From Iphione sp. A-MEVVRFRX5 (taxonomy: Eukaryota), in the NCBI GenBank assembly GCA_976226885.1, contig OZ320316.1:81716001-81780000 (forward strand): a stretch of DNA of 64,000 nucleotides, given 5' to 3'. The notes under the pieces are model-generated. The model made no database searches. It had not been told where the DNA came from and saw only the letters and a program-made list of their open reading frames with translations. The translations under genes were made by a program, and so were the position numbers. Positions 1 to 64,000 of this stretch are shown in pieces. Each line of letters starts with the position of its first letter. The first letter of the stretch is position 1.

Positions 1-960
1 TATGCCATAGTATACTGCTTACTAAGCTAAGTAACTTCAAACTAGGAGCCTATGAGGTCTGTATTGCTAACTACCTATCCTCCCGATACCAAAAAACGGT
101 TGTGAACAGAGCTGAATCGGCAGAATTAGAAGTGGGCTGTGGAGTACCCCAGGGCTCCATATTAGGCCTGCTTCTATTCATCCTCTACATAAATGATCTG
201 CCATCCTTGATAAAGGGTTGTGAAAGTATACTTTATATGGACCACCTGGTCCTCATAGCACATGGAGATGATCTATCTGAGTGCCACAAGAAACTGCAGA
301 GTGGACTAGATCAGTTGAATGACTGGGCAAGAAATAACAGAATCTAAGTGAGTATACCGAATACAAAGATCATGTGATTCGCATACGTGATTCCAGAACT
401 TAATTGATTGGTGAGATTTATTATGGAGGAACGGAGCTATAACAAGTAAATGTTTTTAACTATCTGGGAGTACTAATAGATAAGAACCTATCCTTTAAGT
501 CACATTTGCAATCACTGACCCGGAAGGGGTATGGAAAACTAAATCAATTCTGGAAGATACGAAAATATATGAAACAGGAGTTAGCATGGAAACTAATCAA
601 GACTATTCTGCTACCTGTCACTAACTATGGCCTGGCTTTTGTAAATACCGACACTAGGAAATATGATAAATATGTGACCCTGCGTCAGCGTATCTATCAT
701 TGTGCACTCCCAAGAAAGCCAGATAGAGAGAAGATCAAAGAAGAAGTACTATCATTGATTGAAACTAGTATCATTAGGATGGGATGTGGCCTGAAAATAC
801 CAAAAGATCTTAGCAACAAACACTCCCCCACACATGAATCAAGAACCAGAGAAGGGCAGCGCAGGCAATTGAAAGTAAGAATCAGACCTCAAAATGAAAA
901 TAAAGGCTATCCGTGACATATAAGTTCAAGAACTACTGGCATCACAGTCTAAGTGTAACA
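1..960 (+). mobile_element. Decayed CR1/L2-group LINE fragment (RT C-terminal half and ORF2 C-terminus), running off the window start
   Basis: ORF 102-347 reads GCGVPQGSILGLLLFILYINDLP...LYMD (RT motifs GVPQGS and a degenerate YADD). ORF 506-916 continues with the post-RT region (LSFKSHLQSL...KLIKTILLP..NYG). Stops and frameshifts lie between them. Confidence 0.9.
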
Positions 961-1137
961 GAACCACATCTCCCCAGTAACAAACTAGCAGGTGTACTCA
1001 GACTAAAAGGAAAAAAAACAGCAGTGAAGGCAGACTTAAAGACCCCATAGCTTCATATTTTTTCACCCCGAGTCATCTCTCTATGGTAAACATAAGACTA
1101 TGGCTGTACAGGGTGCCACCCTTTCAACAGTTATCAT

Positions 1138-1305
1138 GACAGGTTGCAAACCTTGAGACAGATGACCGGTACAAATATAGAAGCAGGTTGCTGACCTTGA
1201 CACAACACAGAAACAAGAAAACTACAAAAATTATTAATGGCAGGTCACTGACCTTGACACTCCAAATATATTCTAATGAGCCAGCCGGTCGCTGACCTCT
1301 GACCT
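1138..1305 (+). repeat. Four spaced copies of a CAGGTYRCTGACCTTGAC-like motif downstream of the LINE fragment (probable 3' UTR repeat)
   Basis: acaggttgcaaaccttgagac, gcaggttgctgaccttgacac, gcaggtcactgaccttgacac and gccggtcgctgacctctgacc occur at ~40-60 bp spacing. Confidence 0.6.
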
Positions 1306-4300
1306 CTACCCACTTACTCTACATAGACTGATTAATACATCGACACATTTTTTACTATAGTCACTCATAATCTATGGGACTCCCTCATGCCAAATATCCT
1401 ACCACATCTCTACACTAAACATTACCATATAACATCAATTCTCATCAAATCATTGTGTACATAATCATCCAGCAACACAGAGCCAAAATGTACTGGATCA
1501 ACTGATACGTATCTGAATTATAATCTTCCAGTGTAAATAAAGATATAAAATAATTATATTCTTTCTTACATTACTTCTCTATGGTTTCAGGGAAAACCCT
1601 TCCAAGAATGGAAATCCTCCTTAATGCTCCTAATATATATTTCCCGTTGGTCTAGTTGCTTTGATGAAGAGTATTGTTCTAATACGTTGCTCCCTCGAAT
1701 GTATGAAGTTTCCCCCGTGTCAGCGTTAGTGGAATTGATATGAGTAGAGGCGCAGTGAGTGTCTGAATATTCATAGTAACTACAAGTGTTCACTGCAAAT
1801 TGTCATAGTTCCAATCTTCCTGTAAGTATGGATACTTCTCGCTCTGTACATTATCAACAGAATTTCAATCAAACTTATATATTTTTGCATCCTTTATCAT
1901 TCTGCTGGCATGTCTTGCCGTAGCGTCTTTTTTGATTACATTTATTGGGATTTGGGATCATTTAAGTACTTGGCCTCATCATGTGTTTTACGGCCATTTA
2001 CAGCATGCACAGATCAGCTGTTAAGGTCATCTTCTAATTCCCTAGTTGTCCGCATGCACCCAATTGTCCCGTCGCCAAAAAAATTGGTCACATTGTCATA
2101 ATTATCAACCTTTTGTGGTTTTTATTTTTTTATGGTCTGCTTCCAATACCACAGACATTCCTTCAGACAGGCGTTACATTCATTAATTCCTTCCTTGTTG
2201 ATTAATTTAGTTTTTTAGTGAATGTGTCTTTTCAATTTGCTCCTGATGTGAGAGCATTAACTGCACGTCTCTCTCTGACTTTGGTAACATCAAAGATTCA
2301 AATAATTTCCTGACTTTTTCCTTTGTCTAATTGGCAGTGTACCACTGTGTGTCAAGGGTTTATTTCATTCGGCCGTACATATTTCTGTAATATCGAGGGA
2401 CAGGAAACACGGAACATATGTCTCTCTCTGACCAGTTATAACATGAATTCAAGATTACATGTATACAAGTATCCTGCATGAGTAAAACATATTGACATGG
2501 AAGCATTGCAGTATAAGTATCTGTGTCGAAGTTTATGTATACATGGTAGTTGTGCGTCTAACTTCAAGGGTTGTCATTGAATTCAAGAACACGGTATAAC
2601 GCAACTAAAGACAAAAAGACCCAGAATTCGTGTATTTTCATATCTTGCTTCAAGCAATTTTTCCCTGAACACATGCAACTTGTTGACAGTTGACGTTTTG
2701 ACAGAAGAAATTTGAACAACTTACAGCAATTCATTTCGATACTATGATACATGTTTACATCAACAATTATTTAGTTGAACAAGTTAATTTAGAAAGTTAG
2801 AACGTGCCACAATCCTTCATAGAAAATGCTATTTCATATGACAGTTCATGGTATAGATGTTAACAAAACTACTGTTTCATTGGGTGCTTTTAGCCTTCTT
2901 GGACAATTAATTCTTAAGCAACTCGCCTGCTGATTATTTCAATTGGAGACGCCCGTTGAGAATAGTAGCTACTTCATGGAGGTCTCCTGTCTAGCGTAGC
3001 GAGTAGAAACCTTTACCTATTTCGAGAAAGCTGACCGGTTTCTAAATATTGCTCCTTACTGGCTATTTCTTTGACAATAAGCATAAGAAGTGACGGTAGT
3101 GTTTGATAGTTCCTGCTCCCCATGGTTCCAAATATAAAAGTCTGGAGCGAGCACTGCCACTTTCATTATGCACACTGGCGCCCACGAAGACCCTTTTTGG
3201 ATTACTTTGTTCCCTTTTTCCTGTTGTTTTGTTTTCGTCTTGGCGGGCCTGGATCAGGTGGGATGACTCTGCATTTTGAGGAGGAAACTAGCAGTCCTGT
3301 TCACATGCATTAACGCAATTAAAGGCTAATGACATTTGAGAAAATACACTACACCCCCGAATCAGACACGCACATACGCACGCGGGCACCGCCCATCCCT
3401 GCGCTTCATTTTACTGGCATAATGAAGCTTACCTCGATCTGAGAACACAGGGTGAGCCGTTGCCGGCTGGGAGATTGACTCAATTTTCTTGTTGACATTT
3501 TGGTGATGGCGAGTGGCACAAGATGTCGAGGTGGGCCGTTTGATGCTTGTGCGCTAGTGCGCACTGCCTTATGACTAGAAAATACGACTGCTGCAGCTGG
3601 CCATTACTGAACTGGTCAGATCCTACGCTCAATGCATTGATCTCCGCAACCCCCGTGCAACCTTAAACTCCATAATCCATTTCCGTGAACCGCCTTCTGA
3701 CACAATAAAACGACTGAAAGGTTGAGACCTAAACCCCATACCGTTACTTAACAAGAATTTATATGTTCTGACCTCGGGTACCATGCAACACTTTTAATTG
3801 ATTTTCCATGCTTGCCGATAGTGTCGTAATGTGTGGGCGGGCGCGCGCGGGTGACGTGGACTGGCCAGCTGAGAGACTTCGCAGTGTGAGAGGGAGACAC
3901 CGAGTGAGCCGAGAGGTGGAAGGAACAGGAAAAGGGACTCCGAGCGCGATGCTGACAGAGCAAAAGATTTCTGTCGAAGGATTAGCGGTAATCAAGGGAC
4001 CCGGCGTCGAAGGTGGCACGCCCGCAAGGCGCACTACTCAAGGCGCTGCTTGTTCTAAAGTGCGTCCATTGCGTCGAGTAGTTTCTCATGAAAACAAGCC
4101 CGAGCAGAAACAGCTGCTCTTCGTAGAGCAAAAAGAAGCTTACAAAGGAGGAAATATATGAGGCAAATACATTAGAATATATGTCCCAGTTACAGAGTGG
4201 AAACCAGTGGGACTTGTACGAAGGTACATAGAGCGAAGGACAGCCTATACAGGGACAAATGATTCGTTATGAATAGGTGTCCTTGACAATCAGTGTGGTC

Positions 4301-5279
4301 CTGTAGGCAAGAGAGCTAGAGAGCAGATGATGATGATGACGATGAACAGCAAAGGAAGGAGACCCCGGGAGACAACGAGAATCTGTTGCGAGAACACTGG
4401 AGTCTGCAAAAAAAAAACAGCTAAATATAGCAGAATGAAAGTACATGTACACACTGTTTAACATTTCACGGTGCCCCATGTAAGACAAAGGAGGAGAGGT
4501 TAATAAGTGTGCATATAATTATAATCAGTTATCCGACCATTGGAACATTCGTCTTCTTTAGTATAAAGTTAAATCAAGAGACGCATATAATTCAGTAGGT
4601 CGCTCAGAAAACATTAGAAAACAATTTCTCAACTAGTGAGGGAGTGTGCGCGATACATGTTATCGGTGACGTCAGCATTGCTCAGCGCTATTAAGCGCCG
4701 GCTGCAGCAACAACAGCAGCAACGTGCAGAGGAGTTTGAGGACAGGAGCCAAGCGCAGAACACGTATAGACGCAGCGATAACTCCGCCGCTGTCTCATAG
4801 CGACCTGCGCCAACTACTCATCGCCTCACAGGAAGGTCTGTCTGGACAAGGAGTGAATCGAAACTATAGTTCTTCTAGGTCTAACCATCGACAGCACTCG
4901 TGAAAAAAGGCTAGCGCGTCAACATTACAGCTTCTTCAAATTATCCCAGACGCCAACTAATTCATTGAGGAGTTGGGACTGTTTATCAGGAGCGTCGCAC
5001 AACAGGATCTGCTGAGGGACGTGAGTCGGATAGCTGCAGGTGGAGCAAGGATGCTGCATGCGATCGGGCGCCACGTCCGCGCCGGTCGCCACCGCTGCAC
5101 GGGGTGCTGGCTTACTAAGGGCGTGAGCTGCTCGCCGTTCAGTGGCTGCTCCATCATCACCCTCTGACTGCGGCAAGTTTGTGAATGCGGCTTGGAATAC
5201 GTCACTGAATGACGACCGCTCCGGCGACTAAAGCTCTGTTAGAGCCTACCTGTCTGTCCATTGAGAGTTAGGACTACCC

Positions 5280-5650
5280 GACTCGTTAAGATCCACACTA
5301 TACAACTGAGTACACCTGTTGCATGAGAAGAATATTACTTTTGCCCGATAAGTGGCATTCGTAGGGCATGAGGAACTGGGAAAGAACTGAAGCCTCTTAG
5401 AAACAACTGGGAAGCAGTGGCTTCCCAAGCCTTAACTGAAGAGAAACGACTGACCTCCTGTCAGTGCAGAAATTCTCCATATTGGATATTTAATACTGTG
5501 ATTTGTGCCAAGGCATTCGGAGCGATGCTGAGGACTTGGTTCACCGGACACCTGAGGGCGGGAAGCCGGCAAGGATTCCGCCTTCTGATTGCCCTTGTGC
5601 ATATCACCTGCATGTCCGCTGTAGATATTCTTCAACGAACGTCAGGTATC
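5280..5650 (+). mobile_element. Possible decayed DIRS/Ngaro tyrosine recombinase C-terminal remnant
   Basis: Across frameshifts: KIHTIQ (cf. SKTIQ), FCPISGI (cf. LCPVxAL), AFGAMLRTWFTGHLRAG (cf. F..LR..L..FTGHSFRxG) and SD..AYHLHVR (cf. WxSxAYxxYVR). The motifs are in the right order but degenerate. Confidence 0.4.
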
Positions 5651-6134
5651 TTATCAGTTATATACTTTACGACCCCCACACTTCAATTAGCATGTTTTGT
5701 TGAATCCCTTGTTTTTATGAGTGTTTTATTCTGGGTATGTTTCCTTCATGGATCTCCAAGTGAACACACCTCCCACTTTCATTTGCCTAACTCCACCTTC
5801 TTCCAACCACCCCTCTTTCCTGTTCGCCGTCGCATTGTCTACTGTCCTGACAAACTCCTTTCTACACAAACCATGCATGTTGCTCTCACTATCTACCCAT
5901 TCGTGGGTTTATTTATTTATTCATGCGCCGCTGTCTATATAAAATATGTGTCTACATATAAGCGTATCGTGGAAAGGAGTACTGTCTAGGAGAATGTGAA
6001 ACAGCTCTCCTGCCGAGAAAATGTCATGGGTATACCGCATTATTAACTCATCAAAGATCGCTGTAAGTATCTGAGTGCCCACTCGCCGCTCTGGCCTGTC
6101 CCTGCCTTCTGGCGAAGGGAGGACCGCTGTCAAT

Positions 6135-6172
6135 GAAAGTCACTCTCACCCGAAAGTCACTCTCACCCGAAA
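6135..6172. repeat. Perfect 17-bp tandem duplication
   Basis: gaaagtcactctcaccc x2 followed by gaaa. Confidence 0.9.
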
Positions 6173-6665
6173 AGGAAAGTATATGTAGTGTAGGAGTAGT
6201 ATGACGAAGCTATATTAATATAGTTAGAGAATATGATTATTTGTTTTATATAATGTGTTCCCAAATCAAGTAATAGATATAATTACGCATGTGCACCTAT
6301 TGACAGTAACTACATGTATATGAGTGATATTTAGCAATACAAAACAATTCGGAGGTATAAAATCCAGATGCATCACGGAAATTTCCAAATGAATTACCTA
6401 CGCAATACAATGTGAGGGAAACATACAGTACTCTTTGTCCTTCTATGGGAATCCGCGCGACATGGCATGGCTGATGAGTTCCCCCCAATCTCGCAGCAAC
6501 TAAAACGCCTACGTAGTTAATTTTTCAGCACAAACGTTGGTTAGTGCTTGTTAAAGGCTTACTTTCCCAGTAAATATTTATATTTCTAAAGCATTTGTTG
6601 ATTTCCTCTTAATTATATTTGCGACGCGTAAATTAAACAAGTCAATGTTTACGGACGAGATTTCT

Positions 6666-6884
6666 CAGTGGTACTGGCAAATTCCGAACATAACTGGCTG
6701 GCACCAATCGTTTTCCTCTGTTAAAATACTGAAATACACTTATCTTCGGACAAAGTTGCCTGAGATTTGCCTGAGACTACAAACAGGATGGGGCAAAGTG
6801 GCCTTAGGCCACAATTCGAAATTCTTCTGAAATCCGAACAAAATCGCTTGAAACGGCGATCGTTCGGATTTCTAGTATCAACTG
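6666..6884 (+). mobile_element. Short copy of CAG-ended Tc1/mariner-type MITE family A (nearly lacking the internal array)
   Basis: The right end ggcgatcgttcggatttctagtatcaactg|ta matches 36550-36580. The internal aattccgaacataactggctggcaccaatcgttttcctctgttaaaatac matches 36230-36285. An imperfect left TIR starts cagtggtactggcaaattccgaac. Confidence 0.7.
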
Positions 6885-7050
6885 TATAAGGCCGGGTTCC
6901 TTACATGCGTGGAGCTGCGTTCCCCTGAACTCGTTGTCCGTGTGCATTAACCTGTATTTTACATGAATTTTGGAGTCACGCAGCCTAAGGGATAGGGGTG
7001 CCTATTGAGAGTGTATTTATGTTGCGTGAATGTCTCTGGCAGAAGTATAG

Positions 7051-7290
7051 AAACTGGCGAATTTCACTGGCAAAAGCATAAAAACTGGTGAATGCCACTG
7101 GGAAAAGTATAAAAACTGACATGTTCCTGGAAAAAGCATAAAAACTGGTGAATGCCACTGGAAAAAGTATAAAAACTAGCATGTCACTGGAAAAAGCATA
7201 AAAACTGGTGAATGCCACTGGAAAAAGTATTTTAAAAACTTGTGAATTTCACTGGAAAAAGTATGAAAACTGGCAAATTTCACTGGAAAA
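7051..7290. repeat. Minisatellite with alternating 31-bp and 29-bp units (60-bp higher-order repeat)
   Basis: aaaactggtgaatgccactggaaaaagtata alternates with aaaactagcatgtcactggaaaaagcata; about 8 units. Confidence 0.9.
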
Positions 7291-8067
7291 AGTATGAAAT
7301 GAGCGATAATGTGTGCAAAATGTGTGGTAACCATTTTCATCCATCTATCATACATCTATCATAGCTTTTCACCTAATTCAAAGGCCATCTGTTGTATACT
7401 GCTGTGAGTTTGGTGTCTGTGTGCGTGAAATTATTGGTCAGAGACCATTAATGATCAACGGATCCAAAATGGACCCAAATGGGCCCAAACTCACAAGGTC
7501 AAGGTCAAGGTGGGGGTATGGGCAACAACCCCAAAGTGATGCCCTGGCCTTCGCCGGTGAGGCAGGCCTAGTCAGCATGGCCTTCAGTGCTGTGTGGTAT
7601 AGCTGAAGGAATGGAAGTCCTCAGACTGTCACAGGAGCCAGTGCAGAGCACAGTATCTAACAAAACGACTGTCCTCAGGGCCCCTCCACCATCCAACTGG
7701 GAGCATCCCACTGGGGGTGATTGAGTGCCTGGTCCTCATGTCACCATGTTGTCCCTCCTGCAGACTCAAACAATCAAGGGTCTACACTCTTCCTGATAGG
7801 TGACCCACCCACCTAGCTACCAGCAGGTTATAATGTGAGTGGGTAGTAGTTCAGGTTGCGGCAGCCGATGGAGCAGCAGTGACGCGATGGGATCACTCAG
7901 GCATGATATGATTGGCAGGTGGTGAGAGCAAGCATGCAAGGAGTACACGTGCACTGTGCTAATCCCCAGTGTCCACAAAGCTCAGCCCCCATAGCCACGA
8001 GGTTACAGTGGGTGTAAAACCACTGGTGTGTGTCTCTACTCAATAACTGGCATGGAAGTTCAGTGGA

Positions 8068-8465
8068 GTGACCAGGAGGGCAAACCAGGTCACTCGAGCT
8101 CCTGAAAGCTACAGCCTGTAGGCCAGCTTAGGACTCCACAACTGACCATAGACCCTGAGGTAGGGGACCAGCCATCCTGGGGTCAATCTCCACAAATAGT
8201 TGCAGGGGTGGTCAAACCAACACCTCCAGCTGTTATGGACAGTTTATGTGCACACTTATTTCTAGAGAGTGACCAGGTAGGCTGCTCCCAGGTCACTCCA
8301 GCTCCCAAAGGTTACAGCATATTGTGTCAGATTAGACATGGTCCCAGACACACAACCTAGAGCTAAGGGGTTAGCCTAGCCTGAGGGTAGCTCCACAGAG
8401 GGTTACAGGGTGGTCATACCAATGCCCCAGCTCATGTGAATGGTCCTGGTGCAAAATGCCAGCTC
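8068..8465. repeat. Two diverged ~200-bp direct repeats inside the TIR element
   Basis: gtgaccagg...ccaggtcactcgagctcc...ctccacaaatagttgcaggggtggtcaaaccaa versus gtgaccagg...ccaggtcactccagctcc...ctccacagagggttacagggtggtcataccaa. Confidence 0.65.
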
Positions 8466-8896
8466 CAACACTCACCTAGCCTCTCAGCGCAACGTCCTTG
8501 CTCCTCCGCTCCACCGAGCAAACTGACCCGAACTCACATGCACTCAATTGACACTTTACAATAGATATCACTGTTTCAATAAAAACGGACCCAAACGGAC
8601 CCAAAACAGACCCAAAACACACGGATACCAACGCAGGTATAAAACCCGGTCTTAAGGGAGCAACGTTCATCAGTATTTAACACCGGTTATGATTTAACAC
8701 TGGTAAAAGAACATCAGGGAGAGGAAGAATTTTGTCCTAAAGTTTCTGCCTTTCAAATATTCAACGTGAGATTATCATAACAAAGATCATGGCTAACAAA
8801 CTGCAATTTATTTAAATCTATTCTTCATATCGAAAGGACATAATGATATTCTTCTAAAGAAAGATTGGCAAAAAATTAATCGGATATATGAATATA

Positions 8897-9030
8897 CAGT
8901 AGAAAGCCACCTTATGGACATGTCTCCAATAGGGGCATGCCTCAATACATACACTTTTGAGAACAGATTGTATTTTTTCTCTCCATTGTAGACATTCTCC
9001 AATGAGGACGTTATAATTTGGGACATTTTA
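8897..9030 (+). mobile_element. Truncated Tigger/pogo-like MITE end
   Basis: ta|cagtagaaagccaccttatggaca start with ctccaat..ggac subterminal repeats; no matching second TIR found. Confidence 0.3.
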
Positions 9031-12000
9031 TGAAAACTGTATGTAATATGTATTTTGATATCTAAAAACTTTAGGAATAAGCTTCAAAGAGATACGTTAA
9101 TGAGTTCTTCTTTTCTAAAAAATGTTATTACAACAATATTCTTTGGTAGATAGGATATTGCAAGTCTGAAAAGTTCGGGAGATTTTATTACAAAGCAATG
9201 AACCAATCGCGGATTAGAATCGGCATGCAAACAACAGCTAAAGAAACTTAAAAGAAAAAGGAATAACTTTGTTGTCGTTGTAGGTAAATAATACACCACT
9301 GGGACACTTAACGTAAGATTTCACTTCAGGTAACGGAACACACAAATGAAACTACACACTACATGTATTTATCAGTGGAACGGCGCGTTGCAGTAGAACA
9401 GCCGTCGCGTGCTGCTGTGGGGAGTCTTTATATGGCCCATTTTCTCGATACACGTGGCTCATATATTGTCTTTATATCCTTGGGTATTATCGATAGTGAG
9501 CAATGAATTAAGCTCTCACGGGTGGATATCTGGCCGATGTAGAAGGTAACTTAGGCGTTGGGATTACCGTGTGTGACACGGAACGACTGCTGCCTTGTAC
9601 TGATGGGCAGAATAGGCTGGAGCGGCGTTCAAAGTGAGGCCACCTATTGATCCCAGTGTCTCAACACGAACACTACGTCGAATAAGACATTGTGCATGCT
9701 TTTTGTACATGTGCCAACGGCGCCATGTAGATTGATTGGCGCCACCGCGAAGAGACCCATCGAGGCCAGGAAAGGGAAGCTAGGGTGAGAGGGGAAAATG
9801 CTTGTGGCCAGACAAATCACCCAGCGGAGGGATGTGGCATTTTTTTTCTTGCTAGAACTAAGTAAGTTGGGGTCGAGAAGTGTTAGGAATCACAGCCAGT
9901 GCTAATGGCTGGGCGGGTATGGGAAAGGGGAGCACTTTCACCACCGTCGACGAGATGCATGAGAGGAAACCAGAGCACTCTGTCGCCGGCGGCATTGCAA
10001 GTCAGGGAGAAGAGGTGGCCCTTTCGATTGTCTATTGCCGGCTCTGAATATCAAGAAACAGCAGAGAGGCTGAAATGCTACATTGGCGCTCTTAGAATTC
10101 GTTTAGACTCCCAGAGTTAAATTTGCTTCTACGCTCTAGTGCTGTTGTGTACTTGCTGAAAAATAGAACAGCTACAAAATTTCGCTTTTAGTAAACGGAC
10201 GACCTTACACAAGCTACTGTATGTGCTCGATGCCTCTAGTGTGGTGCCTGTAGATTTTGTTCACAGCTGTAGCTTAAACAGAATTTTAAAATCTGCTTCG
10301 TATGCACATTAATCAAAGCTTCGGTGATGCATCGTTTCTGGACTTGAAAAAACCTCGGGCTAGTGAGTTGAAGGCAGACGCAGGTGGCCATGTTATTTTT
10401 TATCGTAACTGACCTTTTGGCATGCTGGCACAGAACCATTGGCAATGCAGACTCTCCCAGAAATACACCATAACTAAGCTTGTATAAAATGTAGTCCTGT
10501 CAAATAATATGTACATATGAGCGCTTTTGTCGTTTTAATAGTTTCTGCCTGCGATAAAATCTGGATGGGGTTCTGTGTGAGGGTTTGCTGTCAAACAAAC
10601 TTGCTCTCTAATTCCATTCCGTTTGTCCAGGAAGTGGTTTTATGGTTTTCTTGCACGACTTTTGGCAAGGATGACGCCCATGAGTATTATTCAGATGGTC
10701 GTAGCGGCAGGCCTGACTTTGTTGAAGTCCCAGTAGAGCATGCTAAATGCGAAAAACCTACCTTCTGAACAGCCTGTTCGGCTTTGTTAACGGAGCAAGG
10801 GTAGAGTTCACAGTGACGGAGTAACTTAACCTTTACCTCATCAGCATCAGCACCTGCAAAGTACGAATTCGATATTCAGATTGATGCTCCTTCCGGCATA
10901 TGACGCCCATTTCTAGAGCTTTTTTTCATTATTTTTGCGTACGATTCGATCTTACAAGAAAGGCACTGTAAGCGCATCCCTGCGTGCACGTGTATTGCCG
11001 CCACCATTAAAAGCAACACCATAACAGGAATGAGGTGTTTCCACTTTTATTTCCTTCTTCTTGTGTATCATTCTCTTTGACTTATAGATATACACGACTT
11101 CTCACGACACATGTATCCCTAATGCACATCATGAAAATCAAATCTGGGCAGTCATTGCTGGAAACAGGGCAGGACCTCTCAGGATTATAGATCCGTACCC
11201 CGGCATTAGGCTGACTCGAAGCATGCCCAATGTGAGGCTTCCAATACAACGTGTGATAGGACAGATGCATCCGACAGGTTGCGTTCCGATGCGAGGTAGT
11301 GCACACTTTAAGACCGCTCATGTCGACTGTCAGGAAATGATCGGATCCATAACATGTTTCACACCATGGCAGCAGTCCCAGTTCAACCTCCTGGCTTGTA
11401 CACGTGTATTCGGATGTTTGCGCCAGAAAGACATGCATACATTGTACATGTATAATAATTCCTGAACAGATTTAATGTATGACAGTTACATGAATAAAAG
11501 CGTGGCTCCCAAAAAGCGAAACATATCTCAAGTATGCTTGGATGTTATGATAGGTGCATTAGCTATGGCTTTGTACACCGACGTTTTCCACCTTCACACT
11601 AAGTAATTTCGTCTCTGACAATACTAGATATCGACCGCTATAGCTTCCGGTCGATAAACACACATAAATCCATATAAGGTACGACTATATCAATGAGTCA
11701 TTGCGCTTTTTAATTAGGACAAAGATACTCTATTTTTCTTTGTAACCTTTAGTGGCTGGAATCTTATCTGCGTGACATCCTATGTCAAAAAGCGCAGGTG
11801 TATGGCATTGATCCACAACCCCTTTTGATAAGTGCCAAGCAACGTCTTTCAAAGCTGTTCGTCACCACTCACTTCTCCGGTCATCAATGAGCACAAATAC
11901 ATTTGTGTTCCATGATGTTTGTTCTACAGAAACCTTAGAAAATAAGGTCAAGTATCTACACAGCAGGCTTTTCTATCATCGTTCCTTTCAGGGCGAATAG

Positions 12001-13929
12001 TGCATTAATGAACTACCACTTTATTGCGTACTGGTGCATTAATGCACTATACATGTACTGGAATGTGAAGATAAGGCTTCAAAATGCAGAAATAAATCAA
12101 ACATGTGCCTTTTTTGAACTCAAAGTATTTGAGAATACTCTGCATTAACTAGTTATTAGGAAGTGTATGTTTGGAGGACTAAATATGATTTTAAAGACTC
12201 TCTCAAAACCTGATACAGATAATATGCTCTCATCAAGAGTACGATTGACGATTTACCATTCAGCATTTTTAAATGTGTAGGAGGTTCTATGGCTTTTCAG
12301 TTGATTTCCTTTAGGAATATGGTATGTATTTAATACAGGTATGCGCGACTTTTCTCGAAATTTAAACCATCAAGAACGACAAGGTCCCAGAACGAAAGAT
12401 GATATGTGTCATGCAAAAAACATTGTCATTTCATTGATTTTTGTTTCACGTCACATATCAAATAACTGCCCCTTCGTGCTTTCTGGTGAGCCTTGCACAG
12501 AAGTTTACAAAGTTGTATCTAGCCTTGTTTTTCATCAAACTAAGCACACAAACATTATGGTAAGGGACAATTGTGCATCTCAGGGATAGGATTATCGTAG
12601 CACTCGTAACTGTACACATCAAAATAATTTTAGCCCTGGCTTTTAAGGATTATGATAGTCTAGGTCCACTTACAGAACATTCCATTACCGAATAATTGGA
12701 ACAGTATCAATCCAGTTTAAAATCCAGGTGCACATTATTCTGCCCGTAGTGATAACGATAAATGTTGATTTGATCTCCATTAACATCACTAAGAGGTTAA
12801 GATGACAATATCATATATCAAAATGTATTCCGGCGCCATTTTCGCCGTCGTTTTGGTTTTCTAACAACAAAAATTTGGGGGGGAAACAAAGTAAGGCTTC
12901 GTAAAATGTAATGACTCACAGTTTTGCCTTCCTTTAGTTTTGAAACTGGAGGGTGATAATGAACAACGTGTTGTCTGTACAAAAAAAGTCCTGTTCTTCC
13001 ATTGCGTGATTGGCATGTGTCTCTTCGCTGGAACAGACGAGGCCTTTCACACTGTAGCTGTTGGAACCTGTCTTCAGCTGTAAAAGGTTCTCACATGCGA
13101 TGTCCAAGGTTCTGTGGACGATAAATCAAGAAAAAACTATTGTGATTATTGCCTCATACCAAATGAAGTATCGTAGTCGTATTTCATTGCCTCTTCGAAA
13201 GGTTTGAGTTGCCTTTAGATGTACTCCAGTTTGTAGCCAGTGATCTCCTTTCACTTGTCTACATGACTCACTTCGACCTGATGCTTGATAGTGGGAGTTC
13301 TAGAAGGTGCTACTCAACAGATGCCCACCTATAAATAGACAGCGACCTTTTGAAAAGTACTAATCTAAAGGAACGTATCGTCACTTCAGGCAAACATGTC
13401 ACTATCTGGTTAACTTGGAGCCACAAGATTAACCCAAAAGATTACTTCTTGCTCAAACAGTCATTTTGATCCCTAATACATTTCTTTCAGGAAGCTTACC
13501 TGTCTCTTTTGTGGAGTAGGATCAATTATACGCTGTTACTTTATAATCGTTTTTGATATATGCACACAGGTCTTTGGGGTTTAACATTTTAACAGTTGGA
13601 GTAAATGCCGCATTAAAACTTCTGTCAAACGTCATTCACATCATGAACATAGACCATAGCATTTCGTATCAATAATGCCTTATATATTAGCTGGAACAGC
13701 AATGATAATATGATTGTCCCGTACGTTTCCTTTGTATTTATGCAAGTTATCATGATACTGAAGCCCGAGATGTGCAGTAAAAATAAAGTAATGAACACTC
13801 TGTGGTTAAATATACATTGGCGACATTTTTGGTTTGAAAGTGTTTATTGAGCACACCCGTCACATATTGAATACATGTTATTATTGAGTAGCACTCCATG
13901 TTCACAACAATTCCATACATCTCAGGCAG

Positions 13930-16719
13930 CTACTTTGACAAGATATTGCATTTTAAATAGTTTTTAACAATCGTTCTCTTTTGATTGACTATTCTGCCAG
14001 GCAAGCTATTCCATTTTGATGTTGCTTGGTAGATGAAACTTCTTCTGTATTTTTCACTTTTCGGCTTCGGGATATATAGTTGTACCTCTGTACCAGCTCT
14101 TGTTCTAGTCCGCTTTCTTGTCTGACAAAAAGATAAATTATACATGTCAGTTACTAACATCATTGATAGGTAAAGCATTCTTTTATCTAACCTGAATATT
14201 CTTTTCTTAGTTAACCATTCTTCTATCTCTTTGGTCGATACAAATTTATTTAGCACACTCACCCTTATACCCCGATACCATACCCTATTCAGCTTTTGTA
14301 AATCAGTCGACCTGGCTGATAGAAGTAAACCCAGTCCGAAATCCACATGTGGTTGAACAAATGCCAGAAAGAATTTTCCTCTCAAAGACAGGTTTAACTC
14401 TCGTTTGCACCTACCCAATAGATGACTAACTGTATTTATTCTCTTTAACTTGTCTTCAATAAAGGGCCTAAATGTCAATTTTGAGTCAAGTCTATAGCCT
14501 AAAAATTTGAATTCCTTTACGTTTCCTAGGTCTACACCATCTAACTTTACATCCAACCTAAATCCTTCAGCTCGACCAAAACACATTATTTTAGATTTTT
14601 GTTTATTAAAAACTAAGCCATTAGTCTTACACCAGTCACCAATTCTATTCACAGAGTATTGCAACTTCTGCCTAAGGGCCCATGCACTCGATGCTGAGGC
14701 CACTACTGTTATATCATCAGCGTACACTATCAATTCACATGGCTTTGCTACATCAAAAATATCGTTTATAGCTATGATGAACAATAGTGGCCCCAGCACC
14801 GATCCCTGCGGTACACCAATGGAGACAGGTAGCGGATCGGATATTCTATTGTTGCACTTCACACATTGAGATCTTCCAGTCAAATATGATGTTACCCAAT
14901 TTAGAATACTGTCCCCGAATCCATAGTTTTTCAGTTTACGTATTAATAAGTCATGCTGTATCATATCGAAAGCTTTCGACATATCTAAAAAAGCCCCTGC
15001 TACATATTTCCCCAAATTAATTTGTTCATAGATGTCCCTTAGTAATACCGCACTTGCTAGTCCCGTCCCTCTCTGCCTTCTAAAACCGAACTGGTTTTTG
15101 TTAAATATTTCCTGCTCCTCCATGTATTGATAAAGTTGATCAAAGACAATTTTTTCCAGCAGTTTACTGGGAGCCGGCAGTATAGTGACGGGCCTATAGT
15201 TGCTAGCTTCAGCTCTGTTGCCCTTCTTGTATAATGGAACGACCTCTCCCTTCTTCCAATCCTCGGGAATGACACTACTCCTCAAGGATAGATTAAGCAA
15301 TTCCGTGAAAAAATAACCAGTGCATTTAAGGGCTGCTTGTAATAACCTCATAGAGATACCCCTTATTCCCGATGGCTTATTTAATTTTAACTTGCTAATT
15401 AACTTGAAAACTGCTGAATAATGTACTTCTTCAAATTTTAACAACCCTGTTTGTACATGTTCACCCACATCAGCTATTAATTGTGCCGGTACAGACATTT
15501 TCTTAATTGTCTCCACAAATACGGTGTTCATTATATTTGGTACCTCCGAACTATCCACTATCGTACCCTGATACTTTATCGTTAATTCTTGTCCACTAGT
15601 TTGAGTCTTCCCAAATGCTAATTGGTTAATAAAACCCCACAATTTACGATCATTTCCCTCAAATTGTTCAAATTTTGCTCTAATTAATTCTCTACGCTCT
15701 GTTTTGATTAAACTATTAGTAGTATTGCGATAAAAGGCCCAAATTCTTTTGTAATCCACATTGCCAGTTGTTATCCACTTTTTCCGATAATAATCACGTT
15801 CTTTCTTAACCTGATAGATTTTATCACTACCACCACCCCTACGTAATATAGGGCCCTCCCGTTGTACCCAGGGACACAAGCTATCTAACACTTTTGTGAC
15901 ATTACTGACCCATAGTCCCCAACACTCATCCACTGTCATCTTCTTGTCCCAACTCCAATCACATTCATCCAGTTTCTCTTTTAGTTTATAAAACGAATAG
16001 TTGGTCATGTCTCTTGCCAAATAACTTTTTACCCTCTTCCTATGGGACTGCTTCTTATAATTCACATAGATTAGTAGGTGGTCGCTGCTTCCTTGATATA
16101 TCACCCCCCCACTATGATACTCAGTCGGTGAAACATATAGATGATCGAGACATGCTAATTTATCATGGGTTGACTGATTTATTATTTGAGTTAACCCTAA
16201 ATCCATAGAGAAATCCTTACAATGCCTTTGGTCCTTATTTCTTTTTAACCAGTTTACATTAAAATCTCCAAATATAGTCACGTTCATTTTGCCAAACTTG
16301 TTTATTATTTTTACATTATTTTTAATATCACTCAGCAAAAGTTCAAGATTCCCATTTGGGGGTCTGTAAATCAGGTAAACTATATGCATTTTTCGATTCC
16401 CAGGTTTTATTTTGACACAGATCACCTCCCCGTGTTGATCCATTCTACACCCTTCACTGATAGTCTCAGAGTAGAAGTCGTCTCTTACATACATCAAGAC
16501 ACCTCCTCCACGCTTCTTACCAATTCTTACATAGTCTCTGTCCAACCTATGACATCTAAAACCCCCCATTCCTACCATATCATCCGGGAAAATATCCGAT
16601 AACCATGTCTCACAAATCCCCATGACATCTATTCCCTTACATTTTAAAATACCCGAAATTTCATCCAGCTTGCCTAACATGCTCCTGCAATTCCACATCG
16701 CCATTCGAAAATACTTCAT
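13930..16719 (-). CDS. LINE ORF2: apurinic-type endonuclease + reverse transcriptase (929 aa from first ATG), no C-terminal zinc knuckle
   Basis: EN motifs: WNCRS, GICETWL, YRPP, GDFN, LDHLY, SDH. RT motifs: NYRPVTILPAPSKLLEK, QFGFR, FLDMSKAFD, GVPQGSVLGPLLF, YADD, FLG. The C-terminus YIPKPKSEKYRRSFIYQATSKWNSLP is typical of the CR1/L2 group. The track start at 16725 is a TTG; the first ATG is at 16719. Confidence 0.97.
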   Translation of the reverse strand: MKYFRMAMWNCRSMLGKLDEISGILKCKGIDVMGICETWLSDIFPDDMVGMGGFRCHRLDRDYVRIGKKRGGGVLMYVRDDFYSETISEGCRMDQHGEVICVKIKPGNRKMHIVYLIYRPPNGNLELLLSDIKNNVKIINKFGKMNVTIFGDFNVNWLKRNKDQRHCKDFSMDLGLTQIINQSTHDKLACLDHLYVSPTEYHSGGVIYQGSSDHLLIYVNYKKQSHRKRVKSYLARDMTNYSFYKLKEKLDECDWSWDKKMTVDECWGLWVSNVTKVLDSLCPWVQREGPILRRGGGSDKIYQVKKERDYYRKKWITTGNVDYKRIWAFYRNTTNSLIKTERRELIRAKFEQFEGNDRKLWGFINQLAFGKTQTSGQELTIKYQGTIVDSSEVPNIMNTVFVETIKKMSVPAQLIADVGEHVQTGLLKFEEVHYSAVFKLISKLKLNKPSGIRGISMRLLQAALKCTGYFFTELLNLSLRSSVIPEDWKKGEVVPLYKKGNRAEASNYRPVTILPAPSKLLEKIVFDQLYQYMEEQEIFNKNQFGFRRQRGTGLASAVLLRDIYEQINLGKYVAGAFLDMSKAFDMIQHDLLIRKLKNYGFGDSILNWVTSYLTGRSQCVKCNNRISDPLPVSIGVPQGSVLGPLLFIIAINDIFDVAKPCELIVYADDITVVASASSAWALRQKLQYSVNRIGDWCKTNGLVFNKQKSKIMCFGRAEGFRLDVKLDGVDLGNVKEFKFLGYRLDSKLTFRPFIEDKLKRINTVSHLLGRCKRELNLSLRGKFFLAFVQPHVDFGLGLLLSARSTDLQKLNRVWYRGIRVSVLNKFVSTKEIEEWLTKKRIFRLDKRMLYLSMMLVTDMYNLSFCQTRKRTRTRAGTEVQLYIPKPKSEKYRRSFIYQATSKWNSLPGRIVNQKRTIVKNYLKCNILSK

Positions 16720-16877
16720 AGTCAATTTTGTATTTAGTAAAACGACAGTATGAAACGGGGGGCTCCAAGAAAAAACAGATAAACTAAATTCTTTTAATTA
16801 AGAATAACACACCTTACCTATTCAACACCACACCTATTCAACATAGAATCCGTGAACAATAATGGGAATAATACTTA

Positions 16878-17516
16878 CTACAACTGGCCAAACATGATTG
16901 CTATAGCAGATTCAATGCTATGCGCCCAGTCCCTCAGTACCCAGCCATCAGGGTGACATCCATCGTATAGATGCTGATACCTGCATCTAAAACGTTTCCC
17001 ACACCAACTATGCACTGGGAGTGCTGTTGTCGGAGTGTAGATGTTGCTCTGAATATTCAGATCTCTGAAAACATCATTAACAATAACAACCGTATCTGTT
17101 AACAGGCTTTGAAAACTATTCGATGCGGTTTCAGGACTGTACTGAAATAGATTAATACCACTAATAGGCATATACCCAAAGCGCATCTCCGAACCTCGAT
17201 TTCTTATGCGTGCTTTAAGCTCGGAGTGAAATGCTCGTAGCCATAAAGACCACATATTCGGATCATCATGAATAATAGTTAGTTGCTTAGTCACAGGGTC
17301 CCGCTTACAGAGATTATTTATCCCAAGAAATAGGTACAATAAATCATACATGATGACATTTAAGTTGTCCACATTATTCAGAACCCAGTCTAATTTTGCA
17401 CCCGGTTGAAATACCACATCTATATATATATCACGCTGTTGAAACCAATAGTGATCAATATATTGACTTAACATTCTACCCCGGGAATCTGATACAATCA
17501 GTACTCTATAGACCAT
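16878..17516 (-). CDS. Stand-alone SGNH/GDSL-type hydrolase (esterase), 212 aa, middle ORF of the LINE
   Basis: Block I LIVSDSRG (nucleophile Ser), block II PGAK, block III LFLGINN and block V YDGCHP (DxxH). True ATG at 17516; separated from ORF1 and ORF2 by non-coding spacers. Confidence 0.88.
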   Translation of the reverse strand: MVYRVLIVSDSRGRMLSQYIDHYWFQQRDIYIDVVFQPGAKLDWVLNNVDNLNVIMYDLLYLFLGINNLCKRDPVTKQLTIIHDDPNMWSLWLRAFHSELKARIRNRGSEMRFGYMPISGINLFQYSPETASNSFQSLLTDTVVIVNDVFRDLNIQSNIYTPTTALPVHSWCGKRFRCRYQHLYDGCHPDGWVLRDWAHSIESAIAIMFGQL

Positions 17517-17886
17517 TGTCTACACTTTTCAGTTTATATTCCAGTCTTCTACTTTTAACAATATCCCGTGTGGGCAGACAGTTGCCCTACACTATATCCG
17601 GTCGTGCCAGGTTTTCAGACGTATACAACTCCACCTCCAGTCATGGACACGTGTAGTCTGTTTAAACATAATACAGAAAGATAAGCAGCGATCCTATTAA
17701 TAATAACATAACATCTATTTGCGACAGTAACAAAATCACCGCTCCATTACTCAAGGCAATGAGACACTATAGCCAAACATCTTAATATTTCCAGGTGACT
17801 CAACATATGGTCTAATACTAATGTAATAATGATAATACATAGTCCTCCTTGTCACCGTCAGCGTATATCCCTGTATGTAAGTCCAT

Positions 17887-18007
17887 GGGTAGACACTTAC
17901 TCCATGGGATATGTACTATAAATATAGATTACAACTCGGGTAGACACTTACCGCAGAGCAGTAGAATATAATACAAAAAGATTCACTCTCGGGTAGACAC
18001 TTACCGC
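17887..18007 (-). repeat. Three ~52-bp diverged units with conserved core GTAAGTGTCTACCC (sense of the LINE)
   Basis: gggtagacacttac at 17887, 17938 and ~17991 on the + strand; the intervening sequences share tataa...agatt.ca.ctc. Confidence 0.85.
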
Positions 18008-18105
18008 TGAGGGAATAACCAGAATATCCTTATCAGTCACCTAGCACGACACCCACCAATCGGCCCGTCAGAAAATTCCTGTAAAGAGAACAATATTACA
18101 GAGAA

Positions 18106-19851
18106 TTAGATAAAGCCACGAATCATTTCCAACATCCGACCATACTCATTCTCTCCTGGATAGTCTGTGCTGTCTAGTGTTTTGTCCCAGTAGGCCTTAC
18201 CAGCGCCCCACCACTTATCTTTCGAAGCAAGTATCAGGGACATATCCCCAGTACCTTTGAGTGCCGCTGCTGCTAACTTGTTTTGCTGGAATTTCGCAGT
18301 CAGTCCCACACGAAGTGTCATGCGAGATAACTGGTCCCAGTCCTTGGTAGGTTTACACGTGTTTCCTAATGTTCTTGCTCTTCGTGGATTCTCCTCCAAT
18401 AAAATTCGATGTCGAAGACCCTCGTCCCCACACACTCTCGCTCGTTCAGCTTGAAAATGGTGTTCCGTGGTCTCAAATCGTTCGCCCCTGACCACAAATG
18501 GTGTCCGGGAGAAACTAGAGAGCTGCGTGTGCTCTTCTCGAATTACCACTGCAGACTGCACTTCTTTACAGCACGCCTTGTCAATATTCAAATTTTCCGG
18601 CAAACAGTCCAGCCTATCATACGAATACTCGACCCCGTCGACTCGCAGATTCAGACCACGCACCATGGCCTTGCTACCCTGCCCCCTTGCCAGGTCCGCA
18701 ATCATATGCAGATTTCGGTGCCGGTCCTTCAGACTTTCCGGGATGTCCTCTTTTAGAAACACCCTCTTCAGTGCCTCGATCTTACGTAACTGGCTTCGGC
18801 GTGAAAACAGGCTGTTCCTAGCTTCTATGCAGGAAAATCGAACCAGAATAGGTCGTGGTCTATTCATAGGCCTGCCCAGTCTTGTTGCCGACAGTATCGC
18901 ATCCGGACCCAAGTTCGAGTCAATTTTGCAGAATATACCACTGATCAAGTCCCATGTTGTCATCGATTCCTCCTCTTTCAAGTTTTCAACAATTAAGTTT
19001 TGCCTTCTTGCATCAATTTCCATCGTTTCCACTTTGTGCTTCAGACTGTCATTTTCCTGTTCTAACACATGCACCCTTGAATTCAGAATTTGACCAACAC
19101 CCGTTAGATCTTTTATTTTTGCAGTTACATCGGATTTCCATGCCTTATCAGCTGTCATCATTTTGTTTAATGATTCGACTAGGGTTTCAGTTTTCGTCCC
19201 AATCAGAGTCACCTTCTTATCCAATGACCCTAGCTTCTGACCAAGGTCAGAGCTGGTTTCAAGGCTCGTCTGCACAGATTTTAATGAATTCTTTATCTCC
19301 ATCTGAGCACGAAAAACACATATCAACGCTTCCCGAATATCCATATTAACTATATCTTCCTCAGTAATCTCGTTAGAGGGGTCAGTATTCGGCAATGGTA
19401 CTTCGGGGTCTGGTAATGTCGACTCAGATGGCCCTACTGGCATAACAGGAGACATTGGGATAGAGGTGCTGATATTTAATAACACAGAGTCAGTATTGTC
19501 CAACATACCTGTATCAATTTGGTCATCAGGCACCTCAGTTGCCCTCGGGGGAAGTGGCGATATCCCTGAACGCTGCCCCTCAGTAAGTGCATGCACCAGC
19601 GCAGACATTACTTGGATCGCCTCTTGTCCTATGGGACTGGTGCTATTAATAGTACCGTCCACCGCTCCTTTTCCACCCGCACCCGGCTGAGGTAACTCAA
19701 CGTCGACGTTGTGGGCTTCATTTCTTGTTTCTCCTCCATTTTCCGGTATTTGACTATTCAATGAGTTCCCTTTTCCAGGTAAAGACGACTTGTCAGACCT
19801 GGTTGTCATTTGGTGCGTCGGTTGCGTTGGTTGACGGCCTTTAAATGGCAT
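18106..19851 (-). CDS. LINE ORF1: low-complexity N-terminus + coiled coil + L1/Transposase_22-type RRM-CTD + C-terminal NADAR (YbiA-like) domain (~581 aa from ATG 19851)
   Basis: Heptad region LKSVQTSLE...VLEQENDSLKHKVETMEIDARRQNLIVENLKE. RRM signature RLG...RPRPILVRF...RNSLF, then VFLKED and a CTD (LRVDGVEY). NADAR at 18106-18537: LSSF..TPFVVRGERFETTEHHFQAER, ARTLG, DW, AKFQQN, LKGTG, DKWWGAG, GENEYGRMLEMIR. The track start at 19977 probably lies outside the element. Confidence 0.9.
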   Translation of the reverse strand: MPFKGRQPTQPTHQMTTRSDKSSLPGKGNSLNSQIPENGGETRNEAHNVDVELPQPGAGGKGAVDGTINSTSPIGQEAIQVMSALVHALTEGQRSGISPLPPRATEVPDDQIDTGMLDNTDSVLLNISTSIPMSPVMPVGPSESTLPDPEVPLPNTDPSNEITEEDIVNMDIREALICVFRAQMEIKNSLKSVQTSLETSSDLGQKLGSLDKKVTLIGTKTETLVESLNKMMTADKAWKSDVTAKIKDLTGVGQILNSRVHVLEQENDSLKHKVETMEIDARRQNLIVENLKEEESMTTWDLISGIFCKIDSNLGPDAILSATRLGRPMNRPRPILVRFSCIEARNSLFSRRSQLRKIEALKRVFLKEDIPESLKDRHRNLHMIADLARGQGSKAMVRGLNLRVDGVEYSYDRLDCLPENLNIDKACCKEVQSAVVIREEHTQLSSFSRTPFVVRGERFETTEHHFQAERARVCGDEGLRHRILLEENPRRARTLGNTCKPTKDWDQLSRMTLRVGLTAKFQQNKLAAAALKGTGDMSLILASKDKWWGAGKAYWDKTLDSTDYPGENEYGRMLEMIRGFI

Positions 19852-19898
19852 TTTCCTTTGATTTTTCTTGGAGCCACCGAGTTCACGTCTACTCACTA

Positions 19899-19917
19899 GC
19901 CGCCATCTTATGCAAAT
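19899..19917 (-). promoter_or_regulatory. Candidate internal promoter/start of the LINE: YY1-like AAGATGGCGGC abutting an octamer ATTTGCAT
   Basis: The sense strand reads aaATTTGCATAAGATGGCGGCtag ~50 nt upstream of the ORF1 ATG. YY1 sites at the 5' end are established for L1 internal promoters; function here is inferred. Confidence 0.45.
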
Positions 19918-22900
19918 TTCACATGACATGAAGATATGATTTGTGAAGACACAGTGACAGCAGGATTTTAAATTCATCTATATATAAAAAAAAATATACG
20001 TACTATTCATTTTGCTGCAAGTACCATCTTGCGTTTTTAAAAGACGTTTCATCAGCAAATACTGCAGGATTAATTCTTCTTGAGAAACGCTCCCCACTAG
20101 ACTTCTTTTGATGAATTTGGATAAGTATCATCATTTTTTAAAAATTCAGGACAGCTGTTTACAACATGAGGGTCAGCCAACCCTGTTGAGTATGTAAACC
20201 AGTATTCTTCAGTTAAAGCTTTCTAACACTATGAGTGGTATTATATGCTGGTGGAGTTCGTGTAGGGAATATGCATAAAATATTACATAAAGGATATATA
20301 CAATGAATGATGAATAGTTACTGAGATCCAGTTTCACAAACATCCGGTTATATATATGAATAGCTGCCCCATCATAGCAGCCCCATCATGACACACATTT
20401 TTGAGTTGGACTTAATTGCTGGATGATACACTTGCCCATACATTACAAAAGGCCCAACATGCAAACTGCTAGCCAAATGGACTGGTTTGGACTCGGAGAT
20501 GCGGGCAGCGACTTTTCTTTGACAGAAACGTGTCTGTACGGTTGACCCGTCTCTCGAGAACAGCCGCCTCCACGATGCATTGACTCGGAGGGTGAGGTCA
20601 CCGTCCCGCTCAACCCGCCGAACACCACCCTCGGACCTCATGCAATTTTCTCGGTGGGGAAAATACGAGCAGGGGAAACAATGGTGGCGCCTCGGCGACC
20701 ACGGGTGCCCTTATTGCCAATTAATTCCGCCAAAGTGTGGCACAGCAAGTGAAGATGCCTTAGACAGCAGTTCCCTCTATCAGAGCGACCTGACAACATC
20801 AGAACCCTGGCTGTGCCAATGAGATCGATATTCTTCTATATAGTGTGCCACAATCGAGCAGCCATAGGTACAGAGGCCATATTCCAAACTCTATGTAGAT
20901 AACAAGGTATTCATTCTCGTAGCAGTAGCTGTGAGAAATAGTTTGCCTACTTGAAGAGACACGACAAAAGAAGATCAGTGCAGTGTACTTGAAGGAAATA
21001 CGCGTACCACTGTTGAGTCATTGCTTTCAGTACAGGTTGTCTGATTCTATTGTACCGTGCGGCCGATGTCCATTAGGGTGAGTTCCCACACAACGAGAAT
21101 TCAAGAGACGTAAGGAAAATAGCCCAGGTGCAAAATGAAGTGGTAAATATACTTCTCATTCTGCTGTAGATGCAGCAATGTACTTCGTCGTGTTTGCCAC
21201 GAGAAGTGCTCAGACGATTCCCTATGTGTCACAATGCGTGAATATTCGAAAGGAATTCTTCATTATATGAAAGGAGCCCCGTCTTTATGTAGCAGCGAAA
21301 GGCAGAGTCTGATCTGCCGAGCTGTTCTGAGTTCTCTGGTCAGCAGGATTAGGAGCAGCTCGGGAGGCGCAGACACAGGAAATTGGTGGGCCTATCCACC
21401 CGACACGTCGTGGTTCACCGGGTGAAGGTAAAAGACGATAGGGACATGCAGACCGGCCTTTCACAAGCCCCCAAGGGAGGCAGCAGAGAGCGACTGGTGA
21501 TGACAACATGGCCGAGCGGCCTGTCACAGCAAACCTGTCATTATCTGCATGGAGTTGACGGATTCTTTGCGCAAATGACGCTTGTCGTTCCGTGTGCGAC
21601 GGCCAACAGTCGGGCACAATGAAACCTGGCATGAAAGGAAATAGAAATCTCGACACGAGGACAGGATGCCGAAAAACCCATGCTCGAGACGCGAATGATG
21701 CAAAAACTGCATGGGAGAGAGAGTGATCCTGTTAAAACAAGTACAACTATCTCCTCCAGCTCTTTTAATCCTTAAATCCTCTTCGCCACTCTCTGCCTCT
21801 CATCGATTAAAACGGAAAGTAGATTATAATCGTGATGCGTCAACTGCCTGAGACCTAGACGCCATTAGAGTTCATAGCCCCCTATCCATACAGCAGCACT
21901 TCAAAGATACAGGATGGACGATGTTATCTGTATCGGGTATCTCTCCATCGCTCTCCATGGAAGCAGTGATGGACTTTGGGGTCATTCCACAGCAGACCAA
22001 GTTGCCTAGACCAGCCCAAATTGAACCGTGGACGTGGAGCTGCTCCTGAGATTAACTCATCTGGCTAAAGCCTGATAGTTGGTTGTATTATATTCGCTTG
22101 ATTTTGTCCTAACGATAGATTACACTTTGTGTTAGTTCAGGTCATCTGACACAAATGCATTATAATGGTCACATTTGTTCAAAACTTAATGAACGTGCAG
22201 CTTTGTTTCCCATTATCCCGATCACTGTATTTAGAAATGTCTTTTTTGTTCATCTTACTTTTTATAGGCCTAGATTGCAAAGTGTGACTATAGATTATTT
22301 GACCTTGTTTTAAATGAGAGCATGTCGGTACATGCTTCTGGAAGCATCAAAAAATCTTTTCTTGCCCCCATTGTTTCTCTCTGTTTCCATTAAGCAGTCG
22401 ATACAGGGCGAGTATTGTACGACACAGTCGCGTCCTTTGGCTGTCTCTTGCGCCGACATATACACCTCTATTGGCTTTGAATCAGGGCGGGCCTACTGCT
22501 ACTGCCGTATTTTTGTCAGGCAGGAAAAAGCCTCGGATGTTTAGAGCGATCAACCTATAGGAAGTAAGGAAATAAGCTGCGTTGTAAAGGCTCTTCGATT
22601 CGACTGAATGTCGTCTTCACTTGATTCCCCTTCCATCGGTTCTTTGTAACGTGAACATAGGCAGAGTCTGCAGGAAGATAATTAAATCATTCAAATTATC
22701 CTAATCCTATCATCGACATAGATCCTTTGTCAATGTTAGCAAGGTTTATGTTTGGATAAATGTTTCATTGAAGCAATCACTTGCTGAATCGATATAAGAT
22801 CATATTACGCGGTCCCTGTTGTATAAAGTGCAAATTTAAATATGCATATGAACCCATCCATTTTCGACGTAAGGCTATAAAAGAGCAAGTAAATTACATG

Positions 22901-22929
22901 CGTCTAAATAAGTAGTGCTTCATGAATTT

Positions 22930-23290
22930 TTATTTATTCTCATGTTAGATTTCAAGATTTCAACATTTTAATTGAGCAACGGTACCACATATACAATATG
23001 TGGATTTGCAATCCAACGCTAAGCCCATAAGAACAACATTTTTATTAAAGGCTGATATCCATACAAATATGACTTATAAAATACTTTTTAACAAATAATG
23101 TTGTAGAACACTTACATTCTATTGGAAGGACATTCCAATATTTATGCATATGACTAATAAAGCTTCTTCTGCACATCTCAGTATTTGGTTTAGCAACCAG
23201 CAGTTGTTGCATTATGTTTTCACAAGTCGTATAGTCGCCTATTTGATGAAGCCTGAAATAAAAATAGTGGCATGGCTTATTGTTTTCTAT
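22930..23290 (-). mobile_element. 5'-truncated CR1/L2-group LINE 3' end
   Basis: ORF 23045-23296 contains LLVAKPNTEMCRRSF....KYWNVLP (ORF2 C-terminal signature), followed by aataaataaaaa near 22930. Confidence 0.75.
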
Positions 23291-25584
23291 TAACACAACT
23301 GCAGGATTTTCAGGGTGGCAGTCTAAATGGCTTGATTTTCCCGGCTGGTCTTTGGCAGGGGACGTGTGTGTGCCACTTCCTCAGTGGACACGCAGGCATC
23401 AGTCAGTGTGTGCGCTGCGACAGAAATGACATTCATTATTCAAAGGGGCCATGCGGTTGATCCTGGAAGTCGGAGGGTCATCGGCAAAATTGGCTCTATC
23501 ACATTGGGACACTGGATGACCTTCATGAGACGCCTGCTGGCCAGTAGCCCTTATGGGTGGCAAGGGTCCCATCGTAAGGTATAGGCCTTCGGTGAATGTT
23601 GCCCTAGCCCAGGCCATTTGAGCAAATGCAATAAGCAGAGAAGGACACTATCACATAAATTTACAATGATATCTCATTGTGACTGAACTGCCTGTTTAAG
23701 CCTATGTCACTTTTGATGTAAACCAAATGACCAGTTGTCTTTCACGTAAAGAACTTCGCCTTCGTCAATGCTTTTTATCGCAATGGATTTCATTGCAGTT
23801 GTACACGTCAAATGCTTCTATTGCGCATTGTTTGAACGTAATATCTAAACAAAGATATACACATATGTGCCAAATAAGGTGTTCATTTTGGTAGTGACAG
23901 GGAACAACACTGCTGTGATCCTATCACCCTTTCAACCTAACAGATAGGGGTGACGACATAGTGACGTACTGTTTGGTATGGAATGTGTAAGGTAACCACC
24001 GTCGTTTAAATTGAAACTTTTTCTTTGCGAATAAAACCAAAAATATGTGTGTATATCCCCAAATTTGGCTGGAGAATATAACTATTCAATATATATATAT
24101 AAATATCATATATTACGACTAGAGAGATGGTGAATGGCAGACACCTTTAATGATGAAGAGTAAACATTTTCAAACAAGCATTTACAACAAGTACCAATAT
24201 AATCCCTTATATTTCACATACGTATAACATGCAATCTTCAAAAGTAAGTGATGTACAAACATCATCTTTACATAATAGGTTCAGCTGAAGGAAAGGAAAA
24301 GACCATTTTAAGGTAGGTGGATTTCAATGGCAGCCAAGTGAAGACATTTTGTGGCAATTGCTAATGCAACCTCTTTTTCAAACAATATTTCACGTAAAGG
24401 TTGGCTGTATAGGTGATGGGTGATAGTGATTGTAACAAAATAAATAAAATACCACTGTACAATCGTCATTAAAGACCACGCCAGCATGCCGTGTATCACA
24501 AAGTGCTCGGGTCGTGCAAGAAGAACCTTTAAATGGTGCTGCAAAGGCACTGCATGTAGCAATTACTGAGCAGTTCCTTTGAGGCAGATTTTTATAGACA
24601 TTAGCGTCGACCGACCCCGTTCTGTGGATGTGAGGAGAGATACCGACATTTCCCAAAAGTCATTCAAGATCACTTCAGATTATTTCTTTTATTACTCTTT
24701 ATTTCAAATATGATCTCTGGTAAATTAGAACTGAGTTATCACTACCCATAGACCGGTCCCCTGGGAGTTTCTCTACTAAGCAAGGTTGCCATTCGTCATG
24801 GCACAAAATAGATTAAAGAAATGCATACACACTGTGTGTTTACCAGAATTCCAATGTACCGTGTACAATAATGGGTGTTCGAGTGTGCGTGACGACTGGG
24901 ATGTGATTGAGATATTTCGAACGAAGTGGACATCATCAACGACAATTCATTAGATAGAAATGAATGATTTTCTCAAGTTTACATTCAGGTTTCCTACCGA
25001 TATGCACACTGCTTCGGGGATTTCGTCGGTACGTAGAACGGCGCACGATATTTCACACGTGCCTCCTGACAGCCTTGTTGGATGGCAGCATAGACCTGTA
25101 CCCTGCATGCAGTGACCGATCATATTTTGCTCCAGACATGTGCATGCGGGCCATGGCCATAATATCTTATGTCGTACGGACCAAACTGTTTACCCGCAGG
25201 GTCTGACTATTTGTTCATGACGGCAAGTTTTATTGGGAGAAACCTTGCATTCCTACAATCGAACACATCTAATGTTCGGCGGATGCAAGACGTTCGATAC
25301 AACTAAAAAAGCATGTGGTTTCAATGACGAATGTAATGGACTTCGACAGGAAAGGATATAAAGAAGGGTGCACAGAGTGTCATGATGATCATTTCATGCG
25401 ACATGTGCGAACCACTGTTTCGGTATAATTCACTGCTGCCTCCGCCAATCGCTCTGTCTATAAACGTGGTCCCTGTAGTCAGTACTGGTGGGAGGAGTAG
25501 GAGTGGCAGGCGCAGCTAGGAAGTGCAAAGTCGTGTTTGTACCTCTGTAAGGACGAAATAATGTGCTCGGTTTGTCTCGTACAG

Positions 25585-25708
25585 TGACATTGCCACCCGA
25601 AGGTCGGTCACTAGTTTCCTGTGGATAGTCAGCACTCAACAAGTGCACAGTAGATGACATTGAATTCCAATAGCATCATTATCTACTTAGAGACGGGAGG
25701 AAGTGCAG
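25585..25708 (+). other. Candidate upstream exon (5' UTR + 18 codons) of the SUEL-CUB gene
   Basis: Acceptor tttgtctcgtacag| at 25584, ATG at 25654 (MTLNSNSIIIYLETGGSA) and strong donor CAG|GTAAGG at 25709. It is phase 1 and so frame-compatible with the exon at 60022. The peptide is not a convincing signal peptide. Confidence 0.25.
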
Positions 25709-26012
25709 GTAAGGAAACGGACGCTTGCTGTAGGGTACATCTTAAAGGAACATGATGAACGTGCTTGTATAACAATGATAAATCAGAAATGAACATTTTG
25801 TGTTATCGGAAGATTCTCTGATTCATTGCAAGGTGTTCTTTACTTGATTAAGTCAGAATACATGTATACTACTGCACCTGATTTTAACTATCCTTGGTAA
25901 CAGGGCAATAATCAAATGAAAAATTGAAATTTTCAATATATCTGCTTGAACTCGCCTATATGAACTCTATGTGTGTGCATCTGTTTGTCTCTGCTCTCGT
26001 CTGTCTGAATGT

Positions 26013-26052
26013 TCTCTATCTCTCTCTCTCTCTCTTTCTCTCTCACTTTCTC
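26013..26052. repeat. (CT)n microsatellite
   Basis: tctctatctctctctctctctctttctctctcac. Confidence 0.85.
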
Positions 26053-27891
26053 TCATGGGCATCTATTCCTGTTTTTCAATCTTTTCAAATCCCCTTACTT
26101 TACTTACTTTACTTTCTCTAATTCAAATTTTGCTAACAGTCACATAGATGATAGTTTCGCAGCCGCATAGTCAATTTGAAGGTCTGACAGCACAATAGCT
26201 TCCTTACCTATATGTCCCCATAAAGAACATTACCTAAAACCTGCCTTTTGAGCTCCTTCCAGGAGGTTCTTCATGTCGATAAACAATTAACAGCAACTTC
26301 TGCAACGTTTCTTTAGCCATTGAACTGATGGAGGATTTGAAGACCATTTAGTTTTGATGAGTGCTTAGTATGAAAGTTTTGTCTCATTCCTCAAGAGACC
26401 TTGTCCTAGTTTCCTATCGACTCACAGCCAAGTGAAGGGTTGTGTTTTGCTGAGAAAGCACTTCTAGTAGAAGCGGACTAATAAGCCAAGAGCCAAGAAA
26501 TAACTCGCCAAAGGTCGTCTTTTACGACCGTTGACGCCTTCGGTGGAGTCGCCAGTCAGTGTCAGAGATATTTTCATTACTATTCATCACGCTTAAGTTT
26601 GATGATGATATGGGCATTTACCCCAGAGTTTTTTTGGTTGCAATTAGTCTGCGACAGGACGTTGTTAACATTCCTGTGGCATGATATAATGCACCGTTTT
26701 CATCCTGTTAAAATTGGGTATTTTTCAATGCACACATATGGTATAATCTCGCTAATCCGGTTCTGAGCAAAGATTGTCCTCATTGCGGGATGTCTGGAAT
26801 AGCCGAAATCTGTTAGGAAATGGGTAGGTCTGTATTATTGAAAAACAATAGATAAATTAATTTTATATTCGCCCTGCTGCTCCATAGGACTTCTTATGCT
26901 TTTTGAGATGCAATTGTGGTGTGACTATCATTTAGCCCAGACTGAGTAAATCTGAGCAATTCTCTCTATTATCTGGCAGCCTACATGGACGGAGGTGGCA
27001 TACTGCCCTAACATTTTCTACAGCTTTCTTAACACATTGCTGGCTCTGTCTCTCTGGTATTTTTTCTAATATGCTTTGTCTGGAACTGCAAATGGAGCCC
27101 AGAATTGCGTGTCCAGAACATGTGAGTATCAAAAATAGCAAGTCTCTCAATCACTCAATAGACGGACAAGATTCCTGCCTTTCCAGTATATGTCTGGTAT
27201 CTGTGATGTCGGAAAAGCCAGTCGTCCAGAATCTGAGAGAGTCCGGTGTATGTTGACCGCTCAAGAACTGTATAATGGTCCATGGGTTGATTTCATTTAT
27301 CTCAGCTGAGCACGGTGGCTTTAAGAAACAAGTAAAAGTAAATATACTGTTCGGGTGAATATTTTACTGAAGGCTATGATAAACATGCCTTTAATTCACG
27401 AAAAAGATAACATTACCACATTAGATAACACTTTAAATAAAAGTATTTAAAATGCAAAGTAAAATTTCTAGCAATACATGTAGTTTATTTTTTGACACAA
27501 TTTAACACATGATAATAGATATCTTACTGCAACATAAATCATCCAACCTTTGTCCAGTCTCTTTGCAGAGAGGACAAGTCAAGCTTGCCACATAGGTTTG
27601 AATCCCGAGCGGAACTCGCTCTGTCTCTGTCTCTCTTTCTCTCATACAGAACAAAGTACTTGGAGGATGATAGAACTAACACAGAAAAAGGTGGTGGGGC
27701 GGTTTAAATATTCAGATATATATATATATATTTCTATATATTCACAACAAACGAGACAACATGCAAATGCTGCCGTACATTTATATCATAGCAGGGTCCA
27801 ACTGAGATCTGCTTCATAATATTAGGTACTTCTGATTACCATTGTGTGACTGCCTATGAGCTGCTAATGTTTCTATTCAATCACCTAGATA

Positions 27892-28827
27892 CAGTCAAAA
27901 CCCGGTTCTGGGGGCACCTCAGAACTGGGGCTACTCCCTGAATAGGACCAGATTTTCTTGGAACCAAGCAATTCGTTTAGGATATAAGTACATGTATGTC
28001 TAAGTCTCAAAACTGGGGTCACCTCATAGATGGGATTACCTCAGTTGGAGACCATGTAGCCATTCTCTCACTAACTGTGACACCAGTAGGTGAGAGGGTT
28101 AGAGAAACCTCTCCCAGCCTGTCCCTCATACCATCCTGATGTGTTGGTAGACCCGAGGAAGAGTCTGGGCTCTCCTTCTGGCTTCCTATTGTTCTTATAT
28201 CTCCACATCTCTTCAGATGCCCTCTCCCTACTGTTCTTGGGCATCCACCTGTAGCTCTTAGTTTCCACATCTCATCTGGTGCTCCCCAGTCCTTGCATAC
28301 CCTTCCGTTACACCAAAGATGTCTACACATCTTCTAGGGTGCTACCCCTGTGCGTAGCTACCCTCCTGTCAGTGTCAGAAGTTTCCAACCCTCACCAAGT
28401 GCCCCCCATGTCTTTAGACATCCTACTGTAGCTCATCAGGTGCTCCCCCGTCCTTTGATGTCCTCCTGTCTTCCTTAGATGTCTCCACACCTCGCCAGGT
28501 GCTACCCCCGTCCTGGGCTGCCCTCCTATCACACTTACAAATCCTAACACCCCTGTCCTTGGCCATTCTCTTGTCGACCTCATGTGTCCCTACGCTCCAT
28601 CAGGTGCTCCGTCCAGCATTGACTGTCCTCTTGTCACTCTGAGAAGCCTCCACACCTCAATAAATTATCAAATATTGTAACTGTAGTCCAGTTTAAATTT
28701 ATGTCCCTTTTTAATTAAGTGCGTCAACAATGAGATCAAGCATGATTACATATTAGATTACAGCCACTCCCCATATAGGGCCACTATTAATCGGAACAAA
28801 GGTGTCCCCAGTGCCTGAGTTTTACTG
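27892..28827. mobile_element. Tigger/pogo-like non-autonomous element with internal diverged ~70-bp tandem repeats
   Basis: ta|cagtcaaaacccggttctgggggcacct versus reverse complement of right end ta|cagtaaaactcaggcactggggacacct (TA flanks). The motif ccacatctc..caggtgct.cccc.gtcct recurs at 28200-28620. Confidence 0.75.
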
Positions 28828-29725
28828 TATGTGAATTCTTGAAACCCATTACAATGCATTTGTTTCTGCAATAACAAAGGAATCATTTAATTACAATGTC
28901 ATTCTATGTAATACATTGAAATGCCTGACAAGAAAGACATGATAATGAGGAAGCTCTATATGATTGCTCCGTAGGTGGGGAGGCATTTTCATAAACTTGG
29001 GTATCTCTCTATTTAGGTCTTTATTAATATCATAGTGTGTCAGTGCCTATCAGTGTTTGCAGGTCCCTGGTATTCTGCCTGAAGAGAGGAGGATCAATGC
29101 AAAGCCAGGGTGTGGAGTGGATACTCATTTCTTTCATATAACAGTGCTCCTTTTATACTACAATGGAATTGCTCTACTACGAACAGCAAAGGGACTGAGC
29201 AAAAATGTCCATAAAGAGGGGTGTCCTTTATTACAGGGGTATTTAAACATGCTTATATAAATTTGGTTCTGTTTCCAGCCTGTACATAATATGAAGTGTC
29301 CTTTATGGAGGTCCTTAGTAGAGGGGTTCCACTGTGGTACAATATGATCCTGTGACATAAATTAGCCATTGGGAGCTCAGCTCCCCATGACATGATATAA
29401 GCAGTGATTATACCATAACCTGCAAACAGGATTGCACACCATTTTATCTTATGGGGCTAGGCTCCCTGATGACATAAACCAGTATACATGTATCTAGGAA
29501 TCAAACCTCAACTAAACTCGTGACATATGGACTATATTCTAGAAGCCTATACTTCTGCTCCCAATCCACAGGATTGTGATGGGGTCATACATCCATTCAC
29601 CACATTATGAACTATGTCTGACCTTATTTTTGAAACATTACTATAAATCTTTGAGTACAGTACATGTAAATAAATCATACAGTGGCGTCTCTATTTATAT
29701 ATGGAAACATGAAACTTTGTAACTA

Positions 29726-30560
29726 CAGAGGATATTCAAAATTCGATCGATCACTGTTTCTGCTGAAATCGTTCAGATTTCGGAAAATTCAGATTTTGAA
29801 TACTGGCCTAAGTCCACTGTCATTTTTAGTATGTAAAGTAGGGCCCTAGGCCCTACCTCAACAATTTACATACCTAAAAAAAGAATAAATCATGTAATTC
29901 ATGTGAATTATTCTAAACTTGAAATAATGGAAACATTATCCCTGCAAACTTCCTTTTGACTTTGCATACCTACAAAAAGAAATTTAATCATGGAAACAAT
30001 GGGGCAATTACCCCTGAACTGGGGGGGGGGAGCCAATGCAATGGGTTGAACTTGAGGGGAGAGCCAATGAGCGTGGCCGACAACGGGCCGAGGTGTGAGC
30101 TCTTCAATAAGTAGCTATCTCTTTGATTCATAAGGAACTTGGGAGAGAGCGGCCAATGCAAGCTGACACCTGGACGAAGTGTGAGGTCTTCAATGAGCAG
30201 CTTAACCCTTTGATTCATAATGAACTTGGGGGAGCAAAAAACTCAGGCGAATTCTTCCGAAAATCAGCGAAACTCAGGAAAATTCGTCCGAAAATCGGCA
30301 AAACGCAGCCAAATTCGTTCAAAAATCGGTGAAATTCAGGCAAATTCGTCTGAAAATCGGCCAAATTCAGCCAAATTCGTCCAAAAATCGGCCATATTCA
30401 GGAAAAAATATTCAGGTTTTTGAGTATTATTTCTATGTATTTTCACAATATAAGAGCATTCGTATTCGGAAATCGAATATTCGGTTATATGAGTAGCTAT
30501 GTAAAGAAAAACATTTCGTCCCAGCAGAAATCGTTCAGATTTCGGAAATTTCTCAAATAA
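29726..30560 (-). mobile_element. MITE family A copy (inverted) with expanded 31-bp array and an ~400-bp internal insertion
   Basis: 29724-29820 is the reverse complement of 36480-36580. The array aaattcaggcaaattcgtccgaaaatcggcc at 30240-30410 is the reverse complement of 36350-36480. 30478-30548 matches 36230-36300 inverted. The insertion contains ~88-bp CCAAT-bearing repeats (30020-30230). Confidence 0.75.
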
Positions 30561-33500
30561 AGCCTACGAATATCACACAGGGTATTCGTCTTTATTGATT
30601 GAAAATGTAGTTCCTTCCAAGATGCTGCGGTTGGGATGGTAAAAACGGTGACCCAGAGCCGAAACCTCACTCGTATAACCTAGGAAATTATTCTTTTCTA
30701 CATATTACACAAGACTGAAATAGATCACTTGCTCCAAACGTTTGCTCAGAAATGCTAACAGTGAGATAGATCCGCAGGTGCTCACCTCTTAGAGATTATT
30801 TCCCATCGGTATTGGTACTAATAATAACCATTTCCTCTTGTTGTGTAGAAGGTTCATTTGACCTTGGACCTTTTGCCGTGGTGTAACTAGTTATTAGCAT
30901 AGTCATAATCAGTTTAGGGCTGATTTTCCAGAATAATTTGCTTATGTAATGAGCTACCAGGTCCTCTGGAACATGCTTTGCATTCATTATACAGATTTAT
31001 TTTACTACTGTCGAATGATCTGGTGGGCGAATCCATTTGATCTAACTCCACCAGTTCTTGTGTTGTCTTTAACCGCTTCACGCCGCGAGACATTGCACAG
31101 CTAATATTTAGCAGTCCCCCAGTTGTCTACCAAGGTTCGTTTATTTAGCCTTATTCAGAAAGATGCGCGTGTCTTTAATTTCGGTTTTGAATGTCCCTTG
31201 TTATGCATCTAGTCTTTGTTCTATAGTTTCCATGTCCTTTGAACGGGTAGCGCCTGTCAAAAAAGTCATTAATTAGTATCGACAGCTCTTGTAAGTGTTC
31301 ATCTGGCAAAGTGGCTTAGAGTATGCTATTCAAATATTGCGCTTCTCAGTTCTCACTCTCATGAGGCGTTGCGGCCTGTGGTCATGGTTCCTAAAACTGG
31401 TGAACCATGTCTTTTAAGGACCATTTAACGCTGGCTGAAATTTGTGTTGAGTTCACCTTCATTGTTTATGAAATTGAAATTAACACAGATGTGACTGATG
31501 AAGTTGTACTAATTATGGTATTCTATCAGCTGCGCTATATTTACTTTGAACCTAAGACATTTCGGGCACGTATTCAACGTCCAAGATCCCAGAAGGTCGT
31601 TTAATGGTCGCAGATGTTGCTGTTAAGCTCTAATGCTGTAGCATGACCCAGTGGCATTTTGTGTTCCTGTTGCTGTGAATTGCAGTTCTTGGTTCGTAGG
31701 TTATCGTAGGGTATACATTACCTAGAATGAATAGGCTAAAGCGTCCTCCGATTTCGTGCCACTTCACCTCACAGCTCTATCAAACTGTACAAACTAGCAA
31801 CCATTCTTGTGGAAAAGGTAACTAGGAGGTAGTTACTCGTATGTTGCCACTCCCTAGCTGTTTCTTGATCTGATCATAGCTCTACCAGAGGCATTCAACA
31901 GTGCCATTAGCAGGCCCTTTTAGTCCTCATTGTTTATTATAGTACAGGAGATCAGAACTATTTGTGCCAAAGAGGGTTAAATTTATAGTCACAAAGTTTA
32001 GCCTAGTATGCATTCGTCGGCATTATGCTTGGACTGATGATCCTTTTGTGGCCAGTTACTGTACATGATGAAACATTTGCCTGTTATTTGAGTTATCCTG
32101 TCTTTAAATACACATAAAACCTAACTGAATCCTGGATGTCTTCGTGTCTACAGACCAATATTCTAAGTGTTGATTTTGGTATCTCGAGAATCCTGTTTTA
32201 GAACAGGAGACAATGTAATCCGTTATATATATGTCAGATATAACTTTAAGTTCAAGTACTTATTATGAAGATCGCTATCTATTTTGTTATGAGTGACTTT
32301 AAGTAGAGAATTGTGACGATTGTTATACGTAATGCCCATTACAAATGGCAATTCAGTCAGGTTAGGTACACGCACAAGGGAAAATCCGCGGGTTCAGTTT
32401 ACAGTATTTATAACTGTCAAAGGCAATTATAGAATTTTCAGAATCTGTGAATTCATTTTACAAAGGTTGGGCAATACTCTGTTTCCAATTAACTTTTACC
32501 TGAACAAACCGGACAGAAGCAAGAGTGAGCGACGTCATGATTACATTTTGGCAGACTGTATGTCTTAGCGCTATTGCCCCCCAGATATGTGTGCAAACCG
32601 GCCTGCAGCATTTCCACCCACATAGTACTATGGTGTTTTGTTCCATGTAAAGGTCAATGCTGTTCAGGAGAATCAACACTTGCTGTGCGCCATGTTGCTC
32701 CACCGTTGTGTCGTAGGGGAAATTGGACATACTGCTGCTATATTCGTCTACATGTATCAAGGATTAGACGAGGGGGGCAGTTCCCCCCTTTGATACCCAC
32801 GTAAATTATATGGAGCTGAAATATGATATACCTGATTTACAGAACGGATATGAATGACACGAATCTGGCTTGGAGCGATCATCGATCCTGCCTTTCTTTC
32901 CCTCATTACCTGTCTAGGCTACTGCGTCAACGGCTGGGGGTCCTTCGTTTTATGCAAATGTATTTGCTTCAATAGCTCGAAAATAAATGAAATGAGAGTA
33001 AGACTTGCAATTTATATTGTCATACATATCAAAGAAGAACTCACATGAAGACGTTTGCCGATTCAATATTCAATATTTTGGATTAGATTTGCACTCTCTA
33101 CCTCAAAAATGTATTTGAAATACAAATACGCATAAACCTACTTGAACCTAGCTATCTAATGAACAGAAAATTAATGGTAGTTCATCTGGAACAATGTAAA
33201 TGGTGCATGCGACAGCACAATATATAATGTATTTCTGTATGTATTTATATGTATCATTGTGCTCACCTATTGCAGTGAGAGTTATTAATCATTATACAAC
33301 ACGATATCCATACGACGTACTTGGATTGTTGGAATGTAAGAACGGACGGGTCGCAGATGGAGGTTTCTCAAGCCCGGAAGTAAATATAATTGTGGCATAT
33401 TATTCTCCTTTGGCGCAGGAAATCTTGCCCACCTGAGCCCTCTATGATTTCACGAGGGAAAATCTTGCTTATATCGCGAGCTTCGATCTCATATTATGCT

Positions 33501-34625
33501 TCAGGACAATCGGTCAGAAAAGAGAATAAACTCTCCTCGGGCTTACGACCAGATTAACCGACTGATAACCCGTTTTGTATACATTACGTTCTTTTCATTG
33601 GAAAATCGAAACAATCCTCGACATGTTTGTTTTTTTGCCATGAAATCTGATAATTTATTTGAAATTACTTTTATATACCTTAAGTTCGTAAATATTCAAA
33701 ATATCCCCGATTCAGAATGCTCAAGGAGCATGTCTGGAAAAAGATGTGGCCATAATGCCTGAATCACAAAGATCTGATTGAACTCATGTGGAGTAAATAC
33801 AAAACCTTGAACCGTGTGCTCTGCGCTGTGCAGAACCGCAAGCAGTCTTAAAAGGCAGCGCAAGACTCGATAAAGAACTGTTACCTTAGCGAACAATGGC
33901 CTTTTGTCATGACAGACAAATCAGGGGATCAAACGTTGGATGTACAATGGCTTTTGAAAAATCACTTTTCTGTATGCCCAGAATCATAGTCGCCCAAGAT
34001 GTTCGATTTCTTTCTAGTAATCTTAAATTACAAGGGAGCAGCTAAACGAATAGGTTTCCTGTCTTTTGATGAAAGGCGCCCGTGTCAGACAGGTTTTAAA
34101 TCTTTGCATATTCCTATAAATAAATCACGTAGGTTCTCTTCATACATTCAGACACAGGTGACAAAAGGTACCTTTAACTGTTGTTTGATTCGATGATATA
34201 ATTCCTCACCTATTAAACACAGGGCACATACGTTAGACATAACGCGATTCCATAAGCAGTAAATGGAAATTAAACCTTTGGATTTCGTTTATCTAATCTA
34301 TATTGCACTAATTGAGATCGCTCAAGAGGAAAGGATACAGGTACATTTTCATAGAGGACAGGTACCGTTTTTACAAAGGATATAAAAACAACACAGGAAC
34401 TATATACTACTGTGACCTGAGGCAAACGAGTGTGGCGTAGTTCTGTGCAGCTAACAAAACAGGCAGTGACATTCGTCATAGCTGCCCTCCCTTTATGACC
34501 ACAAAGCACATGCATAATGTATTCATAAAATTCGGGAATATATGATCGTTATCAGCAATGTTTGATCGTTGAGTGGACTATAATATTTCATAATATGTCA
34601 ATTCTGTCACCCATAAGAGAAATTA

Positions 34626-34962
34626 GGCCTAAACAAAAAATAGCTGTGTTTCCGGTAACCCGACCAACCCTAATTTTGGGGTTAATGTTAATTTTTATTT
34701 TATTCTTGTTTATGAATATCTCAGCAATGAATAAGAGTAGAGACTCATATAATACACCATTTTGTTCCTTAGACCATTAGCTTTCATTTGATATGTATTT
34801 CATGAAGATATAATCAATAGAACATATATTATTAGATTGATTTGTTGATGGGAGTATAATTTTACATTGAAAAAAAGAGAAATGAAAAAAATATACAACC
34901 GACCTACCGACCCTATATTTTTTCAGCATGTTACCGGAAACACAGAACTTTGTTTTTAGGCC
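34626..34962 (+). mobile_element. PIF/Harbinger-type MITE with TTA target-site duplication
   Basis: tta|ggcctaaacaaaaaatagctgtgtttccggtaac ... gttaccggaaacacagaactttgtttttaggcc|tta. Confidence 0.85.
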
Positions 34963-35604
34963 TTATGTGATAGAAAGCGGGAATATGCCGGTAAAATACA
35001 TGTAATTGTATGATTTCGTGTTCTATATTTCAAAAACTGTTTGTTGAGGAAAGAGTTACATATTTGGATGGCACTAGTGTGCTTATTTGCATACTACTAT
35101 ATTGAGGTGTGAACGAATACCGTTGCTGTTGAGACATCGGCAGTACTAGAACAAATGTCTTTACCATTTGGCTACAGCTTCTAGAATATTAGTACATGTA
35201 CATGTATATGGGGTATTAGATACCCATAGCACTGTCTCCATAATTCTGCACAACGAAGCGCTTTCTATTTACTTTCCTATGTGTGCCCAGAGAACTGTTT
35301 CATAAAAATAATTTCCAGCAAGCATAACCTCTTTACTTATAAAACATATTTCAAGTGAAACGTTTAAATTTCAAAGCATCATAGGCAGATTCCACACTGA
35401 CGATAGTCATTTTCTTAGGCCATCCCACAGGAACTTCTGATTGGTTAGTTCATATATCCCTTCACAGTGTCTTCACAGTGGATTAGCCCCCACCCCTAAA
35501 AATAACTGCGTTTCCAGTGACATGTTGCGAGATATAGGGTTGGTAGAGTGGTAGTTTCTTTTTTCATTCAACACAAATGTTACAGTAAACAAGCTAGAGA
35601 GTAC

Positions 35605-35954
35605 TTTATTTCATTTCATTTCATTGTATCTTTAACCAAGAACTAGATATTCTCTATCACATGACAGAGCTCTTACATATCCTCCTGGGGTAGCATACTA
35701 CCATCTATTGTTGAGAATTGAGAGACCAGAATACCTGGGGTTGTCCCCTACTCTTATTTCGAATAGGTTTCTGGGGTCTTTTTGTGCATAGGGGACAGAA
35801 TCCTATACACCCACGGCCTTTTTACGAGTTGTGGACCACTCTGGGTTGGGGCTACAGTAAATCTGTCTGGTCATGATCAAAAGTCCCAAGCCCGGGATTG
35901 AACCTGCAACCTTCCAATCAGTGGACTAGTGCTCTACCACTGAGCTAACTCCCC
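35605..35954 (-). mobile_element. tRNA-derived SINE, probably of the Meta-domain type
   Basis: Head GGGGAGTTAGCTCAGTGGTAGAGC...GGTTCAATCCCGGG has A and B boxes but no proper anticodon loop or acceptor stem. The central atgcacaaaaagaccccag...ttcgaaataagagtag resembles the Meta core (from memory). The 3' tail is (AATGA)n. Confidence 0.75.
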
Positions 35955-36188
35955 ACCCAATAATGGAATCATCATTTCTCCTGCTTGGATCTTACCAAAA
36001 CAGATATCTTATGAACGTGAAGGTCCTAGGTAAGAAAATGGTGTATCATAATTATAAATTCATTCTGGAGATATTCACAAAGCAAGAAAAAATGCAATAT
36101 ACCATCAGGACAAAAATCAGAGTAGGTTGGGTTAAGCGAAACACTTTAGTAGGTGTTACCTACTGGGGTGTTTCTGTTCATGCATATA

Positions 36189-36578
36189 CAGAGGTTACTC
36201 CAAAACCGAACACTCAAAAACCGAATTTCCCCAAATCCAAACATAATTGACTGGTACGAATTGTTTTTCTCTGTTGAAATACTCATATAACCAAACATTT
36301 CAATCCAAAATCCGAACGTTTTTCAGCCAATTTTGGTTGATTTTTGCCAGTTTTGGGAGGAATTTGGCTGGTTAATGACAAATTTGGCCGATTTTCGGAT
36401 GAATTTGCCTGAATGTCGCCGTTTTTTTAATGAATTTGGCTGAGTTTGCCGATTTTCTTACTGATTTGGCTGAGTATTGCCAAAAAGTGGCCTAAGGCCA
36501 CTTTTCAGAATCCGAATTTTCCCAAATCCGAACGATTTTGGTGGAAACGGCGATCGTCCGGATTTGGAGGATCAACTG
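36189..36578 (+). mobile_element. MITE family A reference copy with internal 31-bp array, TA-flanked
   Basis: ta|cagaggttactccaaaaccgaac ... gtccggatttggaggatcaactg|ta; the array aatttggccgattttcggatgaatttgcctg occurs about 5 times. Confidence 0.8.
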
Positions 36579-36722
36579 TAGTGTGTAGCATGTAGTGTGC
36601 ACACATGTAGCATGTTTTCAAATTAGGACATCTCCCAATCTGCCATATTTTCATGGCCATGATGGCATATTTTTAATGGTTACTCAGGTTATCCGCTGAG
36701 GAAATACACGGTGAATATGCTG

Positions 36723-36897
36723 CTCGGCCCGTAGGCAGGAATTTTGTTGGGGGTATCAGGTGATAACCCCAATACCCCCTTGACTATGGGTGAATGTCTG
36801 TATTGTACTGAACTATCTGAAATAGGGAGAGGTGGAATTCCTAGCTGTTGTGGAGGTATCGGACGATACCCCCGATACCCCCTTCGCTACAGGCGTG
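36723..36897. mobile_element. Possible hAT-like MITE
   Basis: cggcccgtaggcaggaatttt..gggggtatc start and gataccccc...cgctacaggcgtg end; TIRs imperfect and no clear 8-bp TSD. Confidence 0.3.
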
Positions 36898-39892
36898 CCA
36901 GTCGTGCACATACATGTATGGTGATGTGGCAACACTTTTCACAGCAACCCATCGACATGCTACATAAATGAAATATAGATTAAGCCTTAGGCCATGTTTC
37001 CAAATGTTTAAAAAGTGATTAGTCTGACACACAAAGGATGCGTACATTTATACATGCATTTAAGAATGGGACCTGTCCCTCTGTATATATGTCTGTGTGC
37101 ATGTTACTTAACGAGCGGATTTTGTGAAATTAGGGCCATTTGTGTGTAAGTTTATACCTTCCTGTGCTGTCTCTGCCCTCTTTCATGTACTTCAATGCTA
37201 AAAATGGACATGTGGGCTGTGACAAAAATGGGATAAGTCCCAATCCGAATATGATTTTATAAAAACATGGAAACACGTGTGGAAAACACGTAAAGAAAAC
37301 ATGGGCACACGGAATTTAAGCCTTAGCCTTAATTTCTGTGCGTGCAGGTTTGCTATCCTTTTTTGCTTAACCAACACTGAGTCCATATTTCTTTGAATGG
37401 AGCCCAAAACAAAGAAATATCGATTCCGTGTTGTCTCAATGGCCTGAAAGAATGACCTTATATACTGACGGAGTTTTGACAACCAAATGCTTTACTCCAG
37501 TGAATTTGAGGGTTTTCACTTTAATTTATACAAAAAAACTACTAATAAAGAGCGTTTTTCCTCTGCACGAAATATTAGTCTGTAGATGAGATACACATCA
37601 ACTGCGGTTCCGTTTCAGAATAATTAGTCCATTAGTTCCCGACGCAGTCCAGAGGAGGTAACAGAGGTTGCGTTTGAGTGTTTGCGCTATGGTTTTTTTC
37701 CCCACCTGTTGCCTACAGCCCCTAAATGTCAGGAGACAGTAACAGGGCTAATGATGTCTTTTTGTTTGTGACAAGAAGACATCATGATCATGCTGTCGTA
37801 GGCAAGCAGTCCCTAAAACATGGGCATTTGGTGGCGTCATTTGCGCGGCCGAGCGGCGGGCGGCCAAGCATAGGCCACAGGGCGCTGTCCGGGACGTCAC
37901 TACAACAGACAGCGGATCCCTTGATAGCCGAGTTGCCATAGGCGCCACCTCTTGTCTAGACGACATGAGAACGATACCCACATTGAATTGTCATCTGCAT
38001 GGAAAACACACATGGTTTATCAAATGGTACACGGCTCCCAGACGTTTCGCATTGCGCCCTCAAAAGGGAGCCTCAAATAGAGGTCATCATAACTGTCATG
38101 ATCTGCTTCCCCTCTATTATTTGCTGCCGCAGTGTAAGATCTACACGCCAAGCCACTAGCTGTCAGACCTAAGGACAGCTAGAAGTATTCTCTATATGTT
38201 TACCTGAGTTATGATATGAATCAACTTCTCGCCTTAGATAGATACTGAGCATCCGCTGCACAACAAAAACAATATGGAGAGTTTAGTACCTGAAGTATAT
38301 TTTATAATCTAAGAAGAAGGTAACAAGCCTTGCGATGTAGCATCTCTTAATCTTGATTTTTTTTCATCTTGTGCAGGCACGAATGTCTTGAACCAGATTA
38401 TATAAACCGTATAAACCGCGTGTCATAGATGGGTATCTATAGACTAGTTCACGAACTTGCAGTTGGCGAATATTTACTACAGAAAGGTAGACTAGAGGGC
38501 AGACAATACATGCCATCTGCTGATCACGATACGTACGTTCTCTAAAAGGACCTCAAATCCGTTTTCGAGAATTTCGCCGTCTGATTTTCCATTGAATCAC
38601 ATTTCACAGGAACTGCTACAGGAGCGCACCCACGTCAGGCTTCAAGGAAAGGAGGCTATCTTCCTGCAGGTAAAGCCTTCCTTGAAACAATGACGAGAGA
38701 CATCCTCTTGTTAGCCTCCTTGGTAAGAAGTTAGAGGTAATGACGAAACCGCAATGTGTCAGCGTTCATTAATAGTACACTCAAGATGAGCTGGACTAAC
38801 AAAGCGTAAATCTGTAGCTGTTAAATAACGTACAATTATCCGTTTTACAATACATTACCCACTGTTAAACAAATACTTGGAAATAAAGGATACCATGGGA
38901 CATTCAACAAGCCAGCTATACGGGGAAAAAAACTTAGCTTAATGTAATGACGAGAGGAAGTGTCAAACGCAGGTCGTTTGTTCTAATGGTGCTAATACCC
39001 CAAACAAAACAGGTCTGGAATCTACTGCTCCTGTTTTGAGTCACCAAACCTTTTTGCAGATGATATCTAATTAATAAACCTGTCGCTTCCATTTGGTTGG
39101 TCGAAATGCTAGGTTTACTGAGACAATCTACGAAAGTCATGCCCCAATAACATTTAGAAAATGTGTGGTTCCAATGTGACAGGGACATTAATTCTGCTAG
39201 GGGTTTTCTATGGGTGACACTGAGAAGCCTTCATTAGAACGGCATTGTTCAGAAAGCAGTCAATCAATACAAGGATTCAGTCATTAGTGAAGTTCTGCAA
39301 GGATCACAAAACATTCCATTTGATCTAAGGGCGTTCCTGGGGCCGCTTGGTTCGTTACTATAGAATGCGCATATCATTTATTCGTTCCTCGACTCCATGG
39401 TACAGAGTTCCAACTGAGCATAGATACGAATGACGGTGACAATAGAAGTCAGAAACGTATTTATAGTAAGCCAGCGACCGATTCCCTGGGTTCGTTAAAC
39501 TGACGTGACATTTACACCTTCAACAGAGGATGCACATTTCCTATGGGTATTCACTATGAATAAATGAGATACAGCATACTGGTCGAATATGATTTGTGAA
39601 TAAAAGTGACCTTATTTTTGAACGATGCTCCCTCCCATTCCTAGGACACAAATTCTAGCCGGACGAAATGCATGTGCCTTACTTGCCAACTCCATCAATA
39701 TTCTGCAGCCATTGGACTACGGGGCCAATGCGTGTGTAAGGAAGAAGTACCAGGAGGAGTTGCTAGAACATTAAGGAGACTCAGGAAAGATCTCCATGAA
39801 GGTCAAAGCTAACAGAGTAGTGCCGAGCCTGCAGAGGGGTGGGGTCCAGCCCCATTCTGACCGATTTGTATCATAAATAGAGTACGATTTTC

Positions 39893-39967
39893 CCGACAAA
39901 TTTCCTGCATGGAGCATTTTCCCGTCAAATTTGCTGCATGTAGCGTTTTCTCCATCAAATTTGCCAT
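39893..39967. repeat. Short ~31-bp minisatellite (2.5 units)
   Basis: ttttcccgacaaatttcctgcatggagca / ttttcccgtcaaatttgctgcatgtagcg / ttttctccatcaaatttgcc. Confidence 0.75.
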
Positions 39968-42900
39968 ATATTTATGTTTCGAAATTATCTAACATAGGTT
40001 CAACCACAGTCTTTTATTTAGCGATGCACTCATGCAACACACAGATGCAAATTAAAGAAACCCCTTATGCATCAACACGTCTTTTCAGTAATTGAGCATG
40101 CAATGCAAATGTATGTCAACTGTGCATCAAAACCTAAACCTTAGAATGTTGTGTAGAATGGGCACAGTAGTTTCATGTAATGCCATGATTCATGCCCAAG
40201 TGTAAACATTAGGAAGAGTATTTGTGTTTCTGCTCAGATAAGCTTAGGAAATCGTTAAGGTTAGGAAATCGTTACGTGTACAGTATCCAGAAACTGAAAT
40301 GTGATTTTAATAAATTTGCAAACTTCAACTTTGAGAAAGATAATCACGAGCTCAAATCTACTAGGCGCTAAAACTAGCCGATATCGAAACTGCCACCTGA
40401 GGTACCAAGAAGTCGGCTTGGCATCACTTTCCATTTCACAGCCGTTTTTATCAGGGCTTTTTGGCTATTGCACAAAATTAATATGCGGAAATGCTTCCAG
40501 GCTTACACGAAAAATCGAATTGATTTAGTTTGTGTAGATTCGTCCGGTTTCTATGAACGTAATTAGAGGTTACAACAAACTACGGAAAAGCGAACGTAAG
40601 AAGATGGGACCGTGACCTTTCTTCATGACAATATTTATGAACCTCATTTCGTCCTTTTTTCGTCTACCTTTAAAAAGAGGGCCTCAGAATACAATACAGG
40701 ACGTTCCTGAGAACAACGCCCTAGCAAAGTAGCACGACGCCTCATTTTAAAAGTTTCTCTATTTGGAAAGTGCCAGGTGAAATTTTAAGTCACAGCAGGT
40801 TTACTGCCAACGGAAACCACCAGTCTCAAGGCTTAATCAATGAGCGTCATTTCACCAACAAATAACCGACTCATGCTGGTATTTTTGTTTGATTGCCTTC
40901 CCATAGAAGCCTCATTAGAGTTAACATCTAATTTAAGACGCCTGGCTTTAGGCCACGGTGCCCTAGATATTTGTAAATAAAGCTAATAGTTTTGGCGGTG
41001 TGAGATCGGCGTTTGGCCAGAGCGATACGGCTCAGGCGGACGTTTACCAAGAAAATTGCTGACTGAAAATAGCACGGGTAGTATTTGCTTTACCTGTTCG
41101 TGGGCAGGGGAGTGAGCAGAAGCACATTTCGCATGACTTCGCCAGGCGAAAACTTACCGGCCCTGCTCTCCCGTGACAACACTTTGTCTGTCGTGCTTGC
41201 ATCTTTAGAACACCGGTTACAAACAGCTGACTACCAAACCCATTGCAGTGTACTCCCCTTGATGAAAAGGCCTCATTGCTTTCATCACCGTTGTTCAAGG
41301 ATAAACCAGGCTTGATGTAACAAGACCCATATTCTTTGCGCCTGTGCTCAATCAATGAATCGTTTTCTGAGTAAGAGGCTTTGTTTTGCCAAGTGTATGC
41401 GTCAAAAGTGTGATGGCCTGTGCTGAAATGCTACTCCATTAACCTGGCTTTTTATGAGTACCAAAATTTGGATATATCGAATTTCACAGCGCAAGTAAAG
41501 GTCTGTGTATAAATCGATCCTACTTTGCTCAATTGCGGCTTCTATGAAAAGGCCAAAGAATTGACGTATTCTGTTGAATCAATCTGGCCACTTGGAGTAT
41601 CCTTTTCCATAAAATCTCTATCGTGGTTAGTGTTTACTCAGCTTTCATCACTGTAGAACTCCACTCTGAGAAGACTAGTTGACAGCATGATCGATTAATT
41701 TAATCCCAGGCTTGCCATCTCCGTCAATGATAGCTCGACCTGTACAAAGAGAGGTAGAGACTCCAAAGTGACAGTGACTCGTCAAGGCAGTCAGATCCGT
41801 TCCTTAATGCGGGATACAATCACACCCCCTCACTGTCCATTTCACCAACGCCAGCCTTTTCTCGCGAACGGCAAACACCTGCGCGTTACCATTATTAGTA
41901 ATCAGCGCCACAGGCGGTACCCACCAACAACCCTACAGGCATGGCTCAAGGCACTGCAGACGCAGGCTGGGAAGACCCAAATAATGCGTCCTTTTTAGAC
42001 CAAGCATGGCTTTGGGATGGCCGTAAAAGCTTTCCTATAAGTGTATTGATTGATAGGCCAGTTTCGTTTTGTCATGGAAAGCTGAACTGAAAGGGAAATG
42101 ATTTAGTATTCCTTTGAGTGGGGAAATTCTCGCGCGACTTGAATTAATAAAAAAAAGACGTCTGACTTCCAACCTCACCTTCTCACAGATTGGAGACGAT
42201 AGCTTCCTTTACTTCAGTCCCCAGTAGAATGATGTTTATGCACCTTTACCAAGCTTTGGGAATACGACTATATTTTTCACTGTCTCAGCCCGAAGGAAAG
42301 TTCGTGATTCCCATATTTATTCATGCTCATTGTTCTCTTGTGCTACGACGAGGATACTGACAGTATACTAATGCAAGTGCTCAAATGAGGATGCTCGCAG
42401 CTAGCCGGGATTTTTTTGGGGTATTGAAGATACCTTGTACTTTCGTAAAATTTAAAAATAGCCAGTTGGCTTTATCTCTACGGCACAGCTCCCTCTGCCG
42501 CTCTTTGAAAGAACCAGTAAGAGTAATGGAAGGTCTACGCAGACAACTTTATGATAGGACCAATACCATAAAGCGAATAAAAGCAGCCTCGCTGTGGCCG
42601 GGATATGAGATTCCATGAAGGCGTAGAAGTGTTTGCCTATATCAAATCTCCGGAGTGTGGTGTGGGTGTGAATTAACGGGATAGGCAGGCAAGCATGCCT
42701 TATACGCAATGAGAGATAAGGACGGGTGGGGCTCAAGTAACTGAACGTGAGCGCAATTTTGCTCATTCTAGTGGCTACTAGAAACAGAGAGTCACCACAT
42801 TAGTACGCCATGAGCGTGATAAGTAACGGTTGTATATCGGGCCAGCTTTCGAAGTCACGCTTCACATGCAGTGACGGGTATACAGTCGCATGCCTTATCC

Positions 42901-44759
42901 CATCAGGTGCTTTTGATTTCTGTGAGCCAAAAAACTGTTCGTGTCGACTAACACTACGGCGTACACATGGAGGTGTTTTTATTGGCGGCTGAGGCTTTAA
43001 CAGAAAGGTAGCATTGGCAGTCGCTGGTTAGATATAATACGGCCATCAACTCGCCAACAAATCACCGGATGGCGCACGCCTGCGCACATCTAACGGACAC
43101 ACACATACACACACTCACATACACAAAGGCATCTGCCGCTCGTCATGACCCGCGCCCATTATTACCCATGCGGTGATCCATCACGAACACAGGCAGTGAC
43201 GTGATATACGGTGCCTCTCAGGGACGCCTTCGGGACGCCCTGGCAGGATCCAGCATCGACCTTACAGGCTAAGCATCCCACCCCACTCTCCATTGAGAAT
43301 CTTCATCATTATAGTAATATGCCACGCCTTCCATTCCTGCCAGCTGCTTTTCTAAGTTGGTACTCAAAAGTGTGCTTCATGACAGAGGAGGGAGGTTGCC
43401 CTTCATAATACATGCCCGTTACTTGGAACAGGAAACCCTTCCGATAGCGTAAAGAAGATTACCATTACCTAGATGCGTGGAGATTTCCATCCCCGCCGAG
43501 TGAACATCAAGAAAGGTCGCTGCTTCAGGACAGCTTCACGGCTTCGACTGAGCTGCTTGTTGTCTATATTATGATCATTTGTAGATCTAAATGCTAATAG
43601 TAGTATATAAATGTCATGTAGTCTATCCGGAGGGAAGGTTTCCCATTAACTGGTATGTGCTACATTACCTTCTCATCATTTTTCTTCATTCGCTCTGTGC
43701 TATCATTTTCAAAGGATCTATCGACAGGGCATCGTCCTGTAATATACGAGAGAGGTACATAAAGCCAAATGTAAACTTTGAAACATGAGACATTGAAAAG
43801 TAGAGACCTTCTCATTTATATATGGATGCTGTTTTCAAAGATTCCAATTTCTACACAGGACTTTCAAAATTAATTTGTTTCAAAGTCCCGGTTTCGCGTC
43901 AGGCGAACAATGTTATGCACAAAAGGGCATCTGAATTATTTTTAAAACACAAATTACATGTATATGAAGGTAAGATAATGCTATGAAACGATATCTGTTA
44001 TATTCAGTTTGAATGCACCAGCAGGCTCAGAGTTATCAATGCGCATCGTCCCAGGAGGAATCTCTGAAAACCGAAATTAATTTGTACAGATTAATACCTA
44101 TGCAATTGGATTATGTGCATATGCCATAACCATGCACTACGGAGATGTGGAAGGTCAGTAAATCGTTCTTGAGGGCAAATTAGAATTGCAATTTAGAAAA
44201 GTGTAGTATGCAAATAACTGTTGGACATGAAGAGTAGCTTCATGTGGAAAGGGCAATCAGATGGTTGACAAGCTCCCGACAGCATAATTAGGCTTTTCCT
44301 GATAGGATTTTCTGTTCACTATACTGTGCCCCATTAATATCGTTTATATCTTGTTGGTATTAACTCAGATCATTTGATGATGTTGAAATCTTTTCTCTAG
44401 AAACCTAATTCCAGTATAATCATGAACATATTGCATGTAAATATGCGAACTGTGATATATTCAAGTTTAGAAAAATGTGCAAAACTCCTTCTCACAATTA
44501 CTAAAATATTTAAAACTAGCAACATTACAGTAATATGATTTTCAAAAATTAAGGATTGCTGTTTACAGGGATAGGTCACCCAACTATGTTAAACTGTAAA
44601 GCAATATTGTTCTTAACTAGGAACACATGGGGTAGCGAGTGGCAGTGGTGTAAGTTGAAGTTCTATTTTCACAATTGCAACATCAGTTGATATGAGGTCT
44701 AACAATTTAAACGAAAAATTATTTATAATATGGGATCAGGCTATGTACAGGATGAAACA

Positions 44760-46700
44760 GAATGAAAATAATGTACAAAATGGGATGAACTAGCATAGAC
44801 ACATATTCATTTCAGACGGACCAGACAAGCATAACAATAATTAAAGCCTTAGGAAAGTCTGTAGTTTTCTTTTGTAAATTTATCCAAAATTATTGGTTTG
44901 GCGATTTGTTTGAATTTGATATTGATAAGGTATTCGCAACTGTGTTAGGCAGTGAATTTCATTATTTTATGCCTTTGTATAAATAGGAATTCTTGAACAT
45001 CAATTTCGTTATCTTTACACCAGGTTCCTGTTTTGTCTAGCTCCATATGTAGATTCTTAAATCTGGTGACTTCATTCTTATCACTACAGCTTAATGCAGC
45101 GTTGGCATACATATAACGTTTGAAATGCAGTCCAGTTTATCTAAGACTTTAAGAAACAATACAGTCATGCCTGAGGATGCTCCCTTAGGAAATTCTATTA
45201 TTTACTGATTTCAGTCTTTATCATTAGGCATGACACATTGCTGCTTGTTACTGAGATAACTTTCAAACCAAGAAATGCTATTTTGCGATTCCTAGAATTA
45301 TCAGCTTTGGTCAACAGAGTCTGGTGGTAAACTGAGTTGAAACATTTTGAGTAGTCCGGGTATACAGCAGTCACAAATTCTTTGTTATCAAACCTCAGAC
45401 GCATGCCATCTATAAAATCTGCAATGGCATCGTTTATGGATTTACCCTTCACGGAACCATATAGTCTGCTGGTAAGTGATTCATTGTGAAGTATTTCATC
45501 GTTTGCATAAAGACACAGCCTGAAAAAATTCATAATGTAGGTAACAGACTTTATGTAATTGGATGGAAATTTTTCAAGCATGTTTAATCCCTACCTTTGG
45601 GATTATTGTTGTTGGTAGTTTGTGGGAATAACCCAACTTTCTGCAATAACATTTAGCAAGTGCACAGATTCTTTTGTAAGAGATCCTAATGACTTTTGCA
45701 ATATTTGTTAATTTTATGTCCCCACGGCCCCTATGTTTTAGGACTTGTATCATCTATAAGCTTACCGTTTGTAACATCAATTAGTTTTTGCGACAATTTA
45801 CTAATGACATTGTTCCACACTTATTTAACAGATTGAGGTCCATCCTAGCAAAATAAAACTATCGTACCCTGGCAGTTTGGCTATAGTCTCCCTGACTGCA
45901 AGTTTAGTGTACAGCCTTAATGAAAGATTTAATGTTGCATGAAAAAGGTTTCTAATCAATTATTTTATCCTCTAGGGTGTCACATTAATTAATCATTAAT
46001 GAGTTTCCAAAGTGTCAGTCATGATTTCCTCTAGAGGAGGTAGTCTGACGTGTAGGTTTTTCATTCTGCAATGATAATCCATACCCACTCATGATAGCAT
46101 CCAGTTCAGGCAAGTGTACATTAGGGTCTTCTGTTAAGCAATTCATATTCATATTTTCTACAAGTATGGCATTAATTAGTTCTAGGATGTGCCGATGGTT
46201 CTTCCTTATGTTTCACTAGGTTCTTGAAGTTGCCTTTTGCTGCATTATAGCAAAATATACTTGTGTAAGGCTTGCCTCAGTTCTGTCTAGATTTATTTTA
46301 ATCAAATTAACTATGTTCCTAGGATAACCCTCTTGTTTTGTCTGCAACATCTCTCTGTTTCATCTGTATATGTTAAATCATTGATTGTTATGAGAGGTGA
46401 CGTACTTTATACAAGTTGATTGATCAAGATCAGTCTTGCACAGTTAAGGATTATATGCAGCCACTTCACAATCACGAGATATATAAATGAACTATTTGAA
46501 TCCGTGACAAGTAAGCAATAACTTATGCCCAAACATTATTTGTAGTTTAAATCATGTAGTAGTCCAATTTGAGACCTTCGGGCTGTGCTATGCTAGGAGA
46601 CGCATCCACCTCATTGAATGTAATATTGAAATCAAGTTGTGTATCAAGACAATGTGGGTAGAGATGTGTTACCCAATGAGGAGATTTAGGCAACCTGTAA
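44760..46700 (-). mobile_element. Decayed CR1/L2-group LINE ORF2 fragment
   Basis: ORF 45198-45581 contains LYGSVKGKSINDAIADF....FDNKEFVTAVYPDYSKCFNSVYHQTLLTK (RT motifs), followed by a degenerate VP-GSILG. There are many stops; boundaries are approximate. Confidence 0.8.
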
Positions 46701-47431
46701 AGTGAAGTGGATGATATTTTGGAAACACTCACTTCTAGTTGTTTACAAAGAAAATACAAGCAGGTAATATGCTAGGTCTATTATTGGAGTTTCTTGAAGC
46801 ATAATGACTGATTTACGGTATGAGAGGCACCCAACGCTTTGTTATTGGTGTTGATGCAGGGTCATATATCAGGAATGTTCCTAACATACAGTGCTATGTA
46901 CATAAGCTGTACAACGTAATGGATGTTACTTTAGGGGTTATAACCTCTGTTTGTCACATACCATCAACCAAATATTCATATGGCCAGGTCACTTACTATA
47001 GAGTCAACAAAACTGAAGATACAACTACATTCACTGAATAGAGAGGCATCAACCTCTTCTGGTCCAGATGTGATAAGCGCTGATGGGTATTACTGTGATG
47101 ATGATCGAAATAACTTGTAGAATGTAATAAGTGTTTTTAGGTATCCGCCTACAATATTTTCAAATTTTGCACAAACATAAATATAGCGAGGTCAAATTAG
47201 ATACAAACACTGAAGAGCTCAACAAATGAAGAGGCAACCCGTTCTACTGGAATGTAGTTGTTCATTTATTTAACAGTGAGCCATGGCTGTCATGTGGTTT
47301 CAGTGATCTGGGGTATTTGGAAACCTGTGCTTATATTTTCATGTAGTCAGTCCAGCTGCCCCTGGTAGTGAATAGTTAGGTCATTCTGCCACAGTCCTTG
47401 ATGTCTAAAATGAAAAAAATGAAAATTAGTA

Positions 47432-48286
47432 CCGTCGGCCCGCCCCAACCGGACCCCGCGTGTCCGGAATATCACCATAACCGGATGGTATTCAAATAAC
47501 CAAGTCTTTTTCTATTAAAATTATACTAGTTAACCGGACCCTGCCTTTCCGTATTCGGACGAAATTTAGCTGCATTTTATAGCATTTAACATAGGAAATA
47601 CCTTCAGTTAACCAGAGGCGTGTTGTCACAGACGGCTTCTCGTCTCTGCGCGACAAGGGCGAACTAACGACAATGGATAGGGGTTTGAAGTGTTTGAAGT
47701 ACCTAGCGTCAGAGACGCACAAAACGATTACATAAGTGCAGATAGCAGGCCAGACCCTCCTAAAGGAAGAAACAACAGAGCGCAGAGTGGCTGACAGAGG
47801 CTCAAAGTCAAATACAGACGTGTGAAACCATTATGTAAGAGCTACATGCCAGCCAGACCCTCCTAAAGGAAGAAACAACAGAGCGCAGAGAACAAAGAAA
47901 TTTGAAGTTTTTTGACATCTTCTCCATGGAATATGCCTCAATCTCCATGAATTTTGCCATTTTTTTGTCACTTTCTCCTTGAAATTTGCCTTTTTTGACA
48001 CTTTCTCCATGGAATATGCCTCAATCTCCATGAATTTTGCTGTTTTTTGTCACTTTCTCCTCGAAATTTGCCGTTTTTGACACTTTCTCCGTGGAATATG
48101 CCTCAATCTCCATGAATATTGATTATGCTCCCATAATCAATAGTATCCATTAGGTTCCCATACTTTACCATTATGACAATTTTTCCCACCAGGAGATGCA
48201 TGGTGCTTGGGTCGCCACTCCGGACCCCCTCCCAACCGGACAATTTTTCGCATTCCGGTACCCCTCCGGTTAAGGCGGGCCGACGG
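47432..48286. mobile_element. TA-flanked MITE with CCGTCGGCCCGCC TIRs and internal ~91-bp tandem array
   Basis: ta|ccgtcggcccgccccaaccgga ... tccggttaaggcgggccgacgg|ta. The array ttctccatggaatatgcctcaatctccatgaattttg... occurs x3 at 47905-48120. A duplicated ccagaccctcctaaaggaagaaacaacagagcgcagag lies at ~47750 and ~47855. Confidence 0.85.
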
Positions 48287-48482
48287 TAATAGCCTTTCCG
48301 ATGCCCTCTCTACTAGGGAACAGTTTCACAATAGCATTTACTCCACCCCTGTGAAGGTGGTGCTGAAAAAATAGAACATAATGTACTAAATGAGGTATCT
48401 TTTGATGAGTCTATAAAGTAGAGACATGCATTAATAGAATAATGCAGTATGCTGTTACTTGCCCTAACTTAATATTCATCTA

Positions 48483-48745
48483 TTCCAAGTGTGTTCTCAT
48501 GATAAGAGTGGCATCAATTATCAGTCCTAAATGTTATGATCCAATCTCATCATAAATGTGCAGGCGTTTTTTATAAATTGTTTTCAATGATTTCTTAGTT
48601 ACTTGACTATTGACTCTATTCATCTAGTTTAGAATCTTATATTTATTACAAATTCCCAGTGTGTTCTGATAGTAAGAGTGGCATCAATTGTCAGTCCTAA
48701 ATGATGTTATGGTCAGATCTCAACATAAATGTCCAGGCGTCTTCA
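48483..48745. repeat. Two ~90-bp direct repeats 170 bp apart
   Basis: ttccaagtgtgttctcatgataagagtggcatcaattatcagtcctaaatg...cataaatgtgcaggcgt versus ttcccagtgtgttctgatagtaagagtggcatcaattgtcagtcctaaatg...cataaatgtccaggcgt. Confidence 0.85.
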
Positions 48746-49399
48746 GATGGAAGAGTTTTTATTTATTAAGGATCTAGGCACAAACTAAACTTACTCCAGA
48801 GACATTTATATACAGGTAATCACATTTGAATGCAAGTGAACTCAACTGTGTCCCTTGCACTGGGGAGTACGAGCATGTGAGATGATGCACCGGTCCTGTG
48901 ATGATATTCTAACATCCTCGTGTGCCACACACATGAGGGGGCGGCCAACTCTGCTTCTCTACCGCCAGAACCTACGCAGGACTGACGAATGTTGCATGTT
49001 GGGAAATGGCTCGAAATCCACCTGGTGGTCAAGGTGGAACTGTGGCCAGGCCCCCTATAACTTGAACCAGATGCGGGTCTCTGCAAACAAAATCTCCCAC
49101 CAAGTGGGTGAGTCTCATAGGTGTCAAGGGCCAGCTCGTAGGCCCACTCTTGAAGCACCTTGTCCCTCTAATCAGACATCATGGCCACCCTGATCGTGAG
49201 ATCAGGACTAGCTGGCTTGACTGGAGGCATGGGACCATGATCCATGACACGATCATCAAGAAAGCCCAGTTGGCTTGGCAGATGACTGGGTTCCCCTTCC
49301 CTCTCAACTCATGCCTCACCGTGCATACCGGTAGAAGATATGACTAAAGCTGTCATTGCCCACAGCCCAGTCTCATCAGCAGCTACCTCAGGGGGAGTG

Positions 49400-52300
49400 G
49401 ACATTGTCAATGCTCACAACCCAGTGTTAGTAGCTGGCATCTTGGCGGGGGTGGACATTGAAGGCAAACAATGACTCTGCCTCAGTAGCCAGCACCTCAG
49501 GGGAGAAGGGCGCCGTGGACATATCGAGTCCCAGGGCAGATGCCCCAGGCAGGATGCCATCATCCTCTTCTCCTGCTGGTGCCTCGTCGCCTCCTCCATC
49601 AGCTGGATCATAGCCTGACTCGCTAAACTGGATTTGGGCTCTTCCTGGATGGACTCGGTGACAGGGAATACAAGCCATTTGATTATCTCTTCCTCAGGTA
49701 CCTCTGGGATGGGGTACAAACCACGGGCTGGCTTCATGTCATAGGACAGTTCCAGATTCCCCAGATGGCAAGGCAGTCTCAGTAGCATCCACACTCTAGC
49801 CTGAAGCACTGGAAGCAGGCGTCACAGGAGTTGCTGGACCCTAGCTCCTTGTCCACGGTGGAAACTGAGCGGGCATCCAAGGCTATGCCCTCATGGTGCA
49901 GCCCAAGTGCGGGAAAGTATAAAGTCCTGCCCAGGGGTAGGTGGGGATGTTTCCATCGGTGACACCTATGCAACTCATGATAACGTTTCATGATAACGTT
50001 TCAGGATAGTTTATCACCGACCTTCTTGGAGGCACTCCTTCCCACAAGCTCGGAGTTGTATGGTGACTAGGGCCTCCTCTTCTTCTTTTGCACCACGGGC
50101 AGCCACCTATATCTCCTGGTCACGCTTCTCACTGATCCTCACTGCATCCCCTGCTGGGAGGGAGGAGATGAGCACAGGGTTTGACACAGGAGAAGGGGTA
50201 GTCCTCCCGGTGCTGAGGTCTTAAAGCTGGAGAACTGTTCATGGTGGCTTATGACTCTGTCGAAGCAGTTGCTGCGGATGCCAGGATCCTATAGGATGAT
50301 GTTTGCCGTGACCAAGTGCTGGTCAAAATAGTCCTTTGTATTTCTTTTGGTGATTTAGGTAAAGTTACAGGAGAAGTCGATTCACCCCAGGCTGCTCTAG
50401 ATGCCTTACGTGGAGTAGGTTAGAACAAAGACTCAGGTAATGCGGTGGCCGGGTGCTTAAGGCCAGCGCTGGGTGTTCAGCAGGTCCACTTAATAGCAGA
50501 TGGTTGGGTTCCCCCTTCTTCTGAACCTGTTTCAGATGTCTCCTTCCCCACTAAATATTTTGGCCTTCTTCTATCACTTGGGGTTCCCCCCCCCCTCATG
50601 ATGGCTGCCTCTTTCACTTGTATGAACCCCTCTTGGTCCCGCAACTGCTTGTACTCTGCTTGCTGGTCATCTGGCACTGGCGAGGGTCACTTGGATGGGG
50701 GCCATGTAGTGGGGTTCATGGTCCCGATGAATGCATTGTAGGTGGTGGCAGAAGTGTTCTGGCAGCACACAGTGGGGCACAAACACCTGAAGCCCTCATT
50801 CTTATGGATGTGAAGAGGTCGGATGTCGGTTTGCATCACTGTGGCACTTAAACCCACACTTGCTGCAGCTGGCAGCCATCTCAGCTCATATAACTGTCCG
50901 AAGTAGGTGTGAGGTACTAAGTGTGTGAATACCCTGCACAGCATTCTCTGTACTCTTGTTCTACTCCTCACCACAGGGCCTCTCTGCTACAGCTATTTCA
51001 CTTAGATTTTTCTGCATGCTGGGTCATCTCTGCACAGGTCCCTCCAGTCCCTCCAGTCGGTTGCAGTGATGTCAGTGCTCTTCCCACCTGCAGGACACCT
51101 CCTGGTACCTACACTCTTATTGTGCAAACTCTGTCTCTCTGCAATGCCCTGGCACACAGTAGGCACAATAGCCATTCCTGGTTGAGACGGTGTAACTCTG
51201 CAAAGATGCCTGCCATCATCCCCTTTCCCAGGTGCAACTCCATCTTCCACAAAACACCTTTGACCTTCCTCATGGCGCATCCGAATTTGAAACTTCCCTC
51301 TTGGATCCCATTTCCGTAGTCAGACATCCACTTTCCGTTGCTCTTTTTGCTACTAGATGCACTCACCAGACCCTCTGCAACCTAATTCATAGGGTTGGAA
51401 ACTGTGTGTCCAAGCAGGCCTTCCTCCAAAGATCAGGGTGTCCATATGCCCCTTGCTGTCAATGTCAACAACCATCATCGGCACCCACAATGTTTATGGT
51501 AGAGAATTCTGTTTCCACTTCAGCATGGCCATCCACCTGAAGAGGGCTACCATCTGTGCATAAATATGGTCCTGGTACTGGGATGAGATTCCGGATGCCC
51601 ACTGCCGCAGCCACCTCTCTGCTCATCAGCATGGGGAACACCCAGACACCTGGCCAGGGCGCCCTTCCAGGCATATTCTCCTCCCACTACTCCATCTACT
51701 TGAATTGAACATAGGAGCAGCCACCATCCCACTTCCTAATGCTCCAGCCAGCTTCGGCACATCCTTCAAACATGGGCAATCGTTGAATGGCCCGGGTTAT
51801 CACAGAGGAAGCACCCGCACTTCTTCAGTGCACGACAGCTGCTCACTCCTTTGTCGTGTTTCTCCCAGAGCTGACCCAGCAGCTCATCAATCTTCTGCCA
51901 AGGGTTAGAGGTAACTGCAACGATGCTACCACTGGAATACCCCTGAAGCTCAGCCTTGTGGACTCAGCAGCGGGCACTCTCCTTCTTTGAATCATGGTGT
52001 GATTCAGCCAGTTGGACCTTGGACAACACTGAGCAGGATGATGTTACACTTACCTGCGTCACCAGCTTTGTCTCCTTCTCATTCGGCGGGGCTCCCAAAA
52101 ATTATTCCTTGATCATCCAGTCCTTGCACTAGCCTGTTGCTTCCAGATAGGCGAAATAGACCAGCCTCTCAATGTTGTCTGTGAGGTCTTGTCGTCCTGA
52201 ACCTGTCCATGGTACTTCTAATACTGCATGTAGGCGTGGACCTAGTCTGCTGTTTGTACCCTATCCTACAATGCCTTTATGATTTTCTTGGAGGCTCCAT

Positions 52301-52700
52301 CTTCCTCAATGCCCACTTTTGCATTACGAAGAGCCATGTGAGCTGCTTTACAAAGGGTCATTCCCAGCTGGATGGCTTTCTGTCATTCCTCCCATCTGTC
52401 TGCAGCAACCACCAGTTGATAGTGGTGCAGGAAGTCCAGAAGAGATGTCATTCCATCATAAGTGTGTGCCTTGATGCAGGGACGCTGCACCCAATCACTG
52501 GGAAAGGCCACACATCGAATTTCTTTCACTAGCCCACTAATGGCTGAGTGCTAGCCTTGTGCTAATAGGGTGTCCTCCTCATCCTCTGAGCTCTCATTAC
52601 TGGTGGAGGAATCCTCCCCATCCAGTTCCTGGTCTTTGAGTTTGCATCTAGATCATCTGTCTTCTGCTGAGTGAGTCATGGCGCCAGGGTCTATGGAGGA
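49400..52700 (-). mobile_element. Decayed Ty3/Gypsy LTR-retrotransposon internal region (gag, protease, partial integrase; RT/RNase H not seen)
   Basis: Gag-like KAHTYDGMTSLLDFLHHYQLVVAADRWE.QKAIQLGMTL (~52350-52475). Protease C-part LCTDGSPLQVDGHAEV (~51520-51570). Integrase-like VFTHLVPHTYFGQLYEL (~50880-50950) and PSLWEG (~50035-50065). Many stops; LTRs not identified. Confidence 0.7.
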
Positions 52701-53159
52701 CCTTATCAGGTCATGGTCTACTATGGGTGATGCCACTCGCCATCCTCTGACAGCATACTCCAACTCGCTCTCTGCAAGGTTACCTATCTGGACCCACCTT
52801 CCTGTCTCGACAGTGTTCTCTGCTTCCAGAGATCCTGGTTTGCAATACTCCACACCATGCTTCTCCACTGTCCTTATGGCAAAAACCAACAAATGACACA
52901 ATACTATTCTGTATCTCATTTCGTGCTAGATATAGTTGGTTAAGCACCATGTGTATTGCATTGTGAGTGCCCTAACATCCTCTGAATCCATATTGCTGTT
53001 GACATAGTAGTGAATTTGTTTCCAGATGAGTATTAAGTTGTGTATATACTAATTTTCCAAGTACTTTGGACACCACCTTTGTGTAGAGGGATTACCTTCG
53101 CTTCTTTAAAACTAGTAGGTACTTCACTTTTACTAAGGTATTGATAAGGTGTTTTACTT

Positions 53160-53640
53160 GATTGATCTTTTCAGCAATATTCACAAGAATGCATTAAATA
53201 TATCAGCAATCTCTGAATCTTTGAAAAACCATCACCATTCTTAGTAATTTGTTTCTTTGGCAATGCTATTATACCGAAGTAGGTGTTTTAAATGGTTTCC
53301 TTTTGTTTCCTTTTCCTTGCCTTTTGTTGTAGTAGGCTTTAGCATTTCACATTGTTAGGTTGACACAGTTTCTTAGATAGTTGTAAATGTTTCTGGTATC
53401 TTCAAGTTTCCGTTCCCTCTTTTTCTTTAAGTGCTAATAATAATGATGATAAAAATAATAATAATAATAATTCTTCAATCCATGGTGTTCTTTTATACGT
53501 AGGCTTTATTTTCACCAATTTCGCCATTTCATCAGCAACATATAGAAGGTTATTGTAGTAGAGTTCCCAGCATTTGTCAGCACTGTTCACTATTATAACA
53601 GTCATGCCAATTCATTAATCAGATTCAAGCGGATATGCTA
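53160..53640 (-). mobile_element. Decayed LINE fragment (EN-RT tether region) interrupted by an (AAT)n tract
   Basis: DKCWELYYNNLLYVADEMAK....KRTPWI, then (TTA)n, then YLRNCVNL...AKAYY and KDSEIADIFNAF. Confidence 0.75.
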
Positions 53641-56039
53641 TATATCGTTCGATACGTGAAGAAAATCTACATTTTGAGCAACACTTGTAATTGTTGACAT
53701 TCTTTCATATAAGGAAGGTGACATGTTGGGTCGTAAGAGAACAGGGTGACCTACATTCAGCACGTCACCAACCTATTGTACATGTATACCACGTAGAAGG
53801 GTTTATTCATGCTTTATCACTTAACACGATTGTGACGAACATAGCCCAGTGTCTCCACCTCGTGAGCAATTACACAGAACATATGTCGCACTTCATGCGC
53901 CGCTGGACTAAAACACCGGTCTATTGACAATACATTTTCATACAGCAACAAATCGTTTTGTTGAAGCGGCACATTCCTGGTACATATTAACGTATCAAAT
54001 TGACATTATACTTAATAAAATAAAATGTTTTGCCTCACGAAAACGTACCTATTTGGGTTAAAAAATGGTTCAGTTGGTACTTGCTGAGATAAACCCAACA
54101 GAGGGCATGCACCAGTGTGAAGTTTCCACTTTAGAAAGAAAAGTTTTATTCCACCTGGATTAGGACGCAGAAAGCTCGAGCGAGGAAATGATCCGGTACT
54201 GAAAATCAAACTTCTTAAAATGCCATAGTTAGGCAATGAAACCTTCTTGGGTGAACCAGTCTGTGAATGGAATTCCCTGAAATAAACCAGTCTAGTATTA
54301 GGTTAATTCAGTAATGTATAACTATATGTATGTAAATAATATTGCTGAATCGTTACATGTATCGGTCTTTGGATGAAATGTTCATTGACGAATTACTCTT
54401 GATGTACATCACGAGCGAGTCATACATCCTTAGATGGACTGGTCTGGCTGGACGATACATGGCTGCATCCGTCTTAACATAAAGGAACCGGGAAAATATC
54501 GGTTTGTGGATATGATACTCCGCAAATAAATCTTTGTATGAAGGTTACGGAACAAGGAAGTAAACATCCTGGGCCAAATTGATGAGTAGTGAAGGCTAAA
54601 CTTCAACACTCACAAAATGATGCACATGTTCAAATAAACTGCGAGACGAAGCCGTCGACATCCATATCTACGTTACTTTCTGAGTCTGATTACGCAACTG
54701 TTGTCTTATAGGCTAAAAGAAGCTCACTGCGCCTGATGTTCGTAGTCTTTGCATAAAGCAGAGCCAGACAGAATTTGGCTTGAAGGAATGCCGTCAGCTC
54801 TAGGTTGAAAAAAACAAACCAAGCGCTCGCACGAGGCCACCTACACGTGGTGACAAGTACCGAAGTGCATATGTAAGGGATAGAGCCGCGATCCATCACA
54901 GACAATAGCTGACCTCATGCCATCAGGCCCTTTTGACTGCGTTCTATAACCGCGGCAGCGGATAAGTATAGCGCATCTCGTGAGGCTTTCTGTGGATGAT
55001 CGTGAGGTTATCATCATTTCACCAGCTCACTCATGTCTGCACCACGGCGCACTGGACTCTTGAGGTAGTGCTTTGTTGGTTCATACCGACCTGTTGTTAC
55101 GCCAGGTAAAGAGCGTCATGTTTACATCGTGGGCTGCTAGAGGGTGTTACTGAGAACAGTTGTGCCTAAAGATGTATACTGTGCATTACAACTGGATATA
55201 GAATCATAAGCGTGAAACCTAAGGATTGTATGGTCTGATCTAGTGGCCTATGATGAACGATGGCGGCGTAAAATGCCACCTGTGCGGACGACAGGGAGAA
55301 AGATTTTTACACGAAGCGAGATCCCTGCTATTCGAACTGGTTCACATCTTAGAAATGGTTGCTATGAGAAATAATGCCATACCAAAGGGCAGATCTTCAA
55401 AAGTTACTACTTCTCTGTGATGGAAAACACAGGAAAAAATGTCCACACAGATACAGTGCTCAGACAGAAACAATGTTTTATACAATATATCAACTAATAT
55501 AAGTCATGTGACCATTCTAGACCCGTGGTTATCTTCTCTTTTTAGAAGCTCATCCAAAGACACGCTCAGCGGTCCCAGAGTCTGCAAAACAGCCCCTTTG
55601 GGCACAGACTTCCGACCAACACGCTATTATTTGGGGTTGCACATGTCTGACTAGCAGACAAGTGACACACGTTGACAAAAAGTAAAACACTTACATCCTA
55701 GTGTGCCTGACAATTAATGAGTTGATCATGTCTTCTGTAGATATCGTAGGAGCTTCTCTGAGCTACACAGAAATGAACACGTTGCGGTTCTGTCCGGGGC
55801 TTCGAGGAGATGTGGGCTATGCAACGAGATATGTCAAAATGCATATATTCTAACGTAGCTACAGCTTTGCTATAGGAATGAACGAGGTGATAGTGGGCCT
55901 AAACATGTGGCACTCCCACTCTGCTTCAAAACGTGGTAATTTGGGAGTCTACTGATAAATGGCTGTTATACGAGAATATGAAATTCGAATTCTTTGTTTT
56001 CACTTTCTCCATGGTTTGGGTAACGTGGTATCACGTGAA

Positions 56040-56206
56040 AGCTAAAGATGGAAACAATAGTGTATGTAATGGAACAAAATGGTGTATTGTATAAGTCCCT
56101 AAAATTATTTATCCGGAAGATAGGTAGAAACCAGTAAAAAAAACCCATGAGGACAAAAATCAGGGTTGCTCAAGTTAACGGAAACGCAGACATATTTTAT
56201 TAGGCC
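56040..56206 (-). mobile_element. Truncated second copy of the Harbinger-type MITE
   Basis: The reverse complement begins tta|ggcctaataaaatatgtctgcgtttccgttaac and contains aatacaccattttgttcc, as in 34626-34962. Confidence 0.75.
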
Positions 56207-57209
56207 TAATCAATCGATATAGTGATCTAAATGTTGTGAACATGGCAAGTTCAGTGTAGCACACAGATGCAACCATGCAAACAGTCTTATTGGGTGTTCC
56301 TTGCCCATGAATACAGCCTACACACCTCAGACCCTATGGCTATGCTGCTCTCCATCTGGATGAAACCGTGCCACTTGCCGCCCTGAGCAAATGGTCCTCT
56401 AGGGCGAATGGTCGTAGGGTGATGGTCGACTGCATATAGAATGTATATATCCTGGGCCATAATGGATAGGAAAGTGCTTACAAAGAGTGTTCGAGAGCGA
56501 GATGCAGTCTCTCCTAAAAATGGAAGACTCGGGTCAATCATATACTACATTCTACACTTGTATACAATGTATCAACGTCCTAGAGCATTGTGTCTAATGT
56601 AAAATAATGTTTTAATACGGTGATGAAGTGCTGTCTTGCATGACCACTGAGCAGTAAGTAGAGCCAATGAATTCCTATTGGCGAACCAGGTGTCTCGCCC
56701 CATGAATATCTTGCGGTATGTGCACCCTGTGCATTAGGTTACGGACACCTTCCTACAGGCTACAAGCTCAATGATCCAGGTCAACAGGTTATATATTATC
56801 AGATCTACTGGGTGAACACCCTTATCACTACCATTACCGACGTGCGTCCTGAAAGTTGTCCCTTGTTCTCAAATCCGCAGACCTGTAGAACGAGTGCGAT
56901 GTTACGACTACATCGCCTAAATTTAAGGATTTGGTCTATCAATAGTATAAGGGTTTCTTGTTTTTCGTGTTGAAATAGCTGTGTTTCTTGGGTCTTACAA
57001 AAAAAGGACCAAACAAATAAAACAGTAAGAGGCTGCTTGTATCATGGCTTGTTCCACGTGTCTATCTGAAATGCCATGAAGCGGATCCAAGCTTGCACCT
57101 GAAAAGAAGACACCCTTTCTTAGCACAGAGTGCATGTTGGTTTAATAAGAACCTATAGGATAAGCGTCTGCACCATTCTTTTTTCTGTCGAGGTTAGAGG
57201 GAATGCGTT

Positions 57210-57420
57210 ATGTGAAGATTATCCCGACCGACAGAGCAGTATCGTCAGCAATGCGGCAATGACAACCAGTTGGCATGCCTTGCATTTATTGCTGTGGCCG
57301 CTGTGCTATGGAGGACTCTTTAGCCTAATTCTCACCAACAGCTGCCCCCTCTGTGGCTCCTGATCATGGCATTCTCATTAGAGGTTGGATGGGTCTCTAC
57401 CTATGAGTTTGCTGCCCCCG
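57210..57420 (-). mobile_element. Possible highly decayed LINE RT fragment
   Basis: SGATEGAAV (cf. GVPQGSVL) followed at plausible spacing by RIADDTAL (cf. YADDTAL), with in-frame stops. Confidence 0.3.
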
Positions 57421-60021
57421 GTGCTCCATGCCTTCCGGGTTTCTGCCTTCTTGCGCTGAGTAAGTATGACGGCCATCTTGCCTCCAATTTCTGATTCAAG
57501 TAGCTATTGGCACATATCTTTTAGAACATGTAGCTTAGATACCAGATGATGAGGAGCCCTGGTTACCAAGCCAGCCATCTCAACAGCAACCACCTTTAAC
57601 AATCTGCAAGGGAGATGGCCGCCCGCTGAATAATATGTTCGGTTACAGCGTTGTGTCTGTCTCGGTCTTTCTCATTTGGCTTTAGCTATAGTCTTCTGGA
57701 AGACAATAATACTTTCCTGCATTTGGATTAAGTCGTCAGTTCTTTTTGTCTAGTGCTACTCAGAGAGTAGTATTCCTTATGACAAAATAGGCTTCTGCAG
57801 AATCCCTCTTATCCGTACCTCAAATGGACCAAAATTGTCCACACCAAGTACCAAAGATGTATATAGAAGCAATGATAGGATTCTTCGAGATCAGTTATAC
57901 CCTGGTCAGTACCCGATGACCACCGTATGTTCTTTTTTAGGTTCAGTTGGTAATGAAATATCATCCTAGATTGTTGATCGTTGCGGACTTTCACAAGTTA
58001 ATACTGAAACTACGCTTCATAGGTCACAGTCCTAGCTAGTTGCTTTCTTGGCTGCTTTATTGCCAGGAATTCACGTCATGTACCTTGGAGATAAAATTTA
58101 CTTACTCAGGTGGGTGTTTGATGTCTGTCTGTCTTGGTGTGGGTGGCTTATTGTCTGAATATGTAGCTGCTCGAGAGAGCTACGTCCACTTTGGAAAATA
58201 GAGTGATTTTGCCCCCCCCCCACCTTCTCATTATCTGGCTTTGGCCAATGAGAAACATCTCCTTAGACCGACAGTGGAGTATATTCCAGCAAAGCAAATG
58301 ATGACTTCTTAGATTGAACTAATGTTGCCATTTATAATCGAGGACAAGGTAAAACTGACACACAGAGTTTAACACTTTAGATTGCGCCAGGTGTGATTTC
58401 ACTGATTCTTGCTGTGTACCATTCAATTGCAGTGACGAACGAAAGGGGATCAAATGCGATTGTTTTGTACTTGAATCTGCAAACATATTCAAGATTCCTG
58501 CCTCCTTTGTTGAATGGTGCGTTTAGGCTCCACTGCATGTGAAGAAGGGCGTGGTTTTGGTCGTTTTACCAAAAGATTTCAGCCCCAGACTTGGATGTAG
58601 ATCTTCCTAGTTACATGTAGGTGCTTCTTACTGAGGGTGACCCCACTTCCTTCTTTCCCAAGCAAGTGCTAGATCATCAGCACAGTCGTAGGGTGGTAAT
58701 AGACCTGTGAGTCTATAGGAGCTCATCCACTAGGAAGCTGAGAAACCACCTTTCTTTGGGTACTCCATTTTCCACTGCCTGAGAGTCTGAGACATCAAGC
58801 CAAAGGGCCGTCCTGCCTCGTCGCCCTGTGAGGAAATCCCATTTCCAACTCAGCAAGCGGCCTTCAATGTCCACTTTAGACTGATGAATTTCACCTGTCA
58901 CTTATGTCCCTAATTCAATCTGCAAAACGCTCCTCGCAAAATAATTTCTACGTTCGATTCAGTGTTCGAGGAGAGCCTTCACTCCGAAGTCGCAGGACTG
59001 ATGAGGTTTAGTCAGATCCGAGGGTCACAGCATTTCGCAACGAACAGGTCAATTCCTAATCGTGAACGAAAGTAAGGGTTATAATGGTTATAAGCCTCAT
59101 AAGAATGTCTTATGCATCTCCTTACTCTTCACGGGTTCCTCGGGAAAAGAGAAAAGGGGCAGAAACTGGTGAATGGCAGACTGCTTTATCCCGCCAGTTG
59201 ACTATTGCACTACTGTCTGAAAAGTAACCTTCCCCAACCTCAACCAGCAGACAGGGCGAAATTCAAAACTTAGCACTGTCATGTGCGCATTGTGCTATCT
59301 GCATATATTGTATAGAATGATAAGTCACGCACTCGTAAACTCTTCTCTTGATGATGCAGACAGTTACCGAACGGCACAATGCCTGTGACTCTTAATGCGT
59401 TAATATAAACGTAACAGCCTTAAACCTCATTTGGAAATGGAAATACTGCAGCATTGCTTTCCAAAGAATTTACCCATAATGTATCATTCATATATGAGAG
59501 GGCTTGCATGTTAGTCCGTTAATTGAATCACATGAGCGTAAGCAAAAGCAATTAGCCTCATCAAGGCACTCAGTATATATGTCATTTCGCAGCGCACTGT
59601 ATGGCAAGAATATACTTTTGTACGTGAAAACATAAATTGATTAAACATCGCTGGATTCGTACATTTTCAAATTGCAGTAATGCAATTACCATACTGAATA
59701 ATTCAATTGATAAGTTTGATGGAAACAACGGTTTATTATAACTACCAGTAACTTCCGGAATAATTTGTTTGGGAAAATAAAGAAATGGACATCAGCAAAT
59801 AATTCATATCAAAATAGGATATAAGTAATAAATACTTGAATATAAATCATTCTTCTTTAATCTTTGGGTGACAGCGGTATTCCCGATCGCTACATTGAGA
59901 CTTACTACAGCGGTGAACAATAAAGACTGTAAACTGTATAGATTCTGACAGAATTTACAACAATATGGCAGCTTGCTTCGTTCTGTCTTTTAAAAAAACT
60001 GCAACTGTTCTATCTTTACAG

Positions 60022-60306
60022 GCCTCCAAGAATTCTGCCAGACGGAGGTGTTCCGAGCGCAATGCGGGGAGGGGGAGGTCATTGCAATGACACGAGCCAT
60101 GTACGGACGCATGCGCGTCGGGCGCTGCGTGACAACTGACTATGGCCACGTGGGCTGTCATGAAAACGTACTAGTAGAGACAGACCGTCGATGTTCGGGC
60201 AGGAGGAAATGTGAAGTACGCATACCAGACGCCGTTTTCGACACCTTCAGGCCCTGTCCTATAGAGTTTAAGACTTATTTCGAGGCCGAGTACACTTGTA
60301 TAGCTG
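60022..60306 (+). CDS. Host exon encoding a SUEL/galactose-rhamnose-binding lectin domain
   Basis: Acceptor tctatctttacag|, donor G|GTAAGT, 285 nt, phase 1-1. It reads EFCQTEVFRAQC..EVIAMTRAMYGRMRVGRC....VGC.......CSGRRKCEVRI......PCP.....YFEAEYTC with the SUEL cysteine pattern. Confidence 0.9.
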
Positions 60307-61043
60307 GTAAGTGTTTGCTTAACAATTATGATTTATGGATTTTGTATAGATGAAAGGTATATCCTACATAGTGAAGAATGTGTGATATGGATGGTTGGGC
60401 AACTAAAAATGTAAATCAAATTGAGTTTTGCATAGGGACTCCATTGAAATTTGAATATGCATGTACATGCACTTCAAGTCGCAAACATTTATTTGGTTTG
60501 TAAAACGGTGATATGGCGCTCTTTAAAATGTCAAGTTATATGCAATATTTTTGCTAATTGACTAAACAAAGGTAAGGTGGCTGTTCATGAAGCCGTCACA
60601 TCTACCCCATTCTTAAAAAAAGATACATTCTACAGCATTGTTTATGGGGAGAGAAACACGTTCCTTCCTTTGAAAAGGTTGAAAAAAGAAAGGGCACCTC
60701 GGTGGACCTTCCTCATTAAAGATAAAAAGATCACGAGGAGAAACGTGAGTCTTCGCATATTGACGAAATTAAAAGGCTTGACCACAAAGGCCTTGTAGAC
60801 ATTTAAAATCGTCACCTTTCAGTACAGCATTAAGCCCCTTTTTCTACTATCCCCCACCTCCCTCCTGAGGGAGAGACAGAGTTCGTGTCATGTTTCCCTT
60901 TATTTCTATTTAGAGTCGGAGCGTGCATGCTAGGCTGGGACCCCCAACCTGCACCGTCTCCAGATCATCCATCATCACCCGATTCCATCCCCTTTTCGCA
61001 AAGTAACAAATGCGTTTTTGAGCGGTGTGTTTTTGTTTTCCAG

Positions 61044-61475
61044 TGGCTATCGCCAATCCACAGATGTGCCAATCATCAGAGGAGGTGCCACTCACGGCGC
61101 CCATGGGTTATTTGAGTAATTCGGTAGCCGCCACATCGGGGGTCGGGGCCACTGGCTGCCCTTGGAAGATCATGCTGTCGCCGGGCCAGCGCGTCAACAT
61201 CACCCTGATAGACTTTGCACGCCCGTTATTACGGCCCGGCCACACGCAGTCCCAGCAGCAACAGCCGGCGCCGCAACAACCGCCCTCGCACGGCAGCGTC
61301 TGTCACCAGTACGCCCTCGTCACTGAGCGCAAGACGACGATGCGGTCGACGCGTGTCTGCGGCGGGGACACGCGCGTGCGCCATGTGTATATCTCGCGCG
61401 CTAACGTCGTCGAGATCCGCATTGTGCGACGCAGCAAGCCCGACGCCGATGAATTTTTCCTACTAAAATACGAAG
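61044..61475 (+). CDS. Host exon encoding a CUB-like domain (same gene; further exons presumably beyond the window)
   Basis: Acceptor tttttgttttccag|, donor G|GTGAG, 432 nt, phase 1-1 and in frame with the previous exon. It reads GYLSN....CPWKIMLSPGQRVNITLIDF...C..YA...E....RVCGG...YISRANVVEIRIV...FLLKYE. Confidence 0.88.
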
Positions 61476-62499
61476 GTGAGTTCTCCGTGAAATTCCGAGG
61501 TTTTAGGTTTCTGGGAATTTAAGAATTAATTAGTGTAAAAGCAACGATAAAGAGATGTGAGAAATAGGCCCAAGAATATTGATACCTAGGCTGCGTTTCT
61601 GGATGCTAAAAAAAATGTTGCGTACGAAGGAGACCCGCTCTTGTGCCTGAAAGGTCCCTAGACACAGGGCCAGTCATCTAACATTAGACCTTATTGATCT
61701 CCTCATTGTCCCTATTCCTTTGTCATTAACTTGCCCCGAACGGCCTCTCAGGGAGAGGCGTGGAGGAGATGGGCTTTTTTAAGATCAGAGTCACGGAGGT
61801 GCCGGCGGAAGCTCCAAGTTCATGAGAGTGGCGCTGATAATGAGTATCCCGATAAGAGGCCCCGTGAGATGCTCACAGTAGGATCAGTGGCTTTCAATCC
61901 CCACGGCCTTCCACTACCAAGCCATCTGCATGATTTAGATGCTACGGTAAAGCCAAAGACACGGGTCCAAATTGGAGAATCAATGCGATATTTGCGTACT
62001 TTGAATCATATCATTTCTAATAGCCGTTCCCCTTTACGCCTACTTGGATCTGATATTAATCAGTTGTAACACCTCAAGTACTCGCCAGTACTTGTCCTTT
62101 CCAGGTTCCCCAGGCGTCATCCGAGGAGCCGGTTGATCTCTATGTACACACCAGGGATGAGATTTCTCTTTTTATTACTCCGTGCGCTCAAAGTGCGTCA
62201 CAAATATGCTACATTGTCATCAATTACGGGCCGCTTTTTAATTGAGACAGAACTGATCATGTTCATTAATTATCCCATAAAAAAGGTCAAATAAGCCGTC
62301 ATCGTTACAGCGGGCTCTTTGCTTTTAAGCGAGCGTGCCGACTGCTGGATAGAACTAATTGAATCTCTGTGCTCAGTGATGATATGCGCATCGTGGCCCA
62401 GACTGTGTCAGCTGAAAGCTGTCAGCAACGTTGGCCCTAATTCCCATTTAATGATGAAAGTGCATGGCCTTTGACAACCTACCGAACAAACAAAACTTT

Positions 62500-63600
62500 G
62501 GAAATAGTATCGACGTAGGTAGTATAATGAAAAGGCGGTTTGTGTCCGGCTACAGAGACCAACAGCAAAGGGAAACTGCGAACTCCCTGTAGTTTAGTTT
62601 TTATGGTGGACAATTCTAAGAATTCTGGAAATATATTTTTAGTTTGATGCCTATCTGAGTAGGTCGATGTACATTTATTAAGGGTTCTTTTAATGGTAAT
62701 CCTCAGCGATGCCAGCAGGGAGACTTTGGTGAGCGTTAACTTCACCAGGCCCTCCGGCAGCTGGATAAGCGGACGTCTTAGCGCCCATTAAGGCCACCCA
62801 GATGGAACCGTCATCCGACCTGATCACTAAGTGACTCAGCCAGACATCAGGTTTATCCGCAGGCCCTGCTGCCCTAGAGACCGGCAAGCCTGCCTGTCCC
62901 TGCTCGCTACTTCCACTTTGGCCTCTCCCTATATAGTGCGAGGAACTGCCCCTTGTACATCGAGGACCGCCTCCTCCCACTCCTTGCACTTCCCACGAGG
63001 CCGTGCCTCCTGCCTCTTTGGCCGGGCCTTATCGACTCGGCCACACTCAGCCGCCGTCCCCGCACTGCACCGTGATTACTGGCCGCCGGGAATTTGGCGC
63101 CCTCCAATATTGAGTTATTTCACGGCTGATATGGGAGTTGGCGCTTCGGTCGAGGATTAAATCATGCAACAGTGCGAGCGGTCACCGTCGGGTAGCTGCC
63201 CTTCGGGCCGGGCCCCTAGCATGCGGTGCCGGTAAATCCCAGATGCTGTGTGCCCTGCCCGGTTGCTGTTTGCGGCCTGGTTGGTCCGATCTTTCAAAGG
63301 GACTTTTCCAATTACAGGTCATGGGGATAGAGTTAGACCGCTCAAGAAATAAGGAATAAGTGCCCCTCCCGGTGGGCAAGGCTTTGGCCTGTGACCGATA
63401 ACTTGATGCACTGGTGCGCCGAACTCTTGAGCGCGAACCTTATAAATATAGAACGGCACGTTATTTGGATGCCCACCCTCAGGAGGCATGTATCATTGGC
63501 AAGCAATATTTTTCGGCTTCGCCGCCATAGGAACACAGCCCAGGACGAGTATGCATATCCATAAATATATTCATTCCTTGTACATGACAATATTAGCTAA
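62500..63600 (-). mobile_element. Possible decayed DIRS-like tyrosine recombinase remnant
   Basis: GC-rich block with, in order, IFIRFALKSSAHQCIKLSVTGQSLAHREG (cf. FI..L..KG.A.STIK.YVSGLS..HK..G), AKFPAASNHGAVRG (cf. AMF.LAFHGFLRxGE) and LVIRSDDGSIWVALMGAKTS (cf. L.I..SKTD). Multiple stops. Confidence 0.35.
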
Positions 63601-64000
63601 ACGGCTGGTCTATGTCCTTCAAGCCTTAGCATTTCAGGCCCCCCAGTTGGGTGTCTTCAATGGCATCGACGGGCACCAACCCTTGTGGCGTCTACGCCCT
63701 GTAGATTTTGTCGGCCTTGTTTAATGACGAAAACTGTCGAAGACAAGACGGGAAGCCGTGTGGGAAGAGCCATTGTTCGATCCACTCTAACTTGCACTTA
63801 TGCTGACACAGCACTTCCGAATGAGCCGGAACTTTCCATACAACGCTCTCCTTTGGACGGTTACTTTGGTGGAAGGGTAAGAGAATGGGTGGGTGAGAGT
63901 GAATCCAATGCTATGTACTTCCCGGAACTAAGCATAGTTAGCACAATATGAGCATCAGATGACATTTAAACAATGCGTGGCATCTACTGCAACCATAACA

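What the first reader, a model, noticed from the sequence alone, without database searches (positions are those of the whole stretch)
13826..19912. Intact tricistronic LINE: RNA-chaperone-NADAR fusion + free SGNH hydrolase + APE-RT
Seen: three stop-free, co-oriented ORFs (about 581, 212 and 929 aa) separated by ~590 and ~160 nt spacers, with all EN and RT catalytic motifs intact, which suggests a young and possibly active element. Established: CR1/L2-group LINEs normally have two ORFs, and accessory enzymes such as esterases are usually domains within ORF1p. Inference: this element carries two accessory enzymes that could act on host modifications (ADP-ribose/N-glycosidic bonds and acyl/lipid esters). 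That would be a cargo-bearing, possibly counter-defence LINE architecture that I do not recognise as described.
Basis: partly seen in the sequence, partly recalled or inferred. Interest (0 to 1): 0.9.

Follow-up and report, generated by a model that had tools for sequence, protein, structure and literature searches.

The report
Three-gene LINE with NADAR and esterase
This is an intact jumping gene (LINE retrotransposon) that encodes three proteins instead of the usual two: an RNA-packaging protein fused to a NADAR domain, a separate small SGNH esterase, and the endonuclease-reverse transcriptase. The same gene order recurs in distantly related LINEs, so it is a real and old design that I could not find described in the literature.

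Summary
On the minus strand lie three intact ORFs. ORF1 is 623 aa, or 581 aa from the second ATG, and ends in a NADAR domain. ORF2 is 212 aa and has an SGNH fold. ORF3 is a 929 aa APE-RT. The spacers are 589 and 158 nt.

This is not a one-off chimera. The order NADAR-ORF1, then a ~210 aa SGNH ORF, then APE-RT recurs in at least four other loci from two public assemblies. Their proteins are only 20-41% identical to these, and their RTs form one clade with this element.

Two corrections apply. The hallmark catalytic glutamate of YbiA-type NADARs is a leucine in this copy, though six relatives keep it, so NADAR hydrolase activity here is doubtful. A 2025 paper already notes NADAR on LINE ORF1 proteins, in oyster Repbase entries.

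I found no description of the three-ORF layout, which puts an RRM-type ORF1 and an esterase in one element. Element ends, copy number and expression could not be tested.

The scan has flagged the same architecture many times elsewhere in this genome. My verdict is a new variant of a known kind, of moderate to high interest.

The parts
13826..19977 (-). Minimum extent of the LINE, from the first ORF1 ATG to the A5 run after the AATAAA. The true 5' end is unknown; a weak candidate lies at 20394.
   Evidence: ORFs. Negative GC skew runs continuously over 14000-20000. The candidate 9-nt TSD CAAAAATGT at 20395-20403 and 13823-13831 arises in 28% of shuffles, so the ends are not established.
18106..19977 (-). 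ORF1, 623 aa (581 aa from the ATG at 19851). It has an acidic, probably disordered N-terminus, a coiled coil, an L1-like RRM/CTD and a C-terminal NADAR domain.
18568..19332 (-). Coiled coil (about 19018-19332) and an RRM/CTD-like RNA-binding module (about 18568-19017) of ORF1p. The boundaries are approximate.
   Evidence: The ORF1 profile hits coiled-coil chains (E 1e-4) and human L1 ORF1p 2ykp/2yko weakly (E 0.2) over the coiled coil plus RRM. Atlas features match Transposase_22 and Baculo_FP_2nd clusters at 0.84-0.93. My HMM of this part finds ORF1s of 8 related LINEs. Pfam PF02994 itself gave no hit.
18118..18537 (-). NADAR domain of the YbiA family, ORF1p residues 481-620.
   Evidence: Pfam PF08719 E 1.7e-23. 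TIGR02464 scores 82.6 bits against a cut-off of 73.7. E. coli YbiA 2b3w E 3e-9. The profile hits 8bau at E 7e-20.
18229..18231 (-). Codon CTT for Leu583, at the position of the YbiA-family catalytic Glu (E125 of YbiA and of P. nicotianae NADAR).
   Evidence: Six relatives have Glu here. CTT differs from GAA or GAG at all three bases.
17517..18105 (-). ORF1-ORF2 spacer of 589 nt. It holds three copies of a ~52-nt tandem repeat (17867-18011) and 10 ATGs.
   Evidence: (D1). In relatives this junction is a TAATG overlap (L004), a 26-nt overlap (L003) or 112 nt (L005).
16878..17516 (-). ORF2, 212 aa. A stand-alone SGNH/GDSL-fold hydrolase with Ser11, Gly39, Asn67, Asp185 and His188.
16720..16877 (-). 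ORF2-ORF3 spacer of 158 nt, with one ATG.
13930..16719 (-). ORF3, 929 aa. APE endonuclease (about 16078-16695) and reverse transcriptase (about 14488-15228), with a C-terminal ...RRSFIYQATSKWNSLP motif.
13826..13929 (-). 3' UTR of about 104 nt. It has an AATAAA at 13843-13848 and ends in A5 (13826-13830).
   Evidence: Read. The end is not confirmed by other copies.
16751..16777 (-). One arm of a 27-nt, 81% complementary inverted repeat. The other arm is at 19859-19885. The arms lie just upstream of the ORF3 ATG and of the ORF1 ATG at 19851.
   Evidence: I1. No counterpart in L003, L004 or L005, so its significance is doubtful.

Best explanation
This is a full-length, uninterrupted copy of a non-LTR (LINE) retrotransposon. 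It belongs to a clade whose ancestral gene set is three ORFs on one RNA.

(1) ORF1p is an L1-type coiled-coil/RRM RNA-packaging protein with a YbiA-family NADAR domain fused to its C-terminus.
(2) ORF2p is a free ~210 aa SGNH esterase. It is homologous to the esterase that other CR1/L2-like LINEs carry as their ORF1.
(3) ORF3p is the APE endonuclease plus reverse transcriptase, which copies the RNA into the genome by target-primed reverse transcription.

Shown: the domains, their order, and the recurrence of that order in anciently diverged relatives. Inferred: the functions below.

The esterase most likely does what the ZfL2-1 esterase is thought to do, which is lipid or membrane association of the ribonucleoprotein. 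The NADAR domain most likely binds or removes ADP-ribose-type adducts on the element's RNA or cDNA, or processes an N-glycosidic bond. In this copy the catalytic Glu is Leu, so here it probably binds rather than hydrolyses, or it uses an altered mechanism.

In relatives the downstream ORFs are probably translated by termination-reinitiation, because the stop and start codons overlap as TAATG. In this copy a 589-nt spacer with 10 ATGs makes ORF2 translation uncertain.
For: Domains.

The same three-gene order is intact in L003 (771, 211 and 953 aa) and L005 (677, 210 and 957 aa). It occurs twice in L004. It also occurs at the P0062 locus of a second assembly.

My SGNH HMM finds each of these ORFs at E 1e-53 to 1e-65.

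Protein identities to the window are only 26-30% for RT, 21-28% for SGNH and 19-26% for ORF1. The catalytic Ser, Gly, Asn, Asp and His are kept.

RT tree: a 12-row clade with the window as sister to the other 11 has SH-aLRT 98. With other sampling, the tree that holds this clade together is 23.5 log-likelihood units better than the free quick search found, p-AU 0.84.

Every clade member with a readable 5' part has a NADAR-ORF1. None of 80 more distant metagenomic LINE loci has one. Among those, two carry an esterase ORF1 and eight an RRM-type ORF1.

The ZfL2-1 esterase is catalytically active and binds lipids (PMC3905857). NADARs erase guanine and cytosine ADP-ribosylation on DNA and RNA (PMC11543638, PMC12945103).
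Against: No sibling copy of this element was available, so the element ends, a TSD, copy number, dN/dS and transcription are all untested.

The window's RT sits on a long branch, and one tree left its position unresolved.

Leu583 replaces the catalytic Glu.

The 589-nt ORF1-ORF2 spacer, with a tandem repeat and 10 ATGs, differs from the tight junctions of relatives.

Two clade members, L001 and L006, lack the SGNH ORF, so it is dispensable for some lineages.

The host organisms of the related assemblies are unknown and could be the same or a close species.
Confidence: 0.8

Rival explanations
1. One-off chimera or nested insertion. An ORF1-NADAR fragment of one element happens to lie next to an SGNH gene and an unrelated APE-RT LINE.
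For: The ORF1-ORF2 spacer is long (589 nt) and contains a tandem repeat, unlike relatives. No TSD could be shown. Some SGNH homologues sit with an RT but no called ORF1 (P0058 locus), or alone (P0059 locus).
Against: The identical order recurs in at least five other loci with very diverged sequences. LINEs are typically truncated at the 5' end, not the 3' end (established knowledge of LINE biology), so an ORF1-only fragment is unlikely. The strand composition bias is continuous across all three ORFs.
Confidence: 0.04
2. Counter-defence cargo. The NADAR removes ADP-ribose that host DNA- or RNA-base ADP-ribosyltransferases place on LINE RNA or cDNA. The esterase removes another host modification. 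Both would serve to escape host restriction.
For: NADARs hydrolyse guanine and cytosine ADP-ribose on ssDNA and RNA, and phages carry them as counter-defence (PMC11543638, PMC11825919, PMC12945103). CARP-1-type guanine ADP-ribosyltransferases are mainly found in bivalves and other invertebrates (PMC12945103). The NADAR fusion is conserved over a deep LINE clade, with catalytic residues kept in six of seven ORF1s.
Against: This copy lacks the catalytic Glu. No host transferase was looked for or found here. The host taxon is unknown. The LINE esterase has a published, non-defence rationale of lipid binding (PMC3905857). There is no experimental link between ADP-ribosylation and LINE restriction.
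Confidence: 0.2
3. The copy is intact by sequence but functionally dead or crippled. NADAR is inactivated (Glu to Leu) and ORF2 is uncoupled from ORF1 by an expanded spacer. The intact ORFs would then simply reflect a recent insertion.
For: Leu583. A 589-nt spacer with 10 ATGs against TAATG or overlapping junctions in relatives. No run holding this sequence could be listed.
Against: Some 1,760 codons are free of stops. The Leu codon differs from Glu codons at three bases while the rest of the NADAR stays conserved. That points to long-term retention of a Glu-less domain in this lineage, not recent decay. Human L1 ORF2 is translated without coupling signals (established knowledge).
Confidence: 0.3
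4. The NADAR domain serves RNA metabolism of the element rather than conflict. Examples are processing an RNA end or an NAD-derived cap, or simply nucleotide or ADP-ribose binding that recruits ORF1p. The authors of the only published mention suggested RNA processing.
For: PMC12477816 proposes RNA processing for the NADAR domains of Ectocarpus Gypsy elements and oyster LINEs. The C. elegans NADAR protein SNA-3 is implicated in trans-splicing (PMC11125620). A Glu-less but otherwise conserved domain fits a binding role.
Against: No direct evidence exists. The YbiA-type catalytic residues are conserved in most relatives, which argues for chemistry and not only binding.
Confidence: 0.3

Closest known systems
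Type IV (esterase) ORF1p of CR1, L2 and RTEX LINEs, e.g. zebrafish ZfL2-1 (PDB 4C1B; PMC3905857; Kapitonov and Jurka 2003)
   Same: An SGNH-fold esterase with an intact catalytic set, encoded upstream of the APE-RT of a LINE. There is profile-level homology: hhalign probability 86%, E 5e-6, to the esterase ORF1 of related locus L016, and a weak hit to 4c1b at E 0.05.
   Different: Here the esterase is a bare ~210 aa domain with no coiled coil or zinc-finger/leucine-zipper extension. It is the second ORF, not the first. It coexists with an RRM-type ORF1p. Schneider et al. found no esterase ORF1p in Repbase that also contained an RRM.
Type II (L1-like coiled coil-RRM-CTD, Transposase_22) ORF1p of L1, CR1 and L2 LINEs (PMC4120745)
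   Same: Coiled coil followed by an RRM/CTD-like module with the NL.I.GL.E and PRPI.V.F motifs. Weak similarity to human L1 ORF1p and to Atlas Transposase_22 clusters.
   Different: It carries a ~150 aa NADAR domain at its C-terminus. There is no Pfam PF02994 hit.
Repbase ORF1 proteins of Crassostrea gigas 'Tx1' LINEs with a YbiA-family NADAR domain, and Ectocarpus Gypsy Pol-NADAR (PMC12477816)
   Same: A NADAR domain of the YbiA family fused to a retrotransposon protein. For the oyster elements, it is fused to LINE ORF1p.
   Different: That paper gives two sentences, calls the elements Tx1 and does not mention a separate SGNH ORF. The RT here is no closer to L1 ORF2p than to R2 and has no C-terminal zinc knuckle, so it does not look like L1/Tx1. 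I could not inspect the Repbase entries.
Bdelloid rotifer Vesta LTR retrotransposons and Athena Penelope-like elements with a GDSL esterase as an extra ORF3 (PMC5408684)
   Same: A stand-alone GDSL/SGNH ORF carried as an additional gene by a retroelement, with catalytic residues intact.
   Different: A different retroelement class (LTR and PLE). The ORF lies downstream of pol. There is no NADAR.
DarG1, YbiA and phage NADAR hydrolases (PMC11543638, PMC11125620, PMC11825919)
   Same: The same fold and family. The first Glu, the basic residue and the D..WG motif are conserved.
   Different: Those are free-standing bacterial or phage enzymes. Here the domain is fused to a eukaryotic LINE ORF1p, and in this copy it lacks the last-strand catalytic Glu.

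Membership tests
APE-type non-LTR retrotransposon (LINE) | APE endonuclease and reverse transcriptase in one ORF, with catalytic motifs present | tested here: met
   Pfam Exo_endo_phos E 8.7e-8 and RVT_1 E 4.7e-39. The motifs WNCRS, CETW, GDFN, SDH and YADD are read in the translation. 57 full-length APE-RT homologues.
APE-type non-LTR retrotransposon (LINE) | Target-site duplication and a defined 3' tail shared by copies | tested here: inconclusive
   The only candidate is a 9-nt direct repeat that arises in 28% of shuffles. No sibling copy was obtainable.
CR1/L2 group (Jockey superfamily) of LINEs | RT groups with reference CR1/L2 elements in a phylogeny | not testable with these tools
   No curated reference LINE sequences were available. 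Indirect support: the nearest metagenomic relatives carry esterase or PHD+RRM ORF1 types, which are described only for CR1/L2 and RTEX (PMC4120745). L1 ORF2p and R2 match the RT core only, at E 1e-10 to 1e-12. No RNase H or zinc knuckle is found.
NADAR superfamily, YbiA family | Sequence match above curated thresholds | tested here: met
   PF08719 scores 84.1 bits against a cut-off of 35.1. TIGR02464 scores 82.6 against 73.7. YbiA 2b3w E 3e-9.
NADAR superfamily, YbiA family | Conserved catalytic Glu in the last beta-strand (E125), the residue that defines the YbiA family | tested here: not met
   The window has Leu583 (SLILASKD), aligned to YbiA V-E125-H. L001, L003, L004a, L004b, L005 and L006 have Glu.
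NADAR superfamily, YbiA family | First catalytic Glu (E43 equivalent), phosphate-binding Lys/Arg (K50 equivalent) and the D..W motif | tested here: met
   TEHHFQAER and DKWWG are present. Residue roles are taken from PMC11543638.
SGNH/GDSL hydrolase superfamily | SGNH fold | tested here: met
   The AlphaFold model has pLDDT 95.3 and pTM 0.90. Foldseek against the PDB returns SGNH esterases at probability 1.0 and TM 0.6-0.69.
SGNH/GDSL hydrolase superfamily | Catalytic Ser (block I), Gly (II), Asn (III) and Asp-x-x-His (V) | tested here: met
   S11 is invariant. G39, G65, D185 and H188 are at least 90% conserved in the 61-sequence alignment. The GINN motif supplies Asn67. ORF2 itself has no Pfam hit, but 24 of the 61 aligned relatives hit Lipase_GDSL_2.
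Type IV esterase ORF1p of LINEs | Esterase joined to an N-terminal multimerisation module and encoded as the first ORF | tested here: not met
   ORF2 starts directly at beta-strand 1 and is the second ORF. Most of its 128 homologues are 200-230 aa.
Type II (L1-like) ORF1p | Coiled coil + RRM + CTD recognisable as Transposase_22 | tested here: inconclusive
   No PF02994 hit. The profile hits 2ykp/2yko only at E 0.2. Atlas similarity to Transposase_22 clusters is 0.84-0.88.

The most novel reading that the evidence does not exclude
A whole clade of animal LINEs carries its own eraser of nucleic-acid base ADP-ribosylation, the NADAR domain on the RNA-coating ORF1p, together with a separate esterase. 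This would be a counter-measure to host DNA- and RNA-base ADP-ribosyltransferases of the CARP-1/pierisin type. It would imply that base ADP-ribosylation is a previously unrecognised host restriction mechanism against retrotransposons in invertebrates. The Glu-less variant in this window would then be a derived binder or decoy form.
Probability: 0.15. Interest if true: 0.85.

Novelty: new variant of a known kind. Interest (0 to 1): 0.6.

Why it matters
LINE ORF1 proteins have been sorted into a few types, and the esterase type was reported never to occur together with an RRM. This clade shows that one element can carry both, as two separate proteins, and can add a third activity, NADAR. NADAR's only well-established biochemistry is erasing ADP-ribose from guanine or cytosine in DNA and RNA.

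This gives a concrete, testable handle on two open questions. What is the LINE esterase for? Do animals use nucleic-acid ADP-ribosylation against retroelements? It also matters for annotation. These ~210 aa SGNH ORFs and NADAR proteins in invertebrate gene sets are likely transposon genes, not host genes.

Tried and rejected
- Word-indexed homology searches with ORF2 and ORF1 found nothing. The exhaustive HMMER search was needed to find homologues.
- Folding ORF2 from its single sequence failed, at pLDDT 31.
- An exact-protein look-up of ORF2 found no other copy.
- No sequencing run could be listed. Read laying was therefore not used, and expression and copy depth remain untested.
- No second copy of the element lies in the window, only an unrelated RT fragment at 6-383.
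- The candidate TSD was rejected as not significant.
- The leader-to-ORF3-leader inverted repeat has no counterpart in relatives.
- The SGNH alignment was too diverged for a collection scan. The RT alignment scan gave 80 LINE loci, none with NADAR.
- A 74-row tree timed out.
- An L1/Tx1 assignment was rejected, because L1 ORF2p matches only the RT core and no better than R2 does.
- The chimera or nested-insertion reading was rejected because the gene order recurs in relatives.
- Rfam found nothing in the window.
- Literature searches for NADAR+SGNH, DUF1768+non-LTR and three-ORF esterase LINEs found no description.

Full report
OBSERVATION

The element lies on the minus strand. The ORF listing gives three co-oriented ORFs.
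- ORF1: 18106-19977, 623 aa from the first ATG.
- ORF2: 16878-17516, 212 aa.
- ORF3: 13930-16725, 931 aa from a TTG, or 929 aa from the ATG at 16719.

The spacers are 589 and 158 nt. Apart from an antisense ORF, these are the only long ORFs in the 64 kb window. A negative GC skew runs without a break over 14000-20000.

Pfam finds NADAR at ORF1 residues 481-620 (E 1.7e-23), and Exo_endo_phos and RVT_1 in ORF3. NCBIfam's YbiA-type model also passes its cut-off. The EN and RT catalytic motifs can be read intact in the translation.

ORF2 IS AN SGNH HYDROLASE

ORF2 has no Pfam or NCBIfam hit, and a word-indexed search found nothing. An exhaustive HMMER search found 128 homologues, nearly all 200-230 aa. 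In a 61-sequence alignment, D10, S11, G120, Q136, Y180 and G186 are invariant. G39, G65, D185 and H188 are nearly so. Of the 61 members, 24 hit Lipase_GDSL_2.

With this alignment AlphaFold gives pLDDT 95.3; the single-sequence attempt failed. Foldseek then returns SGNH/GDSL esterases at probability 1.0 and TM 0.6-0.69. The protein starts directly at the first beta-strand, so it is a bare catalytic domain.

NOT A ONE-OFF

No sibling copy of this element could be fetched, but diverged relatives could.

Loci with the same three-gene order:
- L003 carries a 771 aa NADAR-ORF1, a 211 aa SGNH ORF and a 953 aa APE-RT, all intact.
- L005 carries 677, 210 and 957 aa ORFs, all intact.
- L004 carries the set twice, one copy with a broken RT.
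- The P0062 locus, in a second assembly, has a split NADAR-ORF1, a 207 aa SGNH ORF and an RT.
- P0058, the closest SGNH homologue at 35% identity, lies 352 nt upstream of a 944 aa APE-RT.

Pfam confirms NADAR in all the relatives' ORF1s. My SGNH HMM finds the middle ORFs at E 1e-53 to 1e-65.

Identities to the window are only 26-30% for RT, 21-28% for SGNH and 19-26% for ORF1. The L003-L004 pair is the closest in all three proteins, which fits joint inheritance.

PHYLOGENY

In a 60-row RT tree the window is sister (SH-aLRT 98) to an 11-row clade (99). That clade holds L003, L004, L005 (= P0007), L001 and L006 (= P0003). A second tree with metagenomic LINEs left the window unresolved. However, the tree that holds the 12 together is 23.5 log-likelihood units better than the free quick search found, with p-AU 0.84.

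Two clade members, L001 and L006, have a NADAR-ORF1 but no SGNH ORF or remnant of one. Of 80 more distant LINE loci from metagenomes, none has NADAR. Two have an esterase-type ORF1 (L016, L034), and eight have an RRM-type ORF1, one of them with a PHD finger.

I read this as follows. The NADAR fusion is a shared derived trait of the clade. The three-ORF state lies on both sides of its deepest split, so it is probably ancestral, with the SGNH ORF lost in some lineages. This is an inference, and it depends on the window's long branch being placed correctly.

ORF1p

Upstream of NADAR the relatives share the motifs NL.I.GL.E and PRPI.V.F. The ORF1 profile hits coiled-coil proteins, and it hits human L1 ORF1p weakly (E 0.2) over the coiled coil plus RRM. 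Atlas features point to Transposase_22 and Baculo_FP_2nd clusters. I therefore read ORF1p as an L1-like (type II) RNA-packaging protein, with modest support.

THE NADAR CAVEAT

According to PMC11543638 and PMC11125620, the YbiA family is defined by a Glu in the last strand (E125). Mutating the equivalent residue abolishes guanine de-ADP-ribosylation.

In the window this position is Leu583, within SLILASKD. It aligns to E125 of E. coli YbiA. All six relatives have Glu there. The codon CTT differs from GAA and GAG at all three bases. The first Glu (TEHHFQ), the Lys/Arg position and the D..WG motif are retained.

This copy's NADAR is therefore conserved as a domain but probably not a canonical hydrolase. 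I checked it only for this copy.

TRANSLATION

In L004 the ORF1 stop and the SGNH start overlap as TAATG. In L003 the ORFs overlap by 26 nt, and in L005 the gap is 112 nt. This suggests termination-reinitiation, as is known for some LINEs (my own knowledge).

The window instead has a 589-nt spacer with a three-copy, ~52-nt tandem repeat and 10 ATGs. Whether ORF2 is translated here is open.

ELEMENT ENDS

The 3' UTR has an AATAAA at 13843-13848 and an A5 run ending at 13826. A 9-nt direct repeat (20395-20403 and 13823-13831) would give a 6.56 kb element, but such a match arises in 28% of shuffles. The ends are not established.

COMPARISON WITH WHAT IS KNOWN

Esterase ORF1s in CR1, L2 and RTEX LINEs are classic (Kapitonov and Jurka 2003; PMC3905857; PMC4120745). 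Schneider et al. state that no esterase ORF1p in Repbase contains an RRM, and they wondered whether the two are redundant or mutually exclusive. This clade carries both, as separate proteins.

PMC12477816 mentions NADAR on LINE ORF1p in two sentences, for Crassostrea gigas 'Tx1' families in Repbase. The RT here does not look like L1/Tx1.

Stand-alone GDSL ORFs are known in rotifer LTR retrotransposons and Penelope-like elements (PMC5408684).

Searches for the three-ORF combination found nothing. The library searched excludes Repbase and much of the subscription literature.

MECHANISM AND NOVELTY

Most likely this is a LINE clade with three gene products: an RNA chaperone with NADAR, a lipid- or membrane-directed esterase, and the APE-RT.

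The counter-defence idea is attractive. NADARs erase guanine and cytosine ADP-ribose on DNA and RNA, and CARP-1-type writers are concentrated in bivalves (PMC12945103). It is untested, and the Leu583 substitution weakens it for this copy.

The scan's notes show that the same architecture has been flagged many times elsewhere in this genome. I treat those notes as leads for copy number, not as evidence.

This is a new variant of a known kind.

Noticed in passing
window 16751-16777 and 19859-19885: A 27-nt, 81% complementary inverted repeat, with a perfectly complementary core of about 14 nt (GGCTCCAAGAAAAA). One arm lies just upstream of the ORF1 ATG at 19851 and the other just upstream of the ORF3 ATG. 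No counterpart in L003, L004 or L005, so it may be chance or lineage-specific.
   Followed up: partly
window 17867-18011: Three tandem copies of a ~52-nt unit (core GGGTAGACACTTACCGC on the plus strand) inside the ORF1-ORF2 spacer. They probably account for part of the spacer's expansion relative to relatives.
   Followed up: partly
window 20360-20387: Two tandem copies of a 14-nt unit (ATAGCAGCCCCATC), about 400 nt upstream of ORF1. They sit next to the weak candidate 5' end of the element.
   Followed up: no
window 6-383 (+): A fragment of another LINE reverse transcriptase, 36% identical to ORF3 residues 591-717. It is cut by the start of the window.
   Followed up: no
ESM Atlas neighbours of ORF1p residues 215-470: Structural neighbours of the L1-ORF1p-like module include a molluscan cluster in which it seems joined to an Impact_N domain, and an annelid cluster with NADAR. 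This hints that invertebrate LINE ORF1 proteins have picked up several different enzyme-like domains.
   Followed up: no
L004 1-3731 (-): A second, inverted and decayed copy of a different NADAR-SGNH-RT element lies head to head with the first. Its SGNH has lost the block III Asn (GACD).
   Followed up: partly
L030 1077-2204 (+): A metagenomic LINE relative whose RRM-type ORF1 also carries a PHD finger, the type IIC layout of Metcalfe and Casane. This gives indirect support for a CR1/L2-group affiliation of these RTs.
   Followed up: partly

What the first reader, a model, noticed from the sequence alone, without database searches (positions are those of the whole stretch)
18106..18537. NADAR (YbiA-like ADP-ribosylhydrolase/N-glycosidase) domain fused to LINE ORF1p
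Seen: the C-terminal ~143 aa of ORF1 follow the NADAR pattern (LSxF..PF.V.G..F.T.EHxFQA, A+.LG, DW, KF.QN, L..TG, D.WWG.G, G.N..G.ML..IR), in frame after the RRM-CTD. Established: NADARs include the riboflavin-intermediate N-glycosidase YbiA and enzymes that remove ADP-ribose from guanine in DNA (antitoxins of DarT1). Guanine-ADP-ribosylating enzymes exist in animals (pierisins, bivalve CARP-1), and PARP-family proteins act on L1 intermediates. Inference: a NADAR on multi-copy ORF1p would coat the RNP and could erase or read host ADP-ribose marks on the element's RNA, cDNA or target site, which would be an anti-defence system. Caveat: the usual Glu of LxEAS is Leu here (LILAS) and the Lys of FQAxK is Arg, so it may be a binder or have altered specificity.
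Basis: partly seen in the sequence, partly recalled or inferred. Interest (0 to 1): 0.92.

Follow-up and report, generated by a model that had tools for sequence, protein, structure and literature searches.

The report
NADAR domain on a LINE ORF1 protein
A jumping gene (LINE retrotransposon) in this genome carries, at the end of its RNA-coating protein, a real NADAR domain of the kind that removes ADP-ribose from DNA and RNA bases. The pairing is widespread in related elements and was noted once in print, and this copy has lost a key catalytic residue.

Summary
Observation confirmed, on the minus strand. Window 18537-18118 encodes a NADAR domain (Pfam PF08719, 84 bits against a cut-off of 35; fold match to Phytophthora NADAR and YbiA). 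It sits in frame at the C-terminus of an L1-type ORF1p (coiled coil, RRM, CTD) in an intact three-ORF LINE: ORF1, an SGNH-like ORF, and APE-RT.

The fusion is not a one-off. 59 of the 150 nearest NADAR cluster representatives share the ORF1p N-terminal part. They keep the catalytic set almost invariantly (first Glu 59/59, second Glu 57/59, Lys 50/59). In six of the nine loci examined besides the window, an APE/RT ORF lies downstream. These belong to at least two LINE clades: one L1-type, and one non-L1 group that includes the window.

This copy is a divergent variant: E583L (codon CTT, three changes from GAR), N488S, F479I, K512R, K535R. It is therefore probably hydrolysis-impaired, either a binder or a relic.

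The anti-defence idea is plausible by analogy with NADAR in invertebrate RNA viruses and phages, but it is untested.

Prior art: Genome Biol 2025 (PMC12477816) notes NADAR in oyster Tx1 LINE ORF1 proteins. This scan also logged 229 NADAR notes, including other ORF1p-NADAR copies elsewhere in this genome.

The parts
13930..19977 (-). Coding span of one intact three-ORF non-LTR retrotransposon (ORF1, SGNH-like ORF, ORF2). The true 5' and 3' ends were not fixed and no target-site duplication was found.
18106..19977 (-). ORF1, 623 codons as listed mechanically. The likely start is the ATG at 19851 (aa 43), giving 581 aa.
19333..19851 (-). N-terminal low-complexity region of ORF1p, probably disordered (aa 43-215).
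   Evidence: pLDDT is below 50 in the single-sequence model. It has no counterpart in the family alignment.
19006..19332 (-). Coiled coil (aa 216-324).
   Evidence: Long helices at model residues 2-25 and 29-110; coiled-coil chains are hit by the family profile.
18742..19005 (-). RRM of an L1-type ORF1p (aa 325-412), with the RRxNL...E hallmark.
   Evidence: (2w7a, 2ykp)
18574..18741 (-). C-terminal domain (CTD) of an L1-type ORF1p (aa 413-468).
   Evidence: (2ykp/2yko chain 3-175, 2ldy)
18109..18573 (-). NADAR domain (aa 469-623). The Pfam match covers aa 481-620, which is nt 18537-18118.
18463..18465 (-). Codon GAA for E505, the first active-site Glu (EHxFQ motif). It is retained.
18442..18444 (-). 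Codon CGA for R512, at the FQAxK Lys position (Lys in 43 of 50 family members, Arg in 5).
18514..18516 (-). Codon AGT for S488, at the SNF Asn position (Asn in 49 of 50 family members).
18229..18231 (-). Codon CTT for L583, at the LxE catalytic Glu position (E125 of P. nicotianae NADAR and of YbiA; Glu in 48 of 50 family members). It is three nucleotide changes away from GAA or GAG.
   Evidence: PMC11543638
17867..18011 (-). Three copies, spaced about 52 nt apart, of a 41-nt repeat in the ORF1-ORFx spacer. The core on the element strand is GTAAGTGTCTACCC.
16878..17516 (-). Separate 212-aa ORF, SGNH/GDSL-hydrolase-like. The S, G, N and DxxH motifs are visible, but there is no Pfam hit.
13930..16725 (-). 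ORF2, 931 aa. APE endonuclease at aa 11-216 (nt 16695-16078) and reverse transcriptase at aa 500-746 (nt 15228-14488). It is not L1-type.

Best explanation
Shown: the last ~155 codons of ORF1 (minus strand) encode a folded NADAR domain. It is fused to a coiled-coil/RRM/CTD ORF1p of an intact three-ORF LINE whose ORF2 is not of the L1 type. The same ORF1p-NADAR module occurs in many diverged LINE lineages. There the NADAR part is at least as conserved as the RNA-binding core, and it keeps the residues that bind the distal ribose and the phosphates of ADP-ribose.

Inferred for the family: ORF1p trimers coat the element's RNA in many copies. This places an N-glycosidase of the ADP-ribosyl-base type on the RNP. 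It would strip ADP-ribose (on guanine N2 or cytidine) or a related adduct from the element's RNA, cDNA or target DNA. This parallels the NADAR and Macro domains of invertebrate RNA-virus polyproteins and the phage NADARs that neutralise DarT1.

Inferred for this copy: the second catalytic acid is Leu, the SNF Asn is Ser, and two phosphate- or adenine-contacting Lys are Arg, while the fold-defining positions are kept. The domain here is therefore most likely hydrolysis-impaired. It would be kept either as an ADP-ribose/nucleotide-binding or structural module, or tolerated because the element is young.
For: Domain identity.

ORF1p identity: the family profile hits human L1 ORF1p 2ykp at 1.1e-16 and 2ldy at 4e-12; Foldseek gives TM 0.68.

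Family breadth: 59 of the 150 best NADAR representatives, each standing for a 50%-identity cluster, have a homologous ORF1p N-terminal part.

Catalytic columns in those 59: first Glu 59/59, Lys 50 plus Arg 7, second Glu 57/59, Asp 49, and the Trp of the xWG motif 47.

Conservation: median per-member mean pairwise identity is 35% for NADAR against 29% for RRM-CTD.

Linkage to APE/RT: the window, the P0127 contig, L002, L005 and L007, L009 and L010.

Two clades: the L005 ORF2 hits human L1 ORF2p at 1e-71, whereas the window ORF2 scores only 42.8 bits on the RT core.

This copy's substitutions.

Biochemistry: D171A/N (equivalent to E125) loses efficient hydrolysis; K95R works in vitro but does not rescue in vivo; a eukaryotic non-DarT NADAR hydrolyses guanine-ADPr (PMC11543638). 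A sponge NADAR removes cytidine-ADPr, and ScARP modifies both DNA and RNA (PMC12945103). NADAR occurs in annelid/bivalve picornaviruses, nidoviruses and hepe-like viruses, where it is read as countering host ADP-ribosylation (PMC9503650).

Precedent for a hydrophobic residue at the Glu position in a likely sensor context: proteins with EF-hand, ion-channel, cNMP-binding and two NADAR domains carry Phe there.
Against: No substrate, binding or mobility data exist for any ORF1p-NADAR.

No ADP-ribosyltransferase was examined in this genome.

Several ADP-ribose contacts of the P. nicotianae enzyme (R79, R93) are not conserved even in the canonical fused family, so the substrate may differ from ADPr-guanine.

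I could not fetch other copies from this genome. Whether Leu583 is a lineage trait under selection or a private change is therefore not shown. Only unchecked scan notes (s1-339648, s1-317839) say the variant recurs.

The NADAR tree is unresolved, and the window's branch is twice the median length.
Confidence: 0.5

Rival explanations
1. The fusion is real, but the role is RNA metabolism rather than counter-defence. The NADAR would process an NAD- or ADP-ribose-derived group made during the element's own RNA life cycle: an NAD cap, ADP-ribose phosphate products of RNA-end healing, or a cap-proximal step. This follows proposals for KptA-linked NADARs and the example of the NADAR protein SNA-3 in the nematode SL1 snRNP.
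For: SNA-3 is an essential nuclear RNP protein with three NADAR domains. Mutating the residues homologous to YbiA's catalytic ones impairs it, and it contacts CBC-ARS2 (PMC9303266). NADAR is linked by context to RNA repair and to capping enzymes (PMC9503650). mRNA cap methyltransferase-NADAR clusters of giant viruses appear. Multi-NADAR proteins are among the best hits (P0001). R79 and R93 are not conserved in the fused family.
Against: No RNA-ligase, KptA or capping domain is present in the element. The only activities demonstrated for NADARs are N-glycosidic cleavage of riboflavin intermediates and of base-linked ADP-ribose (PMC11543638, PMC12945103).
Confidence: 0.2
2. This copy's NADAR is still an active hydrolase, with altered chemistry or specificity, using E505 and D587 without the second Glu.
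For: E505, W547, D587, W590 and G591 are kept. In DarT1-linked NADARs the superfamily-aligned Glu (E173) is dispensable and another acid does the job. Phage NADARs have His at this position, and K95R is active in vitro (PMC11543638).
Against: There is no acid at either the E125-equivalent position (L583) or the D171-equivalent position (L581). Leu cannot hydrogen-bond the distal ribose. The SNF Asn, which is Asn in 49 of 50 members, is also lost.
Confidence: 0.15
3. In this copy the NADAR is a functionless passenger. Catalysis was lost in a lineage that no longer needs it, and the domain is on its way to decay.
For: Three near-invariant positions are changed. Only 37 of 47 conserved columns are kept, which ties for third-lowest of 51. 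The terminal branch is long. Two other fused representatives also lack the Glu (P0081, P0136).
Against: The ORF is open for 623 codons in an element with all three ORFs intact. Fold-defining positions are all kept (K562, F563, Q565, N566, T576, G608, N610, G613, L616, R620). NADAR is not more diverged than this copy's own RRM-CTD: the identity ratio is 1.20 against a family median of 1.23, rank 20 of 51. The Leu codon is three changes from Glu, so the change is old relative to this insertion.
Confidence: 0.12
4. The domain is a YbiA-like metabolic enzyme (riboflavin-intermediate N-glycosidase), or a host exon joined to the ORF by chance.
For: TIGR02464 (riboflavin intermediates N-glycosidase) passes its cut-off.
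Against: The same fusion lies next to APE/RT ORFs in six independent loci besides the window. The ORF is continuous, and the model has pTM 0.79 across the domains. A metabolic role gives no reason for linkage to an RNA-coating protein.
Confidence: 0.02

Closest known systems
ORF1 proteins of Tx1 LINEs of Crassostrea gigas in Repbase, noted to carry YbiA-family NADAR domains (PMC12477816, Genome Biol 2025)
   Same: A NADAR domain on the ORF1 protein of a non-LTR retrotransposon of a lophotrochozoan. L005 here is an L1/Tx1-type example of the same module.
   Different: The window's ORF2 is not L1/Tx1-type: 42.8 bits to human L1 ORF2p on the RT core only, against 245 bits for L005. The element has an extra SGNH-like ORF, and this copy lacks the second catalytic Glu. 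The paper gives one passage with no residue analysis and no survey.
Ectocarpus Gypsy LTR retrotransposons with a NADAR domain at the N-terminus of Pol (PMC12477816)
   Same: A retroelement that has captured a YbiA-family NADAR.
   Different: It is an LTR element in a brown alga. The domain is on Pol rather than on the RNA-coating protein, and it appears to have been acquired independently from bacteria.
DarG1 NADAR antitoxins and the orphan NADARs of T4-like phages that neutralise DarT1 (PMC11543638, PMC11825919)
   Same: The same fold and the same first Glu, Lys and Asp-x-x-Trp set. A mobile element carries the eraser to protect its own nucleic acid.
   Different: Those belong to the BC4488 family, with a catalytic Asp two residues upstream and an N-terminal DNA-binding extension. 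They stand alone and have a known partner toxin. Here there is no ART partner and no such Asp (L581), and the domain is fused to ORF1p.
NADAR and Macro domains in polyproteins of invertebrate positive-strand RNA viruses (annelid/bivalve picornaviruses, nidoviruses, hepe-like viruses; PMC9503650)
   Same: A NADAR embedded in the replication or packaging machinery of an RNA-based genetic parasite of invertebrates, with a proposed role against host ADP-ribosylation.
   Different: Those are viral polyproteins next to an RdRp. No relationship between the viral and LINE NADARs was resolved here.
Type II (L1-type) ORF1p and type IV (esterase) ORF1 of CR1/L2-group LINEs (PMC4120745)
   Same: The coiled coil, RRM and CTD architecture; the modular, reticulate gain of accessory domains (PHD, esterase) on ORF1; and an SGNH esterase associated with LINEs.
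   Different: NADAR is not among the ORF1 modules catalogued there. Here the esterase is a separate ORF alongside a type II ORF1.

Membership tests
NADAR superfamily (Pfam PF08719) | Profile match above the curated cut-off | tested here: met
   84.1 bits against 35.1, E 1.7e-23, aa 481-620
NADAR superfamily (Pfam PF08719) | NADAR fold (helical core flanked by small beta sheets) | tested here: met
   AF2 model with pLDDT 93.6; Foldseek gives 8bau E 1.5e-8 at TM 0.70 and 2b3w at TM 0.70
NADAR superfamily (Pfam PF08719) | First active-site Glu (E43 of P. nicotianae NADAR, E48 of YbiA) and the Asp-x-x-Trp-Gly motif | tested here: met
   E505, D587, W590 and G591 are present
NADAR superfamily (Pfam PF08719) | Phosphate/adenine-binding Lys of FQAxK (K50 of P. 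nicotianae NADAR, K95 of E. coli C7 NADAR) | tested here: inconclusive
   It is Arg512 here. K95R hydrolyses in vitro but fails to rescue in vivo (PMC11543638).
YbiA family of NADAR (defined by the conserved Glu, E125) | Glu in the LxE(A/S) strand | tested here: not met
   Leu583, codon CTT, and no acid at L581 either. The fused family as a whole meets it, 57 of 59.
YbiA family of NADAR | N-glycosidase or ADP-ribosyl-base hydrolase activity | not testable with these tools
   This needs a purified domain and ADP-ribosylated substrates.
DarTG1 antitoxin NADAR (BC4488 family) | A neighbouring DarT1-type ADP-ribosyltransferase and a catalytic Asp (D171 position) | tested here: not met
   The element's ORFs are ORF1, an SGNH-like ORF and APE-RT only. 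The D171-equivalent residue is L581.
L1-type (type II) ORF1p, Transposase_22 | Coiled coil followed by RRM and CTD | tested here: met
   The family profile hits 2ykp/2yko at 1e-16, 2ldy at 4e-12 and 2w7a at 1e-8. Foldseek gives 2ykp TM 0.68.
L1-type (type II) ORF1p, Transposase_22 | Pfam PF02994 match by the single sequence | tested here: not met
   No hit for the window protein at E up to 1, and only 1 of 51 family members hits. The relationship is visible only at the profile and structure level.
Non-LTR retrotransposon (LINE) | APE endonuclease and reverse transcriptase in a downstream ORF | tested here: met
   RVT_1 at 134.7 bits and Exo_endo_phos at 32.6 bits
L1/Tx1 clade of LINEs | ORF2 alignable to L1 ORF2p across both APE and RT | tested here: not met
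   The window ORF2 scores 42.8 bits to human L1 ORF2p on the RT core only, and R2 scores higher at 50 bits. The L005 ORF2 scores 245 bits over residues 2-710. The window's clade was not assigned. The C-terminal RSF..WNxLP motif recalls the CR1/L2/Jockey group, but that is from memory and was not tested.

The most novel reading that the evidence does not exclude
ORF1p-NADAR is a retrotransposon counter-defence. Under this reading, lophotrochozoan hosts use base-directed ADP-ribosyltransferases (pierisin/CARP-1-like or PARP-like) to mark retroelement and RNA-virus nucleic acids. LINEs of several clades have exchanged an ORF1p module that erases the mark on the RNP. Glu-less variants such as this copy would then be readers or decoys that bind the mark without removing it. 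This would be an animal counterpart of the DarT/NADAR phage-bacterium conflict.
Probability: 0.2. Interest if true: 0.85.

Novelty: new variant of a known kind. Interest (0 to 1): 0.55.

Why it matters
NADAR enzymes were only recently shown to erase ADP-ribose from guanine and cytidine. They are rare in animal proteins and absent from vertebrates.

A NADAR that is conserved, catalytic residues intact, on the multi-copy RNA-coating protein of LINEs from more than one clade points to an unrecognised step in invertebrate retrotransposition. That step would involve an ADP-ribose-type nucleic-acid modification, whether as host defence or as RNA processing. Natural Glu-containing and Glu-less versions sitting side by side give a ready-made pair for testing it.

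The value of this particular finding is limited by three things. The fusion has already been mentioned in print. This copy is the catalytically doubtful variant. Nothing about its function has been measured.

Tried and rejected
- Two word-indexed searches with ORF1 (the NADAR region, then the whole protein) found nothing at E <= 0.001.
- The exact-sequence look-up found none of the three ORFs. No second copy from this genome could therefore be fetched, and the window holds only this copy.
- The single-sequence AF2 model failed (pLDDT 38).
- Pfam Transposase_22 does not hit the window protein.
- A FastTree tree of 151 NADAR domains was unresolved. It needs 31 label changes, and the window sits on a long branch joined to another long branch, so no statement on single or multiple capture, or on viral origin, is made.
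- The target-site duplication search gave only an 8-mer, which is expected by chance.
- dN/dS on four copies of the P0005 family (L007-L010) was uninformative: 2-6 nt differences per 1152 nt, none of them non-synonymous in NADAR.
- No homologue of the SGNH-like ORF was found in loci L001-L006 or among 207 fetched proteins.
- Literature searches for DUF1768+ORF1 and NADAR+non-LTR found nothing beyond PMC12477816.
- The source organism was not identified. Atlas taxa for the nearest ORF1p-NADAR clusters are annelid.
Full report
**What is at the coordinates**

The stretch 18106-18537 read on the plus strand is full of stops. On the minus strand it is the end of a 623-codon ORF, 19977..18106. The likely start is the ATG at 19851.

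Downstream on the same strand are two more ORFs. One is a 212-aa ORF at 17516..16878. The other is a 931-aa ORF at 16725..13930 with an APE endonuclease (Exo_endo_phos, 32.6 bits) and a reverse transcriptase (RVT_1, 134.7 bits). The locus is therefore one intact three-ORF non-LTR retrotransposon. It is the only copy in the window; the only other related piece is a short RT fragment at 6-383.

**The NADAR call**

- Pfam PF08719 matches ORF1 aa 481-620 at 84.1 bits (cut-off 35.1, E 1.7e-23).
- NCBIfam TIGR02464 passes its cut-off, 82.6 against 73.7 bits.
- phmmer finds E. coli YbiA (2b3w) at 2.9e-10.
- A single-sequence AF2 model was useless (pLDDT 38).
- With a 51-row alignment of relatives (A1) the model of aa 215-623 reached pLDDT 93.6 and pTM 0.79.
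- Foldseek against the PDB returned P. nicotianae NADAR with ADP-ribose (8bau, E 1.5e-8, TM 0.70), then YbiA (TM 0.70), then the human LINE-1 ORF1p trimer (2ykp, TM 0.68).

**The rest of ORF1**

Pfam Transposase_22 does not hit the window protein, and it hits only 1 of the 51 relatives. The profile of A1, however, hits human L1 ORF1p 2ykp/2yko at 1e-16, 2ldy (named differently in the two tool outputs: '40 kDa ORF1 product', human LINE-1 ORF1p RRM-CTD) at 4e-12 and the human RRM 2w7a at 1e-8. It also hits 8bau at 3.8e-35 and YbiA at 1e-30.

The model shows a long helix, a four-stranded RRM, a small CTD and then NADAR. So this is a type II (L1-type) ORF1p carrying a C-terminal NADAR. It is preceded by about 170 residues that are poorly modelled and absent from the relatives.

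**How general the fusion is**

An exhaustive HMMER scan of 1.84 billion representatives with the NADAR part gave 4461 hits. The best 150 are at most about 40% identical to the query.

Of these 150, 59 have an N-terminal part homologous to window ORF1 aa ~230-480. Most are 390-480 aa long with NADAR at the C-terminus.

In these 59 the active-site columns are close to invariant:
- first Glu 59/59
- Lys 50, plus Arg 7
- second Glu 57/59
- Asp 49
- the Trp after the Asp (the xWG motif) 47
- the Trp of the DW motif 57

Across the alignment, the median of each member's mean pairwise identity to the others is 35% for NADAR against 29% for RRM-CTD. The accessory domain is thus at least as constrained as the RNA-binding core.

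The ESM Atlas holds clusters of 53-124 proteins of 415-489 aa, all carrying NADAR, with annelid records, at a feature score of 0.91-0.92.

**Linkage to reverse transcriptases**

Besides the window, an APE/RT ORF lies downstream of ORF1p-NADAR in the following loci:
- the P0127 contig (RVT_1 protein of 1020 aa)
- L002 (ORF1-NADAR of 681 aa plus an ORF2 29% identical to the window's)
- L005
- three of the four loci of the P0005 family (L007, L009, L010) from different samples; L008 ends inside its ORF2.

The four ORF1 genes of the P0005 family differ by only 2-6 nt in 1152. That family is therefore young and probably active.

The L005 ORF2 aligns to human L1 ORF2p over both APE and RT (245 bits, 1e-71). 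The window ORF2 reaches only 42.8 bits, on the RT core alone, and scores slightly higher against R2.

The window, L002, L003 and L010 ORF2s are mutually alignable over their full length at 26-43% identity. L005 matches them only in the RT core. The module therefore sits in at least two deeply separated LINE clades, one L1-type and one not. This fits the modular, reticulate evolution of ORF1 described for CR1/L2/Jockey elements, in which type II ORF1 occurs outside L1 (PMC4120745). I did not assign the window's clade. Its C-terminal RSF..WNxLP motif recalls CR1/L2/Jockey, but that is from memory only.

**This copy's active site**

I numbered 8bau from the printed alignment and used the residue roles given in PMC11543638. 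That paper reports that E43 and E125 hold the distal ribose, that K50, R79, W89, R93, D130 and W133 hold the phosphates, and that the E125-equivalent D171A/N change loses efficient hydrolysis.

On that basis the window protein keeps E505, W547, D587 and W590. It has R512 for K50, N539 for R79 and L583 for E125. There is no acid at L581, the D171-equivalent position.

It also differs at F479 (Phe in 49 of 50 relatives), N488 of the SNF motif (Asn in 49 of 50) and K535 (Lys in 42 of 50). Overall it keeps 37 of 47 columns that are at least 80% conserved, tying for third-lowest of 51. The two members closest to it in this ranking that also lack the Glu are P0136 and P0081.

The other near-invariant positions, which I take to be fold-defining, are all kept: K562, F563, Q565, N566, T576, G608, N610, G613, L616 and R620. 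The NADAR part is not disproportionately diverged relative to this copy's own RRM-CTD: 30% against 25% identity, a ratio of 1.20 against a family median of 1.23.

The Leu codon CTT is three changes from GAA or GAG. The change is therefore not a recent one-step lesion of this insertion.

My reading is that this domain is folded but hydrolysis-impaired.

A hydrophobic residue at this position recurs elsewhere. A set of proteins that combine EF-hands, an ion channel, a cyclic-nucleotide-binding domain and two NADARs carry Phe there. In that setting a ligand-sensing role looks more likely than catalysis. This is a precedent, not proof, for a binding-only NADAR.

**Function**

Nothing was measured. 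The best-supported mechanism for the family is an N-glycosidase acting on base-linked ADP-ribose, or on a close chemical relative, delivered in many copies by ORF1p to the element's own RNA, cDNA or target site.

The support is by analogy:
- NADARs of several classes, including a eukaryotic one, erase guanine-N2 ADP-ribose (PMC11543638).
- A sponge NADAR and YbiA-type enzymes erase cytidine ADP-ribose, and the pierisin-family enzyme ScARP modifies both DNA and RNA (PMC12945103).
- Phages carry orphan NADARs to defeat DarT1 (PMC11825919).
- RNA viruses of annelids, bivalves, crustaceans, insects and nematodes carry NADAR in their polyproteins, largely in place of Macro domains (PMC9503650).

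The main rival is a role in RNA processing, as suggested by SNA-3 of the nematode SL1 snRNP (PMC9303266) and by links between NADAR and capping or RNA-repair systems (PMC9503650). R79 and R93 are not conserved even in canonical fused members, which leaves the substrate open.

**Prior knowledge**

PMC12477816 (Genome Biol 2025) reports NADAR on Ectocarpus Gypsy Pol. [quoted passage not shown] I found no other paper on NADAR in non-LTR elements.

This scan holds 229 notes that mention NADAR. All eight that were listed lie in this genome; seven describe ORF1p-NADAR copies and the eighth a PolB-NADAR fusion. The notes also include this same stretch and the three-ORF element, and notes that a Glu-less subtype recurs in diverged families. 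I could not check the last claim because no other copy of this genome is reachable with these tools.

**Verdict**

The fusion is an old, selected and widespread LINE module, not a curiosity of this locus. As a kind it is already in print, but only in a single sentence.

The points added here are:
- the breadth of the family
- the near-invariance of its catalytic set
- its presence in non-L1 as well as L1-type LINEs
- its coexistence with a separate SGNH-like ORF
- the finding that this copy is a variant lacking the second catalytic acid

The anti-defence mechanism remains a hypothesis.

Noticed in passing
window 16878-17516 (-): A separate 212-aa ORF lies between ORF1 and ORF2, with S (VSDSRG), G, N (GINN) and DxxH (DGCH) motifs. 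It has no Pfam hit, but its ESM Atlas feature score is 0.96 to clusters carrying Lipase_GDSL_2. It is an SGNH esterase encoded as its own ORF beside a type II ORF1. No homologue was found in related loci L001-L006.
   Followed up: partly
window 17867-18011 (-): Three copies of a 41-nt repeat, spaced 51-53 nt apart, lie in the 590-nt ORF1-ORFx spacer. They share the core GTAAGTGTCTACCC on the element strand. Their function is unknown.
   Followed up: partly
window 6-383 (+): A short reverse-transcriptase fragment, 36% identical to ORF2 aa 591-717, lies at the window edge. It is a remnant of another LINE.
   Followed up: no
P0007, P0042, P0045 (also P0105, P0113, P0117): Proteins of 1100-1435 aa combine EF-hands, an ion-transport domain, a cyclic-nucleotide-binding domain and two NADAR domains. 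In at least one NADAR domain Phe replaces the catalytic Glu. They may be ADP-ribose-type ligand-gated channels with NADAR as the sensor.
   Followed up: partly
P0070 (3063 aa): A protein with two NADAR domains followed by a C-5 cytosine DNA methylase domain. P0001 and P0039 are proteins made of three to five NADAR repeats.
   Followed up: no
L007-L010: The four ORF1-NADAR genes (383 aa, canonical active site) from four different samples differ by 2-6 nt per 1152. In each locus ORF1 is followed by a 92-aa ORF that overlaps the start of ORF2 (1046 aa in L010). This is probably a currently active LINE.
   Followed up: partly
ESM Atlas result, structure row 3: A mollusc cluster of 425-aa proteins, 78% of them carrying Impact_N (PF01205), is structurally similar (TM 0.53) to an ORF1p-NADAR cluster. 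It may be another accessory domain on an ORF1p-like scaffold. This is a lead only.
   Followed up: no
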